In this document: positions 1 to 64,000 of the stretch, one piece after another
How the letters are laid out: each line of letters starts with the position of its first letter
Numbering within the stretch: the first letter of the stretch is position 1
Origin: Nocardioides sp.
GTDB taxonomy: Bacteria; Actinomycetota; Actinomycetes; Propionibacteriales; Nocardioidaceae
Assembly (NCBI RefSeq): GCF_036374615.1
Contig: NZ_DASUTK010000100.1
Span: forward strand, 5,103 to 69,102
Direction: 5' to 3'
Length of the DNA: 64,000 nucleotides
Translations under genes and position numbers: made by a program
The notes under the pieces: generated by a model
What the model was told of the DNA's origin: nothing
The model's database searches: none
Seen by the model: only the letters and a program-made list of their open reading frames with translations

Positions 1-841
1 TCGAGAGCATCGCCTCGCTGCGGGTCTCGGTCCACGCGACCGGACGGCGGAGGGCGAGCGCCGCGCACACGACCGCGGCGTGGTCGGGCGAGACGCCGGC
101 CTTCCCGCCGAAGGCGCCGCCGACGTGGGGCGCGATCACCCGGATCTCCTGCCGGTCGAGGCCGGTGATCTTCGAGAACAGCCGCTGCCCGAGGTGGGGG
201 TGCTGGGTCGACACCCAGACCGTGAGCCGGTGCCCGGCGTCGTCAGGAGTCGGGTCGGCCAGGATCGCGTTGCCCTCGATCGGTGCGGTGGCGAGCCGGT
301 TGTTCTCGATCCGCGCCCGCACCACCACCTCGGCGTCATCGAGCGGGTCGCCCTCGCCGAGCCGACGGATCGCGATGTTGCGGGGCAGCTCCTCGTGCAC
401 CTCGGGGGCGCCGGGCTCGGCCGCCGCCTCGGGGTCGACCACCACCGGCAGCGGTGCGTAGTCGACGTCGACCAGCTCGGTCGCGTCCACCGCCTGCGCC
501 CGGGTCTCGGCGACCACCAGCGCGACGGGGTCGCCGACGTACCGCACCCGGCCCTTGGCGAGCGCGTAGCGTGGCACGGCGTCGTTCGCCTGGGCGAAGA
601 GCGGCACCGGCGTCGCGCCGAGATCCGCGGCGGTGAAGACGCCGACGACGCCCGGGGAAGCGGCCGCCGCGTCGATGTCGACCGCGGTGATCTCGGCGTG
701 GGCGAACGGGCTCCGGACGAACACCGCGTGAAGCGTGTCGGCGCGGGCGCGGGCCACGTTGTCGACGAAGCTGCCCCGGCCACGCAACAGCTCGGGGTCC
801 TCCACCCGGCGGACCGCGGTGCCGAGGATCGATCCAGACAT
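1..841 (-). CDS. Xanthine dehydrogenase/CoxL-family molybdopterin-binding subunit (N-terminal part; runs off window start)
   Basis: Frame not in the ORF track, translated by hand: MSGSILGTAVRRVEDPELLRG...VRSPFAHA...VRYVGDPVALVVAE...VSTQHPH...APHVGGAFGGK. ATG at 841 lies 6 nt after TAGGCT. Confidence 0.88.
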   Translation of the reverse strand, partial: MSGSILGTAVRRVEDPELLRGRGSFVDNVARARADTLHAVFVRSPFAHAEITAVDIDAAAASPGVVGVFTAADLGATPVPLFAQANDAVPRYALAKGRVRYVGDPVALVVAETRAQAVDATELVDVDYAPLPVVVDPEAAAEPGAPEVHEELPRNIAIRRLGEGDPLDDAEVVVRARIENNRLATAPIEGNAILADPTPDDAGHRLTVWVSTQHPHLGQRLFSKITGLDRQEIRVIAPHVGGAFGGKAGVSPDHAAVVCAALALRRPVAWTETRSEAMLS

Positions 842-919
842 GTGCGCAGCCTAGGGTCAGGGCGGAGGAGCGCCGGAAGGTAAGGCCCCCCTTACTTGAA
901 TCGCTCCAACCAATAAAGG

Positions 920-934
920 CACACTGATGTTGTG
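920..934 (+). promoter_or_regulatory. suf operon -10-like hexamer (CACACT) within a CACA-N7-TGTG palindrome; candidate SufR operator, leaderless start
   Basis: Sequence cacactgatgttgtg. CACACT is 6 nt upstream of the GTG start at 932. Confidence 0.5.
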
Positions 935-1606
935 GAAATCATCGAGGACCACCCGACCCGGGATCGCGTGGCACGCGCGATCCTGGTCAACGGACCCTCG
1001 ACGGCCGCCTCGCTGGCCGAACAGCTGGAGCTGACACCCGCCGCGGTCCGCCGCCATCTCGACCATCTGGTCGCCGAGGGCGTCGTCGAGCCGCGGGACC
1101 AGCGGGTCTACGGTCACCGTGGCCGTGGCCGGCCCGCCAAGGCGTTCGCGCTGACCGATGCCGGTCGCGATGCGTTCGACCAGGCGTACGACGACCTGGC
1201 GGCCGACGCGCTCCGGTTCCTGGCCGAGACGGCCGGTGACGAGGCCGTGCTCGCGTTCGCGCGGAGGCGGATGTCGTTCATCGAGCGCGACTACCGACGC
1301 GTCGTGGCCGACGACCCGAGCCTGTCACCCGCCGAGGCGCTGGCGAAGGTGTTCACCGACGAGGGGTACGCCGCCAGCGTGCGCGAGCTGCCCCTCGCCG
1401 ACCAGCGCATCGGTGAGCAGCTGTGCCAGCAGCACTGCCCGGTGTCCCACGTCGCGCAGGAGTTCCCCCAGCTGTGCGAGGCCGAGACCGAGGCGATCGG
1501 CCGGATCCTCGGCACCCATGTCCAGCGGCTCGCCACGATCGCCCACGGCGACGGCGTCTGCACCACGTGTATCCCGGACGTCTCCAATGAGAGGAAGACG
1601 CAGTGA
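932..1606 (+). CDS. sufR: SUF operon transcriptional regulator SufR (HTH plus C-terminal Fe-S Cys cluster)
   Basis: HTH ([13 protein letters not shown]), GRGRP wing, C-terminal QHCP..C..E and VCTTC; first gene of the suf operon. Confidence 0.88.
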
Positions 1607-3036
1607 CCTCCCAGAACCTGAGCATCGAAGAGCTCAACCCCGAGCTCAAGGGGCTTCGCGAGCGCTATCAGTTCGGATGGGCCGACCGCGACGACGCCGG
1701 GGCCGACGCCACGCGTGGCCTCAACGACGCGGTCGTCCGCGACATCTCGGGCAAGAAGTCCGAGCCGCAGTGGATGCTCGACCTGCGCCTGAAGGGCCTC
1801 AAGCTCTTCGGGCGCAAGCCGATGCCCACGTGGGGCTCCGACCTCTCCGGGATCGACTTCGACAACATCAAGTACTTCGTGCGCTCCAGCGAGAAGCAGG
1901 CGCAGTCGTGGGAGGACCTCCCCGAGGACATCAAGAACACCTACGACAGGCTCGGCATTCCCGAGGCCGAGAAGCAGCGCCTGGTCGCGGGTGTCGCGGC
2001 GCAGTACGAGTCCGAGGTCGTCTACCACTCGATCCGCGAGGACCTCGAGGAGAAGGGCGTCCTGTTCCTCGACACCGACACCGCGCTCAGGGAGCAGCCG
2101 GAGCTGTTCCAGGAGTACTTCGGCACCGTGATCCCGGTCGGCGACAACAAGTTCGCCGCCCTCAACACCGCGGTGTGGTCGGGTGGCTCGTTCATCTACG
2201 TGCCGCCCGGGGTCCACGTCGACATCCCGCTGCAGGCCTACTTCCGGATCAACACCGAGAACATGGGCCAGTTCGAGCGGACGCTGATCATCGTGGACGA
2301 GGACGCCTACGTGCACTACGTCGAGGGCTGCACCGCGCCGATCTACTCGTCGGACTCGCTGCACTCCGCCGTCGTGGAGATCATCGTGAAGAAGGGCGGT
2401 CGCTGCCGCTACACGACCATCCAGAACTGGTCGAACAACGTCTACAACCTCGTCACCAAGCGGGCGACGTGCGAGGCGGGCGCGACCATGGAGTGGGTCG
2501 ACGGCAACATCGGCTCGAAGGTCACGATGAAGTACCCCGCCGTCTACCTGATGGGCGAGCACGCCAAGGGTGAGACGCTGTCGATCGCCTTCGCGGGCGA
2601 GGGCCAGCACCAGGACGCCGGCGCCAAGATGGTGCACGCGGCGCCCCACACCTCGAGCTCCATCCTGAGCAAGTCGGTGGCGCGGGGCGGCGGCCGTACG
2701 TCGTACCGCGGGCTGGTCCAGGTCAACGAGGGCGCGCACGGCTCGAAGTCCAACGTGCTGTGCGACGCCCTGCTGGTCGACCAGATCAGTCGCTCCGACA
2801 CCTATCCGTACGTCGACATCCGCGAGGACGACGTGTCCATGGGTCACGAGGCGAGCGTCTCGAAGGTCAGCGAGGACCAGCTGTTCTACCTGATGTCGCG
2901 CGGCATGCAGGAGGACGAGGCGATGGCCATGATCGTCCGCGGCTTCGTGGAGCCGATCGCCAAGGAGCTGCCCATGGAGTACGCCCTCGAGCTCAACCGC
3001 CTGATCGAGCTCCAGATGGAAGGAGCCGTCGGCTGA
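1603..3036 (+). CDS. sufB: Fe-S cluster assembly protein SufB
   Basis: [41 protein letters not shown] motifs; 4-nt overlap with sufR. Confidence 0.97.
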
Positions 3037-4193
3037 TGACGGCAGTGGCCGAGGCTCTCGAACTGAACCGTGTCGAGAGCCACCTCAACCCGCCTGCGTC
3101 GTACGACCTCGCGGACCACCCGACCCCGACCGGTCGCGAGGAGACCTGGCGCTTCACGCCGCTCAAGCGGCTGCGCGGGATCCTCGACGGCGAGGAGTCG
3201 GATGCCGAGCTGTCGTGGGAGACCACGCTGCCCGACGGCATCACCACGTCGGTGCTCGCGTCGGCGGACGCCCGCGCGGAGCACCTGCCGCCCAACGAGC
3301 TGCCGGCCGCGCTGGCCGTCGAGCGCTCGGGTGCCTGCCGGGTGATCGACGTCCCGGCGGACTGGAGCTCCGACGAGCCGATCCTGGTCCGGCTGCACGG
3401 CGACCACGCCGACACCCTGGTGTGGAGCCAGCTGCTGGTCCGGGTCGGCCACCACGCCCGGGCGACGCTCGTGCTCGAGCACACCGGCTCGGCCCGCTAC
3501 TGCGTCTGCACCTCGGTGGTCGTGGGCGACGGAGCCGACCTCACCATGGTCACCATCCAGGACTGGGACGACGACGCCGTCCACCTCGGACGCGACGCCA
3601 TCAGGGTCGGGCGCGACGCGGCGGTCAAGCACGCCGCGCTCTCGTTCGGCGGCGACCTGGTCCGGATGCACACCAACGTCGACTACGACGGACCCGGTGG
3701 CTCCGCGGAGCTGCTCGGCCTCTACTTCGCCGACGAGGGCCAGCACATCGAGCACCGGCTCTTCGCCGACCACACGGCCCCGCGCACCCGCAGCCACGTC
3801 AGCTACAAGGGCGCGCTGCAGGGGCAGGGCGCCCACACCGTCTGGGTGGGCAACGTGCTGATCCGCAAGGTCGCGGAAGGCATCGACACGTTCGAGGAGA
3901 ACCGCAACCTGGTCCTCACCGACGGCTGCCAGGCCGACTCGATCCCGAACCTGGAGATCGAGACCGGGGAGATCGAGGGAGCCGGCCACGCGTCGGCGAC
4001 CGGTCGGTTCGACGACGAGCAGCTGTTCTACCTGCGCTCGCGCGGGATCGACGAGAAGGAGGCGCGCCGGCTCGTCGTGCACGGCTTCTTCAACGACCTG
4101 ATCCGCAAGATCGGCGTACCCGCGATCGAGGAGCGCCTGGTGCGGATCGTCGAGGCCGAGCTCTCGAAGAACGTCAGCGGGAAGGTGCTGTGA
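3036..4193 (+). CDS. sufD: Fe-S cluster assembly protein SufD
   Basis: EETWRFTP, PNLEIETGEIEGAGHASATG, QLFYLRSRGI; ATG shares the TGA of sufB. Confidence 0.95.
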   Translation: MTAVAEALELNRVESHLNPPASYDLADHPTPTGREETWRFTPLKRLRGILDGEESDAELSWETTLPDGITTSVLASADARAEHLPPNELPAALAVERSGACRVIDVPADWSSDEPILVRLHGDHADTLVWSQLLVRVGHHARATLVLEHTGSARYCVCTSVVVGDGADLTMVTIQDWDDDAVHLGRDAIRVGRDAAVKHAALSFGGDLVRMHTNVDYDGPGGSAELLGLYFADEGQHIEHRLFADHTAPRTRSHVSYKGALQGQGAHTVWVGNVLIRKVAEGIDTFEENRNLVLTDGCQADSIPNLEIETGEIEGAGHASATGRFDDEQLFYLRSRGIDEKEARRLVVHGFFNDLIRKIGVPAIEERLVRIVEAELSKNVSGKVL

Positions 4194-4528
4194 TGGCGTT
4201 CGAACGAGCGTGCTCGCTGAGCGAGGTGGCCGAGGACGAGGCGCTCGGCGTCACCATCGGCGCGTACGAGGTCGCGGTCGCCCGCCACGGCGAGGAAGTC
4301 TTCGCCGTCCAGAACATGTGCAGCCACGCCGCGGTCGCGCTCTCCGAGGGTGAGGTCGAGGACTGCACTGTCGAGTGCTGGCTGCACGGCTCGCGCTTCG
4401 ACCTCCGCACCGGCAAGCCCACCGGCCTCCCCGCCACCGAGCCCGTGACCACCTTCCCCGTCGACGTCCGTGGTGGAGACGTCTACGTCGACACCGAGAC
4501 CACCCTGAACGGAGTTACCCCCTCATGA
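4193..4528 (+). CDS. Rieske-type non-heme iron ferredoxin
   Basis: CSH...CWLHGSRFDLRTG Rieske ligands; lies inside the suf operon. Confidence 0.92.
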   Translation: MAFERACSLSEVAEDEALGVTIGAYEVAVARHGEEVFAVQNMCSHAAVALSEGEVEDCTVECWLHGSRFDLRTGKPTGLPATEPVTTFPVDVRGGDVYVDTETTLNGVTPS

Positions 4529-5286
4529 GCACCCTGGAGATCAAGGACCTGCACGTCAGCGTCGACACCGAGGACGGCGCGAAGGAGATCCTCACGGGGG
4601 TCACCCTCACCATCCGGGCCGGCGAGGTGCACGCGATCATGGGTCCCAACGGGTCCGGCAAGTCGACCCTCGCCTACTCGATCGCGGGGCATCCCAAGTA
4701 CACCAACACCAGCGGCTCCGTGACCCTCGACGGCCAGGACGTGCTGTCGATGACGGTCGACGAGCGCGCGCGGGCCGGGCTGTTCCTCGCCATGCAGTAC
4801 CCCGTCGAGGTCCCGGGCGTGTCCGTGGCGAACTTCCTGCGCACGGCCAAGACCGCGATCGACGGTGAAGCACCCAAGCTGCGGACCTGGATCAAGGACG
4901 TCAACGCCGCGATGGAGAAGGCCGACCTCGACCCGTCGTTCTCGCAGCGCAACGTCAACGAGGGCTTCTCGGGCGGTGAGAAGAAGCGCCACGAGATCGC
5001 ACAGCTCGAGCTGCTCGACCCCAAGGTGGCGGTCCTCGACGAGACCGACTCCGGCCTCGACATCGACGCGCTCAAGGTCGTCTCGCAGGGCGTCAACCGG
5101 TTCGCCGAGGACGACGACAAGGCGGTTCTGCTGATCACGCACTACACGCGGATCCTGCGCTACATCAAGCCGGACTACGTGCACGTCTTCGTCGCCGGCA
5201 AGATCGCCGACGAGGGCGGCCCCGAGCTGGCCGACCAGCTCGAGGCCGAGGGCTACGACAAGTACGTCAAGGCTGCGGCGGTCTGA
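4525..5286 (+). CDS. sufC: Fe-S cluster assembly ATPase SufC
   Basis: GPNGSGKST, FLAMQYP, NEGFSGGEKKR, LDETDSGLDIDAL. Confidence 0.97.
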   Translation: MSTLEIKDLHVSVDTEDGAKEILTGVTLTIRAGEVHAIMGPNGSGKSTLAYSIAGHPKYTNTSGSVTLDGQDVLSMTVDERARAGLFLAMQYPVEVPGVSVANFLRTAKTAIDGEAPKLRTWIKDVNAAMEKADLDPSFSQRNVNEGFSGGEKKRHEIAQLELLDPKVAVLDETDSGLDIDALKVVSQGVNRFAEDDDKAVLLITHYTRILRYIKPDYVHVFVAGKIADEGGPELADQLEAEGYDKYVKAAAV

Positions 5287-6548
5287 TGTCGCTCCCCGGT
5301 CTGCTCCCTGATCTGGAGGTCCTGCGCAAGGACTTCCCGATCCTCGCGCGCACGGTCGCGGGTGGGCAGCCGCTGGTCTACCTCGACAGCGCCAACACCT
5401 CACAGAAGCCGCAGGTGGTCATCGACACGATGGTCGACCACCTCGAGCGGCACAACGCCAACATCGCCCGCGCCATGCACACGCTGGGCTCGGAGTCGAC
5501 CGAGGCGTTCGAGGCGGCCCGCGACAAGGTGGCCGGGTTCATCGGCGCGCCCTCGCGCGACGAGGTGATCTTCACCAAGAACGTCACCGAGGGGCTCAAC
5601 CTGCTGGCGAACACGTTCGCCTGGGCCGACGGCGACCTGCGGGTGGGGCCGGGCGACGAGGTGCTCATCACCGAGATGGAGCACCACTCCAACATCGTGC
5701 CGTGGCAGCTGCTGACCGAGCGGACCGGTGCGACCCTGCGCTGGTTCGGCATCACCGACGACGGGTTGCTGGACCTCTCCCGCATCGACGACCTGATCAC
5801 AGAGCGGACCAAGGTCGTCTCGCTGGCATGGGTGTCGAACATGCTGGGCACGATCAACCCGGTCCGGCAGATCGCCGAGCGGGCGCACCAGGTGGGCGCG
5901 GTGGTGATCGTGGACGCCGCCCAGGCGGTCCCGCACCTGCCGGTCGACGTGGTCGAGAGCGGCGCCGACTTCGTCGCCTTCACCGGCCACAAGTGCGTCG
6001 GTCCGACCGGGATCGGCGTGCTGTGGGGGAAGGCGGACCTGCTCGACCGACTGCCCCCGTTCCACGGCGGCGGAGAGATGATCGAGACCGTCACGATGGA
6101 GCGCTCGACGTACGCCAAGGCGCCGCACAAGTACGAGGCCGGCACTCCACCGATCGTCGAGGCGGTGGGTCTCGGCGCGGCCGTCGACTACCTCGGTCAC
6201 GTCGGGATGGGCGCGATCCACGCCCACGAGCAGGCGATCACCCGGTACGCGCTCGAGGGCATGTCGACCGTGCCCGGGCTGACTGTTCTGGGCCCGACCG
6301 ACCCGACCCTGCGCGGCGGTGCGATCAGCTTCGAGATCGACGGAGTCCACCCGCACGACGTGGCGCAGGTGCTCGACTCGCGCGGCGTCGCCGTGCGCGC
6401 CGGCCACAGCTGCGCCAAGCCGGCTCACGCCCGGTTCGGGGTCCAGAGCTCGACCCGGATGTCGTCGTACCTCTACACGACGCCGGGCGAGATCGACGCC
6501 TTCATCGAGGGGCTGGAATACGTCCGGTCCTACTTCAGGTTGGGGTGA
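5286..6548 (+). CDS. sufS: Cysteine desulfurase SufS
   Basis: YLDSANTSQKP, MEHHSNIVPWQ, TGHK (PLP lysine), RAGHSCA (group II Cys loop). Confidence 0.96.
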   Translation: MSLPGLLPDLEVLRKDFPILARTVAGGQPLVYLDSANTSQKPQVVIDTMVDHLERHNANIARAMHTLGSESTEAFEAARDKVAGFIGAPSRDEVIFTKNVTEGLNLLANTFAWADGDLRVGPGDEVLITEMEHHSNIVPWQLLTERTGATLRWFGITDDGLLDLSRIDDLITERTKVVSLAWVSNMLGTINPVRQIAERAHQVGAVVIVDAAQAVPHLPVDVVESGADFVAFTGHKCVGPTGIGVLWGKADLLDRLPPFHGGGEMIETVTMERSTYAKAPHKYEAGTPPIVEAVGLGAAVDYLGHVGMGAIHAHEQAITRYALEGMSTVPGLTVLGPTDPTLRGGAISFEIDGVHPHDVAQVLDSRGVAVRAGHSCAKPAHARFGVQSSTRMSSYLYTTPGEIDAFIEGLEYVRSYFRLG

Positions 6549-6552
6549 TCCC

Positions 6553-7002
6553 ATGAGCACGGATCTGGACAACCTGTACCAGGAGATCATCCTGGACCAC
6601 TACAAGAACCCGCACCACGCGGGCCTGCGTGAGCCGTTCGAGGCCGAGGTGCACCACGTCAACCCGACCTGCGGCGACGAGGTCACCCTGCGGGTGCACG
6701 TGAACGACGGCGTGGTGGAGGACGTGTCGTACGACGCCGTCGGCTGCTCCATCTCGCAGGCGTCCGCATCGGTGCTGGCCGACCTGGTGATCGGCAAGTC
6801 CGTCGACGACGCGATGGGCGTGCACGAGACGTTCCAGACCCTGATGCAGGGCAAGGGCCAGGTGGAGCCCGACGAGGACGTGCTCGAGGACGGCATCGCC
6901 TTCGCCGGCGTCGCGAAGTTCCCGGCCCGTATCAAGTGCGCACTACTGTCGTGGATGGCGTGGAAGGACGCGACCGCGCAGGCATTGGAGGAGAAGCCAT
7001 GA
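6553..7002 (+). CDS. sufU: SUF system sulfur-transfer protein SufU
   Basis: LYQEIILDH, NPTCGDEV, GCSISQAS, RIKCALL. Confidence 0.95.
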   Translation: MSTDLDNLYQEIILDHYKNPHHAGLREPFEAEVHHVNPTCGDEVTLRVHVNDGVVEDVSYDAVGCSISQASASVLADLVIGKSVDDAMGVHETFQTLMQGKGQVEPDEDVLEDGIAFAGVAKFPARIKCALLSWMAWKDATAQALEEKP

Positions 7003-7388
7003 CGACCAACCCGGCTCACACGCCCGACCATACGGACCTGCCCGAGGTGCCGGAGGCACAGTCGGGTGGCGGCACCGCGACCGTCACCGTCGACGACGTG
7101 ACCGAGGCGATGAAGGACGTCGTCGACCCCGAGCTCGGCATCAACGTGGTCGACCTCGGCCTCGTCTACGGCGTCCACCTCGACGACGACAGCAACTGCG
7201 TCCTCGACATGACGCTCACCTCGGCCGCGTGCCCGCTGACCGACGTGATCCAGGACCAGACCAACAGCGCCCTCGAGGGGCTCGTCGGTGACGTGCTGAT
7301 CAACTGGGTCTGGATGCCGCCGTGGGGTCCCGACAAGATCACCGACGACGGCCGCGAGCAGCTGCGCGCGCTCGGCTTCAACGTCTGA
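6999..7388 (+). CDS. sufT: DUF59/SufT (PaaD-like) Fe-S maturation factor
   Basis: VVDPELGINVVDLGLVY, MTLTSAACP, WMPPWGP. Confidence 0.88.
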   Translation: MTTNPAHTPDHTDLPEVPEAQSGGGTATVTVDDVTEAMKDVVDPELGINVVDLGLVYGVHLDDDSNCVLDMTLTSAACPLTDVIQDQTNSALEGLVGDVLINWVWMPPWGPDKITDDGREQLRALGFNV

Positions 7389-7453
7389 GCGAAACTCTGA
7401 TCCGGAGCAGGCGGGCGGAGTCGGTCCTTCCCGACGCCGCGTACGGTGGCGGT

Positions 7454-7960
7454 GTGAACACCGACACCGAGCCGCCGACCGACGTCGAGGCCTTCTGGAA
7501 CCTCGCGCGGTTCCACGCGAAGCTGAACGCAGCCCCGACGTACTTCGGTCCGACCACGCTCGAGGTGGTCCCACCGCCGGCGTGGTCGTTCGGCGCGACG
7601 CCGGAGCACGCTGACGGCCTGCTGCGGCTGGTCCTCGACGGCACCAAGACCGCCACGTCGACCGCCCTCTGGGACTTCGACGCCGAGGGGGAGGAGCTCC
7701 CGCAGTCCGGGACGCTCAGCATCATCCTGGACGGTGCCGGGCACCCGCGCGCGCTGATCGAGACGACCGACGTGACCGTGGTGCCGTTCGATGAGGTGGA
7801 CGAGGAGCACGCCTGGCTGGAGGGCGAGGGTGATCGTTCCCTGGCCCACTGGCGGGACGTCCACGAGCGGTTCTTCACCGAGCACGCGGCACACGACCGC
7901 GGGTTCGCGCCGGACATGCCGGTGGTGCTCGAGCGGTTCAAGGTTGTCTACCAGGCCTGA
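7454..7960 (+). CDS. ASCH domain-containing protein
   Basis: LVLDGTKTATS, EGEGDRSLAHWRDVHERFF, VVLERF; GTG 6 nt after TACGGT. Confidence 0.88.
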   Translation: MNTDTEPPTDVEAFWNLARFHAKLNAAPTYFGPTTLEVVPPPAWSFGATPEHADGLLRLVLDGTKTATSTALWDFDAEGEELPQSGTLSIILDGAGHPRALIETTDVTVVPFDEVDEEHAWLEGEGDRSLAHWRDVHERFFTEHAAHDRGFAPDMPVVLERFKVVYQA

Positions 7961-8567
7961 CGTCCTCGTCCCGGTGGAGCGGCTGGGTCGCTGGGTCGAG
8001 AACTTCGCTGCCAGGCACGGCGGCGTCGCACTGACCAGCGACGGCGCGCTGCACGGGACGGCTCCCGACGGGTCGACCTTCGTGGCCCGGCTTCCGTTCG
8101 ACCGGACGTACGGCGGACCGGCCGACCCCGTCGCGTTCGCCGCTGCCGCGGTGCCGCCGTCGGTCTGGGGCGTGCTGCTGGTGCGCAAGGGCGGGTTCGC
8201 GGTCGCCCGCCTCGGGGGATCCGCCATGGTGGAGCACAAGGTGGGGCAGCGGCACGTCCAGGGCCGCACGAAGGCGGGCGGGCAGAGCCAGCAGCGGTTC
8301 GCCCGGCGACGCGACAACCAGTCGCGAGAGGCGTACGAGGCGGCCGCCGGGCACGCGGCCCGGATCCTGCGCTCCGGCCCCCTGGTGACCGGTGGCGACC
8401 ACGCCGCCGTGGACTCGGTGCTCGCAGACGCGCGACTGGCCGACCTGCGACGTAGCGGCCTCACGGTCGTGGACCCCTGGCTCCCGGTCCCGGACCCGCG
8501 CCGGCGCGAGCTGGACGCGGCGATCGCCGACGCCCAGGCCGTGGCCATCGAGGTCCACAACGCCTGA
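7944..8567 (+). CDS. Actinobacterial VLRF1-family (acVLRF1) release-factor-like peptidyl-tRNA hydrolase
   Basis: LLVRKGGFAVA...KVGQRHVQGRTKAGGQSQQRFARRRDNQ, LVTGGD. TTG start is inferred and overlaps the ASCH stop. Confidence 0.82.
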   Translation: MSTRPDVLVPVERLGRWVENFAARHGGVALTSDGALHGTAPDGSTFVARLPFDRTYGGPADPVAFAAAAVPPSVWGVLLVRKGGFAVARLGGSAMVEHKVGQRHVQGRTKAGGQSQQRFARRRDNQSREAYEAAAGHAARILRSGPLVTGGDHAAVDSVLADARLADLRRSGLTVVDPWLPVPDPRRRELDAAIADAQAVAIEVHNA

Positions 8568-8570
8568 GCG

Positions 8571-9920
8571 TCAGCCGGGGGACTCGCCGAAGGCGAGCGG
8601 CTCGCGGGTCGCGCGGTAGGTGGCCCAGTTGAGCTTCGTCGGCACGCCCGAGTCGTCCCGGGTGACGAGCAGCAGCTCGCCCCGCTCGCGGCCGCTGACG
8701 GTGCGGTACCGGTCCTCGCCGACCTTCTCGAACACCGACGGGGGACTCGCTGCGGGTGCGCCCTGCGGCCGCGCCTCCAGCCGACCATGCACGACCGAGA
8801 ACACGAACGGAGATCCCTCCAGGAACCACACGCCGCGGAGGCCGGCGAGCTCCTCCGGCAGCTCGGTGCCGGGCGACCACGGCTCGGGCTCGTCAGGGAC
8901 GTCGGCCACGACCCGGTCGCCCAGCTCCACCGCGAACAGGTCGGGCGCGGGGGTCACGGAGGCGTTCATCAGCACCAGCGCTCCGGTCCCGGACTCCCGG
9001 TGGGTGAAGACGCCGGTGATGTGGCCCGGCATCCCGCCGGTGTGCCCGACCCAGGTCCGGCCGGCGGAAGAGCGGGCCAGAAAGAAGCCGAGTCCCATGG
9101 CCCCGGTCCAGCCGTCCACGTCGCGCAGCGCCTGGGGCTGGCACATCTCCTCCATCGTGTCGGGCGAGAGCACCCCCGGGTCGGGGTCGGCGACGAAGGC
9201 CGACCACCGCACGAGGTCCCGCGCGGTGCTGGCCAGACCGCCGCAGGGTGCCATCGCGTGCAGGTCGATGACCGGCTCGGGGCGAGGCACGTCGTCGTAC
9301 GGCGCCACGTAGTAGCCGGTCGCCCGGGCGCCGTCGTCGAACCCCACGGATGTCCGCCGCAGCTCCAGAGGCTCGAGCAGCCGGACACGGAGCGAGTCCT
9401 CCCACGAGCGACCGTCGAGGCGGGCCACGAGCTCGCCGAGCACGGCGTAGACGACGTTCGAGTAGTGCCAGCGGTCGTGCGGACGGCCCACCGCCTCGAC
9501 GTCGGCGAAGCCCCGGAGCAGTTCCTCGGTCGTCGGCTGTTGCAACGTCTCCCAGACGTTGCCCACCGGCTCACGCTGCAGACCGGAGACGTGGGCCAGG
9601 CCCTGTCGCACGGTGGTCGGATGGGTGATCTCGGAGAGGTGGTCGGCGATCCGGTCGTCGAGGCTCAGTCGTCCCTCATCGCGCAGCTGCATCACCATCA
9701 CCGCTGTGAACGTCTTCGAGTTCGAGGCGATCAGGAACTGGTCGTCCGGCCCGGGGGAGCGCTGGGCGCCGACCTCGACAACACCGATCCCGTCTGCCCA
9801 GAGCACGTCGCCCCGACGGTGCACTGCGGCGTACAGACCCGGTACGCGGCCGGTGCGTTGTCGGTCCAGCGCGGTACGACGGAGGGAGCGGACGGTCTGG
9901 TCGGGGAGTGCGGTGGTCAC
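8571..9920 (-). CDS. Serine hydrolase, beta-lactamase/PBP fold
   Basis: SxxK (SNSK), YSN, HTGG; -10 TAGCGT 6 nt upstream, overlapping the stop of the upstream gene. Confidence 0.88.
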   Translation of the reverse strand: MTTALPDQTVRSLRRTALDRQRTGRVPGLYAAVHRRGDVLWADGIGVVEVGAQRSPGPDDQFLIASNSKTFTAVMVMQLRDEGRLSLDDRIADHLSEITHPTTVRQGLAHVSGLQREPVGNVWETLQQPTTEELLRGFADVEAVGRPHDRWHYSNVVYAVLGELVARLDGRSWEDSLRVRLLEPLELRRTSVGFDDGARATGYYVAPYDDVPRPEPVIDLHAMAPCGGLASTARDLVRWSAFVADPDPGVLSPDTMEEMCQPQALRDVDGWTGAMGLGFFLARSSAGRTWVGHTGGMPGHITGVFTHRESGTGALVLMNASVTPAPDLFAVELGDRVVADVPDEPEPWSPGTELPEELAGLRGVWFLEGSPFVFSVVHGRLEARPQGAPAASPPSVFEKVGEDRYRTVSGRERGELLLVTRDDSGVPTKLNWATYRATREPLAFGESPG

Positions 9921-9929
9921 GCCACGACG

Positions 9930-10406
9930 CTAGCCCTTGACCTCCCGCTCGTACGCGGCGCGGTGCGCGAGCCAACGCTCGGCGACACCCTCCATCTCGC
10001 GTCCCACGAACACGAGGAACTCTCGCATCAGGCGCAGTCGACGATAGGTCGGCGACTCGTGATCGAGGTGGTCCAGGGCGTCCTCGAGTGCGGTGATCAT
10101 CGGCCCGTAGAGCTGGTCCTCGCGCAGCATCGCCTGCAGCCACGCGTCGTCGTCGACGACGTAGACGTCGCGTCGCCCGCCGCGCTCCCGCTCGCGGTGG
10201 ACGAAGCCGATCTGCGCCAGGTACCGGACGGCACCCGACACCGATGCGGGACTGACGCCCAGGGCGTCGACCAGCTCCGCGGAGGTCATCCGGCCGTCCT
10301 CGTCCGCGGTCAGCGCGGCGAAGACACGGGAGGGCAGCCGCTGCAGGCCGGCCGCGGTGAGGGCGGCGCCCATCCGCTCGACGTAGCGGGTGGTGGGGTC
10401 CGTCAT
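9930..10406 (-). CDS. MarR/GbsR-family transcriptional regulator
   Basis: MTDPTTRYVERMGAAL...LPSRVFAAL...LGVSPASVSGAVRYL winged HTH; divergent from an ABC exporter. Confidence 0.85.
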   Translation of the reverse strand: MTDPTTRYVERMGAALTAAGLQRLPSRVFAALTADEDGRMTSAELVDALGVSPASVSGAVRYLAQIGFVHRERERGGRRDVYVVDDDAWLQAMLREDQLYGPMITALEDALDHLDHESPTYRRLRLMREFLVFVGREMEGVAERWLAHRAAYEREVKG

Positions 10407-10419
10407 GACTGCAGTATCA

Positions 10420-10438
10420 CAGAATTTAGAAAGTTCTG
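10420..10438. promoter_or_regulatory. AT-rich imperfect palindrome CAGAA-N9-TTCTG; likely operator of the MarR-type regulator
   Basis: cagaatttagaaagttctg lies between the divergent starts at 10406 and 10461. Confidence 0.6.
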
Positions 10439-10460
10439 AAAGTTGTGTACGCTCGTCGTC

Positions 10461-11375
10461 GTGAGTGCACCGATCGAGATCAGGCAACTGGACAAGCGCT
10501 TCGGGGCGACGCAGGCCCTCGACGGCCTGGACCTGACGGTCGACGAGGGGGAGGTCCACGGCTTCCTCGGACCGAACGGCGCCGGCAAGTCGACCACGAT
10601 CCGGGTGCTGCTCGGGTTGCTCCGGAAGGACCGCGGGGAGGTCCTGCTGCTCGACGGCGACCCATGGCGCGACGCCGCCGCCCTGCACCGCCGTCTGGCG
10701 TACGTGCCCGGCGACGTCACGCTCTGGCCGAACCTCACCGGTGGCGAGGTGATCGACCTGCTCGGCCGGCTCCGGGGGGGTGTGGACACCCGACGCCGGG
10801 ACGAGCTGGTCGAGCGGTTCGAGCTCGACCCGACGAAGCGGGCGCGGGGCTACTCCAAGGGGAACCGGCAGAAGGTCGCGCTGGTGGCCGCGCTGGCCTC
10901 CGACGTCGAGCTGCTGCTGCTCGACGAGCCGACGTCGGGCCTCGACCCGCTGATGGAGGCCGTCTTCCAGGACTGCATCGACGAGTTCAAGGAGCGGGGC
11001 CGGACCGTGCTCCTCTCGAGTCACATCCTCGCCGAAGTGGAGCGGCTCTGTGACCGGGTGAGCATCATCCGGGCCGGCCGCACCGTTGAGCGCGGGACGC
11101 TTGCCGAGCTCCGGCACCTGACGCGGACCTCGGTCGCCGCCGAGCTGGCCGGACCCGCCGCTGACCTGGCCTCTCTCGACGGGGTCCACGACCTCGTCGC
11201 CGAAGGGCACCGGGTGCGGTTCGAGGTCGACACCGCAGCCCTCGACGAGGCCGTCGGTGTGCTGCACCGGGCGGGGGTCCGCACCCTGACCGCGACCCCG
11301 CCGACGCTGGAGGAGCTCTTCCTGCGGCACTACGGCGACGAGCTCCCGCAGGCCGTCGAGCCGACGTCGACATGA
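10461..11375 (+). CDS. ABC exporter ATP-binding subunit
   Basis: [31 protein letters not shown] 7 nt after TACGCT. Confidence 0.92.
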
Positions 11376-12943
11376 CCGGGACCGGGGTGCTGGTGCGGGC
11401 GTTCCTGCGACGCGAGCGCTGGCCGTTGCTGTGGTGGGCGCTCGGGGGCACGCTCCTCTACTGGAGCCAGGCGATCAGTGTGAAGGAGCTCTACTCCACG
11501 CAGGCGGAGTTCGACCGGGCCGCGACCATGATGGAGTCGAACCCGGCGCTGATCGCGATGGCCGGACCTGCCCGAGCGCTCAACACCGTCGGCGGGCAGG
11601 TGACGTGGCAGTCGGCCGCGTTCGGGGCGATCGTGGTCGGCCTGATGAGTATGTTCATCGTCGGACGCCACACCCGCGCCGAGGAGGAGAGCGGGCGGGA
11701 CGAGCTGCTCAGGGCGGGCGTGGTCGGCCGCCGGGCGCCGATGACCGCGGCGCTGCTGGTCGCTGCGATCGCGAACACCCTGGTAGGCGGGCTGGTCGCC
11801 GTCAGCCTGATCTCGGTACCGCTCGCGGTCGCCGACTCGGTGGCGCTCGGCGTCGGGCTGACGCTGTGCGGCCTGGTCTTCACGGGGGTCGCGCTGGTGG
11901 CCGCGCAGCTCACGGCCGGCACCCGCACGATGTACGGCCTCACCGGTCTGGTGATCGCGGCGTCGTACGCACTCCGCGCGGTCGGCGACGTGGGCAACGA
12001 GGCTCTGAGCTGGTTGAGCCCGATCGGCTGGTACCAGCAGATGTACGCCTTCTCCGGCCTGCGCTGGTGGCCGGCACTGCTGCTCGCATCAGCGGCGTTC
12101 GTCACCGTTCTGGTCGCCTACGCCGTGTTCGAGCGCCGCGACATCGGAGCGGGCGTCTTCGCGTCGCGGCCCGGACCCGCCCGGGCGCACCCGGCGCTGC
12201 GCAGCTCGTGGTCGCTGGCGTGGCGGCTCCAGCGCGGCGCGGTCATCGGCTGGTCGCTCGGGCTGCTCGCGGCCGGGCTGGCGTACGGCTCGATCGGCAA
12301 CGACGCCGGCGACCTGATGGGCGACAGCGACGCGGCGCGCGAGGTGATGGTGGCCGCTGGCGGCGACCTCGTCGACGGGTTCTTCGCGATGGCGATGACG
12401 ATCCTGGCGCTCCTCGCGTCCGGCTTCGCGATCTCCTCGGCGCTGCGTCCCCGGGGTGAGGAGGACGCCGGCCATGCGGAGGTCGTCCTTGCGACCGCGA
12501 CGTCGCGGACCCGGTGGCTGCTGAGTCAGGTCTGCGTGACGGTAGTCGGCAGTGCGGTAGTGGTCGGCGCAGGCGGCCTGGGGCTCGGCGGCGCCTACGC
12601 CTTGGTGACCGGTGACGCGAGCGAGATCGGCACGTTCATCTGGCAGAGCCTGACCTGGCTGCCGGCGGTGCTGGTGCTGGCCGGGCTGACGCGGTTGTTG
12701 TACGGGCTCGCGCCGCGGCTGGCCACCCTCGGCTGGCTCGGGCTGGCGTACGCCGTGGTCGTGCTCGTGTTCGCGGAGATCCTGCGCTTCCCGGAAAGGC
12801 TGCGATCGCTGTCGCCGTTCGAGCGGTTGGCCTCCGTGCCGGTCGAGTCGTTCGACGTCGGTGCCTTCGCGGCCGTCCTGGGGGCCGCCACGCTGTTGAG
12901 CGCCGGTGGCTGGTTCGCGTTCACGAGGCGCGACGTCGGCTAG
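11372..12943 (+). CDS. ABC-2 type exporter permease (polyether/tetronasin-resistance TnrB3-like family)
   Basis: About 12 TM segments in two repeated halves ([25 protein letters not shown]), LSWLSPIGW; 4-nt overlap with the ATPase gene. Confidence 0.85.
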
Positions 12944-13106
12944 TGTCTCGTGCGTGAGGCCTCTTGATGCTTGGCGTCTTCAAAGTGCGTGCAGCGCAAG
13001 GCGGCGGAGCGCGGGACTACTGGGCGTACTTCGAGCGACGCCAACGCAGCGAAGTGTGTGCTGTGGGGGCGCGAAGCGCCTAGAGGTCTCGCGCACGGGA
13101 CACTAG
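12940..13106 (+). mobile_element. CTAG-bounded 167-bp MITE-like element with long terminal inverted repeats
   Basis: CTAG at both ends; 24-nt arms (12941-12964 and 13082-13105) differ only by G:T pairs; pairing extends to about 52 bp; no ORF. Confidence 0.6.
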
Positions 13107-13115
13107 GTCCCCACC

Positions 13116-14021
13116 ATGTGGGAGCCGGAGCCGCACTGGCATCCGCTGACCGGCGGGACCGGAACGTCGACCGTCGGGGTGTGGCGCGCCGCCCTGGGCG
13201 AGCAGCCGGTGGTCATCAAGCGGCTCGCGCGACCGGCCCGACACGACCCGGCAGAGTTCAGCGACCCCGAGCACTTCGCTTACTGGCGGCGCGAGGCCGA
13301 CGTCCTCTCCACCGGAATCCTTGGGGGCACGTCGGGGTTGCGCGCGGTTCCGGCGGCGGTCGAGGAGGACCCCGACGGCATCACGATCACACGCGAGTGG
13401 GTCGAGGATGCCGCGAGCAGCGGGCTCTTCGTCGCGATGGCTCTGGGCCGGTTCGCCGGCAGCCTCACCGCCCGGCCCCGGTTCCTGGCCCGCCACCAGC
13501 TGCGCGACCGGTTGGCGAGGGTGGAGCGGCGGGGCGGGTGGCCCACCTTGGCCAGGACCGCCATCGCCGATGTCGCAGACCATCTCTGGGAGCGGCGCAC
13601 CGCGTTCCTCGAGAGGGTCGAGTCCCTGCCGCGGGTCGCCCAGCACGGGGACGCGACTCCGGTGAACCTGCCGGGGCGGGTCGCGGACGAGGTGGTCGCG
13701 ATCGACTGGGCGACGCTCGGCGTAGGCCCGGTGGGCAGCGACCTCGGCCAGTACGCGTTGGCCGCTCGCGAGGAGTTCGATCCGCTGCTCGACGCCTACC
13801 TGATGGGTCTCGACCCCGAGGTCGCGGAGTACGACGAGGTGCTGCTCGGGGCCCGGGTCACTGCCGTCTACACCGCCCTCAACCGCGCGGAGTGGGCGCT
13901 GGAGCGCGTGTCGGGCGGCGAGGGCGCCCTGGCCGCCAAGTTCCGACACCCGGCCGTAGCGCCGCACCTGCGGACCCTGCAGCGGCAGTACCCGTTGATC
14001 GAGGCCCTGGTGGAGGGCTGA
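13116..14021 (+). CDS. APH/choline-kinase-like phosphotransferase
   Basis: VVIKRL, Brenner-type QHGDATPVN, AIDWATLG. Confidence 0.75.
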   Translation: MWEPEPHWHPLTGGTGTSTVGVWRAALGEQPVVIKRLARPARHDPAEFSDPEHFAYWRREADVLSTGILGGTSGLRAVPAAVEEDPDGITITREWVEDAASSGLFVAMALGRFAGSLTARPRFLARHQLRDRLARVERRGGWPTLARTAIADVADHLWERRTAFLERVESLPRVAQHGDATPVNLPGRVADEVVAIDWATLGVGPVGSDLGQYALAAREEFDPLLDAYLMGLDPEVAEYDEVLLGARVTAVYTALNRAEWALERVSGGEGALAAKFRHPAVAPHLRTLQRQYPLIEALVEG

Positions 14022-14024
14022 GCC

Positions 14025-14975
14025 TCACAGCTGCGATGCGCTGAACGTGTCGCAGGCCTGCAGCGACCCCTCTTGGTACCCGACCATGAACCAGCGCTGC
14101 CGCTGCTCGGCCGAGCCGTGGGTCCACTCCGCCGGGTTGACCCGGCCGGTGGTCTGGTCCTGGATCCGGTCGTCGCCCACCGACTTGGCAGCCGCGATCG
14201 CCTGGTTGATGTCCTCCTCGGACAGCTCGAGGATGAGGGGTACGCCGGACTGGTCGTCGGTGCCGGTGGCGTTGCGGGTCCACATGCCGGCGTAGCAGTC
14301 GGCCTGGAGCTCGAGCCGGACGGCGTCGCTCTCCGGCCCGCGCTGGGTGCGGACCTGTCCCATCGTCCCCATCACGTTCTGGATGTGGTGTCCGTACTCG
14401 TGGGCGAGGACGTAGGGCTCGACGAACTCACCGGCCGGTCCGCCGAGCTGCTGCTGCAGCACCTGGTCGAAGAAGGTGGTGTCGAGGTAGATGCCCTCGT
14501 CGGGCGGGCAGTAGAACGGCCCGACCTGGGACGTCGCCTGGCCGCAGCCGGTGCCCACGGCGCCCCCGAACGTCCGCATCACCTGCACCGGCCGGAACTG
14601 CATGTCTGCCTGCGCCGGCAGCGCCTCGCCCCAGTAGTCGGTCAACGAGTTCTCGACCGCCACTCGGGCGCAGTCGACGTCGGACTCGGCGTCGGCGCCG
14701 GTCTGGCAGTTCGCGTACCGGTCGCTGTCCGCCTCGGCCACCCGTGACGTGTCGAGGCTCGTGTCGGGAAGGGGCAGTCCGCCCTGACCGCCGCCCACGC
14801 ACTGGGTCAGCACGAGGAACAGCACCAGCACCAACAGCCCGCCGAGGCTGCTGCCGGCCTTCGCGCCGCCGGGGATGGGGATCCGCATGCCCCCGCCACC
14901 CATGCCACCGCCGGAGCCCCGGCCGCTGTCGCGGACCCGCGACGTGTCCAGCCTGGCCTTCGGGTTGAAGCGCAT
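14025..14975 (-). CDS. Neutral zinc metallopeptidase (YpfJ family)
   Basis: GPFYCPPD, YVLAHEYGHHIQ, LELQADCYAG, WTHGSAEQR; N-terminal TM; RBS AAGGGGA. Confidence 0.92.
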   Translation of the reverse strand: MRFNPKARLDTSRVRDSGRGSGGGMGGGGMRIPIPGGAKAGSSLGGLLVLVLFLVLTQCVGGGQGGLPLPDTSLDTSRVAEADSDRYANCQTGADAESDVDCARVAVENSLTDYWGEALPAQADMQFRPVQVMRTFGGAVGTGCGQATSQVGPFYCPPDEGIYLDTTFFDQVLQQQLGGPAGEFVEPYVLAHEYGHHIQNVMGTMGQVRTQRGPESDAVRLELQADCYAGMWTRNATGTDDQSGVPLILELSEEDINQAIAAAKSVGDDRIQDQTTGRVNPAEWTHGSAEQRQRWFMVGYQEGSLQACDTFSASQL

Positions 14976-15048
14976 CGCCGTCCCCTTGTGTCGTTCGCGC
15001 GGTCCGGCCGTCGTCGGCCGGATCCGCGGCCCTACACTAACCATCCTC

Positions 15049-16647
15049 ATGATCACCGCCCAGCACCTCGAAGTACGGGTCGGTGCCCGACTCCTGATGG
15101 CCGACGTGACCTTCCGAGTGGCCGCCGGTGACAAGGTCGGACTGGTCGGCCGCAACGGGGCCGGGAAGACCACCCTCACCAAGATCCTCGCCGGCGAGGC
15201 GCTCCCGGCCGCGGGAAAGGTCCTGCGCACCGGCGACGTCGGCTACCTGCCGCAGGACCCTCGCACCGGCGACCCCGGCGTGCTCGCCATGAACCGGATC
15301 CTGTCCGCACGCGGCCTCGACGACGTCGTACGACGGATGCGCGCGGCCGAGGAGGAGATGACCAGCGACGACCCCGCGGTGCGGGAGCGGGCCATGCGGC
15401 GCTACTCGCGCGCCGACGCCGAGCTGCACGCCGGCGGTGGTTATGCCGCGGAGTCCGAGGCGGCCCAGATCGCACACAGCCTCGGGATCGAGGACCGGAT
15501 CCTCCAGCAACCGCTTCGCACCCTGTCCGGCGGCCAGCGGCGACGGGTCGAGCTGGCCCGGATCCTGTTCTCAGGAGCCGACACGCTGCTCCTCGACGAG
15601 CCCACCAACCACCTCGACGCGGACTCCGTCGTGTGGCTCCGCGACTTCCTCAAGGCGCACCAGGGTGGACTGGTCGTGATCAGTCACGACACGGCGCTGC
15701 TCGAGCAGACGGTCACCCGGGTGCTCCACCTCGACGCGAACCGGGCCGAGATCGACGTGTACAACCTGGGCTGGACGGCGTACCTCCAGCAGCGGGAGAC
15801 CGACGAGAAGCGCCGCAAGCGCGAGCGCTCGAACGCCGAGAACAAGGCGAAGGCGTTGACCGACCAGGCGAACCGGATGCGGGCGAAGGCGACCAAGGCG
15901 CAGGCGGCGCAGAGCATGCTGAAACGTGCGGACCGGCTGATGGCCGGCCTGGAGGGGGAGCGGCGGGCCGACCGGGTGGCCCGGATCGCGTTCCCCGCAC
16001 CCGCCCCGTGCGGCAAGACGCCGCTCACGGCCACCGAGCTGTCCAAGTCCTACGGCTCCCTCGAGGTGTTCACCGACGTCGACCTCGCGATCGACCGGGG
16101 GAGCCGGGTGGTCATCCTCGGCCTCAACGGTGCGGGCAAGACCACCCTCCTCCGCATTCTGGCCGGCGTCGACACCCCCGACACCGGTGCCGTGACGCCC
16201 GGACACGGGCTGAAGCTCGGGTATTACGCGCAGGAGCACGAGACGCTCGACGTCGAGCGGACCGTCCTGGAGAACCTCCATGCCGCAGCGCCTCAGCTCA
16301 CCGACACCGAGGCCCGCTCGGTGCTGGGTTCGTTCCTGTTCTCCGGCGACGACGCCTACAAGCCCGCGGCAGTGCTGTCCGGAGGGGAGAAGACCCGACT
16401 GGCGCTGGCGATCCTCGTGGTGTCGTCGGCCAACGTGCTGCTGCTCGACGAGCCGACCAACAACCTCGACCCCGCGTCGCGCGAGGAGGTGCTGGCCGCG
16501 ATCCGCGAGTACGCCGGCGCGATCGTCCTGGTCACCCACGACGAGGGCGCAGTCACCGCGCTCCAACCGGACCGGGTGCTGATCCTGCCCGACGGTGTGG
16601 AGGATCTCTGGACGGAGGACTACGCCGACCTGGTCTCGCTGGCATGA
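15049..16647 (+). CDS. ABC-F family ribosome-associated ATPase
   Basis: Two NBDs (GRNGAGKTT/LSGGQ/DEPTNHLD; GLNGAGKTT/LSGGEK/DEPTNNLD), helical linker, no TM segments. Confidence 0.92.
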   Translation: MITAQHLEVRVGARLLMADVTFRVAAGDKVGLVGRNGAGKTTLTKILAGEALPAAGKVLRTGDVGYLPQDPRTGDPGVLAMNRILSARGLDDVVRRMRAAEEEMTSDDPAVRERAMRRYSRADAELHAGGGYAAESEAAQIAHSLGIEDRILQQPLRTLSGGQRRRVELARILFSGADTLLLDEPTNHLDADSVVWLRDFLKAHQGGLVVISHDTALLEQTVTRVLHLDANRAEIDVYNLGWTAYLQQRETDEKRRKRERSNAENKAKALTDQANRMRAKATKAQAAQSMLKRADRLMAGLEGERRADRVARIAFPAPAPCGKTPLTATELSKSYGSLEVFTDVDLAIDRGSRVVILGLNGAGKTTLLRILAGVDTPDTGAVTPGHGLKLGYYAQEHETLDVERTVLENLHAAAPQLTDTEARSVLGSFLFSGDDAYKPAAVLSGGEKTRLALAILVVSSANVLLLDEPTNNLDPASREEVLAAIREYAGAIVLVTHDEGAVTALQPDRVLILPDGVEDLWTEDYADLVSLA

Positions 16648-16716
16648 CGGCCTGACCGGACGTGGTTCGACCGGCGTGATTCGGCTCGTCGACCCTCCCC
16701 TGCGAGGATGCTGGAC

Positions 16717-17508
16717 ATGACGCCAGACGAGCTGAAGTCAGTCGGCCTGCGCTACGACGTGGAAGGTTCGGTCGCCACGATCACCCTCGACCGCCCCGAG
16801 GTCCGCAACGCCCAGACGCCAGCGATGTGGCGTGCGCTGGCCGGTCTGGGCGAGGAGATCGCGGACGACGTACAGGTGGTCGTCGTCCGTGGCGAGGGGC
16901 CCTCGTTCTCCTCCGGCCTCGACCGGGCCATGCTCGACCCGCGCGGTGGCGAGGAGGGGGAGGAGACGCTCACCAGCCTGCTGTCGATGAGCGACGACCA
17001 GATGTCGGCGACGATCGACGAGTACCAGCGTGGCTTCACGTTCCTGCGCGACCCGCGGTTCGTGTCGATCGCCGCTGTCCAGGGCTACGCGATCGGCGCC
17101 GGCTTCCAGCTCGCACTCGCCTGCGATCTGCGGATCCTGGCCGAGGACGCGCAGCTGTCGATGAAGGAGGCCACCCTCGGGCTGGTGCCGGACCTGACGG
17201 GAACAAAGCCGCTGGTCGACAGCGTTGGGTACGCCAGGGCGTTGGAGATCTGTGCGACCGCGCGGATGATCGGCGCCACCGAGGCGGTCGACCTGGGCTT
17301 GGCGCTGATGTCGGTGCGGGTCGAGGAGCTCGATGACACGGTGGCGGACCTGGTCGGCGCCCTGGCCGCTCCGATGGCCGGTGCGGTCCACGAGACCAAG
17401 GCGTTGCTGCTCGCGGCAGCAGGGCGGACGCTGGAGGACCAGCGCCGGTTCGAGCGCGAGGCGCAGATCCGGAGGTTCCGAGAGCTCGCCCGCGCGATGG
17501 GCGGATAG
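16717..17508 (+). CDS. Enoyl-CoA hydratase/isomerase family protein
   Basis: ITLDRPEVRNA, FSSGLD, GAGFQLALACDLRI, EATLGLVPD. Alternative start at 16708. Confidence 0.88.
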   Translation: MTPDELKSVGLRYDVEGSVATITLDRPEVRNAQTPAMWRALAGLGEEIADDVQVVVVRGEGPSFSSGLDRAMLDPRGGEEGEETLTSLLSMSDDQMSATIDEYQRGFTFLRDPRFVSIAAVQGYAIGAGFQLALACDLRILAEDAQLSMKEATLGLVPDLTGTKPLVDSVGYARALEICATARMIGATEAVDLGLALMSVRVEELDDTVADLVGALAAPMAGAVHETKALLLAAAGRTLEDQRRFEREAQIRRFRELARAMGG

Positions 17509-17519
17509 AGGAGGCGCGC

Positions 17520-19400
17520 GTGTCGCTGTCGATGGGGATGGGGCCGGCCTGGCGGCACATGCGTACCGACCGGAGCTCGGTGAAGAGCCGTGTCGAGAAG
17601 GGCACGGTGCGGCGGGTCCTCGGGTTCGCCGGACCTCATCGCAGCACGATCACCGGCTTCCTCGCCGTGACGGTCGTCGACTCGCTGCTGGTGGTCGTGA
17701 CCCCGCTGCTCGTGCAGCGGATCGTCGACGACGGCATCCTCGGCAAGGACCCGCAGCTGGTCACGCTGCTCGCGCTCGCGATGGCGGCGACCGCCCTCAT
17801 CGGAGCGGTGCTGTCGGTGATCGGCGGCTTCCTGTCGTCCCGGATCGGCGAGGGTCTGATCTTCGACCTGCGCACCCAGGTCTTCGCACACGTGCAGCGC
17901 CAGTCGCTGGCCTTCTTCACCAGGACCCAGACCGGCGCCCTCGTGTCCCGCCTCAACAACGACGTGATCGGCGCCCAGCGGGCGTTCACCTCCACGCTGT
18001 CCAACACCGTCTCCAGCATCATCTCGGTGATCGTGGTCGGCGTCACGATGGTGGCGCTGAGCTGGCAGGTGACGCTGCTGTGCCTCGCCCTGTTCCCGAT
18101 CCTGCTGCTGACCTCCCGATGGGTGAGCGGTCGACTTGCAGCACTGACCCGGGAGCAGATGGACGGCAACGCCGACATGGGCAATGTCATGACCGAGCGG
18201 TTCAACGTGGGCGGCGCCATGCTGCTCAAGCTGTTCGGCCATCGCGCCACCGAGGACGGGCTGTTCGCAGCCAAGGCCGGTCACGTCCGTGACCTCGGGA
18301 TCCGGATCGCCCTCGTCACCCGGGTCTTCATGGCCGCGGTCCTCACCGTGCCGGCGCTGGCGCTCGCTGTCGTGTACGGCGTGGGCGGACACCTGGCCGT
18401 CGACGGCACCCTCACCGTCGGCACCCTGCTGGCGCTCGGCACGCTGCTGGTGCGGCTGCTCGGGCCGCTCCAGAGCCTCTCGAACGTCCGGATCGACGTC
18501 ATGACCGCCCTGGTCAGCTTCGAGCGGGTCTTCGAGGTCCTCGACCTTCCCTCGCTCATCGAGGAGAAGCCGGACGCGGTCGCTCTGCCGCGCTCCGCGG
18601 CCAGCCTCGAGTTCGACCACGTCGGCTTCCACTACCCGAGGCCGGACGAGTTCTCCCTCGCCTCCCTGGAGACCGTGGCGCGCGCCGAGAGCCGCGACTC
18701 CGGCCAGGTGCTCCACGACATCTCCTTCCGGGCCGACCCCGGCCAGATGATCGCCCTGGTCGGTCCGTCCGGCGCCGGCAAGACCACCGTCACCCACCTC
18801 GTGGCTCGGCTCTACGACGCCACCGGCGGCGTCGTCCGCGTGGGTGGCCACGACGTGCGCGACGTGACGCTGGAGTCGCTGGAGGACGTGGTCGGCTACG
18901 TCACCCAGGACGCCCACATGTTCCACGACACGATCGGCTCCAACCTGCGCTACGCGCGCCCGGATGCGACGGACGCTGATCTCTGGGCCGCCCTGGAGGC
19001 CGCGCAGATCGCCGCCTTGGTGCGTGGCCTGCCCGACGGGCTCGACACGGTCGTCGGCGACCGGGGCTACCGGCTGTCCGGCGGCGAGCGCCAGCGGCTG
19101 GCCATCGCCCGGCTGCTGCTGAAGGCACCGTCGATCGTGGTGCTCGACGAGGCGACCGCTCACCTCGACAGCGAGTCGGAGGCCGCGGTGCAACGAGCGC
19201 TGGACGCCGCGCTCGCCGAGCGCACCAGCCTGGTGATCGCCCACCGGCTGTCCACCGTCCGGAACGCCGACCTGATCCTGGTGCTCGACGCGGGGCGGAT
19301 CGTCCAGTCCGGCACCCACGCCGAGCTGCTCGCGCGGGGCGGCCTGTACGCCGACCTGTACCGCACCCAGTTCCTGGAGGACGCACCGACGCCGATCTAG
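17520..19400 (+). CDS. Fused ABC transporter permease/ATP-binding protein (exporter type)
   Basis: N-terminal TM domain, GPSGAGKTT, LSGGERQR, DEATAHLD, IAHRLSTV. Confidence 0.92.
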   Translation: MSLSMGMGPAWRHMRTDRSSVKSRVEKGTVRRVLGFAGPHRSTITGFLAVTVVDSLLVVVTPLLVQRIVDDGILGKDPQLVTLLALAMAATALIGAVLSVIGGFLSSRIGEGLIFDLRTQVFAHVQRQSLAFFTRTQTGALVSRLNNDVIGAQRAFTSTLSNTVSSIISVIVVGVTMVALSWQVTLLCLALFPILLLTSRWVSGRLAALTREQMDGNADMGNVMTERFNVGGAMLLKLFGHRATEDGLFAAKAGHVRDLGIRIALVTRVFMAAVLTVPALALAVVYGVGGHLAVDGTLTVGTLLALGTLLVRLLGPLQSLSNVRIDVMTALVSFERVFEVLDLPSLIEEKPDAVALPRSAASLEFDHVGFHYPRPDEFSLASLETVARAESRDSGQVLHDISFRADPGQMIALVGPSGAGKTTVTHLVARLYDATGGVVRVGGHDVRDVTLESLEDVVGYVTQDAHMFHDTIGSNLRYARPDATDADLWAALEAAQIAALVRGLPDGLDTVVGDRGYRLSGGERQRLAIARLLLKAPSIVVLDEATAHLDSESEAAVQRALDAALAERTSLVIAHRLSTVRNADLILVLDAGRIVQSGTHAELLARGGLYADLYRTQFLEDAPTPI

Positions 19401-20158
19401 GACGCGTCCTGCCGCTCCGGGTCGCGAGCGGTACGCATCCGGCGCCGCTCGTCGCGCGCGAGGTAGCCGAACCCGAAGAGCGCCAGCAGACCGAAGAACC
19501 ACCACTGCAGGCCGTAGAAGAAGTGCGGGCCGTTGTCGAGCTCCGGGAGCTCGACCGGCTCGAGCGACTCCGCGGGAGCCGGCTCCTCGGAGCGGAGCTC
19601 GAGGAACCCCCTCAGCACCTCACGGCCGAGCGCCTCGCCGATCGCGACGCTGGAGATCGCCCGGGTCGACTGGTCCGACACGCTCGTGCTGTCACCGGTC
19701 GCGTCGGCGCGAGCCCAGCCGGTGATCGTCACCTCACCCTCCGGCGGTGCGGGTACGTCGGCCGCCGTCACGCCGCGCGCGTCGGTGGCGACCCAGCCGC
19801 GGTCGACCAGCACCGCCCGACCGTCCCCGAGGACGAGCGGCACGACGACGTCGACGCCCGACGCCCCGTCGCGGGTGCGGTACCTCACGATGACGGTGTC
19901 GCTCACGTCGTACTCTCCGCTGGCGGTGACGAGCCGCCACTCGTCGGTGTCCGCCACGTCACCCGAGGCGGGGAGGACGTCCTCGACAGGGGCCGGTGGA
20001 AGGGTCTCGTTGCGCTCGATGATCGCGTTGCGGTCCTTGCGCTCCTCGAGCCGGTCGAACTGCCACTCCCCGAGCCACCACGCCCCCCACGCGAGCAGCG
20101 CCACGACCACCGCGAAGCCGACCCAGCGCCGGCTCAGCAGGAACCCCCACGCTCGCAC
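19397..20158 (-). CDS. SURF1-family protein
   Basis: N-terminal TM, LGEWQFDR, LVDRGWV, HFFYGLQWWFFG; GTG 6 nt after TAGCCT. Confidence 0.9.
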   Translation of the reverse strand: MRAWGFLLSRRWVGFAVVVALLAWGAWWLGEWQFDRLEERKDRNAIIERNETLPPAPVEDVLPASGDVADTDEWRLVTASGEYDVSDTVIVRYRTRDGASGVDVVVPLVLGDGRAVLVDRGWVATDARGVTAADVPAPPEGEVTITGWARADATGDSTSVSDQSTRAISSVAIGEALGREVLRGFLELRSEEPAPAESLEPVELPELDNGPHFFYGLQWWFFGLLALFGFGYLARDERRRMRTARDPERQDAS

Positions 20159-20234
20159 CCGGCGAGGCTATCCGAGCCCGCTCGACCCCCGGTCGCTGCC
20201 CGCTGGCCACCACCGGAGCCCTAGACTCGGTGGG

Positions 20235-21233
20235 ATGGAGCCCATTGCACTGGCGGACCGCTTCGGGCGGGTCGCGACCGACCTCAGGGTCTCGCTGACC
20301 GACCGGTGCAACCTGCGTTGCTCCTACTGCATGCCGGCCGAGGGCCTGGACTGGCTGCCGGGCCAGGAGATCCTCACCGACGACGAGGTGGTGCGGCTGG
20401 TCGGGATCGGCATCCGGCTGCTCGGCATCCGCGAGGTGCGCTTCACCGGTGGCGAGCCGCTGATCCGGCGCGGGCTCGTCGACATCGTGCAACGGACGCG
20501 CGCGATCGACCCCGCCGTGGAGCTCAGCGTCACCACCAACGCCCTCGGTCTGCAGCGGATGGCCGGCACGCTGGCGGACGCCGGGCTGGACCGGGTGAAC
20601 GTCAGCCTCGACACCATCCGGCGTGACACCTTCCACACGATCACGCGACGCGACCGGCTCGACGACGTGCTCGCCGGGCTGGCTGCGGCCCGCGATGCCG
20701 GCCTCACGCCCGTCAAGATCAACGCCGTCCTGCTGCGTGGCGTCAACGACGAACAGGCGCCGGAGCTGCTGGAGTGGGCGATCGGGCACGGCTACGCGCT
20801 GCGGTTCATCGAGCAGATGCCGCTGGACGCGCAGCACGACTGGAGCCGGGCCGAGATGGTGACCGCCGAGGAGATCTTCGACCGGCTCGCGACGCGGTTC
20901 ACGCTGACCCCGGCGTCCGAGCCTCGGGGGAGCGCCCCGGCCGAGCTGTTCACCGTCGACGGCGGTCCGGCCACCGTCGGTGTCATCGCCTCGGTGACGC
21001 GCCCCTTCTGCGGCGACTGCGACCGGGTGCGGCTCACCGCCGACGGGCAGGTGCGCAACTGCCTGTTCGCGCGCGAGGAGTCCGACCTCCGCACGGCGAT
21101 GCGGGCGGGCGCCGACGACGAGGATCTCGCCCGGCGCTGGGTGGTGGCGATGCTCGGCAAGCGCGCCGGTCACGGCATCGACGACCCGACGTTCCTCCAG
21201 CCCGACCGCCCGATGTCGGCGATCGGCGGGTGA
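20235..21233 (+). CDS. moaA: GTP 3',8-cyclase MoaA
   Basis: CNLRCSYC radical-SAM motif, FCGDCDRVR, C-terminal MSAIGG; ATG 7 nt after TAGACT. Confidence 0.96.
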   Translation: MEPIALADRFGRVATDLRVSLTDRCNLRCSYCMPAEGLDWLPGQEILTDDEVVRLVGIGIRLLGIREVRFTGGEPLIRRGLVDIVQRTRAIDPAVELSVTTNALGLQRMAGTLADAGLDRVNVSLDTIRRDTFHTITRRDRLDDVLAGLAAARDAGLTPVKINAVLLRGVNDEQAPELLEWAIGHGYALRFIEQMPLDAQHDWSRAEMVTAEEIFDRLATRFTLTPASEPRGSAPAELFTVDGGPATVGVIASVTRPFCGDCDRVRLTADGQVRNCLFAREESDLRTAMRAGADDEDLARRWVVAMLGKRAGHGIDDPTFLQPDRPMSAIGG

Positions 21234-21249
21234 CCCCGCAGCCGCTGCG

Positions 21250-21468
21250 CTAACCGGCGTCGTCGGGGATCTCGGCGAGCGGCACCACGTCGCGCAGGAA
21301 CTGTCGCGCCGTCAGGAAGTCGCCCAACGTCGAACGATGGTCGTCGCACGCGAGCCAGACCTTGCGCCGGTCGGGCGTGTGCAGCCTCGGGTTGTTCCAC
21401 AGCAGGCCCCAGCTCGCCGACCGCTGGCACCCCTTGGCGCTGCACGTCGGGATGTCCTCGGCTGCCAT
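21250..21468 (-). CDS. Small conserved-looking protein with Cys/His (putative Zn-binding) motif
   Basis: CSAKGC...WNNPRLH...WLACDDH; GC-rich third positions. Confidence 0.7.
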   Translation of the reverse strand: MAAEDIPTCSAKGCQRSASWGLLWNNPRLHTPDRRKVWLACDDHRSTLGDFLTARQFLRDVVPLAEIPDDAG

Positions 21469-21539
21469 CTCGGCATCGTCCCAGCACGACGCGAGCGGAC
21501 CTGGACCGGCCCTCCCGCCCATGAAGCACAGCCTGGAAA

Positions 21540-21612
21540 TATGGCACGGTGCCGGAGCGCCACAATAGGCGCCCGGCACCGCGGTGAACTGCGACGGGGG
21601 AGACACAGTTCG
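21540..21612 (-). ncRNA. Candidate small RNA of two hairpins, the first with a UCUCCCCCGU loop
   Basis: Follows TTGACT-N17-GACACT; stems gaactg/cagttc and cggtgccgg+gcgcc; no ORF. Confidence 0.5.
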
Positions 21613-21618
21613 GCTTCG

Positions 21619-21647
21619 AGTGTCCGGCCTTCCGGGCAGGAAGTCAA
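21619..21647 (-). promoter_or_regulatory. Sigma70-type promoter TTGACT-N17-GACACT
   Basis: -35 at 21642-21647, -10 at 21619-21624, spacer exactly 17 nt. Confidence 0.55.
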
Positions 21648-21655
21648 ATACTGTC

Positions 21656-21973
21656 CTACCTGTCAGATCCTTCGGAATCAGTAGGGTTCGGCAACTCATT
21701 TCGTGGTTCGGGGTCGCGTCTCAGCGCGAACCCGTCGGACTTCGAAGACACGGCGTTGGCCATCACCACGGCGACGTACGGGAGCACCACTGCCCCCGCG
21801 ACCAGGACCCATCGAAGCCAGCCGTCGGCCACGACGGCGCCGACGAAGCACACGGTCCGCAGCGACATCGACAGCACGTACCGGCGCTGTCGCTGCGCGA
21901 TCTCCTCCTGACGGCTCAGCGGCGCGGTGGTGATCCGGACAGCCCTGCCGTGGGCCACGCGCTGGCGCGTCAT
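21656..21973 (-). CDS. DUF3099-family membrane protein
   Basis: RQRRYVLSMSLRTVCF...VLPYVAVVMAN; ATG 6 nt after TACGAT. Confidence 0.88.
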   Translation of the reverse strand: MTRQRVAHGRAVRITTAPLSRQEEIAQRQRRYVLSMSLRTVCFVGAVVADGWLRWVLVAGAVVLPYVAVVMANAVSSKSDGFALRRDPEPRNELPNPTDSEGSDR

Positions 21974-22046
21974 ACCGTGATCGTACGTCGCTACCATCGA
22001 CGGCCCAGGGCTGCCACCAGGCGCCCGGCCGGAGCCGGAGGTAATC

Positions 22047-22259
22047 ATGTCCAACCGCACCTACCGCGTCACCGAGATCGTCGGCACTTCCCCGGAGGGA
22101 GTCGACCACGCCATCCGCAACGGCATCGAGCGGGCCGCGCAGACGCTGCGCCACCTCGACTGGTTCGAGGTCACCCAGATCCGCGGACAGGTCAAGGACG
22201 GAGGAGTCGAGCACGTCCAGGTCGGGATGAAGATCGGGTTCCGGCTCGAGGACGAGTAG
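22047..22259 (+). CDS. Dodecin (flavin/CoA-binding)
   Basis: TYRVTEIVGTS...TLRHLDWFEV...QVGMKIGFRLE; RBS GGAGG. Confidence 0.93.
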   Translation: MSNRTYRVTEIVGTSPEGVDHAIRNGIERAAQTLRHLDWFEVTQIRGQVKDGGVEHVQVGMKIGFRLEDE

Positions 22260-22317
22260 CTCCCTCGGGCGCGGACGGTTTCGGGCTACCCGTCGGTAAT
22301 CACTAGCGTCGTTGACC

Positions 22318-23034
22318 GTGAGCGACCCAGAACCCAGATCCGTGCTCGTCACCGGCGGTAACCGTGGCATCGGCCACGCCATCGCCTCGGCCTTCCTCGC
22401 CCGGGGCGACCAGGTAGCGGTCACCAGCCGGAGCGGCGGCGGCCCCGACGGTGCCCTCGCCCTGACGTGCGACATCACCGATCCCGAGGCGGTCGAGGCC
22501 GCGTTCGCCGAGATCGAGCAGGCGCACGGGCCGGTGGAGGTGCTGGTGGCGAACGCCGGCGTGACCGCCGACACGCTGTTGTTGCGGATGAGCGAGGACG
22601 ACTGGTCCAGGGTCATCGACACCAACCTGACCGGATCCTTCCGGCTCGCCAAGCGGGCGGCCAAGGGCATGCTGCGGATGCGGAAGGGGCGGATCGTGCT
22701 GATCTCCTCGGTGGTCGGCCTCACCGGCCAGGCGGGGCAGGTCAACTACGCCGCGTCCAAGGCCGGCCTGGTCGGCCTGGCGCGCTCGCTGTCGCGAGAG
22801 CTCGGGTCACGCTCGATCACCACCAACGTGGTGGCGCCCGGTTTCGTCGACACCGACATGACCTCGGTGCTGTCCGACGACCAGAAGAAGTCGATCATGG
22901 AGCAGGTGCCGCTGGGTCGGTACGGCACCGTGGAGGAGGTCGCCGCGGCGGTGCTGTGGTTGACCGGCGAGGGCGGCGGCTACGTGACCGGAGCCGTGAT
23001 CCCGGTCGACGGCGGACTTGGAATGGGGCACTGA
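22318..23034 (+). CDS. fabG: 3-oxoacyl-ACP reductase FabG (MabA type)
   Basis: TGGNRGIG, NAG, NYAASKAG, VIPVDGGLGMG; coupled to fabI. Confidence 0.93.
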   Translation: MSDPEPRSVLVTGGNRGIGHAIASAFLARGDQVAVTSRSGGGPDGALALTCDITDPEAVEAAFAEIEQAHGPVEVLVANAGVTADTLLLRMSEDDWSRVIDTNLTGSFRLAKRAAKGMLRMRKGRIVLISSVVGLTGQAGQVNYAASKAGLVGLARSLSRELGSRSITTNVVAPGFVDTDMTSVLSDDQKKSIMEQVPLGRYGTVEEVAAAVLWLTGEGGGYVTGAVIPVDGGLGMGH

Positions 23035-23036
23035 CG

Positions 23037-23807
23037 ATGGGCATTCTCGACGGCAAGCGGATCCTGGTCGCGGGAGTCACGATGGACTCCTCCATCGGGT
23101 TCGCCGTTGCGCGGGTCGCACAGGAGCAGGGCGCGACCGTGCTGATCTCCAACTTCGGGCGCGCGCTCGGCATCACCCGGCGGATCGCGAAGCGGCTGCC
23201 GAGCGAACCCCCGGTGCTCGAGCTCGACGTGACCGACCAGTCCCACCTCGACGGGCTCGAGGAGGCGGTGCGCGAGCACGTGGACGGTCTCGACGGCGTC
23301 GTGCACTCCATCGCGTACGGCAACCCCGAGACCCTGCTCGGCGGCAAGTTCCTCGACGGTCCGTGGGAGGACGTCGCGCAGGCGGTCCAGGTCTCGGCGT
23401 ACTCGCTGAAGGCGTTGGCCGTGGCGGCCCGCCCCTTGATGGAATCGGGCGGCTCGATCGTGGGCCTCACCTTCGACGCCACCACGGCGTGGCCGGCGTA
23501 CGACTGGATGGGCGTGGCCAAGGCGGGGCTCGAGTCCACCTCGCGCTACCTCGCTCGTGACCTCGGTCCCGAAGGCATCCGCTGCAACCTGGTGTCCGCC
23601 GGACCGCTCAAGACGCTGGCGGCCAAGGCGATCCCCGGCTTCGAAGGACTGGAGTCGCTGTGGAAGGACCGGGCGCCGCTCGGCTGGGACGAGGGCGACC
23701 ACGACCCGACCGCGCGCGCCGTATGTGCCCTGTTGAGTGACTTCTTCCCCGCCACCACCGGCGAGATCGTGCACGTCGACGGTGGGTTCCACGCGATCGG
23801 GGCTTGA
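23037..23807 (+). CDS. fabI: Enoyl-ACP reductase FabI/InhA
   Basis: SSIGFAVA, VVHSIA, AWPAYDWMGVAKAGLES, SAGPLKT. Confidence 0.95.
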   Translation: MGILDGKRILVAGVTMDSSIGFAVARVAQEQGATVLISNFGRALGITRRIAKRLPSEPPVLELDVTDQSHLDGLEEAVREHVDGLDGVVHSIAYGNPETLLGGKFLDGPWEDVAQAVQVSAYSLKALAVAARPLMESGGSIVGLTFDATTAWPAYDWMGVAKAGLESTSRYLARDLGPEGIRCNLVSAGPLKTLAAKAIPGFEGLESLWKDRAPLGWDEGDHDPTARAVCALLSDFFPATTGEIVHVDGGFHAIGA

Positions 23808-23824
23808 GCTCGGGTCACCCAGCG

Positions 23825-23875
23825 GCGGTGAGTACGGGACCGAATGAGGGCGTGGTTCGGTCCCTGATCCACCGC
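23825..23875. repeat. REP-like palindromic unit, copy 1
   Basis: gcggtgagtacgggaccgaa-N11-ttcggtccctgatccaccgc. Confidence 0.75.
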
Positions 23876-23968
23876 GCGGGGACGGTCGCTCTGCACAGAC
23901 AGGTGGGCGTGCCACGTCGTCCACAGGGACGCCGAGCGCTGTCGCCCCGTTCGAGTGGGATGGGACCC

Positions 23969-24940
23969 ATGAGACCGGTCCCCGAGCATCTGCTGCACCG
24001 ACCTTTCAGCCGCAGTGAGGCGGAGGCTTCCGGAGTGACCGGACGCATGTTGCGCGGCCGCCGCTTCATCCGCATCCTGCCGCGGATCTACCGGCACCGC
24101 GACCACGTCATGACCGACGATGACTGGGTGTTGGCCGCTCGTCTCGCCCTCCCGTCACGTGCACACCTGACCGGCATCACCCGGATCCAACAGCTGGGAC
24201 TCGACTTCGGACCCCGTTTCCCTGTGCGCTTCGTGGTCGAGGGAGACCTCCACCTCGCGTTCGACGAGATCTTCCTGCACCGGACCAAGCGGCTCCCGCC
24301 CACCGACGGGGAGGGCGTGATCCCGGCTGCCGCATTCATCTCCTTCTGCGGGCGAGCCCGAGTCATCGATGCGATCAAGGTCGGTGACTGGCTGCTGTAC
24401 CACGGGCACATGACCGTGGGCGAGCTGCACGACCTCGCGCTGGCCGAGCAATGGCGCGACGGAGCCGATCAGGCGCTCTGGGTGCTCGATCACCTCGATG
24501 GCGATGCTCGCTCGCTCCCCGAGTCAGAAACACGAGCCATTGTGGAGTTCGCCGGGCTGCCCGTGCCGGAAGTGAATCGTCGCCTCCCCATCGAGGACTC
24601 CATTGTCATCGGCGACCTGGTGCTTCTCGAGTGGCGAGTCGTCGTGGAGTACGAGGGGTCTCACCATCAGGCGGACCGGGGCCAGTACGTCTCCGACATC
24701 AGCCGCTACGCAGTCATGCGCCGGCACGACTTCGGTTACGTCCAGGTGACCAAGGAGAAGCTGGCTCGGGCGAGGAGTGTGGCTCGCGAGGTCCACCGCG
24801 AACTGGTCAGCCGTGGATATGATGGCCCGCCTCCCGAGTTCGGAGACCGGTGGCGGACGTTGTTCACCCGTCTTCACCGTGTCATCGGGTGTGAGCGCCT
24901 CGGTCGACGTGCTGGCGGTGAGGACGGGACCGCTTCGTGA
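23969..24940 (+). CDS. DUF559/Vsr-like PD-(D/E)XK endonuclease-domain protein with an N-terminal AbiEi-like region
   Basis: C-terminal SLPESETR...GLPVPEVN...GDLV...VVEYEGSHH...D..R...GYVQVT. Codon usage looks less GC3-biased than its neighbours (by eye). Confidence 0.72.
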   Translation: MRPVPEHLLHRPFSRSEAEASGVTGRMLRGRRFIRILPRIYRHRDHVMTDDDWVLAARLALPSRAHLTGITRIQQLGLDFGPRFPVRFVVEGDLHLAFDEIFLHRTKRLPPTDGEGVIPAAAFISFCGRARVIDAIKVGDWLLYHGHMTVGELHDLALAEQWRDGADQALWVLDHLDGDARSLPESETRAIVEFAGLPVPEVNRRLPIEDSIVIGDLVLLEWRVVVEYEGSHHQADRGQYVSDISRYAVMRRHDFGYVQVTKEKLARARSVAREVHRELVSRGYDGPPPEFGDRWRTLFTRLHRVIGCERLGRRAGGEDGTAS

Positions 24941-24965
24941 CGTGGATTAGTCCCTGGCTCACCGC
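24915..24965. repeat. REP-like palindromic unit, copy 2 (same orientation as copy 1)
   Basis: gcggtgaggacgggaccg...gtccctggctcaccgc; left arm matches copy 1 at 17 of 18 nt. Confidence 0.75.
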
Positions 24966-25000
24966 TGACCCGCGCGACCGGGTTCGGTAGCGTCCCGCGC

Positions 25001-26704
25001 GTGACCTCACTCGTCGAGCTCCGAGTCCTCGAGGGCCCGAACCTGTACTTCCCGCGCGCGGCGGTGAAGCTGACGCTGGACATCTCCCCGCTGGCGTCGG
25101 CGTCCGACGAGACGGTGGTCCGGTTCGCCCGGCGGATCGGGCTGAAGGGGGCGCGCCCGGGTGAGCCCGACACCGGCTTCCGGCAACGGTTCGCTGCCAG
25201 GGCCATCGCCCGGTTGGTCCGGACGATCGCCGCCGAGAGCGGGACGTCCCGGCTGGCGGTCCGGGTGCGTCCGACCGGCGACCCGCACCGGCTGGTGGTC
25301 GCCTACCCGTGGCGCCACCGGGAGCGCGCCCAGGTCATGGGCCGAGCCGTGGCCGAGGTCCTCGACGCCGTACCGGGCGTCGGTGTGGAGGAGGTCGTCG
25401 CCCGGGCGGCAGCAGCAGTGGCTTCCGCCGAGCCGGGGGAGGCGCCGAGCACGATCACGCCCACAATCCCGGTCGTGGCGGTGACCGGCACCAACGGCAA
25501 GACCACCACGAGCCGACTGATCGCCCACATCGCACGCACCGACGGCCGGCGCGTCGGCTGGTCGAGCACCGACGGGATCTACGTCGACGGAGCTCTGGTC
25601 GAGGCCGGCGACTACTCCGGACCCAGCGGCGCCGGTCGGGTGCTCGCCCATGACGACGTCGAGCTCGCCGTGACGGAGACCGCGCGCGGCGGCATCCTGC
25701 TCAAGGGGATCGGCCTGACGCGCAACGACGTCTCGGTGGTCACCAACGTCTCTGCCGACCACCTCGGACTCCAGGGGATCGACACGGTGGACCAGCTGGC
25801 CGAGGTCAAGGCCGTGGTCCCGCGGATCACTCGCAAGGACGGGTGGGCGGTCCTGAACGCCGACGACCCCCGCGTGTTCGCGATGCGCTCGGTCGTGAGG
25901 GCACAGCCGTGGGTGTTCTCCCGCGACCCCGACAGTCCCGCGATCCGCGAGGTGTTGTCGCACGGCGGTGGCAGGGCGACGACGGTCATCGACGGCTGGG
26001 TGTCGGTGCTCGACTCGCGCGGTGAGGTCGACCCGCTCGTGGAGCTGGTGGATGTGCCCATGACGCTCGCCGGCCTGTCCCGCTTCAACGTGGAGAACGC
26101 ACTGGCCGGGGCGTCGGCCGCACTGGCGGTGGGCATCTCGCGGGACGTGGTGGTGGCCGGTCTTCGGACGTTCCGGACCGACGCCGAACACAACCCGGGT
26201 CGGATGAACATCTTCAGCCTTGCGGGGGAAGCGCACGGCGTGACGGTGATCGTCGACCTGGCCCACAACGAGGCCGGGCTCGAGGCGTTGTTGGAGGTCA
26301 TGGCTGGAGTACGGCGGCCGGGCGCCCGGCTACTGCTCGGGCTGGGTGCGGTCGGTGACCGGCAGGACGACCTGATCGAGCGGCTGGGCGAGATCGGCGC
26401 GATGGGCAGCGACGTGGTGGCGATCTGCCACAAGCACCGCTATCTGCGAGGACGCACGGAGGGGGAGCTCGAGGCACTGCTGCGCGCCGGGACGGAACGC
26501 GTGGGCGTCGCCGACGTGCCGGCGTACCCGACCGAGGTCGAGGGCCTCGCCGCACTGGTCGCGCAGGCGGGGCCTGGCGACGTGGTGGGCCTGATGTGCC
26601 ATGCGGAGCGGGACGCCGTCTACACCTGGATCGCCGAGCACGGGGGTACCTCTGACAGCCCCGAGGAGCTGGCCGACAAGGTTCGCGCGACGGGTCGTGC
26701 ATGA
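25001..26704 (+). CDS. Cyanophycin-synthetase-like Mur ligase: degenerate N domain plus M domain, no ATP-grasp
   Basis: ELRVLEGPNLY N-terminus; TGTNGKTTT, ETARGG, NVSADHLG, LNADDP, NPGRMN, DLAHN; GTG 7 nt after TAGCGT. Confidence 0.85.
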   Translation: MTSLVELRVLEGPNLYFPRAAVKLTLDISPLASASDETVVRFARRIGLKGARPGEPDTGFRQRFAARAIARLVRTIAAESGTSRLAVRVRPTGDPHRLVVAYPWRHRERAQVMGRAVAEVLDAVPGVGVEEVVARAAAAVASAEPGEAPSTITPTIPVVAVTGTNGKTTTSRLIAHIARTDGRRVGWSSTDGIYVDGALVEAGDYSGPSGAGRVLAHDDVELAVTETARGGILLKGIGLTRNDVSVVTNVSADHLGLQGIDTVDQLAEVKAVVPRITRKDGWAVLNADDPRVFAMRSVVRAQPWVFSRDPDSPAIREVLSHGGGRATTVIDGWVSVLDSRGEVDPLVELVDVPMTLAGLSRFNVENALAGASAALAVGISRDVVVAGLRTFRTDAEHNPGRMNIFSLAGEAHGVTVIVDLAHNEAGLEALLEVMAGVRRPGARLLLGLGAVGDRQDDLIERLGEIGAMGSDVVAICHKHRYLRGRTEGELEALLRAGTERVGVADVPAYPTEVEGLAALVAQAGPGDVVGLMCHAERDAVYTWIAEHGGTSDSPEELADKVRATGRA

Positions 26705-27612
26705 AGCGCCATCCGGGCCCGCTCGTGGTCGCGACGTCGATCGGCGGCGAGCGTCACCTCGACCTGCGGGGACCCGCACCCTTCCCGCCCGACCAGCTGT
26801 TCCAGATCGGCTCCGTCACGAAGACGTTCACCGCCCTGCTCCTCGCCCGGCGCCTCGTCAGCGGCGAGCTGACCCTGGACACGCCGGTCGCCGACCTGCT
26901 TCCCAGCGCCGCGCCCGTGGGCGGTGACCGGCCGGTGACGGTGGGTGAGCTGGCGACCCACCGGTCCGGGTTGCCCCGCGTCCCCCGCAGCATGTGGCGC
27001 AAGGCGCTCACCTTCGACGACGACCCCTACCGCGAGTACGGCGACCAGCAGCTCGCGGACGACCTGCTCCGGGTCCGGCCGCGCCGACGCGGGCGACTGC
27101 GGTACTCCAACTTGGGAATGGGGCTGCTGGGCCATGCCCTCGCTCACGCCGCGGGAACGTCGTACGACGCCCTTGTGCACCGCGAGATCTGCGCACCGCT
27201 CGGACTCGTCGACACCACCGCGGCACCCAGCCACGAGCAACGGACGCGGCTGGCCATCGGCCACAAGCGCCTCGGCAAGCCACGCACGGTCGCATGGGAG
27301 TTCGACGCACTGGCAGGCGCGGGTGCCCTCTGGTCGACCGGCAACGACCTGCTCGCCTATCTCGAGGCGCACCTCGCACCGCCTGAGGGACCGCTCGGCG
27401 CGGCGCTGGAACGGGTGCTGGTGGAACCGGTCCTCGCCTGGCAGTCGATCCCGAGAGGCAAGCTCGCGGGGCTCTGGTGGCACAACGGCGGCACGGCCGG
27501 GTTCCGCAGCATGGTGGTGCTGGATCCCGAGCGTCGCCGCGCGTCGCTGGCACTGGCCGCGATCGACCGGGGTGTCGAGGCCGTCGCGCTCGACGCCCTC
27601 GAACAGAACTGA
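26701..27612 (+). CDS. Serine hydrolase, class C beta-lactamase/D-aminopeptidase fold
   Basis: IGSVTK (SxxK), YSN, HNGGT; ATGA overlap with the upstream gene. Confidence 0.87.
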   Translation: MKRHPGPLVVATSIGGERHLDLRGPAPFPPDQLFQIGSVTKTFTALLLARRLVSGELTLDTPVADLLPSAAPVGGDRPVTVGELATHRSGLPRVPRSMWRKALTFDDDPYREYGDQQLADDLLRVRPRRRGRLRYSNLGMGLLGHALAHAAGTSYDALVHREICAPLGLVDTTAAPSHEQRTRLAIGHKRLGKPRTVAWEFDALAGAGALWSTGNDLLAYLEAHLAPPEGPLGAALERVLVEPVLAWQSIPRGKLAGLWWHNGGTAGFRSMVVLDPERRRASLALAAIDRGVEAVALDALEQN

Positions 27613-27648
27613 GCGCTGACCGGCCCCCCCAAACCGGTCAGCGCTCAG
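27609..27648. terminator. Hairpin between convergent genes, probable bidirectional terminator
   Basis: Perfect 15-bp stem ctgagcgctgaccgg/ccggtcagcgctcag with a C7A3 loop. Confidence 0.75.
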
Positions 27649-27665
27649 CAGTCATCAGCGCCCGC

Positions 27666-28145
27666 TCAGTTGAGCGGGCACTCCGCGAGGTTGTTGTCGG
27701 TGTCGAGCCTCGAGGCGAGGTCGAGCATGGCGGCGCGGCTGCCGGTGGCGAAGGCGGCGTTCACCGTGCTCACCAGACCCGGCCGGCCGTCCTCGCCGGC
27801 ACCGACCCGGCGCCACGGGTAGCCGACGCCGTCGTGGGCCGCGTTGAGGAAGGCAGCGGTCGCGGCGCGGGCCAGGACCTTGGCAGCGCCGTCGGCACCC
27901 GACCCGCCTCCGCCCTGGAGCGACTGGAGCAGGGTCTTGCCTGCCACGTTGGCGCGAGCACTCGTGAACGCCGCGCCGAAGAGGTCGCCGGGTGCGGCCT
28001 CCTGCCAGTTGTCCGTGTGGTTCTTCCAGTAGCCGGGCGTACAGCCCTCGTGGCCGGTTCCGACGGCCTGTGCCGCCGGGGCCACCGACATCGTGGCGAT
28101 GACAGCAGCGAACGCGACGAGCGCGATCTTGATGATCTTGATCAT
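27666..28145 (-). CDS. Small secreted protein with GCTPGYWKNH motif
   Basis: Signal peptide ending AQA; GCTPGYWKNH; C-terminal ECPLN; RBS AGGGGAA. Confidence 0.8.
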   Translation of the reverse strand: MIKIIKIALVAFAAVIATMSVAPAAQAVGTGHEGCTPGYWKNHTDNWQEAAPGDLFGAAFTSARANVAGKTLLQSLQGGGGSGADGAAKVLARAATAAFLNAAHDGVGYPWRRVGAGEDGRPGLVSTVNAAFATGSRAAMLDLASRLDTDNNLAECPLN

Positions 28146-28328
28146 GTGAGTTCCCCTGAATCCCTTTCACTTGGCGCGGTTGCGAAAGGAAGTCAGAGCC
28201 CGAGCGTGCCCCCCGTTACACCCGCTCGCCCAGCATCGGTCCGCCAGCACGGAGGGTCAATCCCCAGGACAGGCACAGGATGTCAACGCACGGCGAGAGG
28301 TCTAGTCGACCCGAGCCCGAGGTCCCCG

Positions 28329-31103
28329 TCAGGAGTCGGCCGTGACGGGCGCGTAGTCGGGGTCGGCGGCCGGGGCGTCCTCGCTCGCGCCGGCGCCGGG
28401 ATACGCCTGGTTGGACCAGTTCTCCAGCTCGCTCATCACGGCCGCATGCTTGTCGACGCAGACGACGAGCAGGTCGCCCTTGTTGGCGCGACTCATCGCG
28501 TGGCGCACCGCCTCGATCTCCTCGAGCACGACCTCCACCTGCTTGCAGCGCGCACCTGCGGTCATGGCTTCCTGCACCCCTTGGCGGACCAGCTCGGCGA
28601 CGTCGCCCCGCTCCCGGCTGCGGAGCGACTCGTCCTCGCGGACGATCACGACGTCGAAGTGAGCCGCCGCGATCTGGCCGAGCTCCTTCATGTCCTCGTC
28701 GCGGCGGTCCCCGGCGGTGGCGATGATGCCGATCCGCGAGGGTCGCGCCAGGTCGTGGGACGAGGACAGCGACTCGCCGACGCGGTCGACGAAGTCACCG
28801 AGCATCCGCATGCCCGGTGCGTTGTGGCAGTAGTCGACGATGATGTTGACGCCGTTGACCTCCACCTCGTTGAGACGTCCGGGGGAGAGGTAGTAGTTCG
28901 TCGAGAACGTCCGGAGGCCCTGGCGGATGTCGTGCAGGGGGGCATTGGCGGCGAAGGCAGCGGCAGCCGCGGCCAGCGTGTTCTGGACGTTCATCCGAGC
29001 CCGACCGCCGAACGTCGCGGGCAGTAGGTGCGTCCACGCCAGCTGCATCTCGCGACGGCCGTGCTTGACGACTATCATCTCGCCGCGCTCGGACGGGTTG
29101 AGGACCAACGCCTTGCCCCCGCGGCGGCAGTGGGCCTCGATCATCTCGCGGACGTCACTGCCGGGGTCGTCCATGGAGAACCACACGACCTCGCCGCTGC
29201 ACTTGCGACGCATCTCGCGCACCAGCGGGTCATCGGCGTTCAGGACCGCGGCTCCCGTACGAGGCACGGCCTCCACGATCACGGCCTTCACGTCCGCGAG
29301 CTGCTCGATCGTGTCGATGCCGCGCAGCCCGAGGTGGTCGGGCTGCACGTTCAGGACCACCGCCACGTCGTTGCGCTCGTACCCGAGGCCTTCACGCAGG
29401 ATGCCGCCGCGGGCCACCTCGAAGACGGCGAAGTCGACCCGTGGGTTCTGCAGCACCATCCGCGCCGAGCGGGGACCGGAGGCATCGGCCCGGATCAGCA
29501 GCCGCTCGTCGATGACGACCCCGTCGGTCGACGTCATGCCGACCTTGCGGCCCATCCCCTTGAAGATGTGGGAGATCATCCGCGACGTCGTCGTCTTCCC
29601 GTTGGTGCCGGTCACCGCGACGATCGGGATCCGCGACGTCGCACCGGGCGGGAACAGCATGTCCACGACCGGCTTGGCGATGAACTGCGGCTCGCCGATC
29701 GTCGGGTGGGTGTGCATCCGGAAGCCCGGAGCGGCGTTGACCTCACAGATCGCTCCACCGGTCTCGCGCACCGGCTCGGTGATGTCGGGACAGATGAAGT
29801 CGATGCCGGCGATGTCGAGGCCGACCATGCGGGCAGCCTCCTCCGCGATCTCGACGTTCTCGGGGTGCGCCTCGAAGGTGCGGTCGATCGAGATCCCGCC
29901 GGTCGACATGTTGCCGGTGAGCGCGAGCTTCACCATCTCGCCCTCCTCTGGGACCGACTCCAGGGTGTGACCCTGGCTCGCGAGGACCTCGACCGCCGCC
30001 TCGTCGACCTTGATCCGGGTCAGCACCTTCTCGTGACCGACGCCGCGCCGCGGGTCCGCGTTCGTGTCCTCGACCAGCTGCTCGACGGTCGCGCTGCCGT
30101 CACCGATGACGTGTGCGGGCACCCGTTCGGCGATCGCCACCATGCGACCGTCGATGATCAGGCACCGATAGTCCTTTCCGGTCACGAAGCTCTCCACGAT
30201 CACCCAGCCGCGGCGTGACTGCTCCTGGGCGATCGCGAACCCCTCGCGCACCGCCGCCTCGTCCTGCAGGTCGAGGCAGACGCCGCGGCCGTGGTTGCCG
30301 TCGAGCGGCTTGACCACGACCGGGTACCCGATCCGCCTGGCAACCGAGACCGCCTGGTCGGCGGTGCGCACCGAGTCCTGCTTCGGCACGGGTAGGCCCG
30401 CCGCGCCGAGCAGCCGGGTGGTGAGGTCCTTGTCGGAGGCGATGTCGACGGCGATCGAGGACGTCTCGGACGTCATCGTCGCGCGGATCCGCTTGGCGTG
30501 GACGCCCTGCCCGAGCTGGACGAGCGAGTACTGGTTCAACCGGATCCAGGGGATGTCGCGGGAGACCGCCTCGTCGACGATGGCCTGGGTGGAGGGTCCG
30601 AAGGCGGTGCGCTCGGCACGTTTGATGAACGTCTCGAGCTCCGCCTCCCAGTCGAGCTCCGGATCTCCCTCCACGAGGTGGTTGACCAGCCGTACGGCGA
30701 GCCGGCCGGCGGCCAGCGCCACCTGCTCGTCGACGTACCCGTAGACGACGTTGTAGACGCCGGGGCGACCCTTGACGCCACGCGTCTTGCCCCGGCGGAT
30801 GTCGTGGCCGACCACCTGCTGCAGCGCCAGCGCGCAGTGCTCCGCGACGTGGCCGAGCCAGGTGCCCTCGTTCAGGCGCTCGACGAACCCGCCGCGCCGA
30901 CCGCGCGAGCAGGAGTGCTCGCGGAGCCCGGGCAGCATCACGAGCAGCCGCTCTGTGAAGCCGGGAAGCGTGTCGGTCGGGAACTCCTCGAGCCGACCGA
31001 GGTCCACGACCAGGTGGATCGCCTTCTCGTACGACCAGACATTGGCGCCGCGGTAGACGCGGGTCTCCTCGATCGTCAGATCGGGCGTGGGGCGTGTCGT
31101 CAT
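28329..31103 (-). CDS. cphA: Cyanophycin synthetase CphA
   Basis: N domain (CSRGRRGGF...HVAEH), ATP-grasp (VVKPLDGNHGRG, EVNAAPGFRMH), Mur domain (TGTNGKTTT, DYCHN). Confidence 0.95.
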   Translation of the reverse strand: MTTRPTPDLTIEETRVYRGANVWSYEKAIHLVVDLGRLEEFPTDTLPGFTERLLVMLPGLREHSCSRGRRGGFVERLNEGTWLGHVAEHCALALQQVVGHDIRRGKTRGVKGRPGVYNVVYGYVDEQVALAAGRLAVRLVNHLVEGDPELDWEAELETFIKRAERTAFGPSTQAIVDEAVSRDIPWIRLNQYSLVQLGQGVHAKRIRATMTSETSSIAVDIASDKDLTTRLLGAAGLPVPKQDSVRTADQAVSVARRIGYPVVVKPLDGNHGRGVCLDLQDEAAVREGFAIAQEQSRRGWVIVESFVTGKDYRCLIIDGRMVAIAERVPAHVIGDGSATVEQLVEDTNADPRRGVGHEKVLTRIKVDEAAVEVLASQGHTLESVPEEGEMVKLALTGNMSTGGISIDRTFEAHPENVEIAEEAARMVGLDIAGIDFICPDITEPVRETGGAICEVNAAPGFRMHTHPTIGEPQFIAKPVVDMLFPPGATSRIPIVAVTGTNGKTTTSRMISHIFKGMGRKVGMTSTDGVVIDERLLIRADASGPRSARMVLQNPRVDFAVFEVARGGILREGLGYERNDVAVVLNVQPDHLGLRGIDTIEQLADVKAVIVEAVPRTGAAVLNADDPLVREMRRKCSGEVVWFSMDDPGSDVREMIEAHCRRGGKALVLNPSERGEMIVVKHGRREMQLAWTHLLPATFGGRARMNVQNTLAAAAAAFAANAPLHDIRQGLRTFSTNYYLSPGRLNEVEVNGVNIIVDYCHNAPGMRMLGDFVDRVGESLSSSHDLARPSRIGIIATAGDRRDEDMKELGQIAAAHFDVVIVREDESLRSRERGDVAELVRQGVQEAMTAGARCKQVEVVLEEIEAVRHAMSRANKGDLLVVCVDKHAAVMSELENWSNQAYPGAGASEDAPAADPDYAPVTADS

Positions 31104-32068
31104 CGGCGGGTTTCCTCCTGGTGGGACTGGGAACGGCTGCGTCGTCGCGCCAACCTGCGTCGCAGGGTGCCTGGGGAGATGTCCTCGGCAGCGATGTCAC
31201 GCGCCATCTGCTGCATGTCACGCTGGGCGTCCGCCAGCTCGGCAGCGTCCTCGGGGTCCACCGTCGCCGGCTGTGGCACGAGTGCCCGGTCCTCGAGGTC
31301 GAACACGGACCCGGCGGGCAGCACGTGGAGCACCACGCCGCTGGCGAGCAGCGGGCTGGACCGCTTCGCCTCGAAGGCGTTGGTGACCATCCGGGCGGGG
31401 TCGAAGACCGTGACCGCCCCCTTGCCGATGACGCTCATGCGCCGCCGGCCCTCCTCAGCCGTGACGACCGCCGCCGTGTCCTCGTCGACACCGACCCCGA
31501 GCAGCTGCGGCGACTGGGACACGATCATCAGCAGTCGCCCGTACCGGTTGCGCTGGTCGAAATGCTGGTCGATCACGGCGTCCTGGAGCAGGCCGAGGCC
31601 GGCCGCGACCTGGGTCATCCGCTGCTTCGGCGTAGCCCCCGGCCCGCCGAAGGCGACCATGTGCGAGGACTGGATGCTGGCTCCCGCCGAGGTGCCCGCC
31701 ACGATCACGCCGCGCGCGTGGGCGTCCCGGATGGCTTCGCCCAGCGGCGTACCGCAGACGATCGAGGACAGCTTGAGCTGGTTCCCACCCGTCATGAAGA
31801 TGCCGGTCGCCGAGCTGAGCTGGTCCAGCAGCGCCTCGTCGTGGGCGTCCTCGCGGGTCTCCGGTCGGACCGCGACCACCTCGGCGGCCCCGAGCGACCG
31901 GAACAGGGCGTCGTAGACCTCGACCACCGCGTCTCCGAGCGACGATGCCGTCGGGATCACCGCGATCCGGGCCTGCTGGCCGCCGGCGGCGGCCACGAGC
32001 TCCTTGAGGATGGCGCGTTTCCGGAGCTTGTCCTCCGCGCCGCCGATGATCATGAGGGGTCCCGGCAT
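31100..32068 (-). CDS. cphB: Cyanophycinase CphB (cytoplasmic)
   Basis: IIGGAEDK, FMTGGNQLKL, GTSAGA nucleophile motif, DQHFDQRNRYGRL; no signal peptide; ATG 7 nt after TAGCGT. Confidence 0.93.
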   Translation of the reverse strand: MPGPLMIIGGAEDKLRKRAILKELVAAAGGQQARIAVIPTASSLGDAVVEVYDALFRSLGAAEVVAVRPETREDAHDEALLDQLSSATGIFMTGGNQLKLSSIVCGTPLGEAIRDAHARGVIVAGTSAGASIQSSHMVAFGGPGATPKQRMTQVAAGLGLLQDAVIDQHFDQRNRYGRLLMIVSQSPQLLGVGVDEDTAAVVTAEEGRRRMSVIGKGAVTVFDPARMVTNAFEAKRSSPLLASGVVLHVLPAGSVFDLEDRALVPQPATVDPEDAAELADAQRDMQQMARDIAAEDISPGTLRRRLARRRSRSQSHQEETRR

Positions 32069-32101
32069 GACAGCCACGCTAGCGGCTGAAAGAGTGAGTC
32101 C

Positions 32102-32617
32102 GTGCAGGAGTCACGTCGCCTCGTCATCGTCCGGCATGCCAAAGCGGACTCCCAGGGGTCGTCGGACCGCGAACGCCCGCTGGCCGCCCGCGGGTCCCGC
32201 GACGCCGCCGCGGGCGGCGCCTGGCTCGCTGCGTCCGGCGTCCACCCCGACCACGTCCTGGTCTCGTCGGCTCGCCGGGCCCTGGAGACCTACGACGCGT
32301 TGCGGGAGGGAGCCGGGTGGGACACACCGGTCGAGGCCTCGGACACGCTCTACTCCGCCGAGCCCGAGACGGCGCTCGACGTGGTGCGCCAAGTGCCCAC
32401 CGAGGCGTCCACCGTGGTCGTCGTCGGCCACAACCCCACGATGGGCACGCTGGCGCAGCTGCTCGACGACGGCGAGGGCGACGCGCAGGCGACCGGTGCG
32501 CTGCTCGCCGGGGGCTTCCCGACCTGCGCGATGGCGGTGTTCGACGTGGCCGTTCCCTGGGCCGACCTCGGCTTCACCGGCGCGACGCTCACCGCGTTCC
32601 ACGTGGGTCGCGGTTGA
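32102..32617 (+). CDS. sixA: SixA-family phosphohistidine phosphatase
   Basis: RHAKA, SSARRA, VGHNP, FPTC. Confidence 0.85.
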   Translation: MQESRRLVIVRHAKADSQGSSDRERPLAARGSRDAAAGGAWLAASGVHPDHVLVSSARRALETYDALREGAGWDTPVEASDTLYSAEPETALDVVRQVPTEASTVVVVGHNPTMGTLAQLLDDGEGDAQATGALLAGGFPTCAMAVFDVAVPWADLGFTGATLTAFHVGRG

Positions 32618-32623
32618 CCCGCC

Positions 32624-32650
32624 TGTCACATCCCGCCCGGCTGCCTCGTC
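32624..32650 (+). promoter_or_regulatory. ECF41-type promoter TGTCACA-N16-CGTC
   Basis: Exact match to the known ECF41 consensus, directly upstream of the ECF41 gene. Confidence 0.78.
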
Positions 32651-32687
32651 CACTGGTCATGGGGCAACCGTCGACGAGGAGGCTGAC

Positions 32688-33611
32688 GTGAACCGGATCG
32701 AGCAGTTCGAGGAGCTGCGGCCGCTGCTGTTCGCCATCGCGTACCGCATCCTGGGCAGCGTGACCGAGGCGGAGGACGCGGTCCAGGAGACCTGGCTCCG
32801 CTACGAGCGGACGTCCGAGGAGCCCGAGTCGCCGAAGGCGTTCCTGTCGACGGTCGTCACCCGGATCGCGATCGACGTGCTGCGCTCGGCGCGGGTCCGG
32901 CGTGAGGAGTACGTCGGCGAGTGGTTCCCCGAGCCGTTGCTGGCCGACCCGTACGAGGACCCGGAGCGCTCGGCCGAGCTCGCCGACTCCGTCTCGATGG
33001 CGGCGCTGCTCCTGCTCGAGCGGTTGAGCCCGCTCGAGCGCGCGGTGTTCGTGCTCCGGGAGGTGTTCGGCTTCGGGTTCGCGGACATCGCGTCCGCAGT
33101 CGATCGGTCGGAGGACGCCTGCCGTCAGCTCGCCGTCCGAGCGAGACGGCACATGGATGCCGGCCGCCCTCGTTTCGAGGCCGATCGTCGCGCACGCGAG
33201 GAGCTGGCCGCCCGCTTCTTCGAGGCGATGCGGGACGGCACGATGGACGGACTCCGCGACCTGCTGGCCGCGGACGTCCAGCTCGTCGCCGACGGCGGTG
33301 GCAAGGCACCGCAGCTCGCGCGGGGCCTGGTCGGTGCCGACAACGTGGCGCGGGTGCTGCTCGTGCTGTTCCCGGAGATGGTGGACCTCGGCGTGGGGTT
33401 CGAGCAGCACGTGGTGAACGGCCAGCCCGGCGCGATCATGCGCGACGGCGACGGCAACGTGGTCACGGTCTGGACGCTCGACGTGCTCGACGGGCGGATC
33501 CAGACGATCCGCGCCGTGCTGAACCCCGACAAGCTCGGCCACGTGGGACCGGTGGCGGACGCGTGGGCCCTGCACTACGCGGCTCGCGACGCCCGGCGCC
33601 GCTCGCGGTGA
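32688..33611 (+). CDS. ECF41 (SigJ-like) sigma factor with SnoaL-like C-terminal extension
   Basis: AYRILGSVTEAEDAVQE, WFPEP, DGGG, NPDKL motifs; RBS GAGGAGG. Confidence 0.9.
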   Translation: MNRIEQFEELRPLLFAIAYRILGSVTEAEDAVQETWLRYERTSEEPESPKAFLSTVVTRIAIDVLRSARVRREEYVGEWFPEPLLADPYEDPERSAELADSVSMAALLLLERLSPLERAVFVLREVFGFGFADIASAVDRSEDACRQLAVRARRHMDAGRPRFEADRRAREELAARFFEAMRDGTMDGLRDLLAADVQLVADGGGKAPQLARGLVGADNVARVLLVLFPEMVDLGVGFEQHVVNGQPGAIMRDGDGNVVTVWTLDVLDGRIQTIRAVLNPDKLGHVGPVADAWALHYAARDARRRSR

Positions 33612-33639
33612 TCGCGCACGTGTCCCCGAGTGGAACGGG

Positions 33640-34851
33640 TCAGACCGGCGGCGAGGGGGTGACGATGCCGGCCTCGGCGTCGGCCGCCTCGATCTCCTCC
33701 CGGGAGATCCCGAGCAGGTACATGATCGTGTCGAGGTAGGGCACGTTCACCGTGGTGTCGGCAGCCTCCTGCACGACCGCCTTGGCGTTGAACGCGATGC
33801 CCAGCCCGGCGGCGTTGAGCATGTCGAGGTCGTTCGCGCCGTCGCCGATCGCGATCACCGCCTCGAGCGGTACGCCGACGGCCTCGGCGAACTCGCGCAA
33901 GGCCTGGGCTTTGCCGGCCCGGTCGATGACGTCACCGACGATCCTCCCGGTGAGCCGACCGTCGACGACCTCGAGCTCGTTCGCCCGGGAGTAGTGGATG
34001 CCGAGGTCGTCCGCCAGCCGGTCGGTGATCTGGGAGAACCCGCCCGAGACCAGCCCGAAGCGGTACCCCAGCCGACGGAGCGTCCGCACCATGGTCCGGG
34101 CGCCGGGGGAGAGCACCAGCTCGTCGTACACCTCGTCGATCGCGGAGGCGGGCACGCCCGCGAGCCGTGCGACGCGGTCGCGCAGGGACTGCTCGAAGTC
34201 GAGCTCTCCCGCCATGGCGGCCTCGGTGGCGCGTGCGACGGCGTCCTGCTGCCCGGCGTGGGCGGCGAGCAGCTCGATCACCTCGCCCTGGATCAAGGTG
34301 GAGTCGACGTCGAGCACGATCAGCCGCATCCCGCGACGGAGCAGGTTGGCGGGCTGCACGGCGATGTCGATGCTGTGAGTCGCTGCCTCGCCCGCCAGCA
34401 GCGTGCGCAGCTTGTCGGTGTCGGCGCCCGAGACGTGCAGGTCGATGGCGGTGACGGGGTAACGCGCCATCCGCTCGATCCGGTCGATGTTGGCGCCACA
34501 GTCGGCGATCCGGCCGGCCACCGCGGCCATGTGGACGGCCTTGAGGGGGCTGCCGATCACGGTCACATGGGAGCGGCCCTCGGCGCGCGTCTTGTTGTCG
34601 CCGACTCCGCGATCGACGTCGACCGTCATGTCGAGGGCCGCCGCCGTCTCCTCGACCGCGGCACGCAGCCGCTTCCAGTCTCGTGGGGCCGTCACGAGGA
34701 CGCCGAGCACCAGCCGCCGCCGGAGCACGATCTGCTCGACGTCGAGGACCTCGACGCCGGCGCCGGTCAGGGTCGAGAACACGGCCGACGTCACGCCCGG
34801 TCGGTCCTTGCCGCTGAGGGTGATCAGCAGGGTCTTCGGCGCATCATCCAT
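33640..34851 (-). CDS. serB: Phosphoserine phosphatase SerB with ACT domains
   Basis: GKDRPGVT ACT, DVDSTL HAD motif I, VSGGF, GDGANDL. Confidence 0.95.
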   Translation of the reverse strand: MDDAPKTLLITLSGKDRPGVTSAVFSTLTGAGVEVLDVEQIVLRRRLVLGVLVTAPRDWKRLRAAVEETAAALDMTVDVDRGVGDNKTRAEGRSHVTVIGSPLKAVHMAAVAGRIADCGANIDRIERMARYPVTAIDLHVSGADTDKLRTLLAGEAATHSIDIAVQPANLLRRGMRLIVLDVDSTLIQGEVIELLAAHAGQQDAVARATEAAMAGELDFEQSLRDRVARLAGVPASAIDEVYDELVLSPGARTMVRTLRRLGYRFGLVSGGFSQITDRLADDLGIHYSRANELEVVDGRLTGRIVGDVIDRAGKAQALREFAEAVGVPLEAVIAIGDGANDLDMLNAAGLGIAFNAKAVVQEAADTTVNVPYLDTIMYLLGISREEIEAADAEAGIVTPSPPV

Positions 34852-34924
34852 GTCGTGACGAGGCTAGCCGGTTCGTTACGTCGTCGTGATTGACCCACCG
34901 GCGCGTGGACAGCACCGTGGTCGG

Positions 34925-35971
34925 GTGCGCAGCACCTCCGGCCGGCTCCAGCTCGTGCTCATGGGTGCGCTCGTCCTCGCCGGCTGCAGTGCCGACGAGC
35001 CGGGCGAGCGGGAGCCGGCCGGTGCGGCGACCGGGTCGCCATCGACGTCGACGCCGGTGCTCGGGGCATCTCACGAGCTGCTGCCCGATCCGGGCGGTGA
35101 CGGTGTGCTGCTCCTCTCGGGGCCACCCGAGCTCGACCCCGCCGGTGATCCGCTGCAGCTGTGGCGGTGGGACGGGTCCGCGTGGTCTCCCGTCGCGACC
35201 ACGGGCGATGTCCCCCCGCAGCGCTCCTACTTCTCGGCCACCTACGACGACGCGCGTGACGTGGTGGTGCTCTACGGGGGCGAGCTGCCGGGCGATGAGC
35301 CGGCGGTGGTCTGGGAGTGGGACGGAGCATCGTGGACCGCCCACGACGCAGCCCCCGGCCCAGGGCCCCGCCGGTCGAGCGCGATGACGTACGACGACGA
35401 CGGCCTGGTGCTCCTGTACGGCGGCGACGACCCAGGCGGCATCTACAACGACACCTGGGCGTGGGACGGCGAGGCCTGGCAGCGGCTCGTGCGAGGCGGC
35501 CCGGAACCGGCGCGCTGGCCGGGGGCGTTCGTCGACGTCGCGGATGCGGGGCCGGTGCTCGTCGGTGGCCACCAGGTGGAGCACGAGGACCTGCCGGCCG
35601 CACTCGGGGACACGTGGGTGTGGGACGACGAGTGGCAGGAGGCCCAGGACGCGAACGCCCCGCCACGGCTGGTCAACGCCAAGGGCCTCGTCCACCCCGA
35701 GCACGGGACGCTGCTGGTCGGCGGTGCCGACCTCGCAGCCGCCAGCGGCGACGTGCTCCGCTGGACCGGGACCGGCTGGGAGATGTTCGCCGAGGACGTC
35801 TTCCCCGAGCGACAGGCGTTCGGGCTGGCGTACGACGCCGGGCGCGACGTGGTGGTGCTGACCGGTGGCGTGGTCGAGCCCGGAAGCACGCAACGTCATC
35901 AGGACGTGTGGGAGTGGTCGGGCGACCCGGGCGACCGGGCGGTGCAGGTGCTCGACGCTCCGCCCGCCTGA
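34925..35971 (+). CDS. Kelch-repeat (beta-propeller) lipoprotein
   Basis: Lipobox LAGC; repeats WxWDGxxW and vLyGG. Start uncertain (34886-34961). Confidence 0.75.
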   Translation: MRSTSGRLQLVLMGALVLAGCSADEPGEREPAGAATGSPSTSTPVLGASHELLPDPGGDGVLLLSGPPELDPAGDPLQLWRWDGSAWSPVATTGDVPPQRSYFSATYDDARDVVVLYGGELPGDEPAVVWEWDGASWTAHDAAPGPGPRRSSAMTYDDDGLVLLYGGDDPGGIYNDTWAWDGEAWQRLVRGGPEPARWPGAFVDVADAGPVLVGGHQVEHEDLPAALGDTWVWDDEWQEAQDANAPPRLVNAKGLVHPEHGTLLVGGADLAAASGDVLRWTGTGWEMFAEDVFPERQAFGLAYDAGRDVVVLTGGVVEPGSTQRHQDVWEWSGDPGDRAVQVLDAPPA

Positions 35972-36030
35972 TCACGCCTGCACCATCGGTCGGTAGTGCA
36001 TCCCACGCCGGCCGAGTGCGTTCCCAATGC

Positions 36031-37335
36031 TCAGGGGTGCGGTTGGTCCCGACGGTCGCCGGGGAGTCTCGGCAGTGGTTGGGTTTCAGCGTCTGGTGTG
36101 GACTTCGGTGGGGTGGCCCGCCTGGGCACGGGCCTACTGAGGTAGGCCGGCCTCGGCCGGGTCGGGCGGACCAGTTGAACCTGGCGTCGGACCCTCTGCT
36201 CGAGATCCATCTCGGACAGCAGCCGTTTGACGGTCGACAGCGCCACGGCGTGCAACTCGCGCAGTTCGGGAGCACTCTCGGTGGTCGCCAGGTCGTCCAG
36301 TCGCGCCCGCGCCTCCTGCATGCCCTCGAGGGCGTCCCGGAGAGCCTGGACGTCCTCCGAGCCCAGACTCGCTGCGGGGCCCGCCTCGTTGCGGACGAGC
36401 TGCCCGAACGTGTCGATACCGGCGGCCAGTTCCCGCAGTGTCTGGGCGAGCCCGAGCAAAACGTCCTCGGCGCCGTCGTCGTCGAGCCAGGTCGGTTCGG
36501 ACGTCGCGTCCACCAGCGCGCGGAACATCGAGCGGATGGCGACCGCGGAGTGCTCCAATGCCTCGAACCCCTGGCGCAGACCCGGCCCCACGTCGGGGCT
36601 GGCGACGGCGCGAACGTTGAGTCGCCGCCCCTGCTCGGCGTGCAGGATGGCCAAACCGACCCGGGGGATGTCGTGGTGGGTGATCCGGCGGGCCTCGTCC
36701 AGCCACGTCCGAGCAGCCGACCCCACCTCACGCCCCCCGGTGACCAGCTCAGTCAGCTCCTCGGCGGCGCCGTTGAGCAACTCGCTGATCGAATCCGAAA
36801 GTCCGTCGATGGCCCGCGCGGCGTCGGCACTGGCGATCCTGGGAGGGAACAGCAGGTTCGCCGCGACTCCGACTGCGGCACCCACCAGGGTCTCTGCGAT
36901 CCGCTGCCAGGCTGCGGACTCGGCACCCAGCGAGCCGACGCCGAGCACCAGCATGCCGCTGATCGCGACCTCGATGAGGTTCGAGCGCAGGCGTAGCGCC
37001 TGGCCGATCGCCATGGAGACGAAGATCAGCAGGCCCAGGCTCCACCACTCCAGCGGGAGTACGGCAGCGAATGCCACTGCCAGGGACACGCCGGTCACCA
37101 CGGCCACCACACGGTCGAGACCGCTGGCGAGAAGCGAGACCGGAGTGACCTGGACGACCAGCATCGCGGTCAGGGGTGCGAGCAGTGGCTGCGTGCCCGG
37201 GAAGATCAGCGTCGCTACGACGAAGCTCGCCACCGCGGCCATCGTGATCCGCAAGGACCACAGGACTGCGGCGCGGCCGTCGTTGCTCAGCCGAGTCAGG
37301 TTGCGATCCAGCCCTCGTCGCCACTTGTCGCGCAC
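36031..37335 (-). CDS. FUSC/aromatic acid exporter family membrane protein
   Basis: LAPLTAMLVVQ, RVVAVVTGV, RIAETLVG..VG..ANLLFPP, followed by a helical cytoplasmic region. Confidence 0.78.
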   Translation of the reverse strand: MRDKWRRGLDRNLTRLSNDGRAAVLWSLRITMAAVASFVVATLIFPGTQPLLAPLTAMLVVQVTPVSLLASGLDRVVAVVTGVSLAVAFAAVLPLEWWSLGLLIFVSMAIGQALRLRSNLIEVAISGMLVLGVGSLGAESAAWQRIAETLVGAAVGVAANLLFPPRIASADAARAIDGLSDSISELLNGAAEELTELVTGGREVGSAARTWLDEARRITHHDIPRVGLAILHAEQGRRLNVRAVASPDVGPGLRQGFEALEHSAVAIRSMFRALVDATSEPTWLDDDGAEDVLLGLAQTLRELAAGIDTFGQLVRNEAGPAASLGSEDVQALRDALEGMQEARARLDDLATTESAPELRELHAVALSTVKRLLSEMDLEQRVRRQVQLVRPTRPRPAYLSRPVPRRATPPKSTPDAETQPLPRLPGDRRDQPHP

Positions 37336-37554
37336 GGTTCATCATGCTTGACGTTGGAGCGAATGCCTACGGAGAGTCGGCCGCAGGCTACGCCGGTGCG
37401 TCCACTCCTGCGCATGAGCGATCGCATCGAGCCATGAGGACGGTGTGCCTGCCAGATGCCGCCGGTACAGCGGGCCACGTTCGCTCAGCTGGGACACAAA
37501 GCCGAGCCGAGGGCACGACCGTCGGTGGGGACGGCCCTGCCTTTGCCGGCCTCG

Positions 37555-38487
37555 TCAGTCGATGTTCACGACGAGCTTGCCCAAGGTGCCAGCCGCGAAA
37601 GCTTCGAACGCGGCCGGGACCTCGCCTAGCGGGAAGGTCTGCTGAACGCGCACCCGCGAGTCACCGGCGACGTGATGGCGGACGGCCCGGTCGAGGGTGG
37701 CCGCGTCAGGGTTCGCGTAGATGGCGTGCACCGTGGCGTCGTCCGTAGGCACTTGCTCGGGCGACATGATCAAGGTCGAGGCGAGTCGGCCGCCTGGCCG
37801 CACCGGGGCCAGAGCGAGGCTGGGGTCGCCAGCGAAGTGCAAGACCACATCGACGCCGTCGGCGTGGACCTGGCGGACTTCAGCGGCGAGATCGCCGGTG
37901 TAGTCCACGACCGTTGCGGCACCCAGGTCAGTGACCAGCTCGCGCTCGTCGTCCGTGGCGGCGGTCGCGACCACGTGCGCCCCCGCCTGCGTGGCCAGCT
38001 GCACGGCCTGGTTGCCCACGCCACCGGTGGCGCCGACGACCAGGACCTTGTGACCAGGCTGGACCTCCGCGGCATCGAGGGCCTGAATAGCGGCCGTCCC
38101 GGCCAGCCCAAGGGCAGCACCTTCGGCGTAGTCGACCTCGTCAGGGAGCTTCGCAAGCCCGACCGCCGTCGACACCGTGACGAACTCAGCGAACGAGCCG
38201 TCGCCGAGGTAGGGCTTGGTGACCACCCCGAAAACGCGGTCACCGACCTGGAAACCGGTCACGCCGGGGCCGACGGCATCGACGACGCCGGCGAAGTCCT
38301 TGCCCAGCACGACGGGGAACCGGTGCTCCATCATGTCCTTCAGCAGGCCGCCGGCGACCGCGAGGTCAAAGCCGTTCACGGCTGCTGCACGGACTTGCAC
38401 CCGCACTTCACCCTCGGCGGGCTCGGCGACGTCGACTTCGATCAGCTCAGGAGCAGCGTCGAAAGCGGTCAGGCCGAAGGCACGCAT
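37555..38487 (-). CDS. NADPH-dependent quinone oxidoreductase/MDR-family protein
   Basis: GKDFAGVV, GDRVFG, GATGGVG, GKLVV. Confidence 0.9.
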   Translation of the reverse strand: MRAFGLTAFDAAPELIEVDVAEPAEGEVRVQVRAAAVNGFDLAVAGGLLKDMMEHRFPVVLGKDFAGVVDAVGPGVTGFQVGDRVFGVVTKPYLGDGSFAEFVTVSTAVGLAKLPDEVDYAEGAALGLAGTAAIQALDAAEVQPGHKVLVVGATGGVGNQAVQLATQAGAHVVATAATDDERELVTDLGAATVVDYTGDLAAEVRQVHADGVDVVLHFAGDPSLALAPVRPGGRLASTLIMSPEQVPTDDATVHAIYANPDAATLDRAVRHHVAGDSRVRVQQTFPLGEVPAAFEAFAAGTLGKLVVNID

Positions 38488-38513
38488 AGGGCATCTCCTA
38501 GGGAGTCAAGGAA

Positions 38514-38571
38514 TGGAACGGATGTTCCACTTACAGGTGACGTCAACGTAGGAAGTGGAGCGCCTATTCCA
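38514..38571. promoter_or_regulatory. Two TGGA-N8-TCCA palindromes; likely TetR operators
   Basis: tggaacggatgttcca (38514-38529) and tggagcgcctattcca (38556-38571) between divergent genes. Confidence 0.65.
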
Positions 38572-38591
38572 GATGTCTGTAGGCTTTTTCC

Positions 38592-39281
38592 ATGGCGAGG
38601 ATTCCCGCGAGCGAGCAGCCCCCGGCGGGGGCCGCTCTGCGGGCGGACGCCGAGCGGAACAGGGAACGGGTTCTCGAGGCCGCGCGCCACGTCTTCGCCG
38701 AGCAGGGCTTGGACGCCTCGACGAACGCCATTGCTCGCCGCGCCGGTGTGGGTGTCGCGACCCTGTTCCGACGGTTCCCCACACGTGAGGACCTGATCGC
38801 AGCAGCCTTCGCCGAGAAGATGCATGCCTACGCCGAGGCCGTCGATGACGCGCTGGCCGCGCCAGATGCCTGGCACGGCTTCTGCGCCTACCTGGAAAGG
38901 GTCTGCCAGATGCAGGCCGACGATCGGGGCTTCGCTGACGTGCTCACCTTGACCTTCCCGACGGCCAAGGCTTTCGAGGAGCAGCGCAAGGAGATTGGAG
39001 AGAAGCTGACCAAGCTGCTCGACAGTGCCAAGGCCACCGGCCGCCTCCGGCCAGACTTCGCCCATCAAGATGTGCCCCTGATCCTGATGGCCAACGCCGG
39101 CGTCATCACCGCCACCAAGGACGCCGCTCCCGACGCGTGGCGTCGCCTCGTCGGCTACCTGTTGCAGGCCTTCGCCGCCGAAGCGGCGCAACCCCTGCCC
39201 GACCCGCCGTCGCGCGCGCAGATGTACCGAGCCCTCAAGCGCCTGGCGCCAACTCCGCACGGCGCACGCTCTTCGGGCTGA
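38592..39281 (+). CDS. TetR/AcrR-family regulator
   Basis: RADAERNRERVLEAA...IARRAGVGVATLFRRFPTR; ATG 6 nt after TAGGCT. Confidence 0.93.
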   Translation: MARIPASEQPPAGAALRADAERNRERVLEAARHVFAEQGLDASTNAIARRAGVGVATLFRRFPTREDLIAAAFAEKMHAYAEAVDDALAAPDAWHGFCAYLERVCQMQADDRGFADVLTLTFPTAKAFEEQRKEIGEKLTKLLDSAKATGRLRPDFAHQDVPLILMANAGVITATKDAAPDAWRRLVGYLLQAFAAEAAQPLPDPPSRAQMYRALKRLAPTPHGARSSG

Positions 39282-39336
39282 CGTCAGTCGCTGCACTGGC
39301 TCCAGGCACCAGCACACCGCCGGCGGGGTCAGCACC

Positions 39337-39358
39337 TGTCAGTGCCCCGTCGTAGCGT
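39337..39358 (+). promoter_or_regulatory. PafBC/RecA-NDp-type promoter TGTCAG-N10-TA-N3-T
   Basis: tgtcag tgccccgtcg TAgcgT, 7 nt before the ATG at 39366. Confidence 0.6.
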
Positions 39359-39365
39359 GCCGACC

Positions 39366-39725
39366 ATGGAGTCCACACATCACACGATCTCCTACGTCGA
39401 GCTGGCGGCTCCTGACCTCGCCGCCTCCAAGGCCTTCTACGCCGCCGCGTTCGGCTGGCAGTTCAACGACTACGGCCCGACCTATGCGGGCATCCGCGCG
39501 GCCGACGGCGACGGCGAGGTCGGCGGGCTCAACGCCGCCGCTCAGGGCGGGTCGGGCAACGGGCCGCTGGTGCTGCTCGTGTCCGAGGACGTCGACGCCT
39601 CGCTCGCCGCGGTCGAGGCCGCGGGCGGTCGGATGGTGACCCCGGTCGAGGCATACCCGGGCGGCCGCCGGTTCACCTTCGCCGACCCGGCCGGCACCGT
39701 GCTGGGCGTGTTCCAGATCGACTGA
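39366..39725 (+). CDS. VOC/glyoxalase-bleomycin-resistance family protein
   Basis: ISYVELAAPDL...FYAAAFGW...GGRRFTFADPAG. Confidence 0.88.
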   Translation: MESTHHTISYVELAAPDLAASKAFYAAAFGWQFNDYGPTYAGIRAADGDGEVGGLNAAAQGGSGNGPLVLLVSEDVDASLAAVEAAGGRMVTPVEAYPGGRRFTFADPAGTVLGVFQID

Positions 39726-39727
39726 CC

Positions 39728-40399
39728 TCAGGCCGGCGGCCAGACGTCGGCAGAACACGCGGCCACCAGGGCGCGGCGCGCGGCGCGCTCGAGGCTCGCC
39801 AATGCCTCTCGCCGGGCCGACATCTCGGCTGACCCGATGGCCCCGCCGTCGTCCGCCAGGCCGAGCCCGGCGATCCGCAGCACGCGGCCGGCCCGACCGG
39901 CCAGTGCCACCGCAGCCGCCGGGATCCCCGCCGGACCGGTCAGCTCGTCCGGACGCGCCAGATCGAGGAACTCGTCGGCAAGTACCGGCTGCCACCGTGC
40001 GACGTCGAGCCGCGCGAGCGTCTCGGCGGCCGAGAGCGTCTCCGATCGCAGCGCCCGGTCGGCCTCACCCAGATCTGGGACCTGACGCGGCGCGGCGTCG
40101 TACTGCTCCCACCACAGTGCCGAGCCTTGGCGCCGCGGCACCAGCGCGATGCCTCGACCGACCACGGCCTCGCCGACGGAGAGCGCCGCGGCGTTGAGCT
40201 CCCGGGGCCCGCCGAGCCCGAGCAGGTCGCCGGCGCGCGGGAGGGCGATCCCCACCCCGTCGGCGCCGCTGCGTCGCAACCCGGCCAGCTGGTCGAGGTC
40301 GAGCCCGAAGGACGTGAGCTCGTCGGCCGGCTCGTGCCCCCGGAGCCACGACGTGGCGTGCCAAGCCACGCAGGCCGAGACGGGCAAGGAAGACGTCAC
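39728..40399 (-). CDS. Hypothetical protein
   Basis: Coding-like GC3 pattern; LPRAGDLLGLGGP; GTG 8 nt after TATCGT. No family recognised. Confidence 0.65.
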   Translation of the reverse strand: MTSSLPVSACVAWHATSWLRGHEPADELTSFGLDLDQLAGLRRSGADGVGIALPRAGDLLGLGGPRELNAAALSVGEAVVGRGIALVPRRQGSALWWEQYDAAPRQVPDLGEADRALRSETLSAAETLARLDVARWQPVLADEFLDLARPDELTGPAGIPAAAVALAGRAGRVLRIAGLGLADDGGAIGSAEMSARREALASLERAARRALVAACSADVWPPA

Positions 40400-40453
40400 G
40401 GCGCGCGACGATACGCCGAGGGGCCTCGCAGCACGGTGGATAGGGTGGCCGCC

Positions 40454-41254
40454 ATGTCCGCCGTCCTCGAGTTCGCAGGTGTCACCGTGCGCCGGGGCGG
40501 GGCGACACTGATCGACTCGATCGACTGGTCGGTCACGGAGGACCAGCGCTGGGTGGTGCTGGGACCGAACGGAGCGGGCAAGACCACGCTGCTGCAGGTC
40601 GCGTCGGCACAGATCCACCCGACGGCCGGGGTGGCCGGGATCCTGGACGAGGTCCTCGGCACTGTCGACGTCTTCGAGCTGCGACCGCGGATCGGCCTGA
40701 CAAGCGCGGCGTTGGCCGAGCGGATCCCGCGTGACGAGCGGGTGCGCGACGTCGTGGTGTCGGCGTCGTACGGCGTGATCGGCCGCTGGCGCGAGGAGTA
40801 CGACGAGCTCGACCACGAGCGAGCACAGAACCTGTTGGTGGAGGTGGGTGTCGACCGGCTTGCCGACCGCACCTTCGGCACCCTCTCGGAGGGAGAGCGG
40901 AAGCGGGTCCAGATCGCGCGGGCTCTGATGACCGACCCCGAGTTGCTGCTGCTCGACGAGCCCGCTGCCGGCCTCGACCTCGGTGGCCGCGAGGACCTCG
41001 TCAGCACGCTGACCGTGCTCGCGAACGACGAGGCGTCGCCGGCGACCGTGCTGGTGTCCCACCACGTCGAGGAGATTCCACCCGGGTTCACCCACGCGCT
41101 CCTGCTACGCGACGGTGCGGTGGTCGCGTCGGGTCCGTTGCGAGACGTCGTGACGGAGGAGAACCTGTCCGCGACGTTCGGCCTGTCCCTCGTGCTGCGC
41201 TACGAAGCCGGTCGTTTCAGTGCCCGCCGACGGGCCCGTCGACACCTGGGTTGA
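40454..41254 (+). CDS. Stand-alone ABC ATP-binding protein (ModF-like)
   Basis: GPNGAGKTT, LSEGERKR, DEPAAGLD; no adjacent permease; ATG 7 nt after TAGGGT. Confidence 0.88.
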   Translation: MSAVLEFAGVTVRRGGATLIDSIDWSVTEDQRWVVLGPNGAGKTTLLQVASAQIHPTAGVAGILDEVLGTVDVFELRPRIGLTSAALAERIPRDERVRDVVVSASYGVIGRWREEYDELDHERAQNLLVEVGVDRLADRTFGTLSEGERKRVQIARALMTDPELLLLDEPAAGLDLGGREDLVSTLTVLANDEASPATVLVSHHVEEIPPGFTHALLLRDGAVVASGPLRDVVTEENLSATFGLSLVLRYEAGRFSARRRARRHLG

Positions 41255-41317
41255 CACCTGGGTTGACGGGCCGCGAGTCGCGGCTTGCGGCGTGGTGTGC
41301 CCGGATAGGCTGCCAGC

Positions 41318-41791
41318 ATGGAGGACTTCGCCAGCTGGCTCCAGGAGAACATGTGGGGTGGCTGGCTGGCGCTCGCGACGGTCCTCGGCATCGCGGAGAT
41401 GTTCAGCCTCGACCTGGTCCTGATCATGCTCGCGACGGGTGCACTGGGCGGGCTGGTGACCAGCCTGGTCACCGACGTGGTCGTGGTGCAGTTCCTGGTC
41501 GCGGTCGTGGTGTCCGTCGGGATGCTGGCCGTCGTGCGGCCCGGACTCGCCCGACGCCTGCACACCGGTCCTGAGCTGATGCTCGGCCACGGCAAGCTGG
41601 TCGGCACCCAGGCGCTGGTCACCGAGTCGATCACGTCCCAGGAGCCCGGGAGGGTGCGACTGGCGGGAGAGATCTGGTCCGCACGACCGTACGACGAGAC
41701 CTTGACCATCGACGCGGGGGAGACGGTCGAGGTGTTCGAGATCCGAGGAGCTACGGCCTACGTCCACCCCGTACCCCGACTCGAGGGCTGA
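41318..41791 (+). CDS. NfeD-family protein (short type)
   Basis: TM hairpin then OB fold (GRVRLAGEIWSAR); precedes SPFH; ATG 6 nt after TAGGCT. Confidence 0.88.
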   Translation: MEDFASWLQENMWGGWLALATVLGIAEMFSLDLVLIMLATGALGGLVTSLVTDVVVVQFLVAVVVSVGMLAVVRPGLARRLHTGPELMLGHGKLVGTQALVTESITSQEPGRVRLAGEIWSARPYDETLTIDAGETVEVFEIRGATAYVHPVPRLEG

Positions 41792-41815
41792 CGGCCCTCG
41801 ACCGACAGGAGAACC

Positions 41816-42991
41816 ATGACACCGCTCATCATCCTGGCGCTGGTGGCGCTGTTCGCCATCGTGATGCTGGCCAAGACGGTCAAGATCGTCCCGCAGGCTC
41901 GCGCCGGCATCGTCGAGCGGTTCGGCAAGTACCAGCAGACCCTGGACGCCGGCCTGAAGCTGATCGTGCCGTTCATCGACAAGGTCCGGTACCTCATCGA
42001 CCTGCGTGAGCAGGTGGTGAGCTTCCCGCCGCAGCCGGTCATCACCGAGGACAACCTGGTCGTCTCCATCGACACGGTCATCTACTTCCAGGTCACCGAC
42101 CCGGTGGCAGCGACGTACGAGATCGCGAACTACATCCAGGCCGTCGAGCAGCTCACGATGACCACGCTCCGCAACATCGTCGGTGGCATGGACCTCGAGG
42201 AGACCCTCACGAGCCGCGACGCGATCAACAGCCGGCTGCGTGGGGTGCTCGACGAGGCGACCGGCAAGTGGGGCATCCGCGTCAACCGAGTGGAGCTCAA
42301 GGGGATCGACCCGCCGCCGTCGATCAAGGACTCCATGGAGAAGCAGATGCGCGCGGACCGTGAGAAGCGGGCGGTCATCCTGACCGCCGAGGGCCAGCGG
42401 CAGGCCGCGATCCTCACGGCGGAGGGTTCCAAGCAGTCGGCGATCCTGAACGCCGAGGGCGACCGCGAGTCGCTGATCCTCCGCGCCCAGGCCGACCGGG
42501 AGTCCCAGATCCTGCGCGCCCAGGGCGAGGGGCAGGCGATCCAGACGGTCTTCCAGTCGATCCACGACGGGCAGCCCGACCAGGCGCTGCTGGCGTACCA
42601 GTACCTCCAGATGATGCCGAAGATCGCCGAGGGCGACGCCAACAAGGTATGGGTCATCCCGTCGGAGATCACCAAGGCGCTGGAGGGTCTCGGCTCGTCG
42701 CTCCACGAGATCGCGGGGATCCCGAAGGACGCGACGCCGCGCAAGCGGGTGGACATGGGGCCGTCAGAGCCCCAGCTGTCGACAACGTCGAGCGACCGGG
42801 AGCTGAGCGGTGCCAACAAGGCCGTCGAAGAGGCGATCGCCGCGGCCGAGAGCGCGGCCGCGCCGGGCCGCTCCAACGCGCCCACCCCGTCGACCGACCC
42901 GAGCGCGCCCGCCGATCCCGATCCGCTCGGGCTCGACGACCTGCCGTCGTCCTCAGGCCCGGCGTCGCCAGGGGAGCCGCCCAGCGCGTGA
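41816..42991 (+). CDS. SPFH/stomatin-prohibitin (band 7) protein
   Basis: VERFGKY, PPQPVITEDN, WGIRVNRVELK, QMRADREKRA. Confidence 0.93.
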   Translation: MTPLIILALVALFAIVMLAKTVKIVPQARAGIVERFGKYQQTLDAGLKLIVPFIDKVRYLIDLREQVVSFPPQPVITEDNLVVSIDTVIYFQVTDPVAATYEIANYIQAVEQLTMTTLRNIVGGMDLEETLTSRDAINSRLRGVLDEATGKWGIRVNRVELKGIDPPPSIKDSMEKQMRADREKRAVILTAEGQRQAAILTAEGSKQSAILNAEGDRESLILRAQADRESQILRAQGEGQAIQTVFQSIHDGQPDQALLAYQYLQMMPKIAEGDANKVWVIPSEITKALEGLGSSLHEIAGIPKDATPRKRVDMGPSEPQLSTTSSDRELSGANKAVEEAIAAAESAAAPGRSNAPTPSTDPSAPADPDPLGLDDLPSSSGPASPGEPPSA

Positions 42992-43749
42992 GCCCCTTCG
43001 AGGTCGCGGCCATCCTGCTGGCCGGGATGGCTGCCGGCACCATCAACACTGTGGTGGGGTCGGGAACGCTGATCACGTTCCCGACCCTGCTCGCGTTCGG
43101 CGTCCCGCCGGTCACGGCCAACGTGAGCAACACGGTGGGGCTCGTCCCCGGTTCGGTGTCCGGGGCGATCGGCTACCGCGCCGAGCTCGAGGGCCAGCGG
43201 AGCCGGCTCGTGCGGCTGGGGTCCGCGTCGCTGCTGGGTGGACTGGCCGGGGCCGCACTCCTGCTGTGGCTGCCGTCCAAGGCCTTCGACACGATCGTCC
43301 CCGCCCTGATCGGGATCGGCGTGCTGCTCGTGATCCTGGGCCCGGCCATCTCGCGTCGGGTCGCGGCACGTACCGAGCGCGAGGAGCCGGCTGAGCACGG
43401 CGCGACGTGGGTGTGGCTCGCCGTCCTGCTCACCGGCGTGTACGGCGGCTACTTCGGTGCCGCACAGGGCGTGCTGCTGGTGGCGATCCTCGGGATCGGG
43501 ATCGCGGACACCTTGCAGCGGCACAACGCGACCAAGAACGTGCTGGCGGCCATCGTCAACGCGGTGGCGGCCGTCGTCTTCATCCTCGTCGCGGACGTGG
43601 ACTGGGCGGTTGCCGGCCTGATCGCAGCCGGGTCGATCGTCGGCGGGCAGCTGGGCGCCACCGTCGGTCGCCGGCTGCCGGCACCCGTGCTGCGGGCGGT
43701 GATCGTCCTGGTCGGCCTCACGGCTCTCCTCGTGTTCCTGCTCGACTGA
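42988..43749 (+). CDS. TauE/SafE-family sulfite exporter-like membrane protein
   Basis: GTINTVVGSGTLITFP, GVYGGYFGAAQG, NATKN. Confidence 0.88.
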   Translation: MSPFEVAAILLAGMAAGTINTVVGSGTLITFPTLLAFGVPPVTANVSNTVGLVPGSVSGAIGYRAELEGQRSRLVRLGSASLLGGLAGAALLLWLPSKAFDTIVPALIGIGVLLVILGPAISRRVAARTEREEPAEHGATWVWLAVLLTGVYGGYFGAAQGVLLVAILGIGIADTLQRHNATKNVLAAIVNAVAAVVFILVADVDWAVAGLIAAGSIVGGQLGATVGRRLPAPVLRAVIVLVGLTALLVFLLD

Positions 43750-43779
43750 CCGGGAGCGCCGCCCCCCTAGCATGCAGTC

Positions 43780-44361
43780 ATGGACGAGCAGCTCACGGTC
43801 AAGCCCCTCTCACCCGAGACGTGGGACGCCTTCGCCGCGATGGTCGACCGCCACAACGGGATCTTCGGTGGATGCTGGTGCATCTGGTTCCACCCCGACA
43901 GCGACGAGCGCGGTCAGGGGGCCGAGGCGAACCGGGCGCTGAAGCGCCGCTTCGTCGACGAGGGCCGCGCCCACGCCGCCCTTGTTCTCGACGGTGACCG
44001 TGCGGTCGCGTGGTGTGAGTTCGGAACGCCGGAGGAGCTGCCAAACATCCACCACCGCAAGGACTACGAGGCGGCAGGTGAGCCGGCCCCGGACTACCGG
44101 CTGACGTGCCTCTTCATCGACAAGGAGTACCGCCGTCGCGGACTGTCGGCCATGGCACTGCACGGTGCCCTCGACCTGATCGCGGAGGCGGGTGGCGGCG
44201 TCGTCGAGGGGTACCCGCAGGACCTCTCCGACGGTCGGCGGGTCGGCAACTCGTTCCTCTACAACGGCACCCGAGCCCTTTACGAGCGCGCCGGCTTCAC
44301 GTACGTGCGCCCGAAGGGCAAGAACCACACCGTGATGAGGCGGACGGTGGCCGCCCGCTGA
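43780..44361 (+). CDS. GNAT-family N-acetyltransferase
   Basis: GCWCIWF, AWCEFG, TCLFIDKEYRRRG, VEGYP; ATG 6 nt after TAGCAT. Confidence 0.85.
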   Translation: MDEQLTVKPLSPETWDAFAAMVDRHNGIFGGCWCIWFHPDSDERGQGAEANRALKRRFVDEGRAHAALVLDGDRAVAWCEFGTPEELPNIHHRKDYEAAGEPAPDYRLTCLFIDKEYRRRGLSAMALHGALDLIAEAGGGVVEGYPQDLSDGRRVGNSFLYNGTRALYERAGFTYVRPKGKNHTVMRRTVAAR

Positions 44362-44417
44362 CGGTGGGACCCCCAGGTCGAGTCGGTCCATCGTCTTCTG
44401 GCACTAGCGTCACTCGC

Positions 44418-46148
44418 ATGCTGGTCCACCGCGACAACCGTGTGCTGCGGATCGTCGCAGGTGTCGCCTGCCTGGTCCTGGGGGCCTGGGTGCTGGGCCG
44501 TCCGTTCGCCTCGCTCGCCGTCCTGGTGATCGGGCTGGCGGCCGTCCTGATGGTGCTCGGAGTCCGGGAGCTGGTCGGCGAGGAACGCCCGTGGCCGTGG
44601 GTGACGCTGCTGACGGCAGGTGGTTGGTTCGTCTCGGCCCTGGTCCTGCTGGCGATCCCAGCATGGGGCTTCCGCGTCCTCGTGGTTGCGGTCGGCATCT
44701 GGCTGTTGATGGAGGGGCTGAGCAGGGTCGTCCGGGGGTTGCGTGGTGCCGCGGACGACCGCATGACGTCCGTCCTCTACGGTGCCGCGTCGATGGTCCT
44801 GGGCGTCCTGGCCCTACGGTGGCCCGACATCACCCTGACCGTCGTCGCGCTGGCCGTCGGGGTCCGCGTGCTCTGGCTCGGCCTCTCCCTGGTCTGGGGG
44901 GCGCTCCGTGGGATGCGTCCGGCGCGGCCGGCCCGGGGCCGGCTTCGTCGGGTCGGTCGAGCCGGGCTGGCGGCGCTCAGTCTGGTGCTGGCCCTCGGTC
45001 TCGCCGGCGTCAGCTACATGCTCCACGCGACGGCTCCGGTCCCCGATGCGTTCTACGCGACCCCGGCCGACGTGCCCGACGAACCGGGGCAGCTGCTGCG
45101 CGCCGAGCCCTTCACGCGGGCGATCCCGACGGGAGCGAGCGCCTGGCGGATCCTCTACACGACCACGCGGGACGAGGGGGTGCCGGCACTGGCGAGCGGG
45201 CTCGTCGTGACCTCCGACGAACGACCGGTCGGTCCGCGCCCGGTGCTCGCCTGGGCACACGGGACCACCGGCGTCGCGGAGGGTTGCGCGCCGTCGCTCC
45301 TCGGCGACCCGTTCGAGGCTGGTGCGATGCCGGCCCTCGACGAGGCACTGGCCGAGGGGTGGGTGGTCGTCGCCACGGATTACGTCGGACTCGGCACGCG
45401 GGGCCCGCATCCCTACCTGATCGGGCAGGGCGAGGGCCGCTCGGTGCTGGACGCGATCCGCGCCGCCCGTCAGCTGGACGGTCTCGACCTCGGCCACGAC
45501 ACCGTCGTGTGGGGCCACTCGCAAGGCGGCCACGCGGCGCTGTGGACCGGCGTCCTGGCATCGACGTACGCGCCCGATGCCGGGGTCGGCGGAGTCGCCG
45601 CCTTGGCTCCGGCGAGCGACCTGCCGGCCATGGTGGCCGGCCTCGACGACGTGCCCGTGGGCGCGCTGTTCGCCTCCTTCGTCGTCGCCGCCTACGACGC
45701 GACGTACCCCGACGTGCGTGCTCGCGACCTGGTCCGGCCCGGCGCGCGGATACCGGTGGAGGAGATGGCCGAACGGTGCCTCGCGGAACGCTCGGTGCTG
45801 GTGTCCGTGGTCCAGAACCTGCTCTTCGAGCAGTCGATCTTCAGCGGTGACCCCGCGACGGGTGCGACGGGCGACCGGCTCTCACAGAACGTGCCCTCCG
45901 GGCCGATCGACGTGCCCGTGCTGGTGGCGCAGGGACAGTCCGACGAGCTGATCACGCCGACCGTGCAGGCGGCGTACGTCGACGATCGCTGCCGAACCGG
46001 CGGCGAGGTCGACTACCGCACCTATCCCGGGATGGGTCACCTGGAACTCGTCGCCGCGGACTCACCGCTGGTGCCGGAGCTCCTCGAGTGGACCCGGGCG
46101 CGCTTCGCCGGGCAGCCGGTGACGCCGGCCCAGGCCTCCGGGTGCTGA
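44418..46148 (+). CDS. DUF308/HdeD membrane domain fused to a secretory lipase (LIP family)
   Basis: About 6 TM segments, then AHGTTG, DYVGLG, WGHSQGG, QGQSD..I, H; ATG 7 nt after TAGCGT. Confidence 0.85.
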   Translation: MLVHRDNRVLRIVAGVACLVLGAWVLGRPFASLAVLVIGLAAVLMVLGVRELVGEERPWPWVTLLTAGGWFVSALVLLAIPAWGFRVLVVAVGIWLLMEGLSRVVRGLRGAADDRMTSVLYGAASMVLGVLALRWPDITLTVVALAVGVRVLWLGLSLVWGALRGMRPARPARGRLRRVGRAGLAALSLVLALGLAGVSYMLHATAPVPDAFYATPADVPDEPGQLLRAEPFTRAIPTGASAWRILYTTTRDEGVPALASGLVVTSDERPVGPRPVLAWAHGTTGVAEGCAPSLLGDPFEAGAMPALDEALAEGWVVVATDYVGLGTRGPHPYLIGQGEGRSVLDAIRAARQLDGLDLGHDTVVWGHSQGGHAALWTGVLASTYAPDAGVGGVAALAPASDLPAMVAGLDDVPVGALFASFVVAAYDATYPDVRARDLVRPGARIPVEEMAERCLAERSVLVSVVQNLLFEQSIFSGDPATGATGDRLSQNVPSGPIDVPVLVAQGQSDELITPTVQAAYVDDRCRTGGEVDYRTYPGMGHLELVAADSPLVPELLEWTRARFAGQPVTPAQASGC

Positions 46149-46150
46149 GG

Positions 46151-47107
46151 TCAGGCGCCGCGCGAGGCGTCGGCATACCGCTGCGCCAGAAGCCTCACCT
46201 CGGCGAGCAGCTCGGGTGAGTCGAGCACCTCGAACGGTGCATCCCACCAGGCGAGGTACTTGGCGACCATGGCGGCGTCGTCGGAGCCGACGGTGACGAG
46301 GCAGGCGTGCTCGCCGTCCGGCTCGATCTCGACGGACGCAGGTGCCCGCTCGCGGATCAGGTCGGCCGAGGCGAGCAGACGCACGCGGTAGCGGCTCTGC
46401 CAGGGTGCGGTCTCGAGGGCGCGCACGACGAAGTGCTCGAAGCCGCCCTCGGGGTCGGGTCGCGGTTGGAAGCGTCGACCGTTGGGCACCTTGACCCGCA
46501 TCCGATCGACCCGGAAGGTCCGCCAGTCGTCTCGTGCGAGATCCCAGCCCAGCAGGTACCAACGGGCACCACGGTGGACGAGACGGTAGGGCTCGACCTC
46601 CCGATCCGTGTTCTTGCCGGAGGCGTCGCGATAACGGAACCTCAGCTGCTCGCGTGCGTGGATCGCGGCCGCGATCGGAGGCAGGGTGTCCATGGCGACC
46701 GTGGGACCGCCGAGTGGAGCGTTCAGCGTGGCGCCGGCCAGCGACTCGAGGCGGGGACGCAGGCGCGAGGGCAGCAGCGCGACGACCTTGGTGAAGGCTC
46801 GCATCGACGATGTGGCCGTGTCGGACAGGCCATGCGAAGCGGCGAGAACCAGTCCCAGCGTCACGGCCATCGCCTCGTCGTCGTCCAGCAGCAACGGCGG
46901 GAGCCGACTGCCGGCGCCGAGACGATACCCGCCCGCGACACCCGGTGTCGCCTCCACCGGGTAGCCCAGCTCGCGCAGCGTGGCCACGTCGTTGCGCAGC
47001 GTGCGCACGGACACGCCGAGCTCAGCCGCGAGGGACGGTCCGCCGTGGGCGCCCGGCACCTGCAGCCGGGCAAGGAGACGGAGCAACCGCGCGGAGGTCG
47101 TCAGCAC
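46151..47107 (-). CDS. YafY-type HTH-WYL transcriptional regulator
   Basis: LGVSVRTLRNDVATLR, GGYRLG, EPYRLV..ARWYLLGWD...WRTFRVDR. Confidence 0.92.
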   Translation of the reverse strand: MLTTSARLLRLLARLQVPGAHGGPSLAAELGVSVRTLRNDVATLRELGYPVEATPGVAGGYRLGAGSRLPPLLLDDDEAMAVTLGLVLAASHGLSDTATSSMRAFTKVVALLPSRLRPRLESLAGATLNAPLGGPTVAMDTLPPIAAAIHAREQLRFRYRDASGKNTDREVEPYRLVHRGARWYLLGWDLARDDWRTFRVDRMRVKVPNGRRFQPRPDPEGGFEHFVVRALETAPWQSRYRVRLLASADLIRERAPASVEIEPDGEHACLVTVGSDDAAMVAKYLAWWDAPFEVLDSPELLAEVRLLAQRYADASRGA

Positions 47108-47127
47108 GCTTCAGGCTATCCGACAAC

Positions 47128-47146
47128 GCGGAAGTGAACCTGCCGC
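47128..47146. promoter_or_regulatory. Palindrome GCGG(A/C)AG-N5-CT(G/T)CCGC; candidate WYL-regulator operator
   Basis: gcggaagtgaacctgccgc lies between the divergent WYL and VOC-like genes. Confidence 0.6.
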
Positions 47147-47193
47147 AATACGTGATGGGATGGAAGCATCCGATCCACGAAAGGACACTCGTC

Positions 47194-47634
47194 ATGGGAA
47201 CTCCCACCATCGCCACCGTCGTCTTCCCGGCTCGCGACTTCGAGGCCGGCGTGAGCGCGTGGACGTCGGTGTTCGGCACCGGCCCGGCCTTCTCCAGCAG
47301 CGGCGAGCAGACCCCGCCCGGTGAAGCCGACTTCGCGGTGTTCAAGACGCCGGACCTCGAGATCGCGCTGACGTCCCTGCCCTGGGTCGACGCGCCTCTC
47401 GTCTTCCTCGACGCCGAGGACATCGAGCGGACCCGGCAGGAGCTGGTCGACTCCGGCGCGACCGGGCTCGGTGAGGTCTCCGACGGTTCGCTCGCGGAGC
47501 TCGGCAGCGCGTCCATCACCAACGGGAGTCCCGAGACGGGGATCGTCGACGTCCCCGGCGCCAAGCTCGCAGTCGTGCGGCTCGCCGACGGGAACCTCCT
47601 CGGTCTTCGTCAGTCGATGCCCGCCGCTTGGTGA
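47194..47634 (+). CDS. VOC-like (glyoxalase fold) protein
   Basis: VVFPARDFEAG..AW..VFG; VRLADGNLLGL; RBS AAGGA. Confidence 0.65.
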   Translation: MGTPTIATVVFPARDFEAGVSAWTSVFGTGPAFSSSGEQTPPGEADFAVFKTPDLEIALTSLPWVDAPLVFLDAEDIERTRQELVDSGATGLGEVSDGSLAELGSASITNGSPETGIVDVPGAKLAVVRLADGNLLGLRQSMPAAW

Positions 47635-47653
47635 CCCGCGGCGCGGAAGCCGG

Positions 47654-48043
47654 TCACGGGCGACGGGTCGCCAGGACGCAGAACTCATTCTGCTCCGGGT
47701 CAGCCAGGCACACCCAGGGCTCGTCGCCGGTCTGGCCGACGTCCGCGTGGCGCGCGCCGAGGTCCAGCAGCCGACGGACCTCGGCCTCCTGGTCCCGGTC
47801 GGCCGGGTTGAGGTCGAGATGGAGCCGGTTCTTGACGGTCTTGCCCTCCGGCACGCGGGCGAAGGTCAGCGCCGGCGGCACCGGACCTCGGTGGGCCTCC
47901 GGGTCGGTCACGTCGGGCGAGCCGATGGTGACCACGTCGTCGTCCTGGTCGAGCACGTCGTAGCCGAGGACCGCGCACCAGAACTCGGCAAGCGCTCCTG
48001 GATTGGCACAGTCGATCGCCAGCTCGGTGAACTTGCTGGTCAT
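47654..48043 (-). CDS. VOC family protein (glyoxalase_6 type)
   Basis: LAIDCANPGALAEFW, KNRLHLDL, LADPEQNEFC. Confidence 0.88.
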   Translation of the reverse strand: MTSKFTELAIDCANPGALAEFWCAVLGYDVLDQDDDVVTIGSPDVTDPEAHRGPVPPALTFARVPEGKTVKNRLHLDLNPADRDQEAEVRRLLDLGARHADVGQTGDEPWVCLADPEQNEFCVLATRRP

Positions 48044-48068
48044 GCCACGTCCTCCCCGGTCCTGAGTG

Positions 48069-48731
48069 TCATCGGCGTCGCGCCAGGGTGACGCCGTCCG
48101 CGAGCGGGAGCAGGCACATCGTGACCCGTTCGTCCGATGCCAGCTTCGCATTGAGCGCGCGAATGGCCGCTGTGTCCGCGTCGTCGGCGCCGTCCTCGAT
48201 CACCTTGCCGCCCCACAGGGTGTTGTCCAGCGCGATCAGCCCACCCGGACGGATCAGGCGGAGACAGCGTTCGTAGTACCCGTCGTAGCCGGCCTTGTCA
48301 GCGTCGATGAACGCGAGGTCGAACGTGCCTTCCTCGCCGGAGGCGATCAGCTCGTCCAGGGTGTCGGAGGCTGGTGCGATGCGGAGGTCGATCTTGTCCC
48401 TGACGCCCGCCTCGCGCCAGTACGTGCGCGCCAGCGCGGTCCACTCCTCAGAGACGTCACAACACACGACCTGGCCGCCGTCCGGGAGAGCGAGCGCCAC
48501 GGCCGTGGAGGAGTATCCGGTGAACGTGCCGACCTCGATGCACCGGTGCGCACCGAGCAGCTCGACCAGGAGGGCGAGGAACGCGCCCTGCTCGGGTGCG
48601 ACCTGCATGCCGTGCTGGGGGATCGCTGCGGTCTCCGCGCGCAGCCGGGCGAGGACGTCGGGTTCCCGCGTGCCCAGCTGGAGCACGTACGCCGCGAGCT
48701 CGTCAGAGATGCCGATCGTCTTGTTGGCCAT
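48069..48731 (-). CDS. Class I SAM-dependent O-methyltransferase (caffeoyl-CoA OMT type)
   Basis: IEVGTFTGYS, FIDADK, LDNTLWGG, DGVTL; ATG 7 nt after TAGAGT. Confidence 0.92.
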   Translation of the reverse strand: MANKTIGISDELAAYVLQLGTREPDVLARLRAETAAIPQHGMQVAPEQGAFLALLVELLGAHRCIEVGTFTGYSSTAVALALPDGGQVVCCDVSEEWTALARTYWREAGVRDKIDLRIAPASDTLDELIASGEEGTFDLAFIDADKAGYDGYYERCLRLIRPGGLIALDNTLWGGKVIEDGADDADTAAIRALNAKLASDERVTMCLLPLADGVTLARRR

Positions 48732-48875
48732 GGACGCGACTCTAGTTGCGCGTCGGCGGTGGGTTTGACGTCGAGCAGGGTGCTGCTTGTCCCGGACAGC
48801 TGACGGGGTCAGACTGGTACGAGGCGGTCTGACGACCGCACGGGCGTCAGACACGACCCTCTCGAGGTGAGTGTG

Positions 48876-49583
48876 ATGAGGCACGGAGAATCCCTGGCCC
48901 TGACCATCGAGGCGACGCAACGGTCTCTGGACGGGCGACTGCGCGAGGCTGTGATGCCCCACAGCGACCCGCTCCGGCCGCGCGACAACTACGCGGCGAC
49001 CGACACGTTCATGGCCGCGACCAGCCGGCACCTGGCTGCCGTCGAGGCCGTCGTGCTGCCGTCGGTGCGCCGCACCGTCCCGGACGGCGCGGCGCTCGTC
49101 CACGACTACGTCCACGCGGCTCGACAGCTCGAGCACACTCTCGCCCTGATCAAGGGGCGGTTGTACGGCGAGGCCTACGCGGTGCACCTCGCGTGGCCGA
49201 CGCTGTGGGACACCGTTCGCACCCAGCTGGCCGAGCACAACCGGATCGAGCGTCAGATGGTGGAGGAGCTGATCGGATACGGCGATCCGACGGACGTCGA
49301 GGCGCTACCCCGCAAGGTCTTCGAAGCGGAGACCCACGGGCCTACCCGGCCGCACCCGGTGTTGCCGCACACCGGCTTCCTCGGCCTCGTGGCCCGCCGC
49401 ATCTGGACCCTGGCGGACCGGTTCTGGGACAGCGCCGAGGGTCGCGTCATCCCCGAGCCCGTCCACCCCGCCCATCACCGTCACGACAGCCTGATGGCGC
49501 AGTACCTCGTCGCGGATCCGCAGTTCGACGCCGACGCCACGATCTTGGAGCACCGGCATCCCCGCCACGGGCGGCCCGCCTAG
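48876..49583 (+). CDS. Hemerythrin-like (HHE) helical protein
   Basis: H...E and H...E pairs (SRHLAAVE, EHNRIE) and PTRPHP motif; RBS GAGGTG. Confidence 0.55.
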   Translation: MRHGESLALTIEATQRSLDGRLREAVMPHSDPLRPRDNYAATDTFMAATSRHLAAVEAVVLPSVRRTVPDGAALVHDYVHAARQLEHTLALIKGRLYGEAYAVHLAWPTLWDTVRTQLAEHNRIERQMVEELIGYGDPTDVEALPRKVFEAETHGPTRPHPVLPHTGFLGLVARRIWTLADRFWDSAEGRVIPEPVHPAHHRHDSLMAQYLVADPQFDADATILEHRHPRHGRPA

Positions 49584-49606
49584 CAGCACCACCACCGCCG
49601 TCGACG

Positions 49607-50584
49607 TCAGCTGGTCAGACTCCGAGTCCTGATGCTCGCGTCGACGTACGCCGCCACCCATCGCTCCAGCTCGTCGTACACCCTCGCCCGGGCTTCCGGC
49701 CGCGAAAGCACCACGTCGTGGCGTGCGCCGGGAATGGCGATGTAGGTGACGTGGCTGCCGATCGCGGTCGCCCAGCGCCGGATCTGCTCGACGTCGAGCA
49801 CGATGTCGGTGGTGTGGACGTCCTCGCCCATCTCCCGCGGCCACGTGGTGCGGTCGGAGGAGAGAACCAGGACGGGCACCGGGACGTCCAGCCCGGCCTG
49901 CAGCTTCGCGTGCGCGCGCCGCACGCCGGCCAGCCAGCCGACGTACACCGGGAACGAGTCGACGGGTTTCCACGTGAGGTCGAAGGTCCACTCCCCACCG
50001 TGCTCGACGTGGAGGCTGCGGGCGTAGAAGCCCTCGATCGTGCGCGGGATCGTCCGGCGGGGTGCGCGCTGGGCCAGACCCTTGAGGGCGGCCGTTCCGA
50101 TGGTCCGCATCAGGGCGCTGCCCTGGAGGTCGAGCCAGGGCGAGTTCAGCACGAGCGCGGTCAGCTGGGCGGGTCGGCGCTCGTCCGACCAGAGCGAGCA
50201 CGTGAGCCCGCCGGTGGAGTGGGCGCTCACGACCACCTGGTCGTGGCCGTCGCGGACCGTGATCCGGTGCCAGGCGGCGTCGATCTCGGCGAAGTGCTCC
50301 CGCAGGTCCGTCACGTAGTTGGCGAGCTGATGGGGAAGGAGCGATCGCCCGTACTTGCGCAGGTCGAGGGCGTAGAAGTCGTAGCCGCGCTCGACCCACC
50401 ACTGGCCGTAGTCGGTCTGGAAGAAGTAGTCGCAGAAGCCGTGCACCTGGAGCACCGCTTTGCCCGTGGGCTGGTCGGCACGACGCGACACGAGCGTCGC
50501 CACCACCGGACCGTCCTCGTCGGGCGGGAAGTGCATGGTCTCGGCGGTCCAGGGTTCGCCGAGCACGTCGGTGATCACTGCCAT
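49607..50584 (-). CDS. Alpha/beta hydrolase (lysophospholipase-like)
   Basis: VHGFCDYF, DLRKYGRS, AHSTGG, HDVVLS; ATG 6 nt after TACGAT. Confidence 0.88.
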   Translation of the reverse strand: MAVITDVLGEPWTAETMHFPPDEDGPVVATLVSRRADQPTGKAVLQVHGFCDYFFQTDYGQWWVERGYDFYALDLRKYGRSLLPHQLANYVTDLREHFAEIDAAWHRITVRDGHDQVVVSAHSTGGLTCSLWSDERRPAQLTALVLNSPWLDLQGSALMRTIGTAALKGLAQRAPRRTIPRTIEGFYARSLHVEHGGEWTFDLTWKPVDSFPVYVGWLAGVRRAHAKLQAGLDVPVPVLVLSSDRTTWPREMGEDVHTTDIVLDVEQIRRWATAIGSHVTYIAIPGARHDVVLSRPEARARVYDELERWVAAYVDASIRTRSLTS

Positions 50585-50605
50585 GGCCAGATCGTAGGGG
50601 AGGCG

Positions 50606-51316
50606 TCAGCCGCCCGCGGCCCGGACCAGCCCGCGCACCAGGGCGAGCTCGGTCCGCATCTCCGGGTGCCACTGGACGCCGACGCGGAACGTGTCACCCG
50701 CGGCCTCCATCGCCTCGGCCGTCCCGTCCTCGGCTCTGGCGGTGAACGTGAAGCCCGGCGCCTCGCGCACCGACTGGTGGTGGTGGCAGGCGACCTCGAC
50801 CTCGGGGCCGATCAGCGAGGCCAGCCGCGAGCCGGGCTCGATGCTGACCCGGGTGTCGCCGAACTCGTCGCCGCCGGGGGAGTGCTGCTCGTGCCCGACG
50901 AGCTCCGGCGTGTGCTGGTCGAGCGCGCCGCCGGCGTGGACCGCCATGAGCTGCATCCCGCGACACACCCCAAGCACCGGGAGCCTGGCGGCGTCGGCGG
51001 CATCCAGCAGCGCCAGCTCCCACGCATCGCGGTCGGGCCGCCAGCCAGCGGTGCGGTCGTGCGGCTCCTCGCCGTAGCGCGAGGGGTCGACGTCAGCCCC
51101 GCCGGACACGACGAGCCCGTCGAGCCGAGCGACCACTGCGGCGGCTGCGGCCGCGTCATCCGTGGCCGGCGGCAGCAGCAGCGGTACGCCGCCCGCCGCG
51201 ACCACCGTGTCGGCGTACTCGGCCTGCAGCACGTCGGCGCGCTGCTGCCACACTCCCCAGGCGGCCTGCTCGCGATAGGTGGTGAGCCCGATGACCGGGC
51301 GGTTCACGACGCTCAT
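50606..51316 (-). CDS. Gamma-glutamyl-amide hydrolase (PuuD/peptidase C26 family)
   Basis: SGGADVDP, GVCRGMQ, HHQ, GVQWHPE. Confidence 0.9.
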   Translation of the reverse strand: MSVVNRPVIGLTTYREQAAWGVWQQRADVLQAEYADTVVAAGGVPLLLPPATDDAAAAAAVVARLDGLVVSGGADVDPSRYGEEPHDRTAGWRPDRDAWELALLDAADAARLPVLGVCRGMQLMAVHAGGALDQHTPELVGHEQHSPGGDEFGDTRVSIEPGSRLASLIGPEVEVACHHHQSVREAPGFTFTARAEDGTAEAMEAAGDTFRVGVQWHPEMRTELALVRGLVRAAGG

Positions 51317-51317
51317 C

Positions 51318-52097
51318 TCAGAGGGGCGTCACGTACGCCGCGTGGATGCCCCCGTCCACCAGGAACGTGGTGGCGGTGATGAACGAGGACTCGTCCGACG
51401 CGAGGAACAGCACGGCGTTGGCCATCTCGCGTGGCTCGCCGAAACGTCCCATCGGCACGTGCACGAGCCGACGGGCCGCGCGCTCGGCGTCCTTCGCGAA
51501 GAGCTCCTGGAGCAGCGGCGTGTTCACCGGCCCGGGGCACAGCGCGTTGACGCGGATGCCCTGGCGGGCGAACTGCACACCGAGCTCGCGCGACATCGAC
51601 AGCACACCGCCCTTGCTGGCGGAGTAGGAGATCTGCGACGTCGCCGCTCCCATCACGGCCACGAACGAGGCAGTGTTGATGATCGAGCCGCTGCCCTGCT
51701 CGACCATGTGCGACAGCGCGGCCTTGCTGCACAGGTACACGCTGGTGAGGTTGACCTCCTGCACCCTGCGCCACGCGTCGAGGTCGGTGTCGAGGATCGA
51801 GGCGTCCTCCGGTGGGCTGATGCCGGCGTTGTTGAACGCGATGTCGACCGAGCCGTAGGTGTCCTTCGCCGTGGCGAACAGGGCATCAACGTCGTCCTTG
51901 CTCGTCACGTCGACGTGGGCGTACGTCGCGACGTGCTCGCCTCCGAGCTGGCCCACCAGAACCTTTCCGCGCTCGTCGTCGATGTCGCCGATGACGACCT
52001 TGGCGCCCTCCTCGACGAACCGCTCGACCGTCGCCAACCCGATGCCCGAGCAACCCCCGGTCACGACCGCCACCTTCCCCTCGATCCGGCCAGCCAT
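51318..52097 (-). CDS. Short-chain dehydrogenase/reductase
   Basis: TGGCSGIG, NNAG, YSASKGG, CPGPVNT. Confidence 0.92.
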   Translation of the reverse strand: MAGRIEGKVAVVTGGCSGIGLATVERFVEEGAKVVIGDIDDERGKVLVGQLGGEHVATYAHVDVTSKDDVDALFATAKDTYGSVDIAFNNAGISPPEDASILDTDLDAWRRVQEVNLTSVYLCSKAALSHMVEQGSGSIINTASFVAVMGAATSQISYSASKGGVLSMSRELGVQFARQGIRVNALCPGPVNTPLLQELFAKDAERAARRLVHVPMGRFGEPREMANAVLFLASDESSFITATTFLVDGGIHAAYVTPL

Positions 52098-52100
52098 GAG

Positions 52101-53468
52101 CTACTCCTCGTCCCGATCGGTGGCGATGAACACGTTCTTCTCCTCGGTGAAGGCCGCGGGAGCGTCCGGTCCCAGCTCACGGCCCAAGCCGGACTGCTTG
52201 TAGCCGCCGAACGGCGTCCAGTAGCGGACCGACGCGTGGGAGTTGACCGACAGGTTGCCGGCCTCCACCCCGCGTGCCACGCGGAGCGCGCGTCCGAGGT
52301 CGCTGGTGTAGATGGAGCCGGACAGCCCGTACTCTGTGTCGTTCGCGAGCGCGACGGCATGGTCCTCGTCGTCGAACGGCATCATCGCCACCACGGGGCC
52401 GAACACCTCCTCACGCCACACCGGCTCCTCGGTCGACCTGGACTCGACCACGGTCGGCGGCAGCCACCAGCCCGGCCCGTCAGGTGCGCGGCCGGTGAAG
52501 GCGACCGACGCGCCATCGATGTAGCGCTGCACCGAGTCGCGCTGTGACGCCGACACCATCGGCCCCATCTCGCTGGCGTCGGCCGACGGGTCCTCGACCC
52601 GCAGCGACGCGACGGCGTCCTGGAACCGGCCGACGAACTCGTCGTACGCGCTGCGTTGCACGAGGATCCGCGACCGGGCGCAGCAGTCCTGACCGGCGTT
52701 GTCGAAGACGGCGTACGGCGCAGCGGCGGCCGCCTTCGCGAGGTCGGCGTCGGCGAACACGATGTTCGCGCTCTTGCCGCCGAGCTCGAGCGTCACCCGC
52801 TTCACCTGCAGGGCACAGCCGGCCATGATCTGCTGACCCACCTCGGTCGAGCCGGTGAAGCTGACCTTGCGGACGAGCGGGTTCGTGACGAACCGCTGAC
52901 CCACGACGGAGCCCTTCCCGGGGATCACGGTGAACACGCCCTCGGGCAGTCCCGCCTCGCGACCGAGCTCGGCGAGCCGGATCGCCGTCAGCGGAGTGAT
53001 CTCCGCCGGCTTGAGGACGACGGTGTTGCCTGCCGCGAGGGCCGGCGCGAGACCCCAGCCCGCGATCGGCATCGGGAAGTTCCAGGGCACGATGATACCG
53101 ACCACGCCGAGTGGTTCGTGGAACGTGATGTCGACCCCGCCGGCGACCGGGATCTGCTTGCCCATCAGGCGCTCGGGGGCGCCGGCGTAGTAGTTGAGGC
53201 AGTCGCGGACGTTCCCGGCCTCCCAGCGGGCATTGCCGATGGTGTGGCCGGCATTGGCGACCTCGATGCGCGCGAGCTCCTCGATGTGCGCCTCGACGTT
53301 CGCCGCGAAGGCACGCAACAGCCGGGCGCGCTCGCCCGGGGCGACCGCCCGCCACGACGTGAACGCCTCGTGCGCCCGCTCGATGGCTGCGTCGGTCTCT
53401 CGCTCGTCGAGGGACGGGACCTCGACGTCGAGCGGAGCCTCGGTCGCCGGGTTGATCAACGTGGTCAT
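52101..53468 (-). CDS. Aldehyde dehydrogenase
   Basis: PWNFP, FTGSTEVG, LELGGKS, AGQDCC, EEVFGPV. Confidence 0.95.
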   Translation of the reverse strand: MTTLINPATEAPLDVEVPSLDERETDAAIERAHEAFTSWRAVAPGERARLLRAFAANVEAHIEELARIEVANAGHTIGNARWEAGNVRDCLNYYAGAPERLMGKQIPVAGGVDITFHEPLGVVGIIVPWNFPMPIAGWGLAPALAAGNTVVLKPAEITPLTAIRLAELGREAGLPEGVFTVIPGKGSVVGQRFVTNPLVRKVSFTGSTEVGQQIMAGCALQVKRVTLELGGKSANIVFADADLAKAAAAAPYAVFDNAGQDCCARSRILVQRSAYDEFVGRFQDAVASLRVEDPSADASEMGPMVSASQRDSVQRYIDGASVAFTGRAPDGPGWWLPPTVVESRSTEEPVWREEVFGPVVAMMPFDDEDHAVALANDTEYGLSGSIYTSDLGRALRVARGVEAGNLSVNSHASVRYWTPFGGYKQSGLGRELGPDAPAAFTEEKNVFIATDRDEE

Positions 53469-53477
53469 GTGGTGGTG

Positions 53478-54839
53478 TTACATCCTCTCGAAGCCGCGCA
53501 CGAGCTCCCAGTCGGTCACGGCCGTGTCGAACGCCGCGAGCTCGACGTCGGCCATGTTGGTGTAGTGGTCGACGACCTCGTCGCCGAAGGCGGTCCGGGC
53601 CAGGTCTGACGTGGCGAACGCATCGCGTGCCTCGCGCAGGGTCGAGGGCACATGCTCCTTGTCAGAGATGTAGGCGTTGCCGACCAGCTCCTCTTCCAGG
53701 ACCAGCTCCTGCTCGATCCCGTGCAGCCCGCCGGCCAGCATCGCCGCCAGCGACAGGTGGGGGTTGACGTCGGCACCGGGAACCCGGTTCTCCATCCGCG
53801 CGGACGGGCCGTGTCCGACGAGTCGGACCGCGCAAGTGCGGTTGTCGTTCCCCCACGCGATCGCGGTCGGCGCGAAGGATCCCGGGGCGAACCGCTTGTA
53901 GGAGTTGACGTTCGGCGCGTACAGGAGCGTGAAGTCGCGCATCGTGGCGAGGACGCCCGCGACGAAGGAGTCGTAAAGGGCAGAGCGCCGGTCGCCGTCC
54001 CAGAAGACGGTCGAGCCGTCGAGACCGCGCAGGGAGAGGTGGATGTGGCAGGAGGACCCCTCGCGCTCGTTGAACTTCGCCATGAACGTGATCGACTTGC
54101 CGTGCTGGGAGGCGATCTCCTTCGCGGAGGTCTTGTAGACGCTGTGGTTGTCGGCCGTGACCAGTGCGTCGGCGTACAGGAACCCGATCTCGTGCTGGCC
54201 GAGGTTGCACTCGCCCTTCGCCCCCTCGACGTCGAGGCCGGCGAGGTACATGTGGTTGCGGATGTCGCGCAGCAGGGGCTCGACCCTGGACGTGCCGAGC
54301 AGCGAGTAGTCGACGTTGTACTGGTTCGACGGCACCAGATCGCGGTAGCGCTTGTTCCACGCCTCCTCGTAGGGCGTGTCGAACACGATGAACTCCAGCT
54401 CGGTGCCCGCCAGCGCCTGCCAGCCGCCTGCGCGCGCCCGCTCGAGCTGGGTCTTCAGCACCGTCCGAGGAGACTGGACCACGGGGGCGTGGTCGAGCCA
54501 CACGAGGTCGCACTGGACCATGGCGGTTCCGGGCAGGTGGGGGAGCATCCGCAGCGTGTCGTAGTCGGGCACGAACTCCATGTCCCCGTAGCCCTTGTCC
54601 CACGAGGACATCTCGTAACCGGCGACCGTGTTCATGTCGACGTCGACGGCGAGCAGGTAGTTGCAACCCTCCGTGCCGTGCTCGAGCGCCACGTCGAGGA
54701 AGTACGACGCGTGCAACCGCTTCCCTTGCAGCCGACCCTGCATGTCGGTGAACGCCAGCACGACGGTGTCGACCTCCGCCGCGTCGATCTTCTGCCGCAG
54801 GTCGTCCAACGTGAGGAACCGCTTGTTCGGTGCGGTCAT
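53478..54839 (-). CDS. glnA4: Glutamine-synthetase-like gamma-glutamyl-amine ligase (GlnA4 type)
   Basis: DMQGRLQGK, EGCNYLL, GTELEF, GQHEI, SSCHIHLSL, NRTCAVR, ENRVPGADVNP; cluster resembles mycobacterial glnA4 neighbourhood. Confidence 0.78.
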   Translation of the reverse strand: MTAPNKRFLTLDDLRQKIDAAEVDTVVLAFTDMQGRLQGKRLHASYFLDVALEHGTEGCNYLLAVDVDMNTVAGYEMSSWDKGYGDMEFVPDYDTLRMLPHLPGTAMVQCDLVWLDHAPVVQSPRTVLKTQLERARAGGWQALAGTELEFIVFDTPYEEAWNKRYRDLVPSNQYNVDYSLLGTSRVEPLLRDIRNHMYLAGLDVEGAKGECNLGQHEIGFLYADALVTADNHSVYKTSAKEIASQHGKSITFMAKFNEREGSSCHIHLSLRGLDGSTVFWDGDRRSALYDSFVAGVLATMRDFTLLYAPNVNSYKRFAPGSFAPTAIAWGNDNRTCAVRLVGHGPSARMENRVPGADVNPHLSLAAMLAGGLHGIEQELVLEEELVGNAYISDKEHVPSTLREARDAFATSDLARTAFGDEVVDHYTNMADVELAAFDTAVTDWELVRGFERM

Positions 54840-54884
54840 GTCGTCTCCAGTCCGATCGGTCCGGTCGAGGTCATCCGAGTCCCG

Positions 54885-55619
54885 TCATCCGAGGAAGGCT
54901 CGCAGCAGCGCCGCGGTGTCGTCGCAGTGCTGTTCCATCACCCGGCGAGCGCGGTCGGCCCGGCCCTTCACGATGGCGGTCGTGAGGTCGCGGTGCTGCC
55001 GGTGGCTGTGGCTGATGTTGGCGCCGAGGAACGGGATCGAGAGCAGCATCTCGTGCAGCGAGGACTGCACCGACGTGACCGCCTCGACGGTGCGCGCCGA
55101 GCCGCTGAGCGCAGCCACCGTGAGGTGGAACCGGGAATCGGCCTGCCGATGGTCGCCGGGCCGCTTCGCACCGGCGACGGCGTCGTGCGCCGCCTGCAGG
55201 CTGGCGCTCTGGTCCGGATCGAGGTCCGCCTCGGCAGCAAGGGCCGCTGCGCCAGGCTCCACGATTCGCCGGAAGTCGAGAGCGTCGAGCCAGTCGCGGC
55301 GCTGGGCCGGCGTGACCCGGGCCGCGCGACGCGCGAAGCTGCCACGGCCGCGCCGGGTGACCACCGTGCCACCTCCGCGTCCCCGCGTCGTCTCGACCAG
55401 TCCCGCCTCTCGCAGCGCCGCCATCGCCTCGCGCAGCGTGGCCCGGCTGACGCCGAGCCTGGTGGCGAGCTCGCGCTCGGCGGGGAGTGTGCTCCCGGTC
55501 GGGTAGACCCCGAGCCGGATCGCGGTGGCAAGCTGCTCGACGCACGCTTCGAAGGCGTGATGGCCGCGCACCGGGCGCAGCACTGCACCGGTCAGGTGCT
55601 CGAGCGGCTGGGCAGTCAC
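54885..55619 (-). CDS. GntR/FadR-family regulator
   Basis: LPAERELATRLGVSRATLREA wHTH plus FCD domain (DSRFHL, HRQH). Confidence 0.92.
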   Translation of the reverse strand: MTAQPLEHLTGAVLRPVRGHHAFEACVEQLATAIRLGVYPTGSTLPAERELATRLGVSRATLREAMAALREAGLVETTRGRGGGTVVTRRGRGSFARRAARVTPAQRRDWLDALDFRRIVEPGAAALAAEADLDPDQSASLQAAHDAVAGAKRPGDHRQADSRFHLTVAALSGSARTVEAVTSVQSSLHEMLLSIPFLGANISHSHRQHRDLTTAIVKGRADRARRVMEQHCDDTAALLRAFLG

Positions 55620-55625
55620 TGGGTC

Positions 55626-55696
55626 AGTCTCGTGAGGGTTGGTTCGGACGTCAATGGTCGGAGTTCATACCATTTCTAAGGTCGGAGTTCAGACCA
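55626..55696. promoter_or_regulatory. gntR promoter (TTGACG-N17-GAGACT, minus strand) and two FadR-type operator repeats
   Basis: -35 at 55649-55654, -10 at 55626-55631; tggtcggagttcatacca (55655-55672) and aggtcggagttcagacca (55679-55696). Confidence 0.68.
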
Positions 55697-55780
55697 ATTT
55701 GATCACAACTATGGACCGGTGACCGTCGGCGGGTCTAGCCTCCCGCGATGGGGGCGCGACCGTGCCCGGGGAGGTATCCG

Positions 55781-57358
55781 ATGGCAGAGCTCAAGAACAT
55801 GAACGACGACGAGAAGCACCTCGCGAAGCTCGGGTACAGCCAGGAGCTCAACCGATCCTGGTCGGGGTTCTCCAACTTCGCCATCTCGTTCTCGATCATC
55901 TCGATCCTGGCGGGTTGCTTCACCAACTTCGGCGCCGGCTTCAACAACGGCGGTCCGATCTCGATCTCCTGGTCCTGGCCGATCCTGGGCCTGTTCATCC
56001 TGCTCATCGGCTTCACGATGAGTGAGCTCGTCTCGTCGTACCCGACATCCGGCGGCATCTACTGGTGGGCCGCCAAGCTCGGCGGGCCGGCAGCCGGGTT
56101 CTTCACCGGGTGGCTGAACCTGATCGGTCTGGTGGCCGTGACTGCCGGTGTCTCCTACGGATGCGCGACCTTCATCGACCTGACGATCAGCACCTACTCG
56201 GAGTCGTTCGCGGGCAGCTACTCGCTGACGCGCGTGTTCATCATCTTCGTGATCGTGCTCGGCCTCGCCGCGGTGCTGAACATCTTCAGCAGCCACCTGA
56301 TGGCGATCATGAACAACGTCTCCGTGTGGTGGCACGTCGTGGGCGCCTCGATCATCGTGGCGATCCTGATCTTCGTCCCGGACCAGCACCAGAGCTTCAG
56401 CTACGTCTTCACCGAGCGTTTCAACAACTCCGGTTACAGCGACGGCAGCACCACCAACCTGGCGTTCTGGTTCGCGATCGTGCCGTTCGGCTTCCTGCTG
56501 ACCCAGTACACGATCACCGGGTTCGACGCGTGTGCCCACCTGTCGGAGGAGACGTCCGAGGCGTCCCAGGCTGCAGCCAAGGGCATCTGGCGCTCGATCT
56601 TCTACTCGGTGCTCGGCGGCTACATCCTGCTGCTGTGCGTGGTCTTCGCCATTCCCAACAACGCGGAGGGCCAACCCGACAACGCCCTGGCCGGCGGCGG
56701 TGTGGCGGGGATCTTCGTGGAGTCCCTGGGCACGAACTGGGCCACCCTCGTGCTGTTCATCTCGGCGTCGGCGCAGTTCTTCTGCGCCACGTCCTGCATG
56801 ACGTCGGCTTCCCGGATGACGTTCGCCTTCAGCCGCGACGGCGCCATCCCTGGCTCGAACTGGCTCAAGAAGCTCACGTCGCTGCGAGTGCCGGCGAACG
56901 CCGTCATGATGGTGGGCGTGGCGGCGGCCGTGCTCACGCTGCCCGCGCTGATCGAGGTGGACGTCAACGGCACCCCGGTGCCACTGGCGTTCTACGCGGT
57001 GACGTCGATCGCCGTGATCGGTCTGTACCTCGCGTTCGCGATCCCGATCTTCCTGCGCTGGCGGCACGGCGACCGGTTCGAGGTCGGGTCGTGGAACAAC
57101 GGGTCCAAGTACAAGTGGATGAACCCCATCGCGGTCGCCGAGATCCTGTTCGTCTCGATCATGCTGATGATGCCGTCCACGCCTGCGGCGAACCCGTTCC
57201 GTGACGAGTTCGAGTGGAAGTTCGTCAACTACGCGCCGATCGTCACGGTGGGCGCGCTGATCCTGCTGACGATCTGGTGGCACGCATCGGCCAAGCACTG
57301 GTTCACCGGGCCGAAGCACACCATCGACGAGGCCGTCATCGAGGCCTTCGACGGGTGA
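55781..57358 (+). CDS. APC-superfamily amino acid/amine permease
   Basis: FSNFAISFSIIS, YPTSGGIYWW, GFDACAHLSEET, RMTFAFSRDG; about 12 TM; RBS GGAGG. Confidence 0.92.
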   Translation: MAELKNMNDDEKHLAKLGYSQELNRSWSGFSNFAISFSIISILAGCFTNFGAGFNNGGPISISWSWPILGLFILLIGFTMSELVSSYPTSGGIYWWAAKLGGPAAGFFTGWLNLIGLVAVTAGVSYGCATFIDLTISTYSESFAGSYSLTRVFIIFVIVLGLAAVLNIFSSHLMAIMNNVSVWWHVVGASIIVAILIFVPDQHQSFSYVFTERFNNSGYSDGSTTNLAFWFAIVPFGFLLTQYTITGFDACAHLSEETSEASQAAAKGIWRSIFYSVLGGYILLLCVVFAIPNNAEGQPDNALAGGGVAGIFVESLGTNWATLVLFISASAQFFCATSCMTSASRMTFAFSRDGAIPGSNWLKKLTSLRVPANAVMMVGVAAAVLTLPALIEVDVNGTPVPLAFYAVTSIAVIGLYLAFAIPIFLRWRHGDRFEVGSWNNGSKYKWMNPIAVAEILFVSIMLMMPSTPAANPFRDEFEWKFVNYAPIVTVGALILLTIWWHASAKHWFTGPKHTIDEAVIEAFDG

Positions 57359-58260
57359 GCCCGGACGGGCTCGACGAGCTCCTTGACCAGGTACCCCGCC
57401 TCCGCGGGCGGGTCCGGGTCGAGGAGCTGGCGGGCGGGTTGACCAACCGCAACTACCGGGTGGTGACACCGGACGGCGACTACGTCGTCCGCTGCAGCAG
57501 CAGCGACGCGGCCCTGCTCGGCATCGACCGCGACGCCGAGCACGCCAACACCCGGGCTGCGCACACAGCCGGCGTCGGCGCACCGGTGCACGAGTACCGT
57601 CCCGACCTCGGCATGCTGGTCGTCGGGTACCTCTCCGGTACCACCTTGCAGAACGAGGACTTCGCCGACCCAGGCGTGCTCCAGCGCGCGGCCGACGCCT
57701 GCCGGCGCCTGCACGCCGGCCCCCGGTTCACCGGGGAGTTCGACATGTTCGCGCGCCAGGCGTCGTACCTCCGGACGGTCCGCGAGCAGGGGTTTCCTGT
57801 CCCACCCGGGTACGACGACCACGCGGAGGCCTGGGCGCAGGTCCGAGGGGTCGTGGAGTCGCGGCAGCGAGTGACTGTGCCGTGCAACAACGACCTGCTG
57901 GCCGGCAACTTCATCGACGACGGCGAGCGCGTCTGGCTGATCGACTACGAGTACTCCGGCAACAACGACGTCGATTTCGAGCTCGGTAACACGTGCACCG
58001 AGTGCGAGTTCCCGCCAGAGCGGGTCGAGGCGTACGCCGAGGCCTACTACGGCTCTCCGACTCGCGGCGACGTCGCGCGCGTGCGGCTGGGCTCGTTGCG
58101 CAGCGAGTACGGCTGGTCGCTCTGGGGCTTCATCCAGGCAGCGTCGAGCCCGCTCGACTACGACTTCCACGAGTGGGGGATGCACCGGTACGAGAAGGCT
58201 TCGCGGACCTTCACCTCCGACGGCTTCGGTCGCCTGCTCGAGGAGGCCGCTGGTGACTGA
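57355..58260 (+). CDS. Choline/ethanolamine-kinase-family phosphotransferase
   Basis: GGLTNRNY, PCNNDLLAGNF, LIDYEYSG; 4-nt overlap with the permease gene. Confidence 0.85.
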   Translation: MSPDGLDELLDQVPRLRGRVRVEELAGGLTNRNYRVVTPDGDYVVRCSSSDAALLGIDRDAEHANTRAAHTAGVGAPVHEYRPDLGMLVVGYLSGTTLQNEDFADPGVLQRAADACRRLHAGPRFTGEFDMFARQASYLRTVREQGFPVPPGYDDHAEAWAQVRGVVESRQRVTVPCNNDLLAGNFIDDGERVWLIDYEYSGNNDVDFELGNTCTECEFPPERVEAYAEAYYGSPTRGDVARVRLGSLRSEYGWSLWGFIQAASSPLDYDFHEWGMHRYEKASRTFTSDGFGRLLEEAAGD

Positions 58261-60676
58261 GGTGCCGGACCGGGCTCAGGTCGTCATCGTCGGCGGCGGC
58301 GTCATCGGGTGCTCCACGGCCTACCACCTGGCGAAGGCGGGAGTCGCCGACGTGCTCGTCCTCGAGCAGGGGCGGCTGTCCGGCGGGACCACGTGGCATG
58401 CGGCGGGCCTGGTGGGGCCCCTGCGGGCGTCGGAGAGCGGCACCCGTCTCGTGCAGTACTCCGCCCAGCTGTACGCACGCCTCGAGCACGAGACCGGCCT
58501 CGCCACCGGCTACCGCAACGTCGGTGGCCTCGTGGTGGCGCGCAGCGAGGATCGGATGGTCACCCTGCGACGTACCGCCTCGAACGCGGTCGCCTACGAC
58601 CTGCCCTGCCGGCTGCTCGCACCCGAGGAGGCCGGTGAGCTGTGGCCACCGATGCGGGTCGACGACCTGCTGGGCGCCCTGCACCTCCCCGGCGACGGCA
58701 AGGTGAACCCCACCGACCTGACCCAGTCCTTGGCCAAGGGCGCGCGGATGGGCGGTGCGCGGATCGTCGAAGGAGTACGGGTCACCGGGTTCGCCGTCGC
58801 CGACGGGCCGTCCGGACCGCGTGTGACCGGCGTTCGCACGGACGCCGGAGACGTCGAGGCGGAGGTGGTGGTCAACTGCGGCGGCATGTGGGCGCACGCG
58901 CTCGGTCGGCTGGTGGGGGTGACCGTGCCGCTGCATGCTGCCGAGCACTTCTACGTGGTCACCGAGGAGGTCGAAGGGGTTCATCCCGACCTCCCGGTGA
59001 TGCGCGACCCGGATGGCTGGACCTACTTCAAGGAGGAGGTCGGAGGCCTCGTCGTCGGGGGGTTCGAGCCGGAGGCAAAGCCTTGGAAAGGCCCGGACGA
59101 GGTCCCGTACCCCTTCGAGTTCCAGCTGCTCGACGAGGACTGGGAGCACTTCTCGGTCCTCATGGACGAGGCGCTGCGCCGGGTCCCGGCGCTGGAGGAG
59201 ACCGGCATCCGCAAGTTCTACAACGGCCCGGAGTCGTTCACCCCTGACAACCAGTTCCTGCTCGGCGAGGCGCCGGGCCTGCGCGGCTACTTCGTCGGCG
59301 CCGGGTTCAACTCGGTGGGAATCGCCTCCGCCGGGGGAGCGGGGCGGGCGTTGGCTGAGTGGATCGTGGCCGGCGAGCCGCAGGACGACCTGGTGTCGGT
59401 CGACGTCCGCCGGTTCGCTCCGTTCCACAACGACGTCGACTGGCTGCGTTCGCGGGTCGCGGAGGTGCTCGGCCTCCACTACGCGGTCCCGTGGCCGAAC
59501 CGTGAGATGACCTCGGGCCGCGACCAGCGCCGTTCCCCGCTGCACGACCGACTGGCCGAGCATGGAGCGCAGTTCGGGACCCGGATGGGCTGGGAGCGGC
59601 CCAACGTCTTCACGACCGGGGATCGCGGTTCGTCGTATACCTGGGGGAGACCGGACTGGCTGGACGACTGCGCGCGCGAGCAGCGCTCCTGCCGGACCGA
59701 CGTGGCGGTGTTCGACCAGACGTCGTTCTCGAAGTACGCCGTGTCCGGCCCCGGCGCTCTCGCGTCGCTGCAGTGGATCTGTGCGGCGGACGTGGACGTC
59801 GCCGTCGGGCGCTGTGTCTACACGCCCTGGCTCAACCACCGCGGAACCTACGAAGCCGACCTGACCGTCAGCCGGACGGCTGCCGATGAGTTCCTGGTGG
59901 TCAGCTCCTCGGCCTCGACAGTCCGCGATCTCGACTGGCTGCGGCGCCACGTCGGCCCGGACACGCTCGTCGACGACCTGACCGACGACTTCTCCGTGCT
60001 GGGCGTGATGGGGCCGGCGTCCCGGCACCTGCTCGCCGGCCTGACCGACGCCGACCTGAGTGACGGAGGCTTCCCGTTCGCGACGACGAGGCCGCTCGAC
60101 CTGGCGGGGGTCCGGATTCGGGCGACCCGCATGACGTACGTCGGTGAGGTGGGGTGGGAGCTGCTCGTGCCGCTCGCAGGTGTCGAGCGCGTGTACGACG
60201 CGGTGCGAGCCGCCGGCCCCGTCGTCGACGCCGGCTACTACGCGATCGAGGCGCTCCGGCTCGAGAAGGGCTACCGGGCGTTCGGACGCGAGCTCACCCC
60301 CGACTACACGCCGATCGAGGCCGGGCTGGTCTTTGCCACGGCTCTGCGTGGGAGCAAGGACTTCCTCGGACGCGCGGCGCTCGAGGAGCGACGGCGTGAG
60401 CTCCAGCACGACGGGCCGCGGCGGCGGCTGGTCAGCCTGGTCGCGGCCGACCCGGACGCCATGCTCTGGGGTGGCGAGCTGCTGCTGCGCGACAGAGAGC
60501 CGGTGGGCCAGGTCACCAGCGCTGCCTGGGGTGCCACCGTGGGGGCAGCCGTCGGGCTCGGCTACGTGCGTGCGCACGGCCAAGTCAGCAGCGACTGGCT
60601 GGCGGCCGCGCAGCACACGGTCGACCTCGCCGGGACCGCGGTGCCGGTCGAGCTGACGATGCGCGCCCCGCTCTGA
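58253..60676 (+). CDS. GcvT-family FAD-dependent oxidoreductase (dimethylglycine/sarcosine dehydrogenase-like)
   Basis: GGGVIG, GTTWHAAG, NGPESFTPD, C-terminal aminomethyltransferase domain (LRLEKGY). Confidence 0.92.
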   Translation: MTEVPDRAQVVIVGGGVIGCSTAYHLAKAGVADVLVLEQGRLSGGTTWHAAGLVGPLRASESGTRLVQYSAQLYARLEHETGLATGYRNVGGLVVARSEDRMVTLRRTASNAVAYDLPCRLLAPEEAGELWPPMRVDDLLGALHLPGDGKVNPTDLTQSLAKGARMGGARIVEGVRVTGFAVADGPSGPRVTGVRTDAGDVEAEVVVNCGGMWAHALGRLVGVTVPLHAAEHFYVVTEEVEGVHPDLPVMRDPDGWTYFKEEVGGLVVGGFEPEAKPWKGPDEVPYPFEFQLLDEDWEHFSVLMDEALRRVPALEETGIRKFYNGPESFTPDNQFLLGEAPGLRGYFVGAGFNSVGIASAGGAGRALAEWIVAGEPQDDLVSVDVRRFAPFHNDVDWLRSRVAEVLGLHYAVPWPNREMTSGRDQRRSPLHDRLAEHGAQFGTRMGWERPNVFTTGDRGSSYTWGRPDWLDDCAREQRSCRTDVAVFDQTSFSKYAVSGPGALASLQWICAADVDVAVGRCVYTPWLNHRGTYEADLTVSRTAADEFLVVSSSASTVRDLDWLRRHVGPDTLVDDLTDDFSVLGVMGPASRHLLAGLTDADLSDGGFPFATTRPLDLAGVRIRATRMTYVGEVGWELLVPLAGVERVYDAVRAAGPVVDAGYYAIEALRLEKGYRAFGRELTPDYTPIEAGLVFATALRGSKDFLGRAALEERRRELQHDGPRRRLVSLVAADPDAMLWGGELLLRDREPVGQVTSAAWGATVGAAVGLGYVRAHGQVSSDWLAAAQHTVDLAGTAVPVELTMRAPL

Positions 60677-60902
60677 CGCTCGACCCGTGATCCGCGCCAC
60701 GCGGGAGTGAAGCGGTCGGCAACAGATCCCCGACCGTTCGGCAACAAGGCCTCCACGCCAGGGCAAATCGGGCCGTGGTCGGCGCTACCGGTACGTAGCC
60801 TTCTCCTCGCATCGACCCGATGCCGGCCATGTGGGGACAGGGCCGTAACCGTGGGCAATCGTGACTCCGGCCGCCGCATGGCCGCCGGGTCAGGGGGAAT
60901 CA

Positions 60903-62117
60903 ATGCGTCTCGCACTTCTTCAACTGCGCGCTGCCGTCATGGCCGTGGCCGTGCTGCTGCTCGGCCTGGTGGTCGTGGCCGCCCCGGCCAGCGCCGACGA
61001 CTCGTCGCTCCCGGACGGGTTCTACCTCTGCCATGCGACCGGCCAGGCGTCCGCCGTCGAGAGCGTCGGCCACTGGTCCCTGAACAGTCCGAACAGCGCC
61101 GGCGTGGCCGCCGGGCACATCGGCCACCAGAACGGCAACGACATCATCCCGCCGATCCCCGGGTTGCTGCCCGCCGGCCAGAACTGGACGGCCTACGGCC
61201 AGCAGGTGCACGCGAACCGGTGCGAGGTCCCGCGCCCGGCCCAGCCGCAGGCAGAGACCCGCGCCGTCCCGCGTACCGAGTCGGGCTGCGCCCTGGGCGG
61301 CGTCAGGTCCTGGGTCGACGTGTACTACCGGCCCTACGTCTGGAGCGACGGTGCGGGGCAGTGGGTGCTGGGTGACGAGACCGGTCCGGTCCGCACCGAG
61401 GAGTCGTTCGCGGCGTACTCGGACGGCACCTACTTCGACCTCTGCGCCACGGCGAAGCCGGCACCCGAGGTCCGGACGGTGGCGATGAGCTCTGCCTCGT
61501 GCGACCCGGCGGGTGTGACGGCGTGGTCTGACGTCTACACGACCGAGTACGTGTGGAACGCTGCTCAGCGCCGGTGGGTGGTCGGCCAGGAGACCGGCCC
61601 GGTGAAGGCCGGGGAGACCTTCGCGTCGTTCACCGACGACGAGTTCCTCGACGCGTGTGCTGCGCCGAAGCCCGCACCCGTCATCCGTGAGGTCGCCGGG
61701 GTGCAGGCTTCCTGCAAGACCCGCAGCACCACCACCTGGACCGACATCTACACGACCGAGTACGTGTGGAACGTCGAGACTCGGGCATGGGAGCTGGGTG
61801 AGGAGACCGGCCCGGTCCGCACCGACGAGACGCACGTCGAGTACTCCGAGGAGGACCTCGCCGAGCACTGTTCCGAGGTCAGCGGCGAGACGGAGGCGAA
61901 CGTTCCGGCGGCCCCGACCGCTCCGACCGGGTCGGACGCCGACGCGCCGGCGGCCGGACCCGCGACAGCGGTGCCGACGGTCGTCAACGCTGGTGTCGGC
62001 ACAGAGATCGTCCCATCGACCCAGAACCCCGATCCGATGTGGCTGATGGCCCTCGGTGCCGGGCTCGGCCTGATGGGCGCCGCCGGCTTGCGCCGGCGGG
62101 CGACGGCGAACCGGTAG
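60903..62117 (+). CDS. Secreted surface protein with three 71-aa repeats and a sortase-like C-terminal signal
   Basis: Signal peptide (APASA); repeats with Cys at aa 129/200/271; VPTVVNAG + TM + RRR tail; RBS AGGGGGAA. Confidence 0.85.
   Translation: MRLALLQLRAAVMAVAVLLLGLVVVAAPASADDSSLPDGFYLCHATGQASAVESVGHWSLNSPNSAGVAAGHIGHQNGNDIIPPIPGLLPAGQNWTAYGQQVHANRCEVPRPAQPQAETRAVPRTESGCALGGVRSWVDVYYRPYVWSDGAGQWVLGDETGPVRTEESFAAYSDGTYFDLCATAKPAPEVRTVAMSSASCDPAGVTAWSDVYTTEYVWNAAQRRWVVGQETGPVKAGETFASFTDDEFLDACAAPKPAPVIREVAGVQASCKTRSTTTWTDIYTTEYVWNVETRAWELGEETGPVRTDETHVEYSEEDLAEHCSEVSGETEANVPAAPTAPTGSDADAPAAGPATAVPTVVNAGVGTEIVPSTQNPDPMWLMALGAGLGLMGAAGLRRRATANR
61254..61892 (+). repeat. Three tandem 213-nt (71-aa) intragenic repeats
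   Basis: Consensus C-x7-W-x-D-[VI]-Y-x3-Y-V-W-x6-W-x2-G-x-ETGPV...C. Confidence 0.85.
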
Positions 62118-62234
62118 CCCACGACCGGTGCCGGGGGCGGGTCGGACCACGAACCGCTCGCCCCGGGGCGGTCACCGCACAGCGGTGGCCGCCCCTCGCG
62201 TACGCCCGGGCGCGAGCACGGTGACCGGAACGGT

Positions 62235-62273
62235 GCGGCGGATCGGTGTCACCCACTGGCACCGATCCGCCGC
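62235..62273. terminator. 14-bp stem hairpin between convergent genes
   Basis: gcggcggatcggtg / caccgatccgccgc. Confidence 0.65.
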
Positions 62274-62296
62274 GCTGTCCCTGCCCGTCCCCGCCT

Positions 62297-62815
62297 CTAG
62301 CTCGGGTCGCTGAAGTTCAGGACGCCGATGACGCGTCCGTCGCCGTCGATCCGGACGCCGATGCCGGCCCAGCGCGCCCGCTTCTTCAAGATCACCGCAC
62401 GGTGCGAGGGCGAGTCGAGCCACGCACTGACCGCCACGCGGGGGGTGAGGCCGGTCCCGCGCACGAGGGCCTCGCCGGTCCAGGTCAGGTCGCAACCGTC
62501 GAGAACCTTCACCTGGTTGCGATGCGCGAGCTCCCCGGTCCGCTTGATGAGCTCGGCCCAGCGTTCGGAGTAACGGTCGACGCAGGACTGGAACACCCGG
62601 ACCCGCTTCAGGCCGGCGGCGACGCGGGCCCGGTTGATCTCCCTGAGGACGCGGTTCTCGAACTCGTCGAGGTCCTGAAGGGGGTCGACCGCCGGATTCG
62701 CCTTGGGACCTACCCAGGTCTTGGCCTCCGCCGAGCCCAGCACGAGGGCGGTGCCGCCGACGGTGAGGCCGACCGACAGGACCACGATCGCGATGGCTCG
62801 CGCGAGCTGGCGCAT
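62297..62815 (-). CDS. Secreted CAP (SCP/PR-1) domain protein
   Basis: Signal peptide; INRARVAAGL, GEAL, WLDSPSHRAVIL, GIGV. Confidence 0.87.
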   Translation of the reverse strand: MRQLARAIAIVVLSVGLTVGGTALVLGSAEAKTWVGPKANPAVDPLQDLDEFENRVLREINRARVAAGLKRVRVFQSCVDRYSERWAELIKRTGELAHRNQVKVLDGCDLTWTGEALVRGTGLTPRVAVSAWLDSPSHRAVILKKRARWAGIGVRIDGDGRVIGVLNFSDPS

Positions 62816-62987
62816 GGAGGCTCCGTCGTCGGGGCCACCGGGGGATGGCCGTCTGGGGGTCGGTGTGTGCGGTGCTGGTCGACCGTGGCGGCCGACGGGG
62901 GGATCGGCCACCTCGGTCGTGCGGCGTGCGTACACGGGGGAAGAACGCAGCACCCACAGTTTGGTAACACATCCTCACGTCCCGCAA
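62816..62987 (-). promoter_or_regulatory. Putative promoter (TTGCGG-N18-CAAACT) and ~135-nt leader with three C-rich-loop hairpins
   Basis: Minus-strand hairpins tgcgt-tcttcccccgtgt-acgca, ggccga-tccccccg-tcggcc, ggccat-cccccg-gtggcc. Confidence 0.55.
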
Positions 62988-63060
62988 TGGCACGAAGTGA
63001 CTAGCCGTGGATGCCACGAGAACCACCTCGGCTGGTCACTCCGTCGCCGATACTGGCTGC

Positions 63061-63726
63061 ATGGACACTGACGACCGGCCCCAGCAGCGGGCTCCGACCG
63101 GCGGCCGCTGGGTCGCGTCGGCGCTGCTCGTGGCCGGTGTCGTGCTGCTCGTCGTCGGCGTCGTGGCCTGGGTCCAGCAGTCGGGTGACCCCGGACCGGA
63201 GGCGGCCGGACCGACTGCCACTGATGGCACCGGCGAGCAGGAGGTGGTCGACAGCCCGGACCTGCCGAACGCCGAGCGGGCGTCGTGGAGGCCCGGTGCC
63301 CCGCGACGGGTGCTCGTACCCGTGCTCGACATCGATGCCCCCGTGGTGCCGATCGAGGCGCCGGGCGGGGTGCTCACGCCTCCGGCGGACCCTCAGGTCC
63401 TGGGGTGGTGGGCCGCGGGTGCCAAGCCGGGTGCTCGCACCGGTTCCGCGCTCGTGACCGGCCACACCGTGCACTCCGGAGGCGGGGCGATGGACGACCT
63501 CGAGCAGGTCGAGGCGGGCGACCGGATCTGGGTGCGCACCGCCCGCGGCAAGCTCGGGTACGACGTGCGCTCGGTGGTCGTGCTCGGCAAGGGCGAGCTC
63601 GCCGAGCGCGCGGAGCGCCTGTTCAGTCAGCAGGTGCCCGGCAGGCTGGTCCTGATCACGTGTGAGGACTGGAACGGCGTGGAGTACCTCAGCAACGTCG
63701 TCGTGACGGCGACGCCGAGCGCGTGA
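63061..63726 (+). CDS. Class F sortase
   Basis: N-terminal TM; GWW, GSALVTGH, LVLITC catalytic motif; no canonical Arg after the Cys, as in actinobacterial class F. Confidence 0.88.
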   Translation: MDTDDRPQQRAPTGGRWVASALLVAGVVLLVVGVVAWVQQSGDPGPEAAGPTATDGTGEQEVVDSPDLPNAERASWRPGAPRRVLVPVLDIDAPVVPIEAPGGVLTPPADPQVLGWWAAGAKPGARTGSALVTGHTVHSGGGAMDDLEQVEAGDRIWVRTARGKLGYDVRSVVVLGKGELAERAERLFSQQVPGRLVLITCEDWNGVEYLSNVVVTATPSA

Positions 63727-63917
63727 TCGCGCCCGGTCTGCCTGACAGTCGGCCGAGGTCGCGCGTAACCCAGGTTCGGGCCGCTCGTTGTCTGACGGGC
63801 GCCGGATCGCAGCATCAGGGGAGGACGGACCAGATTCGTCCTGGCCGCGGTCCGGTGCCCTACCATCCGGGCGTCCCGGCCCAGGTCAGAGCTCGGTCGC
63901 CGGAGCGGACCGCTGCG

Positions 63918-64000
63918 TCAGTGCTGGTAGGTGCCGTGGATGACGGCGCGCGCCAGCGTCTTGAACGCGAGGTTGAAGCTCATCACGGCGTTCGACGCGT
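63918..64000 (-). CDS. C-terminus of an unidentified protein (runs off window end)
   Basis: ...ASNAVMSFNLAFKTLARAVIHGTYQH*; high GC3 codons; too short to assign. Confidence 0.55.
   Translation of the reverse strand, partial: ASNAVMSFNLAFKTLARAVIHGTYQH

What the first reader, a model, noticed from the sequence alone, without database searches (positions are those of the whole stretch)
62816..62987. Array of U-C5/6-G hairpin loops in a long leader, matching the sRNA loop 41 kb away
Seen on the minus strand: three stems with loops containing UCCCCCG or UCCCCCCG (plus-strand G runs 62936-62940, 62897-62902, 62840-62844), a fourth C5 run (62855-62859), and a start codon 24 nt after the last loop's C run. 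The sRNA candidate at 21586-21611 has the same UCCCCCG loop. Established: Csr/Rsm systems use repeated GGA loops in both sRNAs and target leaders. Inference: an analogous C-loop system in which one RNA-binding protein reads these leaders and is titrated by C-loop sRNAs; alternatively the leader is itself a multi-loop sRNA.
Basis: partly seen in the sequence, partly recalled or inferred. Interest (0 to 1): 0.68.

Follow-up and report, generated by a model that had tools for sequence, protein, structure and literature searches.

The report
C-loop leader RNA of secreted-protein gene
The hairpins are real: they form a conserved, folded leader in front of a secreted-protein gene in a small group of soil actinobacteria, each hairpin displays a run of cytosines, and those runs probably pair with the matching run of guanines at the ribosome-binding site of the neighbouring surface-protein gene.

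Summary
The 245-nt gap between a secreted CAP/SCP-domain gene (minus strand, ATG 62815) and a leaderless sortase gene (plus strand, ATG 63061) holds minus-strand hairpins P1, P2 and P4. Their loops carry C5, C6 and C5, and a fourth C5 is unpaired.

Twelve orthologous leaders keep this architecture. Stems covary: 96.9% of cells pair, and 8 pairs changed on both sides. G-U pairs favour the minus strand (20 against 5). A covariance model finds one copy per genome in 11 of 401 genomes of the genus, always before this gene. Rfam has no match. The genome's own 6C homologue lies elsewhere.

C-run hairpins are no commoner than in shuffles, leaders show no strand bias, and CsrA is absent.

The new lead is a partner. 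The adjacent surface-protein gene has a G5-G7 run at its ribosome-binding site in 12 of 12 genomes carrying the array.

My best reading is a dual-function leader that pairs through C:G runs, like 6C or S. aureus RNAIII. That mechanism is inferred. No expression data could be obtained. I class it as a new variant of a known kind.

The parts
62984..63003 (-). Conserved upstream block TAGTCACTTCGTGCCATTGC. It holds a -35-like TTGCGG at 62987-62982.
   Evidence: Block TAGTCAnTTCGnGCnATTGC is present in the orthologous loci. It is unique in the genome. The promoter role is inferred. The consensus scan found no sigma-70 match.
62955..62969 (-). Invariant box TGTTACCAAACTGTG. It holds a -10-like CAAACT at 62963-62958, 18 nt after TTGCGG in the window (17-18 nt in the orthologues). 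This is a candidate promoter or operator. The TSS is expected near 62950.
   Evidence: The box is identical in all leaders but one (GTTACCAGACTGTG in L023). It occurs once in the genome. Its function is inferred.
62927..62949 (-). Hairpin P1: 5-bp stem UGCGU/ACGCA with 13-nt loop UCUUCCCCCGUGU (C5 at 62940-62936). This is the weakest and least conserved hairpin.
   Evidence: Sequence. Orthologues mostly have a different C-loop hairpin or an unpaired C6 at this place. UUCCCCC is complementary to GGGGGAA of the neighbour's ribosome-binding site.
62887..62912 (-). Hairpin P2: GGUGGCCGA / UCGGCCGCC with loop UCCCCCCG (C6 at 62902-62897). In the window an outer helix extends it to 62918-62881.
   Evidence: It is helix 1 of the alignment: 9 pairs, 4 with changes on both sides, 98.1% of cells paired.
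62851..62886 (-). C-rich, G-poor linker with an unpaired C5 (62859-62855). In most orthologues this stretch holds hairpin P3 (loop CGACCCA) followed by AGCCCAC. P3 is degenerate in the window's own copy.
   Evidence: helix 2: 7 pairs, 3 with changes on both sides, 93.6% paired across orthologues.
62833..62850 (-). Hairpin P4: GGCCA(U) / (G)UGGCC with a loop carrying C5 (62844-62840).
   Evidence: It is helix 3: 6 pairs, 98.6% of cells paired, with a C-G to U-A change via U-G.
62813..62824 (-). Translation start region: SD GGAG (62824-62821), spacer CCUCC, ATG (62815-62813). Most orthologues read GGAGCCCCCC(A)AUG, with a C-run between SD and AUG.
   Evidence: ACGGAGC is invariant in the 8- and 9-sequence alignments; L216, added later, reads CUCGGAGC.
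62297..62815 (-). Gene served by the leader: a 172-aa secreted CAP/SCP/PR-1-like protein with a signal peptide.
   Evidence: Pfam CAP PF00188, E = 1.1e-05, above the cut-off. The start was chosen by coding score and SD.
60893..60905 (+). Proposed pairing partner: the ribosome-binding site GGGGGAAUCA-AUG of the convergent surface-protein gene (sortase substrate candidate). G5 is at 60893-60897 and the ATG at 60903.
   Evidence: A G5-G7 run precedes the start of the corresponding surface-protein genes in 12 of 12 genomes with the array. Other genes in comparable loci show this in 6.4% of cases. The pairing itself is inferred.
63061..63726 (+). Divergent sortase gene (context). It is apparently leaderless: a -10-like GATACT ends 6 nt before the ATG in the window (6-7 nt in the orthologues). 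The hairpins are therefore not part of its mRNA.
   Evidence: Pfam Sortase, E = 2.4e-16. CCAGTATC is conserved just upstream of the start in the orthologues. The leaderless status is inferred.
21540..21647 (-). Related but separate element: a small-RNA gene. It has -35 TTGACT (21647-21642), a 17-nt spacer, -10 GACACT (21624-21619), a hairpin at 21611-21586 with loop UCUCCCCCGU, and a terminator hairpin at about 21580-21546.
   Evidence: It is conserved with covarying terminator stems in G028, G150, G024 and G126 (shown); G141 has a DNA match only. There is a weak, non-significant likeness to Scr3202 (E = 5).

Best explanation
The region is the structured 5' leader, about 135 nt long, of the mRNA for a small secreted CAP-domain protein. 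It is transcribed on the minus strand from a promoter at or near the invariant box TGTTACCAAACTGTG. The leader folds into three or four hairpins whose only conserved job is to display C5-C7 runs in their loops. Further C-runs lie unpaired and, in most relatives, directly between the Shine-Dalgarno sequence and the AUG.

The most likely mode of action is G:C-run base pairing without a chaperone, as shown for the actinobacterial 6C sRNA and for the C-rich loops of S. aureus RNAIII. The U-C5/6 loops are complementary to the G5/6-A word that forms the ribosome-binding site of the neighbouring surface-protein mRNA, a presumed sortase substrate. Pairing would mask that site. Reciprocally, the G-run could mask the C-run in the CAP start region. 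Either way, the output of the secreted protein and of the wall-anchored protein in the same locus would be coupled.

What is shown and what is inferred:
- Shown: the structure, its conservation, the strand, the single copy per genome, and the conserved complementary G-run next door.
- Inferred: transcription start, pairing, direction and sign of regulation.

Confidence that this is a real, conserved, structured cis-leader RNA is about 0.9. Confidence that it works by C-run:G-run RNA pairing is about 0.4. The figure reported below is for the whole statement.
For: Anatomy is confirmed.

Conservation:
- Orthologous leaders down to 57% protein identity keep hairpins with C5-C7 loops while the stem sequences differ. 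An example is L027, with four different stems.
- On 12 leaders, 96.9% of pair cells are standard pairs, against 15-53% when partners are slid.
- 8 pairs show changes on both sides, in 21 cells. No shuffle out of 500 reaches the observed covariation score.

Strand and transcript:
- 20 G-U cells against 5 A-C cells favour the minus strand.
- There is no terminator and no room for a promoter between P4 and the ATG.
- The opposite gene looks leaderless.

Family and distribution:
- One model hit per genome in 11 of 401 genomes of the genus, always before this gene.
- It is not the 6C orthologue. There is no Rfam hit at E<=10, and a full-length 6C-like RNA lies elsewhere, at C231 (31.3 bits).
- More distant CAP orthologues with other promoters still keep a C5-6 hairpin loop or C-runs hugging the SD.

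Partner:
- The surface-protein gene's ribosome-binding site reads GGGGGAA in the window.
- G5-G7 runs, often two, precede the start in 12 of 12 array-bearing genomes, although the N-terminal domains and flanks differ.
- Where the CAP gene instead heads an ABC-2 transporter operon, the next gene has a G5+ run within 45 nt of its start in 10 of 15 loci. The rate is 20 of 312 for other genes in those loci.

Precedent:
- 6C C-rich loops pair with G-rich ribosome-binding sites without a chaperone (PMC6486639).
- RNAIII C-rich loops bind G-rich SD regions of surface-protein mRNAs by loop-loop contacts (PMC2837412).
Against: - The TSS, the transcript ends and even transcription are unproven.
- The complementarity is mainly a homopolymer run (6-9 bp), and the flanks do not co-vary convincingly (my reading).
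- About 5% of genes in this genome have a G5+ run near the start, so the leader could act on many genes or on none in particular.
- The G-run at the surface-protein gene also occurs where the CAP leader has no C-run (L250). It is therefore older than the array and may serve other C-loop RNAs instead.
- Within the operon clade, co-occurrence of the C-run and G-run cannot be separated from shared ancestry (9/4/1/1).
- Counts across genomes are not phylogenetically independent.
- A duplex-energy ranking without accessibility was uninformative.
- The G-runs are only partly unpaired in predicted folds.
Confidence: 0.4

Rival explanations
1. Protein-binding leader. A so-far unknown RNA-binding protein with preference for C-runs (for example a KH-type protein) binds the loop C-runs and the C-run next to the SD. 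It represses or activates translation of the CAP gene, as CsrA does through GGA loops. C-loop sRNAs (6C, the 21.6-kb sRNA) would titrate it.
For: The form fits:
- Repeated identical words are displayed in hairpin loops, with one site between SD and AUG in most orthologues.
- C-runs hug the SD even in distant orthologues with other leaders.
- The same word occurs in two sRNA-like genes of the genome.
- Actinobacteria lack Hfq and ProQ, and a chaperone has been postulated (discussion in PMC6486639).
Against: - There is no genome-wide enrichment of C-loop hairpins and no strand bias of C-runs in leaders.
- The array is unique to one gene.
- CsrA is absent, and no candidate protein was identified.
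- For 6C the published data show direct pairing independent of chaperones (PMC6486639).
- A complementary G-run partner exists next door, which this model does not need.
Confidence: 0.15
2. Rho-dependent attenuator. The C-rich, G-poor unpaired parts of the leader act as a rut site. Transcription of the CAP gene is then terminated prematurely unless ribosomes or a partner RNA cover the site.
For: - Unpaired alignment columns are 55% C and 18% G. C over G in unstructured RNA is the established hallmark of rut sites.
- Rho is encoded in 5 of 5 relatives that carry the leader.
Against: - Rho needs no precise C5-6 runs closed into small loops by strong covarying stems. The conserved U-C(n)-G loop words and the C-run in the SD-AUG spacer are not explained.
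- The unstructured C-rich stretch is short, about 35 nt in the window.
- The Rho RNA-binding domain was not found in this assembly, probably because it is only 92% complete.
Confidence: 0.1
3. Stand-alone or processed small RNA. Transcription mostly ends, or the RNA is cut, after P2 or P4. This would give a 6C-like multi-loop sRNA that acts only in trans, with the CAP gene expressed by read-through.
For: - The design resembles 6C and other C-loop sRNAs.
- Actinobacterial terminators often lack U-tails (general knowledge).
- P2 is a strong 9-10-bp G+C-rich stem.
Against: - There is no U-tract after any hairpin and no terminator-like site.
- P4 ends only about 8 nt before the SD.
- The element is always fixed before the CAP gene's SD.
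- The invariant SD and the C-run spacer are part of the conserved block.
Confidence: 0.12
4. No RNA-level recognition role. The hairpins merely stabilise the 5' end of the mRNA, or the runs act at the DNA level: G-quadruplex on the plus strand, or slippage-prone homopolymers giving phase variation.
For: - Four or more G5-6 runs lie on one DNA strand within about 100 nt.
- Run lengths differ between near-identical assemblies: L022 C3, L026 C4, others C5.
- 5' hairpins are known to protect mRNAs (general knowledge).
Against: - Stems covary and use G-U pairs on one strand only, 20 against 5, which points to RNA.
- Runs closed into 6-8-nt loops cannot stack into tetrads.
- Mere stabilisers would not keep the loop sequence.
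- The length differences are between long-read metagenome bins, where homopolymer miscalls are common (inference).
- No conserved upstream reading frame exists that would read the runs as poly-proline.
Confidence: 0.05

Closest known systems
6C RNA (Rfam RF01066; B11 / ncRv13660c in mycobacteria)
   Same: - It is actinobacterial.
- Hairpins have loops that carry runs of five to seven C.
- The C-rich loops are the working part and pair with G-rich single-stranded ribosome-binding sites without a chaperone (PMC6486639).
- The loop word UCCCCC(C)G is of the same type.
   Different: - The Rfam model does not detect it.
- The genome has its own 6C-like RNA elsewhere.
- It has three or four hairpins plus unpaired C-runs instead of two adjacent hairpins.
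- It has no terminator and is fused to the SD of a protein-coding gene.
- It is restricted to 11 of 401 genomes of one genus, whereas 6C is spread over the phylum.
Staphylococcus aureus RNAIII
   Same: It works like this in form. An mRNA for a small exported product also carries several hairpins with C-rich loops. Those loops bind G-rich SD regions of mRNAs for cell-surface proteins, partly by two loop-loop contacts (PMC2837412). Here the neighbouring target candidate is likewise a surface protein, often with two G-runs.
   Different: - There is no sequence or structural homology.
- It comes from a different phylum.
- No quorum-sensing locus is nearby.
- The regulatory hairpins lie in the 5' leader rather than in the 3' and central domains.
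- Nothing has been tested experimentally.
RepG sRNA and the G-repeat of the tlpB leader in Helicobacter pylori
   Same: A C/U-rich loop of an RNA pairs with a homopolymeric G-run in the leader of a target mRNA, and the run length tunes the outcome (PMC8295292). Here G-run length varies from 5 to 7 between genomes.
   Different: - RepG is a stand-alone sRNA.
- The G-repeat there is longer and phase-variable.
- No evidence here for within-population length variation.
CsrA/RsmA with CsrB-type decoy RNAs
   Same: A short word is repeated in hairpin loops of a leader, with one copy at the translation start. The same word also occurs in small RNAs.
   Different: - The word is a C-run, not GGA.
- CsrA is absent.
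- No regulon-wide signal was found.
- No binding protein is known.

Membership tests
6C RNA (RF01066) | Scores at or above the Rfam gathering threshold (47 bits) with the family covariance model | tested here: not met
   No family reached its gathering score in the window. No 6C match was found even at E<=10 in 62600-63200.
6C RNA (RF01066) | Two directly adjacent hairpins, each with a loop run of about six C | tested here: inconclusive
   P2 (C6) and P4 (C5) have C-run loops. They lie about 36 nt apart, with a third helix or linker between them, and there are further C-run sites.
6C RNA (RF01066) | It is the genome's single orthologous 6C locus | tested here: not met
   A full-length 6C-like RNA (31.3 bits, model positions 1-75) lies at G000:C231, locus L063 554-619.
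Stand-alone trans-acting sRNA | Own terminator, and separation from the downstream coding gene | tested here: not met
   There is no terminator-like site. P4 ends about 8 nt before the SD.
Csr/Rsm-type protein titration system | Presence of the RNA-binding protein (CsrA family) | tested here: not met
   PF02599 was not found in the assembly, while the control genomes were positive. A different, unknown protein cannot be excluded.
Csr/Rsm-type protein titration system | The loop word is enriched in leaders of many target genes | tested here: not met
   Stem-flanked C-runs match the shuffled controls. Sense C5+ against G5+ in upstream regions is 382 against 379. The array occurs once per genome.
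Conserved structured cis-regulatory leader RNA | Conserved secondary structure with compensatory changes, at a fixed position before one gene family | tested here: met
   96.9% of cells are paired, and 8 pairs show double-sided changes. Slid controls give 15-53%. The element always sits before the CAP gene's SD.
C-rich-loop anti-SD-type riboregulators (6C, RNAIII, UCCC-motif sRNAs) | An accessible C-rich loop complementary to a G-rich ribosome-binding site of a target | tested here: met
   UUCCCCC and UCCCCC(C) loops face GGGGGAA and GGGGGGA at the surface-protein gene start. This shows complementarity only.
C-rich-loop anti-SD-type riboregulators (6C, RNAIII, UCCC-motif sRNAs) | Demonstrated pairing and a regulatory effect on the target | not testable with these tools
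   This needs binding assays and reporter fusions with compensatory mutations.
Rho-dependent leader attenuator | C-rich, G-poor unpaired RNA upstream of the termination zone | tested here: met
   Unpaired columns are 55% C and 18% G. Dependence on Rho is not testable here.

The most novel reading that the evidence does not exclude
Actinobacteria, which lack Hfq, ProQ and CsrA, possess a still unknown global RNA-binding protein that reads U-C5/6-G hairpin loops. The CAP leader would be one of its mRNA targets, with one site overlapping the translation start. 6C and the other C-loop sRNAs would be its decoys. That would be a Csr-like post-transcriptional system built on a different word and a different protein.
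Probability: 0.08. Interest if true: 0.9.

Novelty: new variant of a known kind. Interest (0 to 1): 0.52.

Why it matters
C-rich hairpin loops that pair with G-rich ribosome-binding sites are the one mechanistic theme known for riboregulation in high-G+C Gram-positive bacteria. So far it is known mainly from stand-alone sRNAs such as 6C.

Here the same device is built into the leader of a protein-coding mRNA. It forms an array, and a conserved complementary G-run sits at the start of the adjacent surface-protein gene in a sortase locus.

If the pairing is real, it would be an mRNA-to-mRNA switch coupling a secreted protein and a wall-anchored protein. That is an actinobacterial counterpart of RNAIII logic, with an obvious target for testing.

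It also gives a clean, small test system of two short RNAs. With it one can ask whether C-run:G-run kissing is enough on its own, or whether a protein is needed. That question is still open for actinobacteria.

Tried and rejected
- **Rfam.** Nothing reached gathering score in the whole window. The local E-value scans gave only chance hits: MIR5229 and P5, and Scr3202 at E = 5 for the 21.6-kb hairpin.
- **6C in the own genome via the genome search.** No hit. The 6C-like RNA was found only after my own hairpin scan pointed to C231.
- **Genome-wide enrichment of stem-C5+-stem.** Not found.
- **Strand bias of C-runs in leaders.** Not found.
- **DNA similarity search in 60 relatives.** Only two partial orthologous matches. 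Orthologues had to be reached through the protein.
- **Metagenome scan for the 15-nt box.** 120 stretches, nearly all chance. One new instance, L113.
- **Long-range pairing of GUUACC with the SD.** RNAalifold proposed it. Both sides are invariant, so it is untestable, and the box is probably promoter DNA.
- **Upstream reading frame reading the C-runs as Pro-Pro (stalling peptide).** Rejected, because the frame is broken by stops in several orthologues.
- **RNAduplex ranking of all translation start regions against the leader.** Uninformative in this G+C-rich genome.
- **Exact-complement ranking.** The neighbour is one of few genes with GGGGGAA, but this is still only a run.
- **Signal-peptide enrichment among G5-run genes.** Marginal with a crude predictor: 13.4% against 8.3%, p = 0.045. 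I do not rely on it.
- **Co-occurrence of the C-run leader and G-run partner within the operon clade.** Not separable from ancestry.
- **16S 3' end.** Not in the assembly. The likeness of GAUCCCCCC to the anti-SD tail GAUCACCUCC therefore rests on general knowledge only.

Full report
**Setting.** The window is contig C100:5103-69102 of a 3.74-Mb, 241-contig assembly with 70.8% G+C. Close relatives are metagenome bins titled "uncultured Actinomycetota bacterium". The finding lies in a 245-nt gap between two divergent genes:
- On the minus strand is a 172-aa protein with a signal peptide and a CAP/SCP domain (Pfam PF00188; ATG 62815).
- On the plus strand is a sortase (PF04203; ATG 63061).
- Convergent with the CAP gene is a 404-aa surface protein (ATG 60903), which another first-stage note treats as the sortase substrate.

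**The observation.**
- P1 is 62949-62927, a 5-bp stem with loop UCUUCCCCCGUGU.
- P2 is 62912-62887, a 9-10-bp stem with loop UCCCCCCG.
- P4 is 62850-62833, a 5-6-bp stem with a C5 loop.
- An unpaired C5 lies at 62859-62855.
- SD GGAG is at 62824-62821, and the ATG follows the last C-run by 24 nt.
- The hairpin at 21586-21611 has loop UCUCCCCCGU.

Taken alone the sequence is not statistically remarkable:
- The fold z-score is -1.4.
- In this G+C-rich genome a C5+ run is flanked by a short stem as often as with shuffled flanks. The exception is long intergenic stems, 18 observed against 3 expected.
- Two or more C-loop hairpins within 120 nt on one strand occur only twice in intergenic DNA. One place is here. 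The other, at contig C231, is the genome's 6C homologue.

**Conservation and structure.**
- DNA search found little, so I reached orthologues through the CAP protein and later through a covariance model.
- Every close orthologue (57-79% protein identity) has the same plan in front of the CAP gene:
  - an invariant box TGTTACCAAACTGTG;
  - a variable first hairpin or unpaired C6;
  - P2 with a C5-C6 loop;
  - P3 with loop CGACCCA or CCCA;
  - a single-stranded AGCCCAC;
  - P4 with a C5-C6 loop;
  - then ACGGAGC-CCCCCC-AUG.
- The most distant array-bearing copy (L027) has four hairpins with entirely different stems, each with a C5-C6 loop, plus two unpaired C6 runs.
- On 12 distinct leaders:
  - 96.9% of pair cells are standard pairs, against 15-53% when partners are slid by 1-3 columns.
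  - Eight pairs have changes on both sides, in 21 cells.
  - No shuffle of 500 reaches the observed covariation score.
  - That alignment was fitted to the model, which favours the structure. A plain MAFFT alignment of nine sequences gave the same picture.
- G-U cells outnumber A-C cells 20 to 5, so the folded molecule is the minus-strand RNA.
- In the window's own copy P3 is degenerate and is replaced by a CA- and C-rich linker carrying the fourth C-run.

**Leader, not separate gene.**
- P4 ends about 8 nt before the SD.
- No terminator-like site exists.
- No promoter could fit between P4 and the ATG.
- On the other strand the sortase gene has a conserved -10-like GATACT ending 6-7 nt before its start codon (CCAGTATC on the minus strand in all orthologues). 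That is the pattern of a leaderless mRNA, so the hairpins are not in the sortase transcript.
- A weak sigma-70-like promoter (TTGCnn, 17-18 nt, CAAACT) can be read into the two conserved upstream blocks. This is inference: the consensus scan found nothing, and a 15-nt invariant box suggests an operator as well.
- The box occurs once in the genome.
- No conserved upstream reading frame exists.

**Distribution.**
- The covariance model hits exactly one place per genome in 11 of 401 genomes of the genus, always this leader.
- More distant CAP orthologues (37-59% identity) have other leaders and other promoter boxes (repeated TCAAGAT).
- Most of them still keep one hairpin with a C5-C6 loop just before the SD, or C-runs on either side of the SD. 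C-runs at the start of this gene family are therefore older than the array.

- No enrichment of stem-C5+-stem was found.
- Sense-strand C5+ and G5+ runs in upstream regions number 382 and 379.
- There is one array per genome, and no CsrA.
- The genome does hold other C-loop RNAs:
  - a 6C-like RNA;
  - the 21.6-kb element, which I find to be a good sRNA gene. It has TTGACT-17-GACACT, a nearly invariant hairpin GAACUGUG-UCUCCCCCGU-CGCAGUUC, and a covarying terminator hairpin. These features are seen in G028, G150, G024 and G126; G141 gave a DNA match only;
  - single hairpins with the same loop elsewhere.
- The shared loop word is therefore real. It marks a class of RNAs rather than a class of leaders.

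**The partner.**
- The published mechanism for 6C is pairing of its C-rich loops with G-rich, single-stranded ribosome-binding sites without a chaperone (PMC6486639).
- I therefore looked for G-runs nearby. The convergent surface-protein gene starts with CAGGGGGAAUCA-AUG. GGGGGAA is the exact complement of UUCCCCC in the P1 loop, and GGGGGA of UCCCCC in P2 and P4.
- In all 12 genomes with the array, the surface-protein gene or genes of the locus are preceded by one or two G5-G7 runs within about 35 nt of the start. This holds although their N-terminal domains, start codons and flanks differ.
- The best matches reach 8-9 bp, for example CCGGGGGGA against UCCCCCCGG in G028.
- In the other genomic arrangement the CAP gene heads an ABC-2 transporter operon. 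There the next gene has a G5+ run within 45 nt of its start in 10 of 15 loci, against 20 of 312 (6.4%) for the other genes in the same loci.

*Caveats on the partner.*
- These counts are not phylogenetically independent.
- About 5% of all genes in this genome have such a run.
- The G-run persists where the CAP leader has no C-run (L250).
- Within the operon clade co-occurrence cannot be told from ancestry.
- Flanks do not co-vary clearly.
- The G-runs are only partly unpaired in predicted folds.

**Mechanism.** I commit to a dual-function leader. As part of the CAP mRNA it displays C-runs that pair with G-run ribosome-binding sites, most plausibly that of the neighbouring surface-protein mRNA. 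Two loops may meet two G-runs, as RNAIII does with rot mRNA (PMC2837412). The C-run in the CAP start region would allow the reverse effect on CAP translation. The sign and direction of regulation are unknown.

The rivals, with my estimates, are:
- a C-run-binding protein (0.15);
- a processed or terminated sRNA (0.12);
- a Rho loading site (0.10). Unpaired positions are 55% C and 18% G, and Rho is present in 5 of 5 relatives;
- mere stabilisation or DNA-level effects (0.05).

**Comparison with what is known.** It works like 6C, RNAIII and RepG (PMC6486639, PMC2837412, PMC8295292). It is not a member of the 6C family: the Rfam model does not see it, the genome has its own 6C-like RNA, and it is not a stand-alone RNA. 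No Rfam family matches. Earlier notes of this scan list several uncatalogued C-loop RNAs in Actinomycetota, and one C-loop leader before a surface-protein gene in another phylum. The theme is therefore recurrent, and this is a new variant of it.

**Limits.** Gene calls outside the window are my own crude GC3/codon-score calls. Homopolymer lengths in long-read bins may contain errors.

Noticed in passing
window 21540-21647 (minus): A well-formed small-RNA gene. It has TTGACT-17-GACACT, a 5' hairpin with loop UCUCCCCCGU, and a terminator hairpin. It lies 56 nt after the stop of a minus-strand gene. Promoter, hairpin and covarying terminator stems are kept in four other genomes of the genus, and a fifth gives a DNA match. 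There is only a chance-level likeness to Scr3202.
   Followed up: partly
G000:C231:34353-34418 (minus); locus L063 554-619: The genome's 6C-like RNA. Two adjacent long hairpins have C7 and C5 loops. It is a full-length match to RF01066 at 31.3 bits, below the gathering score of 47, so standard annotation would miss it.
   Followed up: partly
G000:C65:23113, C209:6523, C223:29389 (minus strands): Further intergenic hairpins with the loop word UCUCCCCC(GU). The one on C65 has a 16-bp stem and the identical loop UCUCCCCCGU. They may be more C-loop sRNAs or terminators.
   Followed up: no
window 63040-63063: The sortase gene appears leaderless. A -10-like GATACT ends 6 nt before its ATG in the window (6-7 nt in the orthologues), and this spacing is kept in all orthologous loci.
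   Followed up: partly
loci L233-L243 (relatives): In another subclade the CAP gene heads an operon with two ABC-2 permease genes and an ATPase gene. It is preceded by repeated TCAAGAT(T/C) boxes, a likely regulator site. The permease gene has the ribosome-binding site GAGGGGGAAGC.
   Followed up: partly
locus L246 (G126), CAP leader: Here a C5 run and a G6 run pair with each other in one hairpin (GACCCCC...GGGGGGUC) just before the SD. It is a cis version of the C-run:G-run contact proposed in trans.
   Followed up: no
loci L223, L224, L225, L228: Surface-protein genes of the HQGNITAVGQCQPNG type seem to start at TTG right after GGGGGGAAC(ACCACC)/GGGGGGAAUCUCC and carry a second G6 in or next to a small hairpin about 15 nt upstream. 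The surface-protein N-terminal domains differ between otherwise syntenic loci.
   Followed up: partly
own genome, C129:2338, C182:6413, C228:7028: Three other genes share the ribosome-binding word GGGGG(G)AAUC with the surface-protein gene. They encode a secreted trypsin-like protease, an aquaporin-like channel and a secreted beta-propeller-like protein. They are candidate targets of C-loop RNAs.
   Followed up: no
loci L022 vs L026 (near-identical bins), P4 loop: The P4 loop run reads C3 in one bin and C4 in the other, where other genomes have C5-C6. L026 also has a frameshifted CAP gene. Homopolymer miscalls in long-read bins are the likely cause, but real slippage is not excluded.
   Followed up: no
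own genome: The Rho RNA-binding domain (PF07497) is not found in this 92%-complete assembly, but it is present in five of five close relatives. It probably lies in the missing part.
   Followed up: yes
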